Assembly: GCA_002104945.1 (NCBI GenBank) | Contig: MCFH01000004.1 | Location: forward strand, 1,364,001 to 1,428,000 | Direction of reading: 5' to 3' | Length of the DNA stretch: 64,000 nucleotides | Source of the DNA: Piromyces finnis finn | Taxonomy: Eukaryota; Fungi; Neocallimastigomycota | Shown here: positions 1 to 64,000 of the stretch, piece after piece | Layout: each line of letters opens with the position of its first letter | How positions within the stretch are numbered: position 1 is the stretch's first letter | Program-made: the position numbers and the translations under genes | The notes under the pieces: generated by a model | What the model was told of the DNA's origin: nothing | Databases searched by the model: none | The model's input: only the letters and a program-made list of their open reading frames with translations

Positions 1-71
1 AAAAGTTATTTTTAATAGGTAAATTTTATAATGAAAGAATTAGTGTAATATGTATAAATTCACTAATATAG

Positions 72-3000
72 ATTTTCTGTATTTCTATTTATATAGCATT
101 TTTATTCTTATTCATAATACCGGCTATTATTTGTGAAATCCCAAGTAATAACGAGGTAAAAAAAAATATATATATTAAATAAGAATAATGTAATAATAAA
201 AAAATTTTGTTTTAAAACTATTCTTATTTAATTATTTTAGGCTGATTTAAAAGTTCAAAATGAAGAAGAAGTAAATATTATGAAAAACTATTAATTTTTT
301 TATTTTTTCTCATTCTTTATTAAAAAACACACACACACATTTATATGAATGTTTCAATTTATATTAATATATTGTTTTTATTATAAATCAGGAATTAAAG
401 TTTAATAATGAAAATATTAATGCTGATAATTCTTTATCCGGCGAAGAAGGTGTACATGATAATAATGATAATATAAATGATTCTATTAAGGAAGAAAAAG
501 TAGAAAATGACATTGTTGATAACAGCGATTCACCAAAAGAAGAAAGTGATAAGATAAAGATAAACAATAAACAGAAAAGTGTAAGTAGTTTTTTATGAAT
601 GATTGAAAAATTGTTATTATAATAGATCAATAGTTGTAATATTCTTATGATATGTAATTTTGTATCTTATATGTATGATGTATTAATGAAATACTTATAA
701 TTTATTCGCAAATTTAAAAAATATTTTTAAGTCAAAGGATGAAAATGAAGGTATTTTAAAATTCTATTTTCTATTTGTAAAAATATAATGAATATAAGAA
801 TGAATACAATTACTAATCAATATAAATATTAATTAATACATAATCAATACATTCTATTCTATACAATTTCTTAATATTTATATCCAGGCTATAAATACTA
901 TGACAAAGCTATGGAGATTCTTGAGACTGTACCAGATAAAGTATATAATAAAAAACCACAAAGAACTTTTGTAGGTATTTTAACTAATGCCTTCAAGAAA
1001 ATTACTGGAAAACCAGAATTTAAATACTATGAAAAGCCAAAAATTAAGGATAGATATTTTGATTTAGATGAAGACATCAGTGATGACGAGCAAGATAATG
1101 ATAAAAAATTAAAGAAAGCTTTGAATTTATTAGAAAAAGCTGGTCTTGATTATAATTTAGAAGAAGCTTTAGAACAATTAGTTGAAATCAATTTCGTAAT
1201 TATCCTTTTTTTTTTTTTTAAATATCTAATATATATATTTTTCCTTTTTTACAATATAATATCAAGATATATTACATAATCGATGATTATTCCTTGATAA
1301 TATATATGATGTTAATATATTATTTTTTTTATTATACTATTAATGAATTCCAATAATAAAACATACAATCCTATCCTATTATTTCATTTTATGTACTTGA
1401 TAGTTTGCAACCCATGGTGCTGTAAGAAATATGCCAGCTGCTTTCAAATACATTAATATTTTATGTACAGAATTTGGAAATGCTGATGCTCTCTATAAAT
1501 TAGGTTTAATATATTCTACTGGTTTAGGTGGTGTTGTTGACAGAGATCAAGCAAAGGTAATATTTTTATAAAAAACTTTATTAAATAATGTGTTATTAAA
1601 GAGAATAAAAATGAACATGATCTTGGCATAATTTTAAAAAATATTAATTTGGTTTTTTTTTTTTTTTTTTTTTTTTTAATGAAATTTAGGCTTTATTATA
1701 TTATACTTTCTCAGCATTAAATGGTAATAAGGAAGCTGAAATGGTTTTAGGTTACAGATATATGCATGGTATTGGTACATCAAGAAATTGTGAAGAAGCT
1801 GTCTGGTATTATTCAAAGATTTCCAAGAGAGGTAGTTTTTTTTTTTTTTTTTTTTTTTAAATAAGAATAATTATAATAATAAATTTATTTTGATATTATG
1901 TATACCTATATACATTTTCTTTAATCGATGAATATTTAATATTTATAATATATAATTTCACAAAATCTAATCCATAAATATGTAGTCATGGATTATTTAG
2001 AATCAGGTCCACCACTTGGTCGTGTTCAACCACAACCAAAACTTAGACTTTCAGATGAAGATGGTGGTATTTATGGTCTTGGTGCAAGTGGTTCTGGTGA
2101 TAAAAAAAGTGAAGTTGAAGATGTTAAACAAAGTTATCCACCAAATGATGTTGTTCAATTCTACAAGTATTCCGCTGATGGTGACAATGGTGATGCTATT
2201 GCTCAAGTATGTAGTATTGCAATATCTTTTTATTATTAAATTTTCTATTCTATCTCGGTTTCATTAACATTTTTAATCTATCTATTTTATGCTATTCATA
2301 GCATACTTTAGGTAGAATTTTCTATTACGGTATTCCAGGTATTCCAGGTATTCCAGTTGATTACGAAAAGGCTTTCTACTATTTCTTAAAGGCTGCTAAA
2401 CAATTACCAAAAACTCCATTAGTTTTAAATGAATTATCAGATGAACAAAAGAAATATTATAATGCTGTTTCCCAATCTGCTGGTTTTGTTGGTTATATGT
2501 ACTGGCGTGGTGAAGGTGTTGAACAAGATATGAAATTAGCCAGAGAATGGTTAGAAAAGGGTTATCATCACGGTGATGCTTATTCTACTAATTATTTAGG
2601 TGTCATGAATCGTGATGGTGTTGCTGGCTTTGAAGTTAATACTAAGGAAGCCTCAAGACTTTTCTCTGATGCTGCTTCAAAAGAAAATACTGAAGCTCAA
2701 ATCAATTTTGGTGATATGTTACTTGAAACTGGTAAAAGAGAAAATCAAAAGCATGCTTTAAAATACTATCAATTAGCTGCTACTATGGGTAATGTTAAAG
2801 GTACTTATCGTTTAGGTAAATTATACCTTGAAGGTTTAGGTGTTATACCACATTGTGAATTTGCTGTTACCTTTTTAAAGAGTGTTTGTGAAAGAGCTAA
2901 TTTTGAAGAAAAGTTTATGGATGAAGCCTATAAAGCTTACAAGAGTGGTGATTTCGATACTGCTATTTTAAAGTATCTTTATGTTGCAGAACAAGGTTAT

Positions 3001-4536
3001 GAAGTTGCTCAAAGTAATTTAGCTTATATTATTGATAAAGGTAATTTTTTTTTTTTATAAAATATTTGAACCATTTAATTACATTGCAAATAATGAGTAA
3101 GAAACTGAAAGAATAACAACAATGGGTCAGTGAAGTTATTTTTCATTAAAAAAATAGACATCATTGAGAAATGATTTCAGTGATTACAATTAGCGTTGTT
3201 ATTAAATTGCATGTAAATTAATATTTTCTCTATATTTATATTTTGTATATACAAATTATTCATTTTTTTTTTTCATAATATTATAAAACTTAATGATCAC
3301 AGAATACTTCCCAACAAGATCACTTTTCCCACATATTGATCCATATGCTGTTGCCTTAATTAATTGGAATAGAGCTGCTAATCAAATGAATACAGATGCT
3401 AGAGTCAAGGTTGGGGATTACTTTTATTATGGATTAGGTACTGATGATATTGGCCTTATTGATGATGATTCCAATGAAGATCTTGAAGAATTAATAAAGA
3501 CAGAAAAAGAACTTAAGAAGCAAGCCGAAAATATTATGAAAGGAGTCTTTGGTAAGGAGGATGAAAATGAAAATGAAAGTGACTTAGATAAGGAAAATGA
3601 AAAATCTGAAAGTAGCAAGGATACCGATAAAAAGGATAATGACAAAGAAAAAGAGGATGCTTCTGGCGCTGCCACCAGTGATGAAAATAAAGAGTCTGAA
3701 AAGGAAGTTGATAAAAAGAAGAAAAAGAATTCTATATTTGATATTGTTATTTATTTAAAGAGAAAATTCTACATTGGTCATGGTACAGTTCTTTATAAGA
3801 AGGCAGTAGCTAATTATCAAGTTGCAGCTGATTTATACAGTTCTATTGCTATGTGGAATTTAGGATGGATGTATGAAAATGGTGTTGGAGTTGAAACCGT
3901 AAGTATCTTTTTTAATAAAGTTATTAAAAAGTTAAAATTTATCCCTAACATGAATCATCCATAATTTAAACATTTTATTTTTTTTTATAGGATTTAAATC
4001 TTGCTAAAAGGTATTATGATAATTCATTAGCCACTAATTCAGAAGCTTCAGTTCCTGTAGGATTATCATTATTTAAATTAAACTTTAAACATTTGCTTCT
4101 TTTCTTAAAGGGAGAAGTTCCTAGTATGTATATTGATAATAAGCCACATCAAACAGTAATGGATCGTTTAAAGCAAGAAAAGAAGAGATTATTAGATCTA
4201 TATGAAAAGATTAATAATGAATTACAAAATCAAAATAATGAAAATGGTCAAGTTGGTGCAGGAGCAGCAGCTGGAGCCAATGCTCAAAATGCTGATGCTC
4301 AACATGGACAAAATAATGCTGGTGGTGGTGATGCTGGTAATGGTGGTAATGATATAGATGATATTGCTAAACAAATTGAAAAGATTTTATTAGAAGAAAT
4401 TGGTGATTTAGAAAACTTGTTAGAAATTGCTTCCATTACAATTTTGGCTGCCTTTGGTGCATTTTTATTATGGTATCGTCAAGTCCGTTTTCCACAACGT
4501 AATCAACAAAGACAACAACAACAACAACAACAATAA
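72..4536 (+). CDS. HRD3: SEL1L/HRD3-like ERAD ubiquitin-ligase adaptor with Sel1 repeats; multi-exon, 5' end probably before or at the window edge
   Basis: In-frame exons ~72-155 (signal-like IFCISIYIAFLFLFIIPAIICE), 241-270, 392-581, 732-750, 888-1194, ~1404-1556, ~1691-1831, ~1986-2208, ~2302-3040, ~3299-3898, 3991-4536. Sel1 repeats include DALYKLGLIYSTGLGGVVDRDQAKALLYY, YLYVAEQGYEVAQSNLAYIID, ARVKVGDYFYYGLGT and AMWNLGWMYENGVGV. A C-terminal TM (ITILAAFGAFLLWYR) is followed by a short polyQ tail. Confidence 0.9.
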
Positions 4537-4575
4537 TCATCATCATCATCATCATCATCACAATACTACTACTAC
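4510..4575 (+). repeat. compound trinucleotide tract (CAA)n-TAA-(TCA)n-(TAC)n spanning the HRD3 stop codon
   Basis: caacaacaacaacaacaacaa taa tcatcatcatcatcatcatcatca caa tactactactac, read directly. Confidence 0.9.
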
Positions 4576-6003
4576 TCACAAGCATCAATTACCATCAAAT
4601 TCTCTTTACCTCCTCACAACCACATTAATTTAGAAATTCCTTTTTAAATTTTTTTTTTATTTTATTTTTTATTTTTTTTGTTATTATATATGAAATGCTT
4701 AATTTACTTTATTTTTTAATTATTAGTATTTAATAAATTTTTAATAATAAATATCATGATCATCATCCTTATTAATATTCCATACTCTTTTGATATTATT
4801 CTATTCTTTACTACTGTTATACTAAAAAAAAAAAAAAAAATGAGCAACTTTTTTTTTTTTCTAAAATCTTTTTTTATATATAATATTTATTATATCATTT
4901 GTATAATTTTTTTTTCCAAAAAGAAATAGCAACTTAAAAATAAATAAATAAAAAAAAAAAAGCATAAAAAAAAAAAAAAGTAAACAACCTTTATAAGAAA
5001 AATCAATCCAACAAATAAAATCAAAATCAAAATAAAATTTTAAACTTTTTATTGTGTTTATTACCTTTATCATTCATTTAATTTTTATATTGAATGATCT
5101 TTTTTACCTTTTTTTTTAAAAATTAAAAAGATTATCTTCCAATGTACATAAAAATAGGACATTTTAGGTATTAAAAGAAAAAAAAAAGTAAAATAAAAAA
5201 CTACATTTTGAAAAAATTTAAATTACCTTTTTTCTTCTTTTTTTTTTATTCTATAAAATTCACAAATATGGAAATTTTAATTTTTAATTTAATTTTTTTT
5301 TTTTTTTGCTATCTATGTAATATTATTGTTTTTTTTTTTTTTATTAATTTCTTAATAAAGTAATATTATATTAATTTAAAATTCCATAATAAGCAATAAA
5401 TAAAAAGACATAGTTTACAAACCAAATATTATTTATTATTCACCTTTTTATTATTAGTATACATCAACCATTTATTTATTTAGTATATTCATTTAATTTC
5501 ATTGTAGTATTTAGTATTAGTATTATGACTAATTACTATATATAGATTTTTATTTTTTTAAATAATAATGCAAGTGACTAATTTATTTACCTTTCTAATT
5601 ACTTATAATACTATCGAATGTCGACTTTACTTTTGCCTAATTACATAAACAATTTATCAACAATTTATATTGTACGTTTTTTTTATATACTATTAAATAA
5701 TACTACATACTACATATATATATATAAAGATATATTTTTTAAATATCAACAAGAATTCATGTTTTTTATTATTGTTTTTTGTTATCATTAAGAATTATAC
5801 ATGAATAAGTAAACAAATAAACAATAGATGCTTAGTAATATTTATTTAATAATACTTTTTTTTTTTATTATCAAATTTTAGGAAATGGCGTAAATAGTTA
5901 TCACAAATTTTAATATATTTTAAAATATTTAGATTTCATATTTATTCTTTTAAAAGAAGCATATACAACTAAATTAATGCAATTAATAGTTTAATATTTT
6001 TAC

Positions 6004-6125
6004 AAAAAAAAAACACAAATAGAATAAGGCATAATGATTTAATGATTTAATATACCCTTTACAAAAAAAAAAAAAAAAAAGAGGTATATTAAATCATTAT
6101 GCATTATTTTATTTGTGTTTTTTTT
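6004..6125. repeat. long imperfect inverted repeat (~45-bp arms) around a poly(A) loop
   Basis: Left arm aaaaacacaaatagaataaggcataatgattt(aatgattt)aatataccctt; reverse complement of right arm is aaaaacacaaataaaataatgcataatgatttaatatacctctt. Confidence 0.85.
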
Positions 6126-8758
6126 ATTTAAAGGCACAATTTTATACCAAAAAATTTTTTAATGATCGCAGCAATTTATGGCTAATTTTTTTGATTTTTA
6201 GTGGTTGGTACAGGTACCAAAAATAGATTAACTTTTTAATTATTTTATTATTTAAAACTTTAATTAAAATCATATATAAAATTAAATTAAAAAAACAAAT
6301 TCATGGTTAGCTTTTAATATATTTATATATATTAATCTAAAACTTAGAATAAATTGATGAAAGTAAATTAAATAATATATTTTTAATAAAATAATATTTT
6401 ATTTGCTGAAACTTTAATATTATTAAATTTTGATGTGAAATCCTTTTAAAATATATTATTATATAATATATTTAATTAAATAATATATATTAATATTAAA
6501 TAAAATAAAATATATATATTAATAATATACTATGGATAAATTATTGAAACATTTAATTAATCCATTTTAATATAGAGTATACTAGAATATATGAAATGGC
6601 GTAGTACCAATAAATAAAAAATTAATTAAAATCTAAACTTTTAAAAAAAAACGGTTGGTAATGAAAATTGTAAAAAATGTATTATTTTTAATTTATTATT
6701 ATTAGTTTTTTTTTTTTTTTTTTACCTATAGGATCAAGCATAGTTTGCTTTAAAAAAATAGAGTAAAATGACAGCAGGTATGCTTTTTATTTTAGGAATG
6801 ATTATTGTAATGCTATGATAGTAAACTATAAAATTTTACATATACATCTTTTTTTTTTTTAATACAGCAATAAATTAAAATTTTAGGTTTAAAATATTTA
6901 TCCAACATAATTATTTTTAGGTAAAATTTTTCATATTTACGCATGCAGTAATTAAATTTTAAATAATAGTAATAAAATAATGAAAGTAATTCTTTTTTAT
7001 TTAATGCTATTAGTTGAAACTTTCTCTGTATGCTATGAGATATAATATAAAAAGAATAGATTTATTATTCTAACTCATAATATAAACTATCACTAGCTTA
7101 TTATTATAACATATAGTAAAAACTACCACTAGCTTATTTATAATATATAAAGCATCGATTTATTATTTTTTTAATAATAAGCTAGTGGTCGTTTTTTCTG
7201 TTCATAAAAAATTTACAAATGTATTACATTTTTAGTTTTTATTTTAATGTTACATTTTAATATTACATTTTAGTGCTACATTTTTTAATGTATTATTACT
7301 TCTAAATAGATTATATTTATTATTTTGTATTATATTATAGATTTAATTTAATAAATAATATTTTATATAATTAAATATTTATTAAGATTATTCAATAAAT
7401 TTTATTTCTATTAAAATCAATATTAAAATATAATTTAAATAAACTTTTTTATATATATATTATATTTTTTGTTGTATACCCAAATATATTGTAACAAATA
7501 ATAAACTATATTAAATTCATCTATCTATTATATTATTCCAATATATATAAATATATTAATTTTATATTATATTTGATGAAAAATATATATCATTTTTTTT
7601 TATGACGTTATTTTATTTTTCAATTTTATAATTTTTTTTTTTTCTTGATTAAATAATTAATATTAGGATTCTTTTTTCACTTAAAATTATTATTTTTTTT
7701 TAATAATAATAATAAATAAATAAAAAAAAAGCTTTTATTTCTTTATTTATTGTATTATCATTTACAGAATCTAGATATTTATCTTTATAGTTTTTTTTGT
7801 AATCAATTTTTCAATATTTATTCAATCAATATTTTTAATTATAAGGGAATCTGTAATGGAATAGATTAAACAAGAAAAAAAAATAGCGTTAAAGAAAAAG
7901 AAATAATCCTTTAAAAATAATATTTACATAATTATTAAAAAAAAAAAAAAAAAAAATCGAAACAAATAAACAAAGATCAGATAAAAAACAAACCTTTTTT
8001 ATTATAAAATATATAAAATAAAAAATACAAAAATTTAAACATTTAAAAAACTAAAGTAAAAAATATAAATAATAATAATAAAAAATAAAGAATAAATAAA
8101 AAGAATAACAATAAAAAGTGCTTCAAAAAAAAAATAAAGTTTCCTCTTTTATCAAAATATAATAAAAGGAAACGGCTAAATAAAAATAAAAAATTAGATT
8201 AAATATATTTGATTTAACAACATATCATACATTAATATAATGAATAAATTCTTAATATATTAATAACAATATATATAAGACTTTATAAAACAAAAATCAA
8301 AATACATATTTTATTATCATGTATAGAGCAAAAAAGTTAAATATCTTTTTATAGGACCATTTGACTTTTTTTCTAACAAAAATAAACGAACAAACAAAAT
8401 TTATATATTTAATAATATAAAATTATACATATTTATTAAAAATCGTTATATTGCCTAATTTTTAATACAAATAATACAAATAATTCAAATATTTGTAAAT
8501 AAATAAGAAATAATAGAATAGAATATACATTTATATAAAATAAAAAAAGTAAACGTAATAATTTGTAATATCGAATTAAATAGTCTTACTATTTTATTTA
8601 AGCATAAAAACAAACAAACAAAAAAAATAAAACCTTCAAATAATTAATTTAATAATAGAATATAAAGGTATATAAAGTTTTTTTTTTTGATACAAATAAA
8701 AAATTCCAAATAAAAATATTTATTAAATTATTTGTATAAACAATAATAAATAGTAACC

Positions 8759-11700
8759 ATGAATGTTGCATGTGAAGATGCCATGTTAGTACAACCAAAT
8801 GAAGATTCTTCTTCATACATAAAAAACGAAAAATATTACTCATATAATAATTTAGCAAGAAAAAGTATAAAAAATGCTGAACAAGAAGCTAAAAATATAA
8901 ATAGATTAAAAAGGTATTTTTTTAAAAGATATTAAATATATATTTAAAATTATTTTTTTTTCAAATATAATAGATTATTCAAGCTATAAATTCAATACTT
9001 ATTTTTGTATATATGTAAATATATTAGTCTTAGCACTTCATCATATAGTTTTAAGCCAGAGACTATCAAATCGTTATCATTAGATAATGTTTCTGAAGAA
9101 GTTGTAGAACCAAAACGTAATTTAACAATCGATACTAAGCTTAAACACGATAAATCAAACGAGCAAATCTCAATTTTTCAAATGGATAGAGAAGACAGTA
9201 AGGATATTTCAACTAGTAATAATTCAATAAATAATAAGGGCAATTCAAATCAAATTCCAACTAATAAAAATTCTATTGATTCTAATACATTAAATAAAGA
9301 ACAACCAAAAACAGCTATAGAACCAGTCATGGCCAACCTTAATACAAAACTTTGTATGACTCCAGAAAGTGAGTACAATTTTTAAATAGTATTTTATTCA
9401 ACAATTATAATTCTTAAAATTCTTTATTATTTACAATTAATCATTTTACTATTTTAATAGCTGTTTTAAGAACCAAATATGATATATTAACCTCATATGA
9501 AAGAGTAGAAATACGAGATTATGAAGAAATTTGGTATATTGGTTCAAGCAGTGTTCAAAAGATTGATATTGCTTACAAGAAACCACTTGAAAAAAAGCAT
9601 GGTGAAAAACCAGAAGTTGTTAATAATGGTAATATATTAAATATTTAATAAATGAACTATTTTTTTTTTAAAAAATTAAAGAAATAGAATATTTATGATA
9701 TATTTAATTTTGTATAGGCTATGATGATTCAAGGGGTGACTATCATATTGTATTACATGATCATATCAATTACCGTTATGAAGTTATATCGCTTTTAGGT
9801 AAAGGTTCATTTGGTAAGGTATTAAAATGCTATGATCACAAAGAAAAGAATTACGTTGCTGTAAAAATCATTAAAAATAAGAAAAGATTTGAAAAACAAG
9901 GTATGGTTGAAGTAAAAGTGTTAGATGCCATCAGATCAAGGGATCCAGAAGATGTTATGAATAGTTATAATATAAAATTTATTGAATCATTTTACTTTAG
10001 AGGTCATTTATGTATTGTAAATGAATTACTTGGTATTAATTTATATGAATGGATTAAAAATGGTGGATTTAGAGGTGTCACTATATCCATGATTAGACAG
10101 TAAGTTTTGATATAAATTTTTATTATTGTTATATAAATATTAATAATTATTTTATTAAAAAATAATAGTATTACCAAGGAAATATTAACCTCCTTAAAGG
10201 TATTAGAAGATAAGAAAATTGTTCATTGTGATTTAAAGCCAGAGGTAAATGATGCAAATTTTTTTATTCGTATTATGTAATGCATATATGAATATTTAAA
10301 AAAAAAATTTTTTTTTTTCATAATCAAATATTTTTAATATTATTAATTCGGTTTTTATTGAATGATAAAATTAAAATAATTAATTTTTTTTACAATAATT
10401 ATAGAATATTTTATTAAGAGACCCAATGCAAATAAAGCCAAGTTTAAGCTCACAGGATCTTGATAAAATAGGAATTAAGGTTATAGATTTTGGTAGTAGT
10501 TGCTATGAACATGAACGAATTTATACTTATGTTCAAAGTAGATTTTATCGTAGTCCAGAAGTTATTTTAGGAATTCCATACAATATGAGTATTGATATGT
10601 GGAGTGTAGGTTGTATTTTGGCTGAATTATATTCTGGTTATCCTATTTTCCCAGGTGAAAATGAAGAAGAACAATTAGCTTGTATTATGGAAATTATGGG
10701 TGCTCCAGCTCCATATATTGTTGAACAAGGTTCTAGAAAGAAGAATTTCTTTGATGCTAATAATAATCCAAAAATTATAGCCAACTCAAAGGGTAAGAAG
10801 AGAAGACCAGGAACTTTATCATTGGCGACTGTTTTAAGATGCCGTGATAATACTTTCTTGGACTTTATAACTCAATGTCTTCAATGGGATCCAGAAAAGA
10901 GATTAACTCCAAGTCAAGGTCTTCAACATGAATTTATTACAAAATTGAATAAAAAGAGTACTTCTGATGCTACCAAGAATATTTCTACCAATTCTATGTT
11001 TAGTACTTTTGAAGAATTTAAAAACATGAACAATATACAAAAGTCAAAATCAGCAACTCCACATTCATCTGGATTAAGTAAGTCTAAATCTAGCTCCTCC
11101 ACTCAAAATATTGTTGCTCCAAAAACAGAAACAAAGACTTACAGTAATCTTAAACATACTTCAACACAATATAGCACACCAAATGTTACTCGTAGTTCAT
11201 TATTAAAGAGTAATACGGTTAATGCAACATCTATTCCAAATGGTAGAAAAAGTAGTGGAAGTAATCTTCCAAAAATTTCATCAATTACAGATGACAATGC
11301 TCATGCTATTCAAATTCGTAAGAGTACTGGTAATCTTATTAATTATAGTGAATCAAGTAGTAGTAATAGTGGTAAGGTTGCAAAAATTATTGCCGCTGCT
11401 GAGCAAAAGACCTTAAGTACTCCAAAAAGCTATATAAAGAAAGATAGCTCACTTGCCATTGAAACTATTAAGAATGTCAGAAGACCATCTGTTAAAGAAA
11501 TGGCATTTGCAAAGGATAATATTGAACGTGCTAATAATTTATTTAAAGCATCAAAATCAGTAACAAAGGAAAGTACCTCATCCCAAAAGAAAACCAATTC
11601 TTTATTGGATGTTAACAATAAGCTTAATGCTAAAGCTAAAGCAAGAAAGAATTCATTATCAATTAATGTTAGTCAACTTGGTATTAGTAGTAGCACTCAA

Positions 11701-12651
11701 TCTAAATCAGCCTATCCTAAATTATCATCTGGTTTCTTTGGATCAAGTTCCAAAGAAGTTAATGAAAGTAGTGAATCTGGTAATAAACAAAGAAAGTATT
11801 CCTTATTATCAAAATCATTGAATCCATCTATTGAATCAATTCTTTCCAAGAGTCATTCTTCCGAATCAACTAATGTTGATGAAATGAATAAATTAGATTT
11901 CAAAAAAATCGATATTTTTGACAATAATAATAATAATAATCAATCCAGTTCAATAAAGCAACCAACTTCTTATTCATTGAAAAGATCAAGTTCTTCTGGA
12001 AATATGTTATTAAGTAGTATTCAATCTATAAGGAAGACATTAAACGCCCAAACTAGTAATAGTACACCAAGTGTTAATTCTACTTCCAATAGTAATTCAA
12101 CTAGTAGTTCAAAATATTCATCCTCTATACCAACAAGTACTGTAAAACTATTACCTATAAATAATACTAATACTAATAATAATTCAATTATTGGTAATAA
12201 TTCATCATTTTCATCTACTATTTCTTCATCTTCATCATCTACATTAGTTAATGATGATAATTATGATACCCAAACAACCCAACAATCAAATAATATTAAT
12301 TCACTATCACTTCTCACTCAAGATGCTCCAGTTGTCAAAACAAGACAAAGAGCTTATTCTCATTCAGTATATCAATCAAGTCAAGGTTCATCAATACCAA
12401 GATTAGCATCTATCTATAAGAATAGTTCCAATAATATTACAAAGACCATTAATAAAATTAATAGCAATATTGAAAGTCATAATTCAATTACCAGTAATAA
12501 AGAAAGGGATTTTAGCAGTACAATCAAAACTGCTGGTTTAGTAACTAAAAGAAAGAGTACTTTTTCATTAAAAGCTAAAGCATCACAAGCTACCCAATCA
12601 ACACAAACTCAAACCAGCACTTCAAATAATCTACCAAGATGGAGAATATAA
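8759..12651 (+). CDS. class-2 DYRK dual-specificity kinase (DYRK2/3/4, Pom1-like) with a long Ser/Thr/Asn-rich C-terminal tail
   Basis: NAPA-like LTSYERVEIRDYEEIWYIG, DH box YDDSRGDY, GKGSFGKV, VAVKIIKNKKRF, HCDLKPE|NILL, KVIDFGSSC and activation loop RIYTYVQSRFYRSPEVILG. About 7 exons; last exon is ORF 10426-12651. The ATG at 8759 is inferred. Confidence 0.92.
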
Positions 12652-15172
12652 TAGTAGATGAAGAATTATTTTTATAAGATATATTATTCCTTATAGATAA
12701 TTACTATAAGGCTACCTTGCTCATATAGAATAAAATCATAGGTAAAAATAGTAATAAAGTAGTATGATTTTTAATACTTTAAAAAATCATAATATAATGT
12801 TATAGGGAAAGGAAAAATTGATCTAGGGTTGAAAACGGAAAATAATACAAAATAAAAATCTATACTAAAGATGAAGAACCTTATAAAAATTAATGCCTAC
12901 ATACAAAGCAATTTAGTATTATAATAGTTTAAAGATTATATAAATTTCAAAAAGTTATTTAATTTATTGTTATGGTATAAAAAATTGGATATAAAAATAA
13001 AAATAGTTTTATTTTTAATATTGAATAACACTCTATTTTTTATATCAAACTATATTATATTCTAAAGATATTAAAAAAAAGATTAAAATTCAAAGAGATA
13101 TCTAAAATGATAATTTAAATAATTATTTTTTTTTCTATATAAATTCGATATATAATTGAAACACTTTACATTTATAAACTTTTAAATTTATATTGTATTT
13201 ATTTAATATTCATATTAAAATGATATAATGGTAATATTAAGAGAATATTATTATTATTAATATATATATTTTTTTCTAATGATTAGCAAACATTAAATAT
13301 TATAAAAGCAAATAATAAATTATAAAGCATAATTGATGATTGGAAAAAAAAAAAAATAATATGAATAAAAAAGAGAAATTCAGCAAAAATTTTAAATTTC
13401 AAAAAAAAAAAAAACAACAAAAAACAAAAAAAAAAAACAATGAAACAAACCAGTAAATAAACAACCATAAAAAAAAACTTTATACAAAAGCAACACAAAG
13501 CAAAAAAAAAAAAAAAGAATGTAAAACAAAACAAAAATTAAAGAAATTAAAAAAATTTAAAAGATTATAATGAATATAAACTTTTTGATTCATTTAAGAT
13601 GCTAAACCATAGTATATTAATTGGATTATAGTTCATATCGTTATAATAATAAATTATAATAGTAAATTTTAAAGAAATATTTAAAAAAAATTTTAATGTT
13701 ACTAAACGATTTATTATTATTAATTTATTAAATAATTCAAAATTACAAAACCAATATAATATTTTTTTTTAATTTATATAATATATAACTTATTATATAA
13801 TTATTTAATGTTTTCACACCTTTAGTAGTATTTTTAAGTATTTTTTTAAAGTTAGTAAATCAATGTAATATATATATTTTAGATTGATTTTTTTTTTTTC
13901 TTCAATATTATCATCCACCTTATTATTTTTATATAAATGATTTTTTTTTAACCTTGATTTAAATATAATTAGTATATATTTAAAAATAAAATCAAACTAT
14001 AAATGAAAAAAATATAATGGAAAAAAGAAATAGACATATTATAAAAACAATAGAAAGTTTTTATAAAAAAAAAAAAAAAAATTCCAAAACCTTTTCATTT
14101 ATAACGTTTTTTTTAAAAGTTTGTAAAACTCTTTTTTTTTTTTTTTACATATATATATAGTAAATTATAGATTTTTTTTTTCCTTTAAAGTTCCTATTTA
14201 ATTTAATAACTTTTGTTTAATACATTTAATAAAAATTAATTTTAATAATAAAAATAAAACATTTTTTTTCTATATATTTTAAAATATTTTTTATAAAGAA
14301 AAAAACAAAACAAAACAAAACTTTGTAATTAAAACATACTCTATAGTGTTAAAGAATTATCATCAAATAATGAAAATTAATTATTTATATTTTTATTGAT
14401 CAATTAATCCTAAAGTCTAATAATGCCTTTTATTTCTAAATCAATCCATATCATTAGTGAGTATGAAACTACTTTTTTTTTTTTTTTTTATTAGACAACA
14501 ATAAACCTTTTTCTCTTTTAAAAAAAAATTTTATTTTATAAAGAAAAGTTAAAAAAAAAAAAAAAAACGATTTTAATTATCAAAAAATAAAATACTATTT
14601 AAAAAATAAAAGATGATTTAATATAAATCCTAGATTTTTGGCGATTTTTTTGTTTTTTTTTTTTTTTCTTAGAATCATCCATCACTTAACATATATATAC
14701 TACTTTCCAATATTTAAAATGATATAAAGAACCTGCTACATCATTTCTAATATTTTGATTAATTTTTTTTTTTTTTTTTTTTATTATTAATTTTTAAAAC
14801 TTTTTGAATTTATAGTATAAAATATTAATAATAGTTAAAATATATTTTCAATATGAAATATTATGAATTCTTTAAAAGTAAAAAAAAAAAAAAAGAAAAA
14901 AAAAAAAAAAAAGAAAAATAATGTTTTTTTTTTTTTTTTTTTATTTCTTTAATAAAATAGATTTTTTTTTTGATGTACTGAATAAGAAGAAAAAAAAAAA
15001 AATAAAAGATTTAAAATAATATAAAGAGAATAAAGCAAGAAAAGAAAAAAAGAAATAGTTCATATATATAATAATAAATATGGATATATTATAATTGTAA
15101 TGTGTTAATCCTATTGTATTATTGTGAAGTATTTTTTTTTTTAAAAAAAAAAAAGAAATACGAATATTAAAT

Positions 15173-17643
15173 TTATTGTTGTTGATTCCAAACTGGTGGC
15201 ATTTGTTGTGGTGGTGGATAACTTGGGTATTTTTGTGGTATATATGGGGCTTGTGGTGGTCTAGCGCCCATAGCTTTTATATAGATATTTATATAAATAT
15301 TGAAAATGTTGAATAATTGAAGGAAAAGAGAAAGTGGAAAAACAAACAAACATAATATAAAATATTATATATGAAATGGTTAAATAAAAATTTTTAGTTT
15401 TATAATTAGAGATGAAATATTTTAACTATTTATTAATAAATAAAAAAATGAAAAAGGACATAAAATTTTATATTCTATTTATAAAAGAAAAAAAAAAAAA
15501 AAGAAAAATCAATTTACCCATTGGTTGTCCTGGTACACCCATTGGTGGTCTTTGCATCATATATTGTCCTGCCATTTGTTGTGTTGGTGGTACAGCTAAA
15601 GGTCTTTGCATCATTTGTGGTGGAATAATTTGTGGTTGCATCATCATTGGTTTTGGTAAAGCACCATTGACTGGAACTTGTCCTGGTACAACAGCAGGTG
15701 GTGCAGCTAAAGGTCTACCAACATTAGCAAACTAGTAAAAATAAAATAGGTACAATTGAAAAATGAAATGAATTGTAAATCAAAGTGTATAATTTAAAAT
15801 AATGATTTTAAATAAATTTAATTAAAAAAGCAAGGTTAGTTATTAAATTTAAACACCTATTTAATTATTTGAATGTATAAAAGTAATTATTTATATAGGA
15901 TAATTTACCAATTTATTTGGTAATATAGTAGGTATATTCTTTTTAGCTTGAGCAGCCAATAAACGTTCTAATATTATATAAAAAAAAAAAAAAATAAATA
16001 AATAATATTATATTAATATTTTATTTCTATTTTATTTTAAATAAATTATATATTCAAATATTTATGTTAGTATTAGACTCACCAGCTGCAGTTCCGTGTC
16101 TTTCACCTTTACCATCTTTCTTAAAGGCATAAGATACTGTAATAGCTTTATTCATTAAATATTGACCATTCATAGCTTCAATAGCTGCATCAGATGATTC
16201 GAAATTATCAAAACTAATGAAACCATAACCTTTAGAATTTCCTGTTTCTGGATCTCTTGCAATCTAAATTATATGTTTATATATTATAAAAAAAAAAAAA
16301 AAAAAAAAAAAGAAAAAAATTTTGATATTTATATTTTCCAAAGTTCACAATCATTTACAGTTTAATAATAGGAATTATAATTTTTAATTTTTGAATTTCA
16401 AATTTGATTTTATATTTATTTTATATATTTCCAGTTATTATTATAATTGTTGTTATTATTGTTGAGGTTGATATTAATATTATTATTTTTTGTATTGTCC
16501 AATATAATTATAATAAACAGAGTTTAATATTATGATAAATGATTGATTAGAAAAATTTAATTTAAAATTACTATATTTATCGAAGAATATATTAAATAGA
16601 ATATAAAATATTTTTATTACCTTTGGTGTTTGTACTATAACACCAAATGCTCCAAATGTATCGTATAAGAACTTTTCGTCAATATCAGGATCAAGATTAC
16701 CAATAAATAGTGAAGCACCCACATCAAGATTCTTTTTGTCTGACGTTGCCTATTTAATATATTTAATTTGGTGAAAATATACAATAAGATAATAATATTA
16801 AGAAATAAATTAAAAATTATTAATATTGATAATTATTGAAAAAAAAAAAAAAAACATTTCAAAGGTTTTAGAAATTTTTAAAATTATGTCGATTTATTTT
16901 ATTTTATTATTATTATCATAATAATAAATTAAATATAATTTTTATGGAACATTTTAAGAGTTATTTATTTATTATTGTCATTATCTTTAATTACCTTATT
17001 CACTCTTATTTGTTTTCCGTATAATTTGATCATCTATTTTTATTAATTAGATTATATAATTGACATTAATATATCATTTATTGTTGAGAGTTACATTTAA
17101 TGTTTAATTCTTTTGATTATATTGTTATTTTTTTTTTTATTTTAATTGTTATAATGATAATACAAACATTCATAATTTTTATTGCGTAGTCAGCATCTTC
17201 TTCTGTCATAAATTCACAAAATCCATATCCTTGATGTTGTTGTGTAACACGATCTTTTGGTAAGTGGACATTAACTGTAAAGTGAATAATGAAAATTTTG
17301 AAATTAAATCATTATAAAATTTTTATTTATTAATTTAAAACATAATTGTCAATTTTATTTTGATTTATAATGTTAAAGTTGATGTTTTAAATAAAAGTAA
17401 TGTGTATATATATATATTGTTATAAAATACATTTGTAAAATACAAGGGTGTTAAAAAAAATATAATTTTTCATTTTTTAAAATGTATAATAAATTTCATT
17501 AAATATAAAATGATAAAAATGTTAGATATACCAACTGGTCCAGCTTGAAGCATTAATTCCCATAATAAGGTATCTGTTACCTTTTCATCTAAATTACCAA
17601 CATAGACAGTGGCTTCTTGATTTCTTTCCTGATTTTGAGCCAT
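15173..17643 (-). CDS. SF3B4: splicing factor 3B subunit 4 (SAP49/Hsh49): two RRMs plus Pro-rich tail
   Basis: [73 protein letters not shown]; RRM2 [59 protein letters not shown]; Pro/Met/Gln-rich tail ending WNQQQ*. Confidence 0.95.
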
Positions 17644-18336
17644 ATTTTATTGTTTTAAAATATTACTTTATTTTTTTTTAAAAAAAAATAAAATAAAAAA
17701 TACTAAATTATATATATATTTAAAATTTTAATTTTTATTTTAATTTTTTTTTTTTAAAAAATATTATTAAATAAAATTTTAATATTCAATTTCTGCATAA
17801 ATTCTTGATTGGTATAGGTTTAATAATAATAAAAAGAAGATTAATTTTTTTTTTTTAATTGTAAAGATAGTAATGAAAAAGTAAAAATAAAAAAAAAAAA
17901 AAAAAAAAAAGGTTTAAAAGGTATTTAATAAAAGTAGAGACAAAATAACAATAGAATAAAAAAATATATGGAAACAGTTTTTTTTTTATTTTGAAAAGAA
18001 AATATTAAAAAAATCTTAATTTTATTGTTATTTTTATTAATTTTCTTTTTATTATTACAATTTTTATAAAAAAGTAATTGAGTTTTTGGTTTTTTATTTT
18101 TAAATAATTGTTTAGTATTTATTTTATTTTATTTTTTTTTTAAAAATGAAAAAAATGAAAAAATGAAAATGATATTATCATAATCGTTATTGTTTAATTA
18201 TGAATTGTTTTCTATTGACTTTTCTTTGTTTTAAGTATAAGTTTTAATGCATCAGGAGATGAAAAAGATAATTCTTTTATTATTTTAACAAGGGTGTATA
18301 TATATATAATTTTTTTTTATATATAAATTAGAATTT

Positions 18337-26665
<8,329 letters not shown>

Positions 26666-27266
26666 TTATTCTTTTTTTGTTTATATTTTTATATTCTTTT
26701 CTCTTTTTCTTCTTTTTTTATTATTAATTCTTTATTTTCACTTTTTTTTTTTATTTAATTTTATAAAATTTATATTTTTGAAAAAAGTACTAAAATAAAA
26801 AAAAATAAAAGAAAATATTTTAAATTGAAAATTAAAAATAAAATTTGTTTGGTTAAATTAAAAATATATTAATTATCAAATTATTTAAATTGTTTTGAAT
26901 AAATAATTTTAAATTGTAATAAAAAATTATTTAATAATTAATAATAAAATTAATAATAAAAAAAATTTTTTTTTTTTTTTTCCTTCTTTGTAATTCTTTT
27001 CAAGTTTCCTTTTTATTCTATATTTTCAAAATCACCTGCTTTTTTCTTTTTTCTTTTTCTTTTTTTTTTAAATGAAATATTAATATTATTAGGCTAATCC
27101 TTTGTAGAAATATACTCATTGATTTAAAAATAAAGAAAAAAATTGTTAATTTAACACGTTAACAACAACAAACAACAGTAACAACAACATATATCAAAAA
27201 AAATTATAAATTTTTATTTCATTTCATTATATATTAAAAAAAAAAAAAAAGAAAGAAAATCCCAAA

Positions 27267-28447
27267 ATGAATGAAGCACCAATTAATACCACAGATCAAG
27301 ATTTAATAACACAATTACAAAATGTTCTTATGGGTGTAAATATCCAAATATATTATTATTTAAATTTCATAATAATTACAATAGAAATGAATTTTTAAAT
27401 TTTAAAAATTAGATTCCTAATTTCGAAATTTTCAATACAATTTTTTACTTTTCTTTATGATGATTAATATTAAAAATTGTTTATTTATTTTAATATTATA
27501 CATTAAATACACAATAATATATAAATGTTAAAATAAATATATGTATTTAACAAAAAAAAAAAATATATATATATATATATAGTTATCTCAAATGATGTTT
27601 ACTGGTGTTGGTGTTCTTCAAAGAGACGCCAATTTAATTCCTGTTAATCCAAATATTCCAGTAACCGAATGGACTCGTAATATTTCAATAAATAATATAA
27701 TATAATATAATATAATATAACAAATTAATATATAATAGATTTAAAGTTTATATCTTTATATTATTATCTATACTTAATTATAATTAACTTTAAATAGCCC
27801 AACAAGTTAGTGAAAGAAACGAATCAAATCAAAGTAAAACCATAATTAATAGTCATATAATATAAAACAAAAATATTAAAATAAAGTTGAATGGAAACTA
27901 AATAACATTTATAAAATAAATTAATTTTATAATCCAATACTTTTCACAGCCTTTATTAACGACATAACCAATGATATAACGAGAACTTCACTAGAAATGG
28001 AAAATTTGATTGAATCGATACCAAAAATAACTTGTAATGAAGATAAACAGGTAAGATAAAAAAAAAATAAAGGTTTTTAGAGTAAAAGGAAAATAATAAT
28101 ATCAATTATCAATTATTGATAAACTTTAAATGTTTACATGTATTTTTTTTTTTTAATTTAATTTATATTAACAAAAAATTTATTAATAAAAAGATTGAAA
28201 TATTAGAAAAAATTGAAGAAGAAAGTAAAGCAGCTGGTGATAAACTAGAAACAATAATAAATGAAGCTGGTATATATATAATTAACCTCTAAAATATTTA
28301 AAAAAAAAAAAGTATAAATATGTTGAGTTTTTAAAAGCTTTATTAAAATATATTTTTTTTTAATATTTTATTTAATTTTTAATAGAAACATTATTAGATG
28401 ATATTCGTTCTTCTTTACGATACATAATGGAAACTTCAAATAAATAA
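27267..28447 (+). CDS. MED21: Mediator subunit 21 (Srb7), 6 exons, divergent from ECM29
   Basis: Spliced translation MNEAPINTTDQDLITQLQNVLMG|LSQMMFTGVGVLQRDA..DITRTSLEMENLIESIPKITCNEDKQ|IEILEKIEEESKAAGDKLETIINEA|ETLLDDIRSSLRYI follows the Med21 pattern (D.LTQLQ..GVLQ..IDxLIxSLP..L..LEEE). Confidence 0.8.
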
Positions 28448-28510
28448 TAATTTTATATTATCTTTTCATTTCATATTTATTTATTTATTTATTATCCGTA
28501 TTCAAGATAG

Positions 28511-28512
<2 letters not shown>

Positions 28513-28541
<29 letters not shown>
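28513..28541. repeat. (AC)14 microsatellite between the convergent MED21 and Ras 3' ends
   Basis: acacacac run read directly. Confidence 0.95.
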
Positions 28542-29271
28542 TTTGTTATTATCAAACTTTATAATTATTGTTTAATTTAATGCATCAATAGATTAGTACT
28601 TTTGTACTTTTATCATAATATTTAATTATTTTTTATTATTTTATTTTTAAGAAAAAAAAAAAATAATAAAGTAAAAATTGTATCATAGATCATAAAATAT
28701 AACCTTTTAATAAAAGATTATTATACATCATGTATAAAACTAAAATCTAAATAGCTTTTAATAATCAATTTAGAAAAAAAATTATGAAGAATTTTATATG
28801 TAAATTCCTATAATATATATCTATTTAAATAATTAAAAAAGTATAGCAAACATAACAATATATATATATGTATGTATGTATGTATTTTAATAGTTATAGT
28901 AAAAACCAAACCAAAAAAATAAAAAAAGTATTTTTTTTTTTTTTACAATTTTATACTTGTAAGTTTAACATTTTCTATTAATAAAAATACATCTAAATGT
29001 TGGTTATTATGGTTTGTTTTTGTTTTTTATTTTTTACTTTTTTTTATTATATTTTATTATATTTTTATTAATATTTTTTTTTTTTTTTCAAATAAAAGAA
29101 TTAACATTATTATAGAGAAGAAGAAAAAAAAAATGTGGAAACACATTATTATTTAATTTGTTTTTAAAAAAATTCTTTTTTTTTCGATTTATTATTTATA
29201 AAAATAATAATTGTTCTTTTTTTTAATTATTTTATATATTTATATTTTCTTTCGAATTGCAATAAAATTAT

Positions 29272-30690
29272 TTATAGAATAGTACAACTCTTCTTTCCTT
29301 GTTTTTTGTTGCCAGAAGATGATTTAGATCCACCCTTAGAATTTGATGAAGAAGCAGTTTTCTTTCTACATTCTCTAACTAATTCATGGAAACTTTCAGT
29401 GACATTAATGTTACTCTAGAATATTATTTTTATTTATTAATAAAGTATAAAGAATTATTTAGTATTACGTAGTATTATTAAATATACATTACTATTAAAT
29501 ATTGATGTATTATGATGTATAATGATATTGGTGTCGTTGTTTTTATTTTATAAATAATTTAAAATATTTACCTTTGCTGAAGTTTCTAAATATGGAATTT
29601 TATTTTCGGTACAATATGCTTGAACATCTTTTATATCAACTTCCTTTTCTGGTAAATCCTATAGAAATAAAATTATTTTTTAATAATTAAAAAAATAAAA
29701 AAATTAATATATATATTATTTTTTCTTTTCTTTTTTTTTTTTTTTGAAAGATCTTTTTTTTTAAAAAAAAAAAAAACTTACACATTTGTTACCACACATC
29801 ATTAATGGAACATGTTTAGTATCCTTTAACTTTATAATTTGATCCTTTAATTGTTTAACTTCCTCAAATGTTGCAGCATCATTTAAAGCAAATACTAATA
29901 AGAAACCTTTACCAGATTGGAAATGTTGATCTCTTAAAGCAGTATATTCTTGCTATTTATCATAAATTAAAAAAATAATAATAGTACATAATGATAATTT
30001 CAAATTCATTTAGATTCTTATAAAAAATAACAATAGATATACGAAATTATAAAGGTATACACATAGGTATATAATTATTTTAAAACTTACTTGACCAGCA
30101 GTATCTACAATATTTACTATACATGGAATTTCATCAACGACAATACTCTTTCTGTAGTTTTCCTCTAGCAGAATATTATTTAATACATAAAATTTAATTT
30201 ATTATTAAAATTGTGTCCTTTTTTTTTTTTTTTCCTCTTCTTCTTCTTTTATTTTCATGAATGATATATTATTCATTTAAGTATATATATATATTCGAGA
30301 ATAAATAATTACCAATAGTTGGGTCATAATCACTAGTAAATTCATCTTTTAAGAAACGAACTGTTAAACATGATTTACCGACACCACCACTACCAACAAC
30401 AACCTTTTTTTTTTTTAAATATTATTATCATCATTATCATTGTTTTTTTATTCACAATATATATATAATTTTAAAATAATTTAAAATACAAAATATTGGA
30501 TTAAATATTAACAGAATAATATGACAATATTATATATATTATATAGGGTAAAGGAAAAGAATAAAATATAATAAAATAAGGGGAAAAAATTATTCATTTA
30601 ATCATAAATAAAATAGTAATGGTAGAATAATATAATTATATATATCTATATATTTACCAATTCTTCAACCATTTGTGACTGATTATTCAT
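29272..30690 (-). CDS. Ras-family small GTPase (divergent paralog), CAAX = CTIL
   Basis: G1 GSGGVGKS, effector loop YDPTIEENYRK, G3 DTAGQQEY, G4 NKCD, G5 ETSAK, polybasic tail [13 protein letters not shown]. Six exons. In-frame ATGs at 30690 and 30672. Confidence 0.93.
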
Positions 30691-31503
30691 TTTGACGAAT
30701 TGTTTATTATTTTTTTATAAATAAAAAAAATATCTTTTTCAACAAATGAAAATATATAATAATAATAATATATTATTAATATTATTATTATTATTGAGTA
30801 TATATAAAAGATATGAAAAATTTAGAATTACGTTTTAAAATTGTTATTATTTTTTTAAAAAAAAAAAAAAAATAGAATAAAATAGTTGAAACAATTATCG
30901 AGTAAAAGTATATAAACTATATTATCAATAATATATATATATTATATTAACAAAATTAAAGCGTTCATTCATATCAAAAATAGTCAATACTGTTATGTGA
31001 ATTGAAGCTAATATTTAATATTCTTCATAAAATAGGTGTAATTTCTTTTTTTAAATATATATTCTATATATATATACACATATATGTATATATTCTTTTA
31101 TATACTATTTGTTATCTTGTTGTTTTACTCTTTTTATTTTTTTTCATTTCTTTTTTTTTTTATTTTTTATTATTATTTTTTTTATTGTTGTTGTTATTAT
31201 AATTCTTTCTTTTTTTTTTTTTTTTTTTCAGTAAAAAAAAACTATTGATATTGTCAAAAAACTGAAAAATAAGTATTATATTATTTCTAATACATCATTA
31301 ATCCTCTTTTATTATAAGTTTTTATTTCCATTCTTTTTTTTTTTTTTTTTCTCCAGTACATATTTCTTTTTCTTTTTTAAAAAAGTAGAAATAAAATATA
31401 ATAAAATATAAAGGTGATATATACATTATTGATTAAAGACTTTTTAAATTTCCTTTATATTATTTAAATAGTATATATATAACTTATACACACAATATCT
31501 TTT

Positions 31504-31536
<33 letters not shown>

Positions 31537-32970
31537 TATTATTTTTTTTTCACTTTAATGGAACTAGACTAAATGGAAAAAGGTTTACAGTTTAAAATTA
31601 TAAAAATAATTTGAATTAATACAAAACATATAAAATACTAAAAATAAAAAAAGTCCTTTTTTTTTTTTTTTTTTTTTTTTTTGAAAATATATAGAATTAA
31701 CTTTTTCTTTTTTTTTTTTTTAGAAAAAAAAATAAATAATAATAAGATAATATGGATTAATAAAATACATATAATACTAAAAATAAAAAACATATATATA
31801 ATTAACTTTAAAAATAAAATGGTTGTAATAATAAAAATAGAAAATTATATTACAAATAAAAAAAAAAAAAAAAGGAATATTAAGAATAAGATTTGTTTAA
31901 TATTTTATGAAATAATAATTATAATTTATAGTGTTTCTATTCTTTTTTATTAAATAACATTAAATAGTATACTTTTTTTTTTTATATATATATATATACT
32001 TTTATACACCCAAATGTACCTAATTGAATTTTTAAATTTTAATATATACAAAGTAATGAAATGAAAACTATTTTTAAAAAATGAATTTAAAGTTTAAAAA
32101 TTCTAAAATTTATAAATTTCATTATAATCCTTATTGTTAACCTTTATTAAAAGTAATTATCTTGAAAAATAAGACATTTTTTTTTTTTTTTACAAAATTA
32201 TCATTTAGAATAATAAAATGAATTATAATATACTGTTGATAATTATCTCATTTTTTTTTTTAAAAAAAAAAAAAAAAATATTTATTTATATAATTAATAT
32301 TAGTTTTCTTTAAAAAAAAAAAAAAAAAGTATGTAATTTTTAATTTTTATAGTTTATAAAATGTTATAGAGTTTATCTGGTAAATATATTAAGGTAAATG
32401 CATAAAATTAATACGACAAACTTTGATAAATAAAATAATAAATAATGTTTAAACCATAAAGTATATTTAAAAACATTGAATTTTTATTGAGATTTTAAAT
32501 TTTTTATCTGGTGATGATTACATTTTTATTTTACAAGTAAAACTTCTAATTGTATTATTAATGAGTTGAAATGATAGAATAATTTTTTTATTATTATTTT
32601 TTTTTTTCTTTAATCTTTTATTTATAATGATATTATTATTATTATTATTTAAATTGATTGCTTTATTTTATACATTTTTTTATTTTATTATATGAAGACT
32701 AATGTAAACTAATTTTTTCGATGAATATAGAATTGTTTAATGGTATAATTATTTTTTTTATGTAATTTTTGTATTTTTTTTTTAAAAAAAAAAAAATCTT
32801 TATTTGAATATTATAAAAGTTTTTATTAATTTAATTTGTTTAAATTGTTATTTTTGATATTAAATTATTATAAAGGATTATCGATTTTTTTTTTATTTTA
32901 TTTTTTATTTTTATTTTTATTATTTGTTTATTATTTTGTAAAATTGTGGTGTATAGAAATAATAATTTAT

Positions 32971-33365
32971 TTATGAATCGATAGCCCATCCATTATAATT
33001 TAGGAAATCCTCAATTGCCTCTGTTATATATATATATATATATAAATATAGAGAAGCGTGTGTTAGCATTTCTATACATTTCTATACTTTTTTTTTTTTT
33101 TTTGAGGATTGCCTCAACTACCAAAAAAAAACTTATTTCAAATTTATTTTTATTATATTTTATATATATTTGCAAACCTTTTAGTGCTCTATTTGGAATA
33201 AGATCTTTTTCTGTTATTTCTTTTCTTGTTAATGGATCAAAATGACCAATTTTATCAAAATGTTCTAGTAATTCTGATCTATCATACCTATTTTTAATTG
33301 TTAAAATAAAAAAAAAATTGTAAATTATTAATGTATTGTATTTGCAATTTCAAAGGACTGAATCG

Positions 33366-33396
<31 letters not shown>

Positions 33397-34690
33397 GATG
33401 TATTTTTATATGTTAATTTAATTTATATAAAAAACTTTTTTTTTTATTTCATTTCTTTTTTTTTTTTTTAAACTTTAATACATACGTAATACCACTTGGA
33501 GTAATGACTGGATCATTCATAATATTAAAATGAATTTTTCCATATAAGAAATCCGGTGGTTCTTCTCGATCCTTTTATTAAATTAAATTGTCGATATTAA
33601 ATAATTAAATAATTGTTAATAAATTACAGATGTAAAAAAAAAAAACATTGTATATATTTATATTTGTATTTTGATCAATGATTTACTTTTTGGAATGGAT
33701 CTGCTTTTGAAAATGTATTCTTTAAAGTTTTTAATTTTTGATTCTATGAAAGTAGGATATAAAGGATAATATAACAATTGTATTAACAATATTGTTTTTA
33801 TTATGTTTATGTTTATGCTTCCACTATAGGTATATAGAATTAACATACTTGATCATAATTAATATATTCAATTTCATTTTTAATATCTTCTTCAGATTTT
33901 GAACTATCCGACTGTATTTTTTCAATTTGTCTATTTTACATTGTATAGTATAATAAAAAAAATATTATTATTATTAATTACCAATTTTTTTTTTTTACTT
34001 TTTAAAATTTAAATATCTCAAATAAATAATTTTTAATATATAATTTTATAATAATAGAAATAACAAAATAAAGCATTACCTTTTTCTATCTTGTTCCATT
34101 AAATTAGTTAAATAATCCATTAAATCACAGTTTTCAAAAACTTTTCGACTACCTAAAAAAATAACAATAATATATATATATATTAAACAACATAAAAAAA
34201 AAAAGAGTATTGTTAATATCATTCTAAAAGCATACATAGCTATATAGTATTATTTTTCATATATAAAAAAATTTTTTATATGTTATCTACTTTCAACTTC
34301 ATATTTTTTATTTCTTGCTTTTAATATAGCTTTTCCAATTTCATTAGAGTCTTTTCCTTGTTTTATTGATTGATCATAGGCTTGAATTTACAAAAAAGCA
34401 AAAAACAAATTAATGACATTTATTATTTAAATGAATAATAAATTTTAATTTATTTATTTTTTTTTTTTTTTTTCAGTTCAATTCAATTCATTATTATTTT
34501 CTGTTTTTTTTTTTAAAAAAAAAAAATGTAGTATTAACCTATTTTTAAAACTTGAATAGCTTCGGCTAATCTTGCTGGGGAATTTGATGATTCTGTAATA
34601 GCTTGACCCAACTATTATATATATATATATTTTTTTTTTTTTTTTGGAATTAAATTTCTGTACATTTTATTTTAAATTTCATATGCATAT

Positions 34691-34722
<32 letters not shown>

Positions 34723-35484
34723 TACCAAATAGTTTCCTTTTACTTGAAATAAGTTAATGTGTTGTGTGTATACATAAATAATATATATAATTAATAAATG
34801 TTTATTGACATTACAATTTCATTTATATATTCCAATCAATATTACTAACATGAAAATTTATCAATTTCAATTGCTTTTTGACAATCATTGATAGCTTCTT
34901 CAAATTTCTTTAATCTTATATAACATAATGCACGATTAGTAAAATATACGATATTTCCTGAATCTTTTATCTTTTTAATATCAAAATTGAACATTGTAAT
35001 TATTATAAATTAGAATTTATTATAAAAATAAAAAAAAATAATAATTATTATTTTTTCATTAAATATCGAATTATTATTATTTTATTTTATTTTATTTTTT
35101 ACAATTGCTGTGGTATATTCTTTTATAGCTTCTTCATATTGCTGAATAAAATTTTAAATAATAATATTAAAATGATAAAAAAGTTAAGCGTCTTATTATA
35201 TATATATCTTTCTTTAATACTATTAAAAAAAAAAAATCCTTGTTTAATTTTATAATTATAAAATAAATATTTACTTCTCTTTTAAAAAATATATTTCCTT
35301 GCAGTTTATGCTTTTCAGCTTCCTGATGCATATAATCCATTTTTTGTCTTTTTGAGGAGTACAACTTTAAAAAATTTTAAATTGAAATTTGTATATATTT
35401 AATTTTTTTTATTTGAAATTTATTTTTTTTTTTAATTATTATTAAGCCTATAAAAATAAAATAAAATAAAAATTAATATACCAT
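32971..35484 (-). CDS. STUB1: CHIP TPR/U-box E3 ubiquitin ligase
   Basis: TPRs [53 protein letters not shown]; U-box [61 protein letters not shown]. Start uncertain: ATG|GT at 35484-35482, or internal Met near 35339. Confidence 0.93.
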
Positions 35485-37768
35485 TCGGTATAAATTTTAA
35501 TAAAAAATAAATAAAAGTAATTGAAAAAGTAATTGAAATAAAAAAAATAAATTACAAATTTTAAAATTAATTTTTTTTTTTTATAATAAAAATTTATATA
35601 TAGTTGTTTTGGGTTATATACCTTTTTGATAAGAAGACCTTCTTTTTTTATTATTTTAAGTTTTTATTTGTTTTATTTTGTTTTTAAATGTTAAAATTAA
35701 ACATAAAGAAAATAATTAGATATGAAAAATCAAATGATTTTAAAAATTTTAAATTTCATATTTTTTTTATTTTTATATATAATATCTATTTTATTTAAAA
35801 AAAGGAAAAAAAAAAAAAAAAAAGAATTGTTGCTCATAACAAAAAATAATAATTCCTTTTTAATTTATTAATATATGGGATAATATATTTATAATATATT
35901 TTCAACACATTTAATTTATTTAACAAAGAAATAAAAAATTGTTGTATAAATTATACTAGGTGGAAAATTTTCCATTATCTAAAAAAAAAAAAAGTTAATT
36001 GTTTAAAAAAAGGAACCTTTCTTTTATATAATAATAATTTTCTTTAACTAAATTTTAATAATTAGGACAAAAAAATAAAATATAATCTTTTTATTTTAAT
36101 AAAACTTTTGACCAGTTGGTTCAAAAATAAATAAATGGATAGATATTTAATAGAAATAATCCATAATATATAGTTAGAGAAAAAAGTAGGAAAAAAAAGA
36201 TAATCATTAATAACTTTTTCATTAATCATATTTAACCAAAAAAGATACTATACTTTTTGGATTTATTTCTCTTTTTTAATTTTTAGGGGATAAATATAAA
36301 TAATATCTTATTAAAATATAAAATTGTTTGATTGTTCAACTCTCTCTGAAAATCGTACTGTAAAGAAAGAAAAGAGATATGCACTCTACCTAATAAATAT
36401 GAAATAAAATATATATTTATCATTTAGATAATAATAGGATAGTGTGAGTTGTTTATTAAATCCTTTTTATGCCTCCAATAATGATTTCATTTATCAAAAG
36501 TATTAACGCCGGACCTTGAGTAGGAAAATATTTTAAAAATGGTTCTTTTTGTCATATTGATTGATATAATTCTTAATGATATTAGATGATCCCTACTAAA
36601 CCCATTGAAAAAAAAAAAAAAAAAGTTTCATAAAACTAGCCTTAATGATAAGAATAATTTTTTGTAAGAGAAAAAGAAAAGAAAACATTTACCTTTAGAT
36701 ATTATGAAATATGTTTTTTTTTTTTAAAAAAAAAAAAAAAAAGAAGGCAGAAGAATATTTTAAAACCTTTATTTTTTTTCTTTTAGACTAAGAAGTCCTT
36801 TATTATTTTAAATAAAAAATTATAACATATGTATATTTAAAAAATAATAATAATAATAATAATAATAATTAAATATAAATAAATATAAAAATTATTCTAG
36901 TCATTTTAAAGTAAGAAGGATCATTATAAATGTAATTAACTCAGCATCAGAGATCATAATTTAGTACATCACCATGAGTTGTACTAATTTTCTTGATTGC
37001 TATTTTTAAACCTTTTAATCATTGTTAGTTCAATAAATCATTATGATTATTAGAAAATTCCACATCAAATAAAAATAAAAAAAGTCTTTATTCGGAGATA
37101 TCACGTTTCATGAATACTAATTTTATTAAAATTTTCTCTCAACAACCCTAACAACTCATCACGAATTAATGATAAAATTCTATTTTTTCTTTAACTATAA
37201 TCTTTTAACATGATATATTAAAATAATTAAATATATATATATATATGGACCAAAATCTTTTTATATTTAATAAAAGAAAAAACTTTTCTTTTGTAAATAG
37301 GAATAAGAAATATTTACATTCAAAAGATATATTTATATTCAAAAGGTAGTAAAATAAAAAAATAGAAAAATATGTAATTTTTTTTTTCTTTGTTTAATTA
37401 TAATGTATCCTTCACAGAAAAGCATATAATATAAAAAAAACCATAATTTTTATTATTCACTGAATAATTCCTTTAGTTTTTAATTTTTTTTTTTTTTTTG
37501 GCCGTTAATGTACACTCTATGTACCCTTTCTTTAAACATATTGCAATATCAAGTTTTTCAATTTTTTTCTATTTTCCATAAACTAAATAATAAAATGTAT
37601 TAATAATATACTATTTTATGAATAGTATACTATTTTATTGAATAGTTTTTTTTTTTATTGTTATATTTTATTTTTATTTTTTATTTTTTTTATATTTTAT
37701 TATTTTCTTAATTTTTTCTTTTTTATTCTATTTTAGTTTTTTTTTTTTCTATTTTTTGTTTAAATTAC

Positions 37769-38780
37769 TTATAATTCTTCCTTTGCACGGTCTTCAACTA
37801 TTTTTATTAAAATTGAAAAATAATAAAATATACATATATATAAATGTATAAATAAAAAAATTAATATTTAATAAATATATATATTATTATTAAAAAAAAA
37901 AAGGCATACTCTTTAATAATTCAACTTCGAAAACTAAATCAGAGTTTGGTGGAATCTTTTGACCAGCACCATTATTACCGTAACCTAATTCAGATGGAAT
38001 AAGTAATTTTCTCCTATAAAATTTAATAATAAATAATAATACCAAAATATAAAAAAAGATATATATTAATAACTCAAATTTCAAATGACCCCTTTTAAAA
38101 ATAATATTTATTATATTTAAATATTTATTTAAAAAAAAAAAACTAGTTCTTCTTACTTTTCACCGACGCACATGTCGATCATACCCTTTTCCCAACCTTG
38201 AATAACTTGGTCAGCACCTAAAACAAATCTGAATGGAGTAGTTTCACCATATCTGTCTTCAGTACTGTCGAATTCAAGCTTAGTTTCAAGTAAACTACCC
38301 TTGTATTTAACAGTTAAGGTATCACTATTATTACAAATATATATATAATATTTAATAAATTAAATATTTATATTAATATCATTTTCTTTTTTTAAAAAAA
38401 AAATAAACTATTGATTTATTATATTATCTTTTTTCAATCATATTAAATAAACCCATTTATGTTTCAAGAAAAAAAAATTATAATAAAATATTAATAGAGT
38501 ATATATAAAATTGAGTATATATAACTATTTTATTTCATACTATATTATTATTTTTATAATATCTTTTTCCTTTTTTTTTTTTTTTTTTACTTTTTATAAA
38601 TAATATAATTTCGGGATGATATAAATATTATTTCATCAATTTCATTTACCCTTTCTTTGATTTTCTAGTACATTCTCTTGGTCTGTATCTAACACCAATT
38701 TGTAATTGCTTAAGCTTCTTGGCTTCAGCAATAGCAACGAGAACTAATAAAGCGAAAAGTAAAAGGAAATTCTTATTCAT
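37769..38780 (-). CDS. FKBP2: ER-resident FKBP-type peptidyl-prolyl isomerase (FKBP2/Fpr2)
   Basis: Signal peptide [20 protein letters not shown]; [20 protein letters not shown]; FDST; [28 protein letters not shown]; [25 protein letters not shown]; C-terminal ER-retrieval-like KEEL*. Confidence 0.92.
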
Positions 38781-38916
38781 TTTTAAAGATTGTGGGTTTT
38801 TTTTTTTTGTTTTGTTTTTGTTTTAAATTTACTTCTTGATTGTTTATTTTTAAAAAAGAAAAAAAAATTTTTTTACCTTTTAAATTTTTATTATATCAAT
38901 AAAACATGAATTATCC

Positions 38917-38918
38917 AT

Positions 38919-39009
<91 letters not shown>

Positions 39010-39018
39010 TTCATTCAT

Positions 39019-39077
<59 letters not shown>

Positions 39078-39094
39078 TTCATTTATTTATTCAT

Positions 39095-39129
<35 letters not shown>

Positions 39130-39163
39130 TTCGTTTATTTATTTATTTGTTTATTTATTTATT
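38917..39163. repeat. (ATTT)n tetranucleotide microsatellite, ~60 units with sporadic ATTC/GTTT variants
   Basis: Read directly; explains spurious ORF 38906-39175. Confidence 0.95.
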
Positions 39164-39650
39164 CCTATTGATTGATACATTTATTTAGTTAATTATTGAT
39201 TCATTCATTGATTTTATGGGAGGTGAAATGCTATAAATTTATTATTTTATTTATAGATCTTCTCCTATTTTAAACTAAAAATTTAATTTATTTTTGTTAC
39301 AAAAATTACTATTTTCAATTAAATTAAATTATTTGTGTTCATTTTATTGGCTAAATTAAAATTCTTATGATACATTTTTACCAAAATAATGTAATTAAAA
39401 AAAACTTTATTTTTTCTTAACCTTTTTTCTACAGGAACTTTTATATTTAAACATAGGCATATATTTATTATAACAACTATAAGAAATAGTATTTTAAAGT
39501 ATTTTAAAATGACATTAATGATTATTTTTATGGTTTACTTTTTTTAAATAAAAAAAATGTATCAAATAATAAGAAATGAAACAAAAAATAAAAAAAAAAA
39601 AACCCAAATAAAAAGTTACACAAAAAAATATAATTAAATTTTTAATTATT

Positions 39651-40128
39651 ATTAGTATTAATACGTAGTATTAGCATTATTAGTATTAGTATTAATACGT
39701 AGTATTAGCATTATTAGTATTAGTATTAGTATTAGTATTAGTATTAGTATTAGTATTAGTATTAGTATTAGTATTAGTATTAGTATTAGTATTAGTATTA
39801 GTATTAGTATTAGTATTAGTATTAGTATTAGTATTAGTATTAGTATTAATACGTAGTATTAGTATTAGTATTAGTATTAGTAGTAGTATTAGTATTAGTA
39901 TTAGTATTAGTATTAGTATTAGTATTAGTATTAGTATTAGTATTAGTATTAGTATTAGTATTAGTATTAGTATTAGTATTAGTATTAGTATTAGTATTAG
40001 TATTAGTATTAGTATTAGTATTAGTATTAGTATTAGTATTAGTAGTAGTATTAGTATTAGTATTAGTATTAGTAGTAGTATTAGTATTAGTATTAGTAAG
40101 TAGTTGTAGTAGTTGTAGTAGTAGTATT
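39651..40128. repeat. (AGTATT)n hexanucleotide satellite, ~480 bp, decaying to (AGT)n at the right end
   Basis: Read directly; variant units AATACGT at ~39660, 39694, 39848. Confidence 0.95.
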
Positions 40129-42888
40129 AAAATAAAAACAAAGTTATTGAAAAGACTGTAAAAAAAAAAAAGAAATTAAAGATGTCTAAATAGTAATTAT
40201 TTATTATTATTATTCCAAGACACTTTGCTTTACAACTATATTTACTAAATTTAATCGTAAGAATATAAAAAAATATTTTATCTATAATATTTTATTTAAA
40301 TAAGAAAGTTTATTTTTTTTTCACAACAATCATGTTTCATTTTGTAAAATATATATATATTATTTATTTTGGTATAATAATTTATGGTAAATCTATTGTA
40401 GTATCATTACATTAGAGTAATAAAAATAAATAATTTACACCTTTTTAAAGATTACAACTATTTTTATACCTTTATAAAAAAAAATTAAACTAGTAAAGCA
40501 AAAAAAAAAAAAAAAGAAAGAAAAATTAATTTTAATTTGATAATTTTTAAAAATATTGTTTTTCTTTTTTTTATTTTCACCAATTCCACCACCTCTTCTT
40601 CTATATATCCTCTCCTAAAAAAAAAAAAAAGAAAAAAACTATAAAAATGTAAATTAGCTTGTATATTCAATTTTAATTCATCTTGTCACACTTTTACTTA
40701 CTAAATAAATAGAAAACATCACACTTTTTTTTTTTTTTTTCTATTAAAAAAAAACCAATTAAAATTAATAAAATTGGTGTATGAGGTGACATTTAACTTT
40801 TAAATATTATTATCCTTTCTCTTTTTTCATTATTGTCCACTATTATCCATCTTCCGTAATACAACAAATATTACACCACCAACTATTCAACTTGAATATT
40901 CATCATTCTTTAACTATTATGACATAAAATATAAAAAAAATATCACCCTTCCCAAAAAAAAAAAAAAATGAATAAAAAATGAAACAAATAAATTTCCATT
41001 AATTTAATATGTTTAAAATTCCTAATAGAAACTTTATTCATTATAAAAATGGAAGGGTAGAAATGAATGACTAAAATGGTCATTTTTTAATGGAAAATAA
41101 AATAAAAAAAAAAAAACAATTTTCTATTTTAAATTTGGAAGGGGATTTTTGTTTTAGACTAATTAATTTTTCATTATCCTTTATATAGTGTTTTTTTTTT
41201 TTTTTAAAAAAAAAAGAGTAGAATGTTAATATTATTAAAATACAATAATAAATCATAATTTCTATAGGTTTAGGTTCTTTTTCCTAAAGAATAATAAATA
41301 AATAATAAAAATTAAATAAAATTATTATTTATTATTTATTATTTATTATTATTTTATTTTAAATATAAAATTAATTTATGCTTTTATGGAAAAAAGATCA
41401 ACCTCTTTTGCTTATTTTTAAAAAAAAAAGTTTATGAAAATCAATTCTTTTAAAAAAGGTAAAAAAAAAAAGTGGTTTGATAAAGTATTTTTTTTACTAT
41501 TAAAAAAAAAAAAAAAAAGAAATAGTAAAAGAGAAATAGGATATATATATCCCTAAAAAATAAACAATTATTATTAGGAATAAAAAAAAAAAAAGTTATC
41601 TTTTTATAGGAAAATAAAAAGTTTACTAATTAAAGTTGGAAAATTAAAAAAAAAAAAGACAATAATATTAAATTTATCATTCCAATTATGGAACATTTTC
41701 TATATTATTAAATATTAATATTTTTTTTTCCATTTAAATAATAATAATAATAATAATAATAAAAGAATAATAATAAAAAGGAATGAATTAATATTTGATT
41801 AATAAAATAAATAATAATAAATAAAAGAAGAATAGAAATTAATAAATATTAAATAATACATTTTAATATTAAAATAAATTAATTATGAATGTCTATTATT
41901 TATTTATTAATTAATTAATTATTTTCAATATAAAAAAAATTTTTTTTTTTACCTTCTATTTATGATTTTGTCGCCCTTCCTCTATATAGAAGATTCAAGC
42001 CACATTCATAGAAGGTTACACGATCGATGAAAAAATTAAAAGGAACAAAAAAAAAAAAAGTCAATGTCAATGTCAAATAATAATAAAATGATAAAAAAGG
42101 TATGAAACATTGAAAATTCAACCATCTCACAATATAATAGCTATTTATTTATTAATAAAAAAAGGTTGTTTTTTTTTTATTGTATTAAAAAAAAAAAAGA
42201 TGTGGATAGAATAACTATAAAAAAAAATAACATTTTATTTCTATGAATAAAAAAAAAAAGTTTATATTGTTTATATGATTTGATGACTAATGATTACATT
42301 AATTAAAAAATTATGTTTTTTTAAAAAATAAAAAACTTTAACGATTAGCTATTTTACAAGTATATGCCAAAGGTACTCCCACTACTTTTTTTTTTAAAAA
42401 ATAAAATAAAAATAAAATGTAAAAAAAGTAACAGAAAATAAAAAATGAATTATTTTTTAATATTTTTTTTTATTAAGTTTAAAAAAGTGTGCTTGAAAAA
42501 TTGCTGAAAAAATGATGTGAACTATATTTATATTGAAAGAGACAAAATAATTGATTATGAAAAAAAAAAATTATAAAGAAATAAGATAATTAAAAAAAAC
42601 TTATATAGGATATTATATAATATATATATAAATATATTATATTATTGTCTTTTAAAAGTTGAAACGATAAGGTTATGTTTAAAAATAAAATAATAATTAA
42701 ATAGATTTTTTTAAAAAAAAAAAAGGTGAAAAAATATCACGTTAATAAAAAGATTTGAGGATCTTTCTATTTTTTACAATGCTTTGTATTCTCTAATGTT
42801 TTATCATAATATTTACACTACTATAGTTTGTTTTTTTTTTTTTTTTTTTAATCCAAAATTAATCATTCTAAAACGAATTTATTTTTTT

Positions 42889-45060
42889 TTAATTCTTACG
42901 AAGGTCATTCCCTATTAAAGAATCAATAGAGAATGCATTTTGAGGGGAAGATGGTGATGGTGGTGGAGTATTTTGAACATTATTCATTAGTTTTTTGTTT
43001 AGGTCATTATGAGTAGAGTTATTAGGTTTAAAATCACTCTGGCTAATACTATATTTAATTTGACGCTTGGAATTATCATTATTCATATAGTAGTTGGTAT
43101 TATTATTATTGTTGTTGTTGTTGTTGGAATTCCAATTGTTCATGTTATTGTAGTTATTACCATTGTTGTTGTTATTATTACCGTTGTTGTCGTTGTTGTT
43201 ACCACTGTAGGTATATTCTTCCACAGAGGATGGGGATTGGAGATAAGAACCATTATTATTGTTATTAGTATCCTTATTCATATTGGAATATTGATTGTTA
43301 TTATTTTGGTAACCATAATTATTATAATTATTTTGTGGTTGTGGTTGTGGATAGCTATTATTTTGAATATCAGGCTTTCTCATCACTGGGCTAGAATAGT
43401 TATTATTATTATTATTATTATTATTATTGCAACTATTCATCATTGGACTATTTACATTGGTATTATTAGAATTATTATTTACATTGGTATTATTATTATT
43501 ATAATTGTTGTTGTTATTATTACATTGATTATTTGAAGAGGAATAATTATTATTTTGAGGATAATAGCTATTATTATTTTGGGAATAATTATTTTGTGGG
43601 AACATAGGTGAGGCATTATAATTATTGTTATCGTTAGAATAGTTTTGGTTATAATTGTTGTTTTGAATTGTTGGGGAATAGTTGTTGTTGTTGTTATAAT
43701 TGTTATTGTTCATTGAATTTGGATTATAATTATTATTTTGATTAGGATTATAATTGTTATTTTGATTAGGATTATAATTGTTATTTTGATTTGGGTTATA
43801 ATTGTTATTTTGATTTGGGTTATAATTGTTATTTTGATTTGGGTTATAATTGTTATTTTGATTAGGATTATAATTGTTATTTTGGTTTGAATTATAATTA
43901 TTGTTCATTTGATTTGGATTTGGATTATAATTATTATTTTGATTCTGTTGGTTTTGAGAATTGTTCATGGTATTGAAATTGTTCATTGGGTAGGTATTTT
44001 GGGAATAGTCATTGTTATTGTTATTATTGTTGTAATTAACTTGGTAATTGTTTTGATCTGGATAGTTATTATTATTGTTGTTGACACCACCGTTCATTTG
44101 ATAGCTATTATTAATATTGTTACCATTGTTATTGTTGTTGTTATTATTCTTAAAATCATTCAAAGGTGGGAGAGGTAAATATTTTGGTTGATTATTATTA
44201 CCATTAACAAAGTTACTTTGTTGTTGTGGTGGGCAAGAACGGTAGTCATTTTGAATATTTTGAGAAATTTTTTGGTAACTTAAACTTCTATCATAATTAC
44301 TTTGGCCATCCATAGAAAATATAGAATTGGAATTATCACTTCCATTTTCATTGTATTTTTCACTATTCTTTTCCATCATTTCATTCCAAACTCTAAATAT
44401 AAATACACTGTTGATTAAGGAAAGATCTTTATCAGCTTGTCTTAATACTTCACTCCATAAATCGCGTATTTGGTCTCTGGTTTTAGATGGGTGCTTTAAA
44501 GTGCGACATATTCTTTCGTGTGTTGGTTTAAGTTCATAATCATCCAAATATTCAAGAACAGAAGCTATTTAAAAAAAAAAAAAACATCAATAAAACGTGT
44601 TTTTTTTTCTTTTTATTTTTATTTTTTCAAATATAAGTGGGGTAGTTCAAACTTACCAGCATCAAGTAAACGATAGACATTACTTCTAGACATTTTCCAT
44701 TTTTCTTTAAAATAAGCAGCTAATGAAGAATGGGTTGCTTTATATAATTTTTTAGATACGATTTCTCTTGTAGTCATAACTATTTGATAAAAATGTTGTT
44801 GTCTTTTATAATATTCAGCCCTATAGTTATTAAAAAGCCGTCCAATAATAAAAAGAATAAAAAAAATTAAATAATTATTATTTTATTATCATTAAAAAGT
44901 TAATTATATCTATAGGGTATAAAGCTATTTACCGTGAAGGAGTCTTAAGTCTACTATGATTAAATGATGTTATATTTATATTTGATTCCACACTTTTTAA
45001 AAGTGCATGTAATTCAGAGTTGGTTGGTTTTTTCTTTTTATTTTCCATTTTAACTTCCAT
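42889..45060 (-). CDS. uncharacterised 655-aa protein: N-terminal bacterial/phage-like helical (HTH-like) domain plus Asn/Gln/Tyr-rich low-complexity region; putative transcription regulator
   Basis: Exons 45060-44933, 44820-44657 and 44564-42889 join in frame with GT-AG introns (1968 nt). Domain reads HFYQIVMTTREIVSKKLYKATHSSLAAYFKEKWKMSRSNVYRLLDAASVLEYL..PTHERICRTL. Product call is inference. Confidence 0.8.
43717..43900 (-). repeat. coding 24-nt tandem repeat encoding (NPNQNNNY)x6 plus flanking variants
   Basis: Units attaggattataattgttattttg and atttgggttataattgttattttg on + strand. Confidence 0.95.
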
Positions 45061-46618
45061 TTTTATATATTATATTTGTTTTATACAAGTAAAACGAAAA
45101 AAAAAAATAAATTTGGTATATACGTTGTATTCGTTTTTTTTTTTCTAAAAAAAATGGTATTTCAAAAAGTCTATTCTATTTTCTTTTATCTATAGGATTT
45201 ATTATTTCTTTTGCTTTTTTTTTTTCTTTTTTGGTAAAGCTTTTGGGTTCAATAATACAATTTCAAATAGTTTCAAAATAAATAAATAAATAAACCAATA
45301 AAGAAAAACATAAAAAAAGTATTCTTTTTCTATATTTTCTACCTATTAAAACTATAAGAAAAATCAAAAATTCAAAAAAAGAAAAAATTTAATGAAAAAA
45401 AATTTTTAAATAATTTAGAGAAAGATCCTTCTTTTTATATTTTTTTTTTTTAAAAAAATAAGTTTATTTATTAGGATATTAAAAATTTTATTAAATTTTA
45501 TTAAAAAAATTTTTTTATTTAAAATTCTAATTTATTAGGCGAAATAAAATAAAATAAATAAATAAAATTTTTTAAATAAATAAATTTGTAGAAGGTGCGT
45601 TGTATACACACTATAATGGTTCAATAAATGAATAATAATTTAATATTTTAATTTTTTTTAATATAAATTGGTAATAATGAATTCAAAACTTTAATAAATA
45701 CTATTTTTATATTGCTCTAAAATAAATAAAAAATTTTATTTCAATTATACAATGTATTGATGAACATGATACTAAATATATTATAATACATTATAATATA
45801 TGAATAATTACTTTAAAAAAAGATATTGTTATACTTTAGATTAAAATTAATTTTATTAATAAATATGGTAGAAACTTTCAACTATTTTTCATTTATTTAT
45901 TATTAAATAAAGTTTTAAACTCGTTTATTGATCTGCTATAATAATATAATTTTGTTATAAATTTTTATCATTAAAAAAAAAACTTTAAAAATGAATATTA
46001 ATTTATATTAATGTTAAACCGTAATAATAGTAATAATATATGAGAATTTTGTTGATATCATTTTATTTTTACCAATACCAATATATATTGTAATATATTT
46101 TAATATAAATAAAATAGAAATAAATTAATTTTTTATTATTTATTATTATTTTTTTAGGCGATTCAAAATGGTATACTTTTTTGTTTCTTAAAAGTTTAAT
46201 ATTATTATTATTATTATTATTATTATTGTAAAAATGAATGGTCTAAAATAAAAATGTATTTGATCTAGAAAGAAAGAAAAAAAAAGAGATAATAAAACAT
46301 CTATTTTAATAATAATAGAATTATAATAAAGTAAGATTATATGATGAAATAGTGTCATACGAATGATTATTCTATAGATTTCTTTCTACCTTTAAATAAA
46401 TACTACTCTACTTTGGTAGTATTAATTACAAAAAATAAATTACTATAATTTCACTGGTAAATCGAATCATTGTTTCAAAAAAAATTAATGTAAAATTATA
46501 TTTTTGTCATTATGGGTGGGGATAAAAAAAGCATCAGGACTTTGTTGGAGATAATGGATAAATAACATATAATAATAAAAATAATAATGATAGTATCTAA
46601 AAATAAATAGTATATATA

Positions 46619-46795
46619 ATAGCATATAATAGCAATGTATACTATATATCATGATACTAGTATAGAAAATAATGGCCATGATAGCAATGTATATTGTATA
46701 TCATAGTACTAGTATAGAAAATAATAGCATATAATAGCAATGTATATTGTATATCATGGTACTAGTATAGAAAATAATAGCCATGATAGTAATGA
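46619..46795. repeat. 52/53-bp tandem minisatellite (~3.4 copies), alternating A/B units
   Basis: atagcaatgt recurs at 46629, 46681, 46734 and as atagtaatg at 46786; shared actagtatagaaaata. Confidence 0.9.
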
Positions 46796-48090
46796 CTGTA
46801 AGATAGTATATGATAATTTAACATTTATTACTATTTATCATTCAAAATTTTATGTTAATAGTATTAGTGTACTTTTTTTGGTCTAGTTTGTATGTTTTCA
46901 TTGTTCAATGGTCTTATTTTTTCCACCCCTTAAACACAATACTTTCTAAACATAGTCATTGTTGTTGGTATGAATGAGATTTGAATCGGTGGGAATGTGT
47001 TGGTATGAGTAAGAAATTAAAAAAAACAATGGACAATCCTAGTTCAAATTAAAAAAGATTATCATTTAAAGTTTTTCCCATTATTACTTAATATATATTC
47101 TATATCCCATTGATGATTTTTCTTAATAATTAGAGTTTATTTGATACGATTCTATTAATAGAAAAAAAAACATAAATTATAATATAAATAATATATGATA
47201 ATTCATTTTTTAATTTAAAAAAAAAACTAGAATGTGTACGATAATTCCTTTTTTGAGTAATCATCAAATTAAATTAAAATAAAATTGTAAAGATAAAACC
47301 AAATGATTTTTATTATTATTTTTATTTTGCTGTGAAATGAATGGAATCAAATGAAATATATAGAGATCAATAGTTGTTCATATATTATTAAAATTTAAAT
47401 CTATGGCTACTATAGATTAATTATATATGGGGAAAAGTCTTTTCATCGATGAATAAAATTAAATAATTAAAAATGGATAAATTAAAATTTAATGAGTTAA
47501 GGAGGTCAATCAATAATAAACAAAAAAAATTTTTTTAATAAATTGAATATAAACTTTTTTTAATAATGAATTATAAACTTTAATTTAACCAATAAAAGAT
47601 GATAATATATTAAGTTATTTATTATTCCGAATGTTAATGCGATGAGTGATAAATGAAATATATTAATTAAAAAAATCATCCAGTGTCTATCCTATGATGA
47701 CTTTTTAATTTTGACAATTTTAATTCAAATTTATGTTCTATATAATATAGTTTATTGCAATATATTGAGTAATATATGGAGTGAAACTATGAATGTCACA
47801 ATATAAATTAAAGATAAAACTTTATCTTATTAAAATATATTAAAATTCAAGCAACATATATATTATATATTAATTTATGGATTATAGGAAATATTTTATA
47901 TTTATTTTCAATATGAAACAAAATCATTACCCAAAAATTAAAAACTTTATTTATTATAGATTGGTCATCTTTCCAATGAATTAAAAAAAAAGATGATTAA
48001 ATAAAATCGGTAGAGTATTGAGGTTCATTTTGGCAGTGATGCGTAGTTAGGATCATTTTAACTGTTATAAAAATAAAAAAAAAAAAAAAA

Positions 48091-48190
48091 TTGTCACTTA
48101 AAATTCTTCTTTATAACAAATTAATATTTTATAGAAAAAAAAAGAAATTGTCCCTTAAAATTCTTCTTTATGACAAATTAATATTTTATA
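48091..48190. repeat. 57-bp direct duplication (2 copies)
   Basis: ttgtc(a/c)cttaaaattcttctttat(a/g)acaaattaatattttatag at 48091 and 48148. Confidence 0.9.
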
Positions 48191-49619
48191 GGAAAAAAAA
48201 AAAAAAAATTATCGTATGTTTTTTTGGATGGTGTGTGTTATTAATTTTATGATCTTCATTATTGATTATAGTTTATTATATATTAAAACATTGGAAACAA
48301 ATAATAATTTAACTATACCAAATAAAAAAAAAATTGTATATAATAATATTAATTGATAGTTTACACAATGATACTCATCATTAAACTACCATAATATTAA
48401 TGAAATGATCCAATAAATAACACATGAATTGTGATATAACAAAAAGTGTAAAATTATATATATATATTTATTTATTAGTAAAGAGAGTTTATTTGTATCA
48501 TCATTTTAATGAGAAATCTTTTTTGTATACATGTTATAATTCAATCTTTTCATCACCCCAAATATGCCTTTTTTTGAAATAGATCTAAATTACTTTTTTG
48601 TTGTAACACACTAGAGAGTTAGGGTTGTTAATATTATTGTATACGGTTATTTGATTATTATTTGTTTTGGTTGGTTGGTATGAATATACACTAATATGGT
48701 ATGATTAGTGGCAATGTTTATAGTATGCTTATTACTATTGATAGGACTATTACTACAGCTATTACACACTACATTATGGATATCATTATGAATGTCGTTT
48801 TGGATACCATTCATTTCTACTATGCATAAACCTTGATGTCATTATGAATACCATTCCATTATGACTACTATTCAATATTTTTTTGTTATTGTCATGATGG
48901 ATTGAATTTGGTCTTTCTTCATTTTTTGTTTTTTAAAAGTTTAATTTCATTTTTCAAAATATTTTAAAAAAAAATAAAGATGGTAGATATAATATATGGA
49001 TAGTATATTAATGTATTGATAGAGTTTATTGATAACATATATTAATGTATAATTTATCTATATGTTATAATATATGTATCAATATATTTTATTATTTATT
49101 TCAAATTAAATTTAAAAAATAAACTTTATCCCAAAATCTTAATCTATAAATTTTATCAATGTACTACAATTTAATTATTTATCTGTACATTTTTCTACGA
49201 AAAAAAAAAAGCAAGGAAATTAAAATTATTTGGCAATTAATATTTGACGATCATTTTCAAATTTGTTTCTAATTAAAAGGAAACAGAAACAAATAAATTG
49301 TATTAATTAAAAAGTTTATTTATTATAATTTTTAGCATTGTAATGATTTTTATCATTTTGGAACATTTTATGTTAATATAAAAAACTCCATATATAAAAC
49401 AGTACATAAATAAAAAAAAATGCTTGTCTGTGTGTTGTGCATTACCTTATATAAATGTTTATTATAATGAATTATTTTTATGTTTAGTGTTAAATACTAT
49501 TAAATGATACTATATGATGTTACATAGTATTTATTATTAAATAGTTATAAAATAGTATTATTTATTTATTTATTATTAAATAGTTATAAAGTATTATTAT
49601 TAAGTAGTTATAAAGTATT

Positions 49620-49650
<31 letters not shown>

Positions 49651-52600
49651 TTTATACTAATTGTCTCATTTATACCTATAACAATACTCATTTAGTAATA
49701 ATAGGATGTTAGTATTAAAAAAGAATTACATCATTTTTTAATAAAACTTTATTTTTCAAATTAAAATTTTCAATATCCACTCCATCCATCACAAAGTATA
49801 CTGTAATATATTATAAAGGATCACAAATTCAATGGTTCCTATATATAAACAGTAGTATGGATTTTTCCATTTCAACCTGGGTCCATCAATGATATAAAAA
49901 TGACATAATAGTAATTATGAATAATTTAATAAAATTTTATCTTTCATTTTATTAATAAATAAGGTTGGTTTAATACGAAAAAAAATAAAGTCCACCATCA
50001 TTTGTTTCAAAATAATAAAATAAATCGGAAATTAATTTATTATAATAATAGATAATATCAGATTATCCTTGAATATCATTGCATTAAACATTATTTTATT
50101 ATAATTTAAAGTTCATAGGTCATTTATTTTTAATGTGTAAAATTAAATTTAATTTAATTCCTATAGACTATTAATATAATGAAATATAATGAAAATTAGA
50201 CATCATCTTACATCACAAACTTTTTTTTATTATTATTATTATTAAAAAATAATACTCCATTATATATATTATATATTCTATGGTATCTAAAAAAGTCATG
50301 TCTTCAACCGGAAAGAGGTAACGGGAACTAGTGACAACAACTAGATTCTCTCTGAATTGCATACTCGAGTGGATAAAATTTTTTATTCAAAACTAAAAAA
50401 AAAATAAAGGAATGGCCATGATGAAAGAAAAAAAATTTAAAGTTTTTTTAAAAAAAATGAACAATACATTTAAAATATATCATCATGATACAATAGAAAT
50501 ATATTTTATATATATAGATAGCCATCGATAAACACCATAAAATTAAATATAATTAATAAAAATATTAATATTTCCAAAATTGTCATTACTCCTTTTTTTT
50601 TTTTTTGTAATTTATTTTATTTTACGAAATTATCTTTATCCTATATAATAATAATTAACTTTATTTTGAATGGAATAATACTAGATTTGGGTGACAGTAT
50701 ATATTTTAAGGTATTCTTTTACATAAAAAAATAATTTATATTTTCTAACTGTTCATTGGTAGAATGAAATAATTTTATATATGGAGCGAGTAAAAATGAA
50801 TAAAAAAAAAGTTTGAGATTTTTTAATGATGCTATTGATTTCAATTAAAAAATGATTATTATTTCATTAGATTGTAATATATAGGATTTAATAAATATTT
50901 TAATTGATTAATATATCTCAAATTGTAATGATTTCATCTATTACATATATAATTTATATATAATTTATATATAATTTTATATATAATATTATATATAATT
51001 CTATTGAGAAAACAATATATTTATTAAAAAAGAAATTAGTTTTTTTTTTATTTTCCTTGTGAACAAATAAAAAAAATTTGATCCAATAAATGGAAAATAA
51101 ATAAATTGAAATCGATGATGTCTTTGATACAATAAAAAATAATGTAATTCATAAATTTTGAAAAATGATCCATAATCATCCATAGTTTGTATACAATACA
51201 ACTATTGATACCTACATTTAAAATACATGATAAAAGTGGGGTAGTAAAGGTCAAAGTGTAGTTGGAAAAAAAAAAAAAGAAATTTCAATCCTATTTTTAT
51301 TTTTATTCCATAATAAAAGAAAGGGAGTAGATGAGTGAATGGGGGAAAAAATCAAAATAAATAAATAATAAACTCTGATTTCTTTTAAATAGCATTCCAT
51401 AGTTTATTTTTTTAAAAAAAAAATTCTTGATTTTCTTTTTTTCATATTAAATTTATATTAACTTATTATTATACTGGAAACTTTATTCCATGAATAATAA
51501 TTAATAATTCACCAAAAAAGATAGTTTAAAAGAACTGATTGACCAATGTTATAAAATAATTATAAAAGTAGAATCCTATTGTTTAAAAAAAACTTTGAAC
51601 TATTTTATTCCTTTAGTTATTCTTTTTTTTTTTTAATCAAGAATAATAATAGAAATTAATGGTTATTGCTTTTGCTTCCTTCCTGTATTCTTTTAAAAGG
51701 GAATAAAAATTTTTCTTTGAAAAAAATTTTTAATTTTTATAATAAATAAACTTTTTTTAAAAAAAAACTAATTTTGACAAAAAATTTTAGTCCAAAACTT
51801 TATTTATTATTATTTTTTAATTTTTATCTTTAGTGTAAAGATTATTCATAAATTAAAAAATAATTTTGTATCTTTGAAAAATTGTTTTTTTTTTTTCTTA
51901 GTATTGAATAAATAATAAGTATTACTTTTTAAAAAAAAAAAACATCGAAAGACTTTATAAAAAATTGGGTTAATAGACTAGGGAATGTATCAATGGCATC
52001 ACTTGCATAATGCAAACTAGGGACATTTTATTATAAAAAATGCTTTTTTTTTTTTTTTTTTTTTTTTTTTGATTGTTCAATTATAAAATTTTACTATCAA
52101 TATTCCATACATAAATGAAAATTATAACATTTTCATAAAAATTAAACTAATAATAAAGAACGAAAAAAAAAAATTAATTTAAAATAAACTATTCTTTATA
52201 CTGATATAGTTTATTTCCTATTTTCTACTTTTTTTGGAAAGTTATTATTGAAAATAATGGCTCTTACTACGGATTAGTAAGAACTATCTTTTTAGATATT
52301 AAATAAAATAGAGCTCTTCTCATAATTATTTATTTTTTTTTTACTATTCCTTACCTACACTACATACCACCACAACAACAACTGAAAAAATAAATTTAAA
52401 AAACTTTAATAATTATTAAAATTTAAATTTATATTGAATGGATTGAATATATATATTATTATATATTAATATATTATATTGTTTATAGTTGTTAATATAT
52501 TAAATTAATAATACTTTATGAAATGTCAACAATTGAAAGATAAAAAAAAACAGTTCAAAGTTTTTACCTTTTAATCATGTTTGAGTAAGAAAAAAAAAAA

Positions 52601-53032
52601 AAGGTTTAACTGTTCCTTTTTCAGGAATTATAAACTAGAAATATAATTCTATTCCTATGGACATAGACATACCTACGAAATACAGCACTCTAAAATTCCA
52701 GTCAAGTTTTTCTACATTTTTTCTACACTTGACAATTTAAATTATATTAAAATATTATTTTAATATATTATAAATTAAATGATTTTATTTTTTAAAAAAA
52801 TATATATGATTGAGTATTTGAAAAGTTTATAATAGAAATAAAAAAAAATAAAGTAATCATTATTCAGTATTACTAATAAATTTAAGTAAATATTACATTT
52901 TCCCATTTTTATTATTAATAAAGGTAAATTACTTGTTTTATTATTGGTACCTTTATTTTATTCGTTCTTTCCTTTTATTTGTTTCATTGCTTTTTTATAA
53001 AAATTTTTTATTTATAGCATCTAGAATCTTTC

Positions 53033-53063
<31 letters not shown>

Positions 53064-53279
53064 TGCCTATTTAATATGTACACTTTTCATTTTTATTGGC
53101 ACTTATCATAGCAATGAATCTAAAAAAGTACAATATAAAAATAGAAATTTATTTAATTTATTATGCTATCTTTGCATTTATCTTTCCTAAATTAAATTAT
53201 AATGTACAACAATCAAATAAAAATAGTATAAAAAAGGATATATGTCTATTGTTTCTATTATTAATTATAAAAAATATGA

Positions 53280-53530
53280 ATTATGAAATATTATAATTAA
53301 ATATTATTATTAAACATTATAATTAAACATTATAATTAAACATTATTATTAAATATTATTATGAAATATTATTATGAAATATTATAAATTATTATTATAA
53401 ATTATTATTATGAAATATTATTATGAAATATTATAAATTATTATTATGAAATATTATTATGAAATATTATTATGAAATATTATTATGAAATATTATTATG
53501 AAATATTATTATGAAATATTATAAATTATT
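53280..53530. repeat. 13-bp AT-rich minisatellite (tattattatgaaa and variants)
   Basis: Repeated attattatgaaat, attataattaaac and attataaattatt units. Confidence 0.85.
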
Positions 53531-56500
53531 AATTATTAAATATTATGTATTATTATTATTATATATTAATTTTTATTACTAGATATTAATTATTCTTATT
53601 AAATATTAATTATTAAATATTAATCATTATTAAATATTAATCTATTATTAATCATTTCATTGTTCTATTTATCTTTCTTAATATTTTTTACATTGTTCTT
53701 TTTCTTTAGGTCCATTCAATAATCGAAAGTGATTTATATTATTATTTTTATTTCTTTCTTTAATTTATTTTTAATTAAAAATTTAATTCATTCTATTAAT
53801 AATAATAAATTAATATCAATATCCATTTAAATATTGTCGATCCTTTTTTTTATTTTTCCTTGATTCATTTTAATGCTGAGTATAATTTGGGCTACATTCA
53901 GGAAGAATATAAAGAAAATATATAAAATAAAGTTTAATTTTAATATAAAAAATAACTTGTACATATCAAAAAATAATTAAACTTTAAATTAAATTTTAAA
54001 AGGAGAAGGATCAAATCATATTAAATAAAGTTTTAATTTCAATGACCATGACTAAAAATAGTAATGATTAAAAATTTAAAGGTTGTATTAAAATTTAATA
54101 CATTAAATGTAGGGTTGATCATTCAGAAAGGAATTATTAATCAATAAAGTTTTGAAAATTCAAATTTTAATTTATTAATAAATGATTAGCCTAATTTAAA
54201 TCAGAATTATTCATGATGAAATAAAAAAAAAAAAAGGTTGACAAAATTTGTTCATGATTTATTGTATTGCATTTATTGCATTTGAATTATTACATTCGTA
54301 TACATCCGTATATATTCTAAAGTATGATTTGAACAGGGAGTATTATTAGTACAGCATCATTAAAAAAATAAAGTATGGAGCCTTTATTGTAGCCTTATGG
54401 CATTAATACTAAATAGTATTAAAAGAAATATACAATAATTAATATTATTTTAGTCTATTTAATCCTAATTAATACTATTTAGTATTTAATATGGATGGAT
54501 CAAACTTTTTTTAAAAAAAAAAGGGACCTATGAAATAAAATACATCATATGAAGTCATTTTAAATTAATAAAATGAAAAAAAAAGTTTTTTTTTTTTAAA
54601 GTATTTAAACTTTATATACAATAATGAGTAAAAAAAAAAAAAAAAAAAAGAATGGACGGTAATTTTTATAAAGAATCAAATTACATTTTAATTATCTTTT
54701 TAACATTCCTAAAAAGAGTCAAACTTTTACCTTCCTACAAAAATAAAAATAAAAAAAAAAAAAACTTTGCTTTTTTTTTTTTTCATACACCTCAAGAAAT
54801 AATGATAAATAATAGTTTAAGTTAAAAAAAATAGTGGTTGACTTTTAAAAAAAGAATTTTTAAAATTTTAAATAGTATTATTCATTCTATTTATTATTCT
54901 AATTATTTTAATTTGTTTTTTAAAAAATGCCTTTTTTTTAAACCTAAAATTTTAAATAAAAAGTTTAAAAAAAAAAAAAAAAAAGTTATTAAACAGAAAC
55001 ATCAGTTTATGAAACAAAAAAAAAGAAACAATTCATTAAAAAAAAAAAAAAAAAAAAAAGAGAGAGAAAAAGTTTATTAAAACTAGTTTTGATTTACTTT
55101 TTTTTTATTTAATTTTTAGTCTGAAAAAAAAAAAAAGAAACTTTTTTTTTTTGGTATTGTTATTTTACTTATTTTTTATTTATTATTTATTTTATGCATA
55201 AAAAAAAGTAGTATTCATTTATTATTATTGATAATAGTATAGGATGAAGAATATTGTTTTTTTTTTTTTAAATTCTTTTAAAAATACTAAATAAATAACT
55301 TTTTTTTTTACAATCGTATTATTTCAGTTTGGATACCTTAACACCTTTATTTTCTGTATATAAATGATTTTAAGAATACTATTTATTTATTATATAGATT
55401 TTACTTTTTTTTAAAAAAAAAAAAAGTCAAAGTATTATCTTTTACTTTTAAACTTGACTTGAAAAAAAAATATTTTTTAAACTTTTTTTTTTTTCTCTAT
55501 TATTTGTTTTTTTTGTTTTTTGTTTTTGTTTCTATTTTTTAAAAAAAAAAAATTTTTTTCTTTAAACTTTAAATTTTTTTTTAATTATCTGAATTTAAAA
55601 CTTTTTAAAAAATAAAATTTATGTCTTTTTTTAAAAAAAAATAAAGTTTATTCAATAAAAAAAAAAAAAAAAAGACATTTAATTTGTTTTTCCAGAAAAA
55701 AAAAACGATGAATGTTTCATTCACACACTTTTAAAAAAAAGGACTTGTTGATAAATGTATTTGAGAGCTATTTTAAATTAAATATTTAAATAAAAAGAAT
55801 TCAATTAAAAAAAAAAAAAAGATTCTTTATAGTATATCTAATTTTTTTTTTTTTATATAAAAAATACACTATACCATATTATTCCATTTCATACTATTAA
55901 ATATACTTTTATTATTTCTATACTACATTTTTTTTTAATAAATATTTATATATATTTATTCTAATAAAGTGTAAAAGATAATAATAATATATATTAATAA
56001 AAAGCAAATACCTAATACATACTTTATTCCTAATAATTATTTTTTTTCTTTTTGAAAAATTAGCACATTAAAACTTTAATTTTTTATTAACCTAAAAAGT
56101 TGTTTTTTTTTAAAAAAAAAAATAAATAAATATAATTTTATTATAAAAAAAAAAAGTGAAGTTGCTTATCCATTTTTATTTCATTTTTATTTTTAAATTG
56201 TTATTTATTTGTATATATTACAATTTTGTTTTTTTATTTTTTGTTGTTATTGTTATTGTTTAAAAACTTTATAATCTTTTTTTTTTAAAAAAAAAATAAT
56301 AATAATAATAATGAAACCTATGTTTATTTATTACTAATAATAAATAAAATTTATATATATCAACTTTTATATAAAAAAAATTATATATAATGGCACTACT
56401 TTTTTTTTTTTTTTAACTCAACAAAAAGAAAAAGTTTATCAACTTTAATTATTTCATTCTTTATTCTTTATACTTATTATTAAAATAAGAATTCTTTCTA

Positions 56501-57347
56501 AATAAAGAAAATTAAAGAAAGAAAAATCATTAAATAAAATGAATAGGAATAAAAAAAAAATAAAGAAAAAATTTTAAATAAGCTTTTCATCTATTTAATT
56601 ATAAAGATTTCTTATTAAAAAAAAAACCTTTTTTTTTTTCTCATTCTTTATTAAACCTTAATTTTTACTATTATTATATTGCTTAAAAAAAAAATAAACT
56701 ACTTCTAGGATTTTAAGATTATCAAAACAAAGAATTACTTTAAAATTTTGTTTTAAAAAACAAAATTAAAAAAAAAAAAAAAACAATTATATATTTATAT
56801 CTTTTGTTGATAATAATTAAAATTATTGATCATATAGAGTTTAATAGTTGAAAAATTGAAATGTAAAAGAGTTAACTCTTTCGGACTACTTTAGACTAAT
56901 TTATTTATTATGTAGGAAAACTTTTTTTATCCCTTTTTATTGAAAGAAATGTAAATAGTATAATGATGAAAATTACCAATAAAGAAGAAAATAGCAAAGT
57001 TTAAAAAAAAAAAAAAAGAGGTTTTAATACTCATCATCTCTCCATTCAATTCTATTATTTTTGTGATTGTACTTGGTCATCTTTTATTGATATTCACTCG
57101 ATTATCTTTAGGAGGAAATCCCATATATATATATAAATGTTTTTTAAAAAATTATTAATTTATTATCCATATTATTTATTAACAACATCTATAGTGTCCC
57201 TCTTTGACTTTATACCATTTTATATTGATTTCTGTTTCTATTCCTTTCCTCTAGCTAGCTAGCTAGCCAACTAAAAAAAAAAACCCTATTTATAATTTCT
57301 ATTTATAATTTCATAGAAGGCTCTCTAAATTTTCAACAACTCTATAC

Positions 57348-57384
<37 letters not shown>

Positions 57385-58431
57385 TGTATAATTCAAGATA
57401 GCCTTTTTCTAATAATTTACCAATGAAATACACTAACATTAGGATAGATTATATTTACTTTTTTAAAGAATTAAAAATTTTTTAAAATAAATAATAAAAA
57501 AAATTGCTTAACTAAATCACTATTTTAATCATTATGAAATAAAATATAATTATGTAGAATATATATTTAAATAATGGATAAGTAAACTTTTAATATTCTA
57601 TATATGGATATATTCTTTGAATGAAATTGTGCTTTGGAAATCAATGATAAATTAATTTCTATACTTTTTTTGAGGTTTCTCTCCTCAACCATTTTTTTTT
57701 TTTTTAGTTTTTGTGAATGAACCGAGGTACGCAAAACACATACTGATAAAAAAGAAAATTCAAGATTAAATAAGACAAAAAATATTTAAAAAAAAAAAAA
57801 CATATTTTACAATATAGAATGAATATATAAATTTTCACATTCTTTTAACAACTATTATAATAAATAAATAAATAGAAAATAGGTATAGAAATATAATTCT
57901 TTTTTTTTAAAAAAAAATTAAAAAATTAAAAAATTAAAAAATGATCCCCACAAGAAAAGAAAAAAAAAAAATCAAATGAATTATTCCTGTTTTTTTTTTT
58001 TTTTTTTTTTTTTTTTGCAATAGACCCTTCTTCTTCTTTCCCTCAATATCAACCTTTATGATTTTAAAAGAGAAAAAAAAAATCATATATTGATGTTTAA
58101 AGATACCTTTAAAAGTCATTTTCTCTTTTTTTTACCCCTACATCAATAAATACTATTATTTTTATTCTTATTCCTACTATTTTACTATTCTTATGGTTAT
58201 TATTGTAATTTCTAATACCACTAATACAAACACCATAAAACTTTGGATTAGCAGTATCGAATATTTTGATTATATGCAGAATTTACAAAAAAAAAAAAAA
58301 GTATATCAAAAAAAAAAAATAAAAGGTGCATAATAATAAACTATAATAAAAATATTATTCTTTCTTTCCATTTTTAACACTTTACATTGACTTTTAAAAA
58401 AAGTTTTACTTAAATAAATAAAAAATTTTTA

Positions 58432-58463
<32 letters not shown>

Positions 58464-58927
58464 TATAAATGATTTGATTAATTAATAAAATCTAAAAAAA
58501 AAAAAATGTTTTGAATTTTATTTTTTGTTTCTGTTTTTTTTTTTTTTGGAATTTTTGTTTTTTGTTTTTTTGCTTTTTTTTTGTTTTTTTGGGATTTTCC
58601 TTTTATTTTTGCTTTAAAATATATTAAATGAGTGATATATTCTTTAATGTTTTTGGATAATTTTTTTTCAAATATTTTGATTTATAAACAAAAGATATAT
58701 ATTAATACAGATTGAGTGTGTGTGAATATGTAAGGTATAAACAAAATATTTGAATAAAAAAATATATATTGAAATATATTTTTCTAAATGTATATAATAA
58801 TGAAATTAATGATTTTTTTTTAATAAAAAAAATATGATATATAAATTGAGTTATCATTCATCTTTATTGGTAAACAAACAAATTTCTTGATATATATGTT
58901 AATGAATAAAAAATATTTCCATTTTTT

Positions 58928-60299
58928 CTAATTTCCCCTAATCTTAATGTTATATCCGTTACCGTTTCTTCTGTAGAAGAAACCTCTTGGTGGATCAATT
59001 AAATATACTGGAACTTCTTCAAGACCAGCTTCACGGTAAACCCATAATCTTTTATTGGCGGTAGTGTAATAATTACCGGTGGATTTATCAATACAAACCT
59101 TAATTGGTGGGAAATCTTCAATTTTAATTTCACCATTTCTTAATAATCTCATAGTTCTACGAATAGATCTACCATCTCTAAAGCAGTTATCAATACTTTC
59201 TTGTGAATATAAAATATCTTTTGGATCAAGATAAAGAATTCTATCTTCAGTAAGTTCAATTGGTTCACCATTTAAATAAACAGTAGAAGCAGTATCAGAA
59301 ACCAATGATTCATTATCATCTTCAATATCTAATGATTCAGTAAATGAATCTTCATGATGCCAATTGGAAGTACCATCTTCCCATAAAACAAAGTATGACC
59401 AGTCATTTGCTGGTGATAACCATAATTTCTTTGCACCATCATCACGTCTTTCTAATTCATGATCTAAAGTGGATGGTAAACCATACCAACCATATCTACC
59501 ATCAGTAAATTTAGCATACCATGATCCGTCACCAGAAAGAGCAACTTCTTCAAGATATATATCTTTTTCACTATAATATTTATAGAAACAAAAATAGACG
59601 ATTCTGTTAGTTTTATCTTTACTCTTTAAAATTTTTACATTTTCATTTATAAAAAATAACCCCGACACTATATTTTCTAATATTGATATTTATTTTTTTT
59701 TATAAAATACAATTCTCTTAATCTATTCTATTTAATATAAATTTTAAAAATGAAAAGGTACATACGCTTGACGTTCAATAATTTTTTTATGTAAAAGATA
59801 TGGAATACCATTCCATGCAGTTTCTTTGTTACTAAACATAATAAGGTAAGACTTATCTTGACCAAAAATAACCTTTAAAACACCACGGTGAGCCTTGTCT
59901 TGTAATAAAAGATCCATTTCATCACTGCAAACACTCCAACCAGTAGAGCCATCAGCAAAACGAACGAACCAATCGTCATTTGGTGATAAACTTAAAAATA
60001 CAACTTCAGGTAAAGATCTTTTTTTTAAAATATATATATATATACAAAATATATAAAATTAATAAAAACTGATAAACAATTTAAATAATTTATTGTTATT
60101 ATTATTATTTTAATATATTGTATTTATATATCCTTTGTTTATCGATTTTAATCTTTAGAAATATTTACTTTTGTCTACCGTTTAATTTGTTATGTAAAGA
60201 ATGTGGTAAATTGTTCCATGATTGCCTACCATCACCCCACTTAATATACCAAGCGTTATCACTACCAAAAGCAATAAATTCAACTTCACTTACAGTCAT
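58928..60299 (-). CDS. uncharacterised 341-aa protein: five Trp-rich repeats plus acidic linker plus C-terminal ParB/sulfiredoxin-like domain
   Basis: Exons 60299-60169, 60017-59766 and 59570-58928 join in frame with GT-AG introns (1026 nt). C-terminal LDPKDILYSQESIDNCFRDGRSI..LRNGEI..FPPIKV..YYTTANKRLWVYREAG. Domain call is from motif recognition. Confidence 0.85.
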
Positions 60300-63200
60300 T
60301 TTTATAAATCAATAATAATAATAATAATTTGTTGTAATAAAAACTTTGATTGATTAAAAGTGCGTAGATGTTAACAAAAGAAATATATTGTTTTTTAAAA
60401 AAATATTTACTATTGAAAATCTTTAAAAATTAAAATATTTACGTTGTTAATATTAAAAATATTTTAAACACAATTTAAGGTGAGTTGGTTTAAAATAGTT
60501 TTTTTATCGAAACTTGGTTAAAAAATAAAACTATAAACTCTATAAAGTATTTTATAATTCTAAGGGTATTGTTACAACTACTAAAAATATAAGAAACTTA
60601 AAAAAAAATTTCTATTATTACTGAGTTTACGTTAATCTTTTGTATCTTTTTCTAAAATATAGCTATATAAATTCGAATTATATTTTATATAAAAGATATT
60701 CTATTTTACTTTGAGCAATTTATAGTAACCTTTAAAAAAATTAATAAATCGATAACTATTTAATATTTTTCTTATTACTAATCAACTTGCTACTCTACTT
60801 GTTTTAAAAAAAAAATTTTTTTATGTTATATAATATATAAATATTTTTTAAATGTTTATAAAACTACCTAATTGATATAAAACGTTTAAAAATATTTTAT
60901 ATAAATATAAAATTTAATTTTTTTTTTTTTTTTATATTATATATTTTGATGTGAAATTATTTTTTTGTTATTTGAAAATAAATTTTATAAAGGTTATTAT
61001 CAATAATATATTTAAAAAAAAAAAGAGTTTTTAAATGTATTATTTCAATAATCTATAAACTATAAAATCTATCGATTGTTGGTTTCAAAAAAAAAAAAAT
61101 AAAATTAAAAACAAGGAAATAAACTTTGTATTATAGTTCACTTTTTTTAATTTATATTTCCCTTTTCTTTACACACTTTTTTTGTTTTCTTTTCTTCTTT
61201 TTATTTTCTACACTTTTGCTGTGTATCTTTTTTTTATTATTATTATTTGCACTTGTCACAATATTAAAATACAAATTTTAATATTTATTTACAGGTGAGC
61301 TTCAACAATTTTCTAAAGTTAAAAGAAAAAAAAAACCTAAAAAAAAAAACGACAACTTTGACTATAAATAAAAAATTAAATTTTTAATTTATTATTTAAT
61401 CCTTATGAAATTTATGAAATAGAAATTTAATATAAAAAATAAAATGTTTTTAAAAAAAAAAAAAGACTTTATTATTCATTAGAATTTTGAATTTTATTAT
61501 TATAATAAATTTTATTTATAAAAATGATTAAAAATTATTATTATATTAAATTATATTAATTAAACTTCTGAACCATTACACAAATATAATAGTTTATATT
61601 AATATTATATACTATATAATAAATATATGCATCATATATATTTTAATATATTTTCAATATATTGGTATTTTGTGGTATTTCAAATAGCATTTTAATTTTT
61701 TCATGTATATATATTCTATAGATTTATTTTATAATATATTAAAATATTAACAAATATAAGTAAATTTATTTCAATGCATATAATTTTAATTGAATAAAAT
61801 ATATGATGAATATAATAATAAGCACCTCTTTTTTCACATAAAATTTTGAATTTTATTTAATAATAAAATATGAATATATAAAAATTAATATTTTCAATAT
61901 ATTTTATATACAATTACTTATATATTATAATATATTATGTTTTTAATTTATAGAAAAGAAATAGATCCATAATTAATTTTAACGAGTTGGTATTACAAAC
62001 ATTTCCTTTTTAATATGAATTCTATTAAAAATAAATTAAGTTAATTGAATGATATATATTATTATTAATTGACCATATATAATTTTTAATTAAATTTAAT
62101 ATCTATTTTTTACTATTAATTTTTATAGGGTTTGTTAGGTTATATATTAGAATGGAATTGTATTAAAGCAGCCAATAAGATTTGATTTTTAATAAATTCA
62201 TCTCTATTTATTAAAAACTAATAAATGACAGTAGTTCTTTGTTTTTTTTTACTTTTTTATTTTCTCTGAATTAGTATTTACCCTAGATTTTTGGCAATGG
62301 TACTATTTTAGCAGTAGCAGGGTTTTTAAAAGGTAAATAAGAAAAATCCTTTTCCTAAACCTACCAGAAGTTACAAAAGATATTTAATAAAGAATGAAAA
62401 TAAAAGGTTTTTTTAATTAATATTAAAATAAAAGCATTTTTATTTAAAGTAATGAAAAGAAAAAAAATTAAAGTTTTTATACAAACCAACCCATTCCACC
62501 AACTCGTCATTAATATAATATCACAATTGTAAATAGCAATTGGATAAAAAATTAATCATCTTTTTACCTAAAAGATATCATTGAAGAATAATGAATTGTA
62601 TTTCTTTTTTTTTTTTACTATTATTCTATACTATTATTTGTTTTTTTGTTTTTTTATCCTCTCTTAACCTGAAATAAACCGTGTAAATAATGCATCCCTT
62701 CCCAAAAAATAATAGTTTTGTCTTGCTACTTTTTTTTCAATTAAAGAGATGCCGTATTCTTTGTTCTGGTTGCTGCAGTGTTGCTGCTGCTGTACCACTA
62801 AAAATGTTCAAAAATGTTTTTTTTTTTTTTTTTTTGATTTAATAATATATTTAATATATTTTTGTTCAATTGATTCCAATATATTCTAAAAATCTTGGTG
62901 ACTAGATATTCCATTATATATATTATATATAGAATATTATAGAATATTATTTAATTGCAATATATTATAATATATTTAAATTGAATTGCATCCAAAATTT
63001 TCCTTTTTCAATACAATTTGTTAAAATTATCCAGAAGATTTAATTATATAATAAAAAATTCCTATTTTAATTTAATTAATCATTATGTCATGACCTTGTG
63101 AAACTCTATGATGTAAAATAAATAAAAAAATAAAGCAGGCAATTGTTTAATTGATTCTGGTTAGATTTTACCATAAAAAAGGATTAAATGATGATTCATT

Positions 63201-64000
63201 GGAAAGCATCAATAACAATTTATTCCATAGATATATACAAGAATTAGTTGAAATAGAGTTTTACATAGTTTTATTGTATTTTTTTAAAAAAAAGTAAATT
63301 TTAATTAATGAGATCCTATAATGATAAAAAAAACTTAAAAGGTAAAAAATATACACATAATAAAAGTTGTTACATCTACTTAAAAACAAAAAAGCAAAAA
63401 GTAATCTGAATTGACCAAATAAAAGTGAAAAATATTTATAATAAGCAAATAAAATGCCTTTTTTTTTAAAAAAAAAGGATAATCTCTCATTTAAGAATAA
63501 TAGTTTTGAATAGAAGGATTTAGATGAAGTAAGTTTTAATCTTTTTTTTTTTTCTTTTAGATGAATTAAACGAAATAAAAAAAGAAGCAATTTTAAAATA
63601 AATTTTAAATATTTTCATCTTTGTTTCTATCATTTTTATTTAACATTAAAATAAAGAGGTATGTCTTATGGAATGGCTAGAGCTTTATAGTTTTTTAAAC
63701 TATATCTATTGATATACCTTTTTCAGGTTAGAGTTAATTTAAAGGTTAGATTAACAATATGGTTCATTTTTTGGCCTAGAATGAATTGTTTTCAAAGCCA
63801 TATTTTATGTTTAAAAAATTAAAATTAATATTATTAAATTTGTGATATATCATGAATTAGCTACATATATAAATAATATATTGTAAATATATGAAAATTA
63901 ATTCAAAAATGTTTCAGAGCATTAATTAAAATTTTTTTATGAAAAGTTTAATTATTACTAAATATCACCATAAAAAAAAAAAGTGCTGGCATAAACGAGT

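What the first reader, a model, noticed from the sequence alone, without database searches (positions are those of the whole stretch)
44380..45060. Bacterial/phage-like helical domain at the N-terminus of a transcription-factor-like fungal protein
Seen, and mostly hidden from the ORF track by introns: a basic KKKKP patch, then FYQIVMTTREIVSKKLYKATHSSLAAYFKEKWKMSRSNVYRLLDAASVLEYL..PTHERICRTL..QIRDLWSEVLRQA. From memory this aligns position by position with an uncharacterised cyanobacterial/phage domain (FYEAGKALxELRDRRLYRSTHxTFEEYCxDRF..R..YRLIDAAxVVDNL..PTSERQVRPL..QRxAWQQAV). That domain is DUF3102-like, HTH-like, and often next to ParB or DNA-methylase domains. Inference: a horizontally acquired DNA-binding module recruited as a eukaryotic transcription regulator outside the standard fungal TF families.
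Basis: partly seen in the sequence, partly recalled or inferred. Interest (0 to 1): 0.7.

Follow-up and report, generated by a model that had tools for sequence, protein, structure and literature searches.

The report
Phage-like HTH domain in chytrid-type fungi
A spliced, expressed gene of an anaerobic gut fungus starts with a helical domain clearly related to an unnamed cyanobacterial and phage protein family. The same domain defines a large unannotated gene family in all named zoosporic-fungus and aphelid hits, probably DNA-binding regulators.

Summary
A three-exon minus-strand gene (45060..42889, 655 codons) encodes the quoted peptides, and RNA-derived contigs of the same organism show exactly the predicted splicing.

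The N-terminal domain of about 115 residues has no Pfam family. It is nonetheless significantly similar to an unnamed family from cyanobacteria and temperate phages:
- BLASTP against a phage protein gives 41% identity and E 2e-19.
- Profile-profile comparison gives 99.5% probability.
- A fungal-only profile finds 4218 database representatives at E<=1e-3.

Models of the fungal and phage domains are confident (pLDDT about 92). Their best solved matches are ParB-family HTH DNA-binding domains (Noc, Spo0J, KorB, SopB) and the Raf1 N-domain, at middling scores. DUF3102 is a distant relative at most, and the fungal domain is not a member.

The main correction concerns timing. The gene has about 21 paralogs in this genome. 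All 23 named eukaryotic hits come from chytrids, Monoblepharidomycota, Blastocladiomycota, Neocallimastigomycota or aphelids. On a tree they form one clan (support 100). Any transfer was therefore ancient, near the base of Fungi.

DNA binding and a regulatory role are inferred, not shown. A first-stage note of this scan (s1-180840) had flagged paralogs of this family elsewhere in the genome.

The parts
44933..45060 (-). Exon 1 (128 nt). It holds the start codon(s), the KKKKP basic patch and a short conserved helix-like motif that precedes the domain. RNA contigs extend the 5' UTR to 45087.
   Evidence: The ortholog L028 has the same exon 1/2 junction (TPSR|AEYY).
44821..44932 (-). Intron 1 (112 nt, GT..AG).
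   Evidence: The joint 44819->44932 is seen in the run X3 contig.
44657..44820 (-). Exon 2 (164 nt). It encodes the first half of the domain: a long helix, the KKLYKATH turn, and the HTH (its first helix, then the SRSNVYRLLDA recognition helix). Net charge is about +7.
   Evidence: It is 49% identical over 45 aa to the phage protein L122 (E 3e-13). hhalign of A1 against the cyanobacterial profile gives 97.5%.
44565..44656 (-). Intron 2 (92 nt, GT..AG, phase 1). It splits the recognition helix region between LLDA and ASV.
   Evidence: Spliced out in contigs of runs X3 and X4.
44380..44564 (-). Start of exon 3. It encodes the second half of the domain, with the conserved P-x-HER-x-CRTLK, LW-x-VL and INS...VWNE helices.
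   Evidence: hhalign of A2 against the cyanobacterial profile gives 86.6%, collinear with the exon 2 match. Model helices lie at 79-130.
42889..44379 (-). Rest of exon 3. It is an Asn/Gln-rich low-complexity tail of about 495 residues that includes an 8-residue NQNNNYNP tandem array. It ends in a conserved C-terminal motif (PPPSP...FSIDSLIGND) and the stop codon at 42889-42891.
   Evidence: No Pfam hit. The C-terminal motif is shared with orthologs L026 and L028. RNA contigs reach 42863.

Best explanation
The window holds an expressed, three-exon gene for a 655-residue protein. Its N-terminal domain is all-helical and about 115 residues long. It consists of a long helix, a helix-turn-helix whose half of the domain is strongly basic, and three further helices. 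The domain is followed by a long Asn-rich disordered tail that ends in a short conserved motif.

The domain is a true homolog of an unnamed family found in cyanobacteria, often in mobile-element-rich regions and on plasmids. That family also occurs in temperate phages, and in one relative it is fused behind DNA methyltransferase domains. The predicted fold is the kind used by ParB, KorB, Noc and SopB proteins to read DNA.

In eukaryotes the domain marks a multi-copy family with about 21 loci in this genome. All named members come from zoosporic fungi (Chytridiomycota, Monoblepharidomycota, Neocallimastigomycota, Blastocladiomycota) or aphelids.

The most likely history (inferred) is a single capture of a bacterial or phage HTH module near the base of the fungal lineage. 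The module then gained introns and disordered tails and expanded by duplication. The most likely function (inferred) is a nuclear, sequence-specific DNA-binding regulator: the HTH recognition helix reads DNA and the tail recruits partners.
For: Gene model and expression
- Sequence.
- Spliced, mismatch-free RNA contigs of the same organism.
- Spliced orthologous transcripts.

Homology
- BLASTP of the ortholog domain against cyanobacterial L037: 33% identity over 93 aa, E 1e-13.
- BLASTP against phage-contig L122: 41% over 96 aa, E 2e-19.
- Window exon 2 alone against L122: 49% over 45 aa, E 3e-13.
- hhalign, fungal against prokaryotic profiles: 98.9% with E 1.5e-17, and 99.5% with E 3.9e-22.
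- Exon-wise profiles align collinearly.
- The fungal-only profile finds 4218 representatives at E<=1e-3 among 1.84 billion proteins.
- The same profile hits 36 of 301 cyanobacterial species genomes.

Phage and mobile context
- L122 carries a terminase, an integrase and a sigma factor.
- L125 fuses C5 and D12 methylases to the domain.
- Some relatives lie on plasmids, and integrases and transposases are nearby.

Fold
- AF2 pLDDT is 91.7 for the fungal domain and 91.9 for the phage domain, with helices in the same order.
- Fungal model: Noc at Foldseek probability 0.97. VIA-align Z: KorB 6.8, SopB 6.0, Spo0J 6.0, ParB 5.7.
- Phage model: VIA-align Z Spo0J 7.7, ParB 7.5.
- ESM Atlas neighbours are phage, DUF3102, Plasmid_parti_N and HTH_ParB clusters.

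Distribution
- About 21 own-genome loci.
- 23 of 23 named eukaryotic hits are zoosporic fungi or aphelids.
- The 106 eukaryotic rows form one clan with SH-aLRT 100.

TF-like traits
- The basic patch, the +7 HTH half and the disordered tail are read directly.
Against: - No experiment or solved structure shows DNA binding for any member, prokaryotic or fungal.
- Structural Z-scores are middling for helical proteins (5.6-7.7 for ParB-type domains).
- The best Z (7.5 fungal, 9.2 phage) is to the Raf1 N-domain, which binds Rubisco and not DNA.
- The Pfam HMMs for HTH_ParB, DUF3102 and DUF7804 do not detect the fungal domain.
- The tree is unrooted and the fungal stem is long (1.9 changes per site), so the direction and donor of transfer are not shown.
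- Only the best 150 of the 4218 hits could be inspected, and 30 of them looked up by name. Members in other eukaryotes cannot be excluded.
- tblastn of the INPHARED phage collection found nothing. The phage link rests on IMG/VR contigs.
Confidence: 0.6

Rival explanations
1. The domain is a protein-protein interaction or chaperone-like module, as in the N-terminal alpha-domain of Rubisco accumulation factor Raf1. It is not a DNA reader. The fungal proteins would then be scaffolds or adaptors.
For: The Raf1 N-domain is the top VIA-align match for both models: Z 7.5 over 101 residues for the fungal model and Z 9.2 over 123 residues for the phage homolog. It is also the top Foldseek match for the phage model, at E 1e-2. 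Raf1 is itself cyanobacterial, as are most prokaryotic relatives.
Against: - No Raf1 family appeared in the Pfam scans of the fungal or cyanobacterial proteins.
- The Raf1 beta-domain is absent.
- These fungi have no Rubisco (established knowledge).
- One prokaryotic relative is fused to DNA methyltransferases, and another sits in a phage regulatory region next to a sigma factor and an integrase. That fits DNA targeting.
- The HTH half carries about +7 net charge and an SR-x-x-VYR helix start like ParB-type HTHs.
Confidence: 0.15
2. No prokaryote-to-fungus transfer took place. Either the domain is ancient and was vertically inherited in eukaryotes, or it moved from an early fungus into cyanobacteria and phages.
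For: The tree has no root. The fungal clan and the prokaryotic set are simply two sides of one long branch. The fungal family is old, diverse and intron-rich.
Against: - On the eukaryotic side, only zoosporic fungi and aphelids were seen among the 23 named hits.
- The prokaryotic side is large and architecturally varied, with stand-alone proteins, methylase fusions, plasmid copies and phage copies.
- Its more distant kin by fold and profile (DUF3102, HTH_ParB, Plasmid_parti_N) are prokaryotic, plasmid or phage families.
Confidence: 0.15
3. The gene is a recent horizontal acquisition by anaerobic gut fungi from rumen bacteria or their phages, or it is bacterial contamination of the assembly.
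For: Anaerobic gut fungi are known for many bacterial gene acquisitions (established knowledge). The window gene is the fungal member most similar to prokaryotic sequences, with the shortest branch to the clan base.
Against: - The gene has two spliceosomal introns, about 20% GC like its surroundings, and an Asn-rich tail.
- Spliced transcripts exist.
- Homologs in chytrids, Gonapodya, Allomyces and aphelids form one clan with it.
- The stem to the prokaryotes is long.
Confidence: 0.03
4. The family is carried by, or derived from, a eukaryotic mobile element. The window gene would then be a domesticated or still selfish copy rather than a host regulator.
For: One paralog subfamily sits in copies that are 95-99.9% identical over at least 2.5-3 kb, clustered on three contigs. 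Prokaryotic relatives live on mobile elements.
Against: - The window gene is single-copy in the genome.
- It has near-identical domains in expressed orthologs of other anaerobic fungi, with diverged tails. That is the pattern of a host gene under purifying selection on the domain.
- No transposase or integrase domain was found in the protein.
Confidence: 0.07

Closest known systems
Unnamed cyanobacterial/phage family (consensus FYxAGxAL..RLYRxTH..F.xYC..RF.F.R..Y.LI.AA.V..NL..LPTSERQxRPL..Q..AW..AV). Part of some members is covered by Pfam DUF7804 (PF25089).
   Same: Significant, collinear sequence similarity over the whole domain (33-41% pairwise identity; hhalign 98.9-99.5%). The predicted helices come in the same order, and the LY-x-x-TH, SR-x-x-Y-R-L-I/L-D-A, P-T-x-E-R-x-C-R-x-L and W-x-x-V motifs are shared.
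   Different: - Prokaryotic members are 200-400 residues long, intronless, and carry a different C-terminal domain. One is fused behind DNA methylase domains.
- Fungal members carry long low-complexity tails and introns, and form a separate clan on a long branch.
- The PF25089 HMM does not detect the fungal domain.
ParB-family central HTH DNA-binding domain (Spo0J/ParB, Noc, KorB, SopB, VirB; Pfam HTH_ParB PF17762)
   Same: The arrangement of an HTH inside a helical bundle is similar. Foldseek gives probability 0.97-1.0 and TM about 0.55. VIA-align Z is 5.6-6.8 for the fungal model and 7.5-7.7 for the phage model, over about 90-125 residues. The recognition helix starts with an SR-x-x-V motif.
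   Different: There is no sequence-level match. The fungal protein has no N-terminal ParB/Srx CTPase domain and no C-terminal dimerisation domain. Z-scores are in the range where helical folds can match by arrangement alone.
DUF3102 (PF11300), an uncharacterised bacterial/phage/plasmid HTH-like family
   Same: The fold class is the same by ESM Atlas (TM 0.57-0.60) and by embedding neighbours. The cyanobacterial profile aligns to the HTH of a DUF3102 protein at 83% probability, E 9e-6. In one cyanobacterium the two genes are divergent neighbours.
   Different: The PF11300 HMM finds nothing in this genome or in the spliced orthologs. The fungal profile against the DUF3102 protein gives only 11% probability. 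DUF3102 has ...HGxF..WL... where this family has LYRxTH..F..YC.
Fungal APSES/SBF transcription factors derived from the viral KilA-N domain
   Same: The evolutionary scenario is the same: a DNA-binding module of viral or bacterial origin captured early in the fungal lineage and turned into a multi-copy regulator family (Medina et al., eLife 2016, PMC4862756, found).
   Different: The fold is unrelated (KilA-N is alpha/beta). APSES factors are retained in Dikarya and are experimentally proven transcription factors. Among the named hits, this family is seen only in zoosporic fungi and aphelids, and its function is untested.
Raf1 (Rubisco accumulation factor 1) N-terminal alpha-domain
   Same: It is the best VIA-align match for both models (Z 7.5 and 9.2) and covers nearly the whole domain.
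   Different: Sequence identity is 8-17%, and no Raf1 family appeared in the Pfam scans. Raf1 has a C-terminal beta-domain and binds RbcL. These fungi lack Rubisco (established knowledge).

Membership tests
Unnamed cyanobacterial/phage HTH-like family (A5/A6) | Significant sequence similarity to family members and profiles | tested here: met
   - BLASTP E 1e-13 and 2e-19.
- hhalign 98.9% and 99.5%.
- The fungal-only HMM scores cyanobacterial and phage proteins at up to 54 bits.
Unnamed cyanobacterial/phage HTH-like family (A5/A6) | Collinear match over the whole domain, shown for the window's own exons | tested here: met
   The exon 2 profile aligns to A5 columns 52-98 (97.5%). The exon 3 profile aligns to columns 112-148 (86.6%). 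Window exon 2 against L122 gives E 3e-13.
Unnamed cyanobacterial/phage HTH-like family (A5/A6) | Same predicted fold | tested here: inconclusive
   Both AF2 models are confident (pLDDT 91.7 and 91.9), have the same order of helices, and match the same set of PDB entries. No direct superposition tool was available.
DUF3102 (PF11300) | Match to the Pfam HMM above the gathering score | tested here: not met
   No match in the own genome at E<=10. No match on exon pieces or on spliced ortholog domains.
DUF3102 (PF11300) | Remote profile similarity to a bona fide member | tested here: inconclusive
   The cyanobacterial profile against DUF3102 protein L136 gives 83% and E 9e-6 over 58 HTH columns. 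The fungal profile gives 11%.
ParB-family HTH DNA-binding domain (PF17762) | Match to the HTH_ParB HMM | tested here: not met
   No match in the own genome, while 11 of 14 control genomes ring. No match on spliced orthologs.
ParB-family HTH DNA-binding domain (PF17762) | ParB-type HTH-in-helical-bundle fold | tested here: inconclusive
   Hits to Noc, KorB, SopB, Spo0J, ParB and VirB are consistent, but Z is only 4.1-7.7 and TM about 0.55.
ParB-family HTH DNA-binding domain (PF17762) | N-terminal ParB/Srx CTP-binding domain in the same protein | tested here: not met
   Only about 45 residues precede the domain, and no Pfam hit was found anywhere in the protein.
ParB-family HTH DNA-binding domain (PF17762) | Sequence-specific DNA binding | not testable with these tools
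   Needs EMSA, PBM or DAP-seq.
Standard fungal TF families (Zn2Cys6, C2H2, bZIP, bHLH, homeodomain, APSES and others) | A Pfam DNA-binding domain of one of these families | tested here: not met
   No Pfam family is above cut-off on any exon or on full spliced orthologs. Only sub-threshold HTH_32 and HTH_7 touches fall on the HTH.
Raf1 N-terminal domain | Raf1 sequence families and the C-terminal beta-domain | tested here: not met
   No Raf1 Pfam family appeared. Only the fold matches. The C-terminus is a low-complexity tail.

The most novel reading that the evidence does not exclude
This would be a previously undescribed, lineage-defining family of DNA-binding regulators. An HTH module of the ParB/DUF3102 fold class was captured once from a bacterium or phage by the common ancestor of aphelids and Fungi. 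It expanded to tens of copies per genome in flagellated lineages and was lost, or diverged beyond recognition, in terrestrial fungi. That would make it a second case, after KilA-N/APSES, of a mobile-element DNA reader built into early fungal gene regulation. It could be tied to zoospore biology. Because one prokaryotic relative is fused to a Dam-type methylase, it could also be tied to the 6mA-rich chromatin of early-diverging fungi. Both links are speculation.
Probability: 0.35. Interest if true: 0.8.

Novelty: new variant of a known kind. Interest (0 to 1): 0.62.

Why it matters
Transcription-factor catalogues of fungi are built from Pfam DNA-binding domains, and this domain has none. A family with about 21 loci here, and many per chytrid genome, is therefore invisible to them. 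If it binds DNA, it adds a regulator class to the least understood fungal phyla. It would also give a second dated example of a mobile-element DNA-binding module captured at the root of Fungi. Finally, it gives a first functional handle on a large cyanobacterial and phage family that is currently annotated only as hypothetical. The phyletic pattern, present in flagellated lineages and unseen so far in Dikarya, is directly testable with public genomes.

Tried and rejected
- Exon-by-exon scans of the window pieces against Pfam, NCBIfam and PHROGs gave only noise.
- The word-index protein search with exon 3 found nothing.
- tblastn of single exons, of the full ortholog domain and of the cyanobacterial domain against the INPHARED phage collection found nothing significant.
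- The pattern scan of IMG/VR with the fungal exon 2 alignment found nothing. Two alignments were too variable for the pattern scan.
- PDB sequence searches with the fungal and cyanobacterial profiles gave no relative.
- The PF11300, PF17762, PF25089 and PF02086 HMMs gave no hit in the own genome.
- The intended Pseudomonadota sample turned out to be the same phylum as the cyanobacterial one. Other bacterial phyla were therefore not sampled, and their absence is not claimed.
- Paper searches for DUF7804, a chytrid locus tag, DUF3102 and chytrid/ParB/HGT terms found no description of the family.
- Contamination and recent-HGT readings were rejected on introns, base composition, spliced RNA and phylogeny.
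- The window's own joined three-exon protein was never assembled or sent to a tool. Natural spliced orthologous transcripts, by reference, stood in for it.
- No complex prediction was run, because no binding claim is made.
Full report
GENE MODEL

The window is about 15-30% GC throughout. It belongs to a 56.46-Mb assembly of 232 contigs, which fits an anaerobic gut fungus. My own recollection that these figures fit Piromyces finnis was not checked.

On the minus strand a gene runs from the ATG at 45060 to the stop at 42889-42891. It has three exons: 45060..44933, 44820..44657 and 44564..42889. Both introns are GT..AG, and the coding sequence is 655 codons.

RNA-derived contigs from runs of the same organism confirm the model. 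One 1029-nt contig lies on 43855-44564, 44657-44819 and 44932-45087 without a mismatch. A second run confirms intron 2. Further contigs cover the tail down to 42863.

I searched them by reference, piece by piece. For whole-domain work I used natural spliced transcripts of orthologs found in JGI metatranscriptomes (L026-L028). Their open frames carry the same two junctions. Their domain differs from the window's at three positions of exon 3 and none of exon 2.

A FAMILY IN THIS GENOME AND IN ZOOSPORIC FUNGI

Exon-level searches of the assembly find about 21 loci. Their motifs are strongly conserved (alignments A1 and A2). Intron positions vary between paralogs, and one paralog is intronless and internally shortened.

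I built a profile from eight spliced fungal domains only (A4). Against 1.84 billion cluster representatives it gave these counts:

| E-value threshold | Proteins |
|---|---|
| <=1e-3 | 4218 |
| <=1e-10 | 248 |
| <=1e-30 | 49 |

The best 150 all look eukaryotic, being long proteins rich in S, P, Q or N. I looked up 30 of them. All 23 that carry a name are hypothetical proteins of zoosporic fungi or aphelids:
- Neocallimastix
- Chytrids: Spizellomyces, Borealophlyctis, Quaeritorhiza, Chytriomyces, Cladochytrium, Nowakowskiella, Terramyces, Phlyctochytrium, Chytridium, Blyttiomyces and a Chytridiales species
- Gonapodya
- Allomyces and Sorochytrium
- The aphelids Amoeboaphelidium and Paraphelidium

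No Dikarya or zygomycete name appeared. That is absence among those sampled, not proof of absence.

THE PROKARYOTIC RELATIVES ARE REAL

The metagenome scan also returned a 37%-GC bacterial contig (L037). Its 286-residue protein aligns to the fungal domain at 33% identity over 93 residues, with pairwise E 1e-13.

Its relatives are cyanobacterial hypothetical proteins from Xenococcus, Gloeothece, Prochloraceae and others. At least 450 loci occur in species-representative genomes, and nearly all of the 80 kept are Nostocales or Pleurocapsales. Several are on plasmids.

Profile-profile comparison supports homology:
- Fungal A4 against cyanobacterial A5: 98.9% probability, E 1.5e-17, over 107 columns.
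- Fungal A4 against the broader set A6: 99.5% probability, E 3.9e-22.
- Window-led exon profiles align collinearly: exon 2 at 97.5% to columns 52-98, exon 3 at 86.6% to columns 112-148.

The fungal-only profile hits 36 of 301 sampled cyanobacterial genomes at per-genome E<=1e-3. Prokaryotic and phage proteins score 13-54 bits with that profile. By extrapolation from the listed scores, roughly 34-58 bits spans E 1e-3 to 1e-10 in the big search. Most of the roughly 4000 unlisted hits are therefore probably this prokaryotic family, but that is an inference.

PHAGE AND MOBILE-ELEMENT CONTEXT

IMG/VR holds at least eight relatives.

L122 is a 55%-GC contig with a terminase, an integrase and a sigma factor. 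It encodes the closest prokaryotic-side relative seen: 41% identity over 96 residues, E 2e-19. Window exon 2 alone matches it at 49% over 45 residues, E 3e-13.

L125 places the domain behind a C5 methylase and a D12 (Dam-type) methylase in one 1159-residue frame. L118 places it at the end of a 1036-residue frame that has no Pfam hit.

Cyanobacterial copies sit among integrases, transposases, group II introns and NACHT-type genes. I saw no ParB neighbour. The curated INPHARED phage set gave no tblastn hit.

FOLD

AlphaFold2 models are confident for both the fungal domain (pLDDT 91.7) and the phage homolog (pLDDT 91.9). Both show the same order of helices, seven in all.

Structure searches return a consistent but middling set. 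Z values are from VIA-align 2; Foldseek probability and TM are given separately.

| Solved match | Fungal model | Phage model |
|---|---|---|
| Raf1 N-domain | Z 7.5 | Z 9.2 |
| Spo0J | Z 6.0 | Z 7.7 |
| ParB (Caulobacter) | Z 5.7 | Z 7.5 |
| KorB | Z 6.8 | Z 5.7 |
| SopB | Z 6.0 | Z 6.2 |
| Noc | Foldseek prob 0.97, TM 0.55 | Foldseek prob 1.0, TM 0.54-0.56 |

ESM Atlas neighbours by shape and by embedding are phage clusters (TM 0.73), small proteins named as DNA methylases, DUF3102, Plasmid_parti_N and HTH_ParB.

At the sequence level the picture is different:
- The PF11300, PF17762 and PF25089 HMMs do not see the fungal domain.
- The cyanobacterial profile reaches a bona fide DUF3102 protein at 83% probability over the HTH. 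The fungal profile reaches only 11%.

"DUF3102-like, ParB-HTH-like" is therefore fair as a description of fold class and distant kinship. It is not membership.

ORIGIN

On a maximum-likelihood tree of 152 domains, all 106 eukaryotic rows lie on one side of a branch, with SH-aLRT 100. The stem is long, at 1.9 changes per site. The window's ortholog is the eukaryotic row nearest the base.

Three things follow:
- One clan, members in four zoosporic fungal phyla and the aphelids, and variable intron positions together rule out a recent rumen-type HGT and contamination.
- The direction of transfer cannot be read from an unrooted tree.
- I nevertheless infer prokaryote or phage to early fungus. Eukaryotic hits named so far are confined to zoosporic fungi and aphelids, the prokaryotic side is broad and architecturally varied, and all more distant kin are prokaryotic mobile-element families.

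MECHANISM (INFERRED)

The exon 2 half holds the HTH and carries about +7 net charge. The recognition helix starts with SR-x-x-VYR, as in ParB-type HTHs. A basic patch sits at the N-terminus.

The rest of the protein is an Asn-rich disordered tail ending in a motif conserved among orthologs (PPPSP...FSIDSLIGND).

This is the layout of a eukaryotic sequence-specific regulator. No tool here can show DNA binding. The Raf1-like protein-binding reading remains a live rival.

NOVELTY

No paper in the searchable library mentions the family, DUF7804 or the chytrid homolog. DUF3102 itself is uncharacterised in the three papers that name it.

The closest conceptual precedent is the capture of the KilA-N domain as the fungal APSES/SBF factors (PMC4862756).

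A first-stage note of this scan (s1-180840) had already flagged a four-copy paralog with the same kind of N-terminus. The four C190 loci are hits to my profile.

Noticed in passing
window 58928-59668 (-): A 246-residue open frame has Trp-rich repeats followed by a ParB/Srx-like C-terminal region. It lies about 14 kb from the HTH gene. Earlier notes s1-185693 and s1-185977 describe it. In bacteria ParB/Srx and the ParB HTH sit in one protein; here they would be separate genes.
   Followed up: no
L015-L021 (G000 contigs C208, C115, C190): One paralog subfamily of short proteins (about 300-330 residues) lies in copies that are 95-99.9% identical over at least 2.5-3 kb. The copies are clustered in both orientations on three contigs. 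This is either a recent segmental duplication or a mobile unit.
   Followed up: partly
L012:1357-1680 (G000:C183:189452-189766): An intronless paralog (= P0128, 330 aa) has the KLYK...EEYF helix region shortened by about 12 residues. The fungal profile still recognises it at E 1.6e-21.
   Followed up: partly
window 43700-43900 (-): A tandem array of a 24-nt unit encodes NQNNNYNP about eight times inside the Asn-rich tail. RNA contigs break or mis-join around the low-complexity stretches, and orthologs differ greatly in tail length.
   Followed up: no
window 42892-42980 (-); L026 and L028 C-termini: A short C-terminal motif (NTPPPSP...FSIDSLIGND) is conserved among orthologs, although the tails are otherwise diverged. 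It is a candidate partner-binding linear motif.
   Followed up: no
L136:216-1923: In one cyanobacterial genome a bona fide DUF3102 gene (41.9 bits) and a member of the family studied here are divergent immediate neighbours.
   Followed up: partly
L125:2397-5873: An IMG/VR contig encodes one 1159-residue frame that fuses a C5 cytosine methylase, a D12 Dam-type adenine methylase and the HTH-like domain.
   Followed up: partly
L002-L010 (own-genome paralogs): Intron positions inside the domain differ between paralogs. Some have a phase-1 intron after LLDA. Others have an intron after ISRA, one has an extra intron after SHER, and one has none. This suggests long residence and repeated intron gain or loss.
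   Followed up: partly

Follow-up and report, generated by a model that had tools for sequence, protein, structure and literature searches.

A conserved three-exon gene of Piromyces finnis fuses a five-repeat module to a Tox-ParBL1-type domain

A minus-strand gene located at positions 60299..58928 of the window (the whole stretch of DNA that was analysed, 64,000 nucleotides of Piromyces finnis contig MCFH01000004.1) encodes a protein of 341 amino acids, in which a five-repeat, propeller-like module is connected by a short linker to a C-terminal domain that, judged by its relatives, belongs to the Tox-ParBL1 family of bacterial toxin tips. Our analysis suggests that the gene is most likely an old, domesticated eukaryotic fusion, common to chytrids and a heterolobosean amoeba, and not a recent import from bacteria. 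The architecture and the sequence variant are new, while eukaryotic membership of the family was already known. With 1,697 representatives matched (50%-identity clusters), Tox-ParBL1 is a large family, comprising bacterial toxins, among them those of the Neisseria MafB type, and scattered eukaryotic proteins. The presence of a near-invariant member in gut fungi suggests that a ParB-type toxin fold can also serve the cell in a non-toxic way under strong selection, and presents a clean case of a toxin domain that was domesticated, unlike the recent rumen-derived transfers known from these fungi. The P. finnis protein is a safe, soluble, single-gene handle on the ligand and the chemistry of this family. 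A second module without annotation, the propeller-like domain of five beta-beta-beta-alpha repeats, is defined by the same protein.

Gene model and splicing

The gene is composed of three exons separated by two phase-2 GT-AG introns (Table 1), and the exons add up to 1026 nt (131+252+643), that is 341 codons and a stop. All three exon translations are 100% identical to the deposited P. finnis hypothetical protein ORX58639.1 (P0007, 341 aa), where exon 1 matches residues 1-43, exon 2 residues 45-127 and exon 3 residues 129-341, with K44 and A128 being the split codons. The locus is a genuine gene and its model is the same as the deposited one; all full-length analyses were run on ORX58639.1. 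An earlier note on this DNA, made from the letters alone, had arrived at the same three-exon, 341-aa model and had pointed out that the ORF track misses the first two exons. Indeed, the program-made list contains a 246-aa ORF for exon 3 and only short bits of exons 1 and 2. Both introns sit at the borders of repeat units. A sequence-search cluster obtained from exon 3 contains 341-aa proteins of Neocallimastix californiae, N. lanati, Anaeromyces robustus and Piromyces sp. E2, among others, all of which are described as hypothetical.

Table 1. Features of the fusion gene, with positions numbered from the first letter of the window
Feature	Position	Strand	Extent	Details
Exon 1	60169..60299	-	aa 1-43 and two bases of K44	repeat 1; ATG at 60299; donor GTAAAT at 60168
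Intron 1	60018..60168	-	151 nt	GT..AG, phase 2; acceptor AAG; in-frame TAA past the donor
Exon 2	59766..60017	-	aa 44-128	repeats 2 and 3; begins after acceptor AAG; donor GTATGT
Intron 2	59571..59765	-	195 nt	GT..AG, phase 2; GTATGT...ATAG
Exon 3	58928..59570	-	aa 128-341 and TAG stop	repeats 4-5, linker, ParBL1 domain; begins after acceptor TTATAG
Five-repeat module	59318..60299, including introns	-	aa 1-212	units 1-44, 45-88, 89-128, 129-172 and 173-212
Linker	59270..59317	-	aa 213-228	acidic, predicted disordered; pLDDT <50 at residues 214-221
Tox-ParBL1 domain (predicted ParB/Srx fold)	58931..59269	-	aa 229-341	profile relatives and VIA structural matches
N-terminal signature YSQESI	59192..59209	-	aa 249-254	conserved Gln251, Ser253 and Ile254
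Helix-cap signature A299-N300-K301-R302-L303	59045..59059	-		family consensus D-N-R-R-L

Public contigs are informative about the joining of the exons. The 44-aa fragment P0009, present on 55 unspliced public contigs, corresponds to exon 1 reading through into intron 1, fragments P0010 and P0011 correspond to exon 2 running on into intron 2, and P0014 consists of the tail of intron 2 followed by exon 3. The last three fragments come from other genera and break at the same point as intron 2 of P. finnis, which shows that the position of intron 2 is common to other genera. On the other hand, dozens of contigs of 1.0-2.4 kb from the IMG and Logan assemblies carry unbroken 341-aa ORFs. Because these ORFs were called by programs that do not splice, the contigs are in all likelihood cDNA-like. 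Read-through fragments on one side and unbroken reading frames on the other strongly suggest that the P. finnis gene is spliced and expressed, and the exons appear to be joined as the earlier note had proposed.

The C-terminal domain: family and fold

Neither the individual exons nor the C-terminal 114 aa gave a usable result in Pfam and NCBIfam scans, the classical ParB model PF02195 had no match at E<=10, and phmmer of exon 3 against the PDB produced chance-level matches only. A profile built from the two P. finnis domains (that of the gene and that of its paralogue) was searched against 1.84 billion representatives and matched the 1,697 proteins at E<=1e-3, with 129 of them at E<=1e-10 and the PT-HINT-linked proteins P0031 and P0036 at about 1e-14. 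The relatives have in common the pattern Y.DP..I.YTQ.SIS..F.DG.S...L..G......P.I.V....G...SLDNRRL..FK.AG, and the C-terminal pattern that had first drawn attention to the gene is present in the protein as LDPKDILYSQESI..F.DG.S...PPIKV...ANKRL...AG.

These relatives bear out the early description of the domain as toxin-type, as they include tips of PT-HINT, RHS, VENN and MafB toxins. In many matches the domain directly follows a Hint module, and a Pfam census of 146 matches found PT-HINT in 10 of them, together with RHS repeats, PT-VENN, PT-TG and DUF637. Small genes lie downstream at named bacterial loci. In a Clostridiales MAG, PT-HINT joined to the domain is followed by a small ORF and then by a second PT-HINT cassette. 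A 1,368-aa RHS protein of Streptomyces herbicida and a 584-aa protein of Gracilibacillus both have the domain at the end, and in both cases a small DUF7660 gene comes next. A search for DUF7660 in the P. finnis genome found none, the control genomes being equally silent. Gut Clostridia are a source of close bacterial relatives, two examples being a sheep-colon MAG and an RHS toxin with a dockerin. In the ESM Atlas, the structures nearest to residues 225-341 (TM 0.73-0.82) fall into PT-HINT, RHS, PT-VENN and MafB clusters. Small mollusc and cnidarian proteins are also found among these Atlas neighbours. Other eukaryotic architectures include a MORC-type GHKL ATPase joined to ParBL1, and a ubiquitin-like domain followed by the repeats and ParBL1; such fusions prove nothing by themselves, but by analogy they hint at nuclear or regulatory contexts.

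The name Tox-ParBL1 was given by Zhang et al. 2012 (PMC3482391), with NGK_2271 of Neisseria gonorrhoeae as the type. The family was described there as having a predicted ParB fold, a conserved N-terminal Ser and an [NT][RT][RT] motif; the N-terminal Ser/Thr is absent from classical ParB, and the motif arginine is equivalent to that of DGHHR (PMC3482391). Delivery through MafB, T5SS, T6SS and T7SS was listed, as were eukaryotic members including fungi, although the fungal ones were of Ascomycota only (PMC3482391). On sequence grounds, the C-terminal domain of the P. finnis protein is a member of Tox-ParBL1, the assignment having been made through this published description and a MafB-cluster neighbour. 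It resembles the toxins in sequence (PT-HINT-, RHS-, VENN- and MafB-linked tips), in the predicted ParB fold, in the N-terminal Ser and the Asn-Arg motif at the start of a helix, and in being without a Pfam model. However, the P. finnis protein differs from them in that it carries no secretion or pre-toxin module (no Pfam match to HINT, VENN or TG), has no adjacent immunity gene, is fused to the five-repeat module and has A-N-K-R-L in place of D-N-R-R-L. Our search of the literature found no experimental work on Tox-ParBL1.

The only ParB-fold toxin tip that has been studied experimentally is ToxB, a classical Tox-ParB CdiA-CT, which binds and hydrolyses ATP, does not bind DNA and for which Boxes I-III have been described (bioRxiv 10.64898/2026.05.05.722872). 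The two families are alike in using a ParB-fold domain as a toxin tip. However, ToxB is found by PF02195 and keeps Boxes I-III, whereas the P. finnis domain belongs to the separate ParBL1 family.

For the fold, we used the VIA structural search, which is independent of Foldseek and covers 48,161 chains. Every top match over residues ~231-340 is a ParB/Srx-fold protein, seven in all (Z 8.9-6.7), as had been expected for residues ~230-341 from the sequence pattern. The best of them is Arabidopsis sulfiredoxin (6ky4; Z 8.9, rmsd 3.6, 87/89 residues aligned), followed by Atu1540 (2hwj, Z 8.8), a serine kinase (5x0b, Z 7.8), human Srx (1yzs, Z 7.5), KorB (8qa8, Z 7.0), SbnI (5ujd, Z 6.7) and PadC (6ryk, Z 6.7). 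These Z values lie moderately above the background stated for the tool. We accept the fold because the top matches are unanimous in family, the Z values themselves being only moderate, and conclude from the model that residues ~229-341 have a ParB/sulfiredoxin fold with middling-to-good Z. A profile of 46 domain sequences had zero matches among PDB sequences, which indicates that no ParBL1 structure has been solved so far. A Foldseek search of the full model against the PDB is dominated by propellers at TM 0.2-0.37 and gives no signal for the C-terminal domain, and a single-sequence AlphaFold2 model of exon 3 was discarded (pLDDT 43).

Sulfiredoxin is the best structural match and is itself a eukaryotic, intracellular, ATP-using enzyme of ParB fold. 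However, its identity to the P. finnis domain is just 12-18%, the Cys-His-Arg motif is absent, and there is no match at the level of sequence. The domain is no sulfiredoxin passed down by vertical descent. Independent origins of sulfiredoxin and Tox-ParBL1 were concluded by Zhang et al. 2012 (PMC3482391). We reject an identity with sulfiredoxin on the grounds of A-N-K-R-L at the helix cap, the missing PF02195 match and a similarity that is confined to the fold. The CTP-binding N-terminal domains of ParB, KorB and PadC, the serine kinases SerK and SbnI, and Atu1540 likewise resemble the domain in fold (Z 8.8-6.7) and in having a basic phosphate-binding motif at the N-terminus of the helix past the central strand pair. 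In contrast to these proteins, the P. finnis domain lacks an HTH, a dimerisation domain and a GERRxRA box, and no Pfam model matches it.

Two signatures characterize the domain (Table 1). In the N-terminal one, column conservation among 149 family domains is 77% for Q, 67% for S and 73% for I; S253 is aligned with this family S, while S250 is aligned with the family T/S. The second one is a pentad, which in the AlphaFold2 model is located at the start of helix 300-308, past strand 295-297, a position that we take to be that of the phosphate-binding arginine box of ParB proteins. In the 149 other family domains, the residues of the pentad are conserved at D 87%, N 98%, R 97%, R 97% and L 99%. 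With respect to the [NT][RT][RT] motif, N300 and R302 are present in P. finnis, but the middle residue is K301 and the preceding one is A299, which is a genuine, though conservative, deviation. A-N-K-R-L is found in the P. finnis gene and in all gut-fungal orthologues, D-N-Y-W-L in the paralogue clade, and an intact D-N-R-R-L in the chytrid and Acrasis proteins. Residues Q251, S253, F258, P282, N300, R302 and L303 are kept and are invariant among the orthologues. Both changes, D299A and R301K, are fixed in the lineage and suggest an attenuated or altered catalysis in comparison with the toxins.

The five-repeat N-terminal module

An AlphaFold2 model of ORX58639.1, calculated with a 68-row alignment of natural homologues, has a mean pLDDT of 90.6. 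It predicts the N-terminal region as five strand-strand-strand-helix (beta-beta-beta-alpha) units of ~41 aa, with pLDDT >90 for the module. The repeat array that the earlier note had seen in the letters is hence made of five units, and the units are significantly similar in pairwise comparison (R1 vs R4, 39% identity, E 6e-9; R1 vs R3, E 8e-8), although with identities of 25-39% they are mutually divergent. No hydrophobic signal is present at the N-terminus, in line with the missing signal peptide of the earlier note; in the model, the folded module begins its first strand with residues 6-11. The linker that follows differs in length between homologues.

Structural matches of the repeats in VIA are beta-propellers (Z 5-7.8), namely RCC1-like proteins, tectonin, five-bladed tachylectin-2 and GH43. 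A profile of 24 proteins of the same architecture matches regular WD40 chains in phase over strands a-c, the best being 2ymu at E 5e-25, a value which is inflated as five in-phase repeats are not independent of each other, and with WDR5, SKI8 and LST8 at 1e-4 to 1e-5. Pfam WD40 has zero matches to any member of the family. The module shares with WD40, RCC1-like and tectonin propellers the repeat length, the in-phase profile match and the structural similarity, but it has five units of three strands and a helix each, against four-stranded blades in those propellers. Our analysis suggests that it is probably a divergent WD40-like propeller of five blades.

The module is widespread and has no Pfam family. 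Look-alikes in the ESM Atlas (TM 0.72-0.82) include stand-alone copies of ~200 aa in ascomycetes and Bacteroidota and fusions to RING, SH3, BACON, MORN, Sel1 and beta-lactamase domains, and a 473-aa protein of Parachlorella kessleri is built solely of the same repeats. Within the P. finnis genome, the repeat is confined to this gene and its paralogue.

Conservation, origin and possible role

The repeat module is present on 27 of the best 150 domain matches. Where a name is available, the carriers of both parts are chytrids (Quaeritorhiza haematococci, Nowakowskiella sp.) and the heterolobosean Acrasis kona, with two such genes. The domain tree was calculated from 52 rows of known type and 111 columns. 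Most of the environmental matches are without taxon names; an earlier tree of 153 rows was too poorly resolved to be used. In the 52-row tree, a single branch splits 23 bacterial toxin-type domains from 27 repeat-fused ones, and the gut-fungal clade groups with the repeat-fused eukaryotic domains, outside Bacillota. Support for this branch is moderate (UFboot 88, SH-aLRT 61), and one change is needed in 92% of the bootstrap trees.

Neocallimastigomycota are well known for recent rumen-derived transfers of bacterial genes, and the earlier note had pointed to bacterial gene acquisitions by this group. A recent passage of a toxin cassette from rumen bacteria to Neocallimastigomycota, with a later fusion to a fungal repeat gene, would also fit with the close family members in gut Clostridia. 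However, we regard it as very improbable and largely refuted. The same fusion is found in non-gut chytrids and in Acrasis, the tree places the gut-fungal domains apart from the bacterial tips, bacterial domains are no more than about 30-35% identical to it, the gene is interrupted by two spliceosomal introns, and its composition is native, with exon GC of 27-31% within flanks of 12-20% GC.

Ten orthologues of 341 aa from four genera differ from the P. finnis protein at 5-16 positions (95.3-98.5% identity), and 22 of the 341 sites are variable among them, none of which is a signature position of the family. Such identity is probably unusually high for these gut-fungal genera in general; as a control, the paralogue is only 60-82% identical between species, including N. 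californiae. These values point to very strong purifying selection on the gene. The P. finnis genome has a single distant paralogue (contig C135), which is of the same layout and 27% identical in the domain. The gene and the paralogue do not have a common intron position (phase 2 vs phase 0, 11 nt apart).

Such conservation, in a gene that is near-single-copy, unsecreted and altered in its signature, is the opposite of what is expected of a conflict or allorecognition gene. The layout nevertheless invites such a reading, which was that of the earlier note: an intracellular sensor-plus-effector, in which the repeats would sense non-self or a microbe and release a toxic ParB-type nuclease/NTPase for allorecognition, cell death or antimicrobial defence. 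Fungal immunity-like proteins frequently have a repeat-plus-effector layout, bona fide toxin warheads are among the homologues of the domain, and a classical ParB-fold CDI toxin kills plant cells too. Like fungal NLR/HET-type proteins, the P. finnis protein combines a repeat array and an effector-like domain in one intracellular chain. However, it lacks NACHT, NB-ARC or any other switch domain; we reject an NLR-like reading, as the five repeats, the linker and ParBL1 account for all 341 aa. Moreover, the repeats are not of the near-identical hypervariable type, there is no expansion of repeat genes beyond the one copy and its divergent paralogue, no plausible ORF for a partner is present within about 4-6 kb on either side of the gene, and conservation of this degree, without polymorphism, is equally unlike that of polymorphic toxin tips. 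We therefore consider a sensor-plus-effector role quite unlikely.

The alteration of the signature could also mean that ParBL1 has become a dead binding or scaffold surface, which would make the protein an adaptor built on the propeller. Replacement of Asp299 by Ala and of Arg301 by Lys in all gut-fungal orthologues, and the loss of both arginines in the paralogue, are in favour of such a pseudoenzyme. However, the remaining signature residues are invariant among orthologues, Lys is a conservative swap for a phosphate-binding Arg, and the chytrid and Acrasis orthologues have retained the full pentad, and hence a pseudoenzyme seems unlikely to us.

The explanation that we favour, and hold to be somewhat probable, is that the gene encodes a domesticated cytosolic fusion protein with a housekeeping role, acting as a nucleotide-dependent enzyme or switch and not as a weapon of conflict. 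ParB-fold proteins bind CTP or ATP. In the domesticated protein, the propeller would dock a specific partner or substrate, while ParBL1 might bind a nucleotide or another phosphorylated ligand through the N300-K301-R302 helix cap together with Ser253 and Gln251. The protein may then act as an NTP-dependent switch, a phosphotransferase or a nucleic-acid-directed enzyme in a housekeeping process, with a catalysis that is possibly modified relative to the toxins. A bolder version, which we put forward tentatively and with more doubt than confidence, is that the protein regulates a housekeeping process throughout the lineage and is essential in zoosporic fungi and some amoebae, a former bacterial toxin warhead having become a nucleotide-dependent switch or phosphotransferase aimed by the propeller at a conserved target. 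If this bolder reading is true, the protein would give the first eukaryotic system in which the function of a Tox-ParBL1 domain is tractable. By analogy, the MORC-type ATPase fusions of ParBL1 in other eukaryotes hint that this target may be chromatin or nucleic acid.

The paralogue and surroundings of the window gene

The Piromyces finnis genome encodes only one paralogue of the window gene, located on contig C135 (see the table). It combines the same repeats as in the window protein with a ParBL1 domain, and its N-terminus is long, of low complexity and rich in Asn and Ser. The ParBL1 signature of this paralogue reads D-N-Y-W-L, both arginines having been lost. The gene carries a single phase 0 intron, which lies 11 nt away from the intron 1 site of the window gene, and it has evolved much faster than the window gene, with 60-82% identity between species.

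The region surrounding the window gene (52000-64000 of the window) is very AT-rich and gene-poor, with a GC content of 7.5-22% in 400-nt windows. No other credible ORF of at least 60 aa is present within ~4-6 kb on either side of the gene.

Repeats and ParBL1 domains in other contexts

P0169, a 473 aa protein of the green alga Parachlorella kessleri, consists only of repeats of the type present in the window protein; these are up to 44% identical to the fungal repeat units and also contain the helix motif LHNKLNGRQKSLP. The ParBL1 domain is absent from this protein and therefore the repeat family has an independent existence. P0023 of the tunicate Styela clava (XP_077973299.1, 389 aa) carries two N-terminal ParBL1 domains in tandem. 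In the domain tree it is placed among the bacterial toxin tips on a long branch, and its acquisition may have been separate. Further ParBL1 architectures are listed in the table; P0080 among them is a toxin anchored to the cellulosome.

Features and proteins discussed in the text (L0xx, loci in local coordinates)
Feature	Location or length	Source	E-value
Paralogue of window gene	C135:768440-771736 (L002: exon 50..~846, intron, exon ~932..1848)	Piromyces finnis (G000)	
P0053: MORC-type GHKL ATPase (PF13589) + ParBL1	938 aa	Eukaryote (EukProt transcriptome)	
P0129: ubiquitin-like domain + Trp-rich repeats + ParBL1	417 aa		
P0080: RHS + type I dockerin + PT-HINT + ParBL1	1006 aa		
Two tandem PT-HINT toxin cassettes, differing tips	L007:3428-6590	Uncultured Clostridiales MAG	
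DUF7660 (PF24693) small protein	L013:4236-4556	Streptomyces herbicida	2e-21
DUF7660 (PF24693) small protein	L011:4310-4531	Gracilibacillus sp. D59	9e-17

Genes next to bacterial toxins

Each PT-HINT cassette of the Clostridiales MAG is followed by a small ORF without a Pfam match (132 and 156 aa), and the arrangement is that of a typical orphan toxin-immunity array. The ParBL1-tipped toxins of Streptomyces herbicida and Gracilibacillus sp. D59 are unrelated to each other, and a DUF7660 gene lies directly 3' of each. As a family, DUF7660 is a candidate for conferring immunity to Tox-ParBL1.
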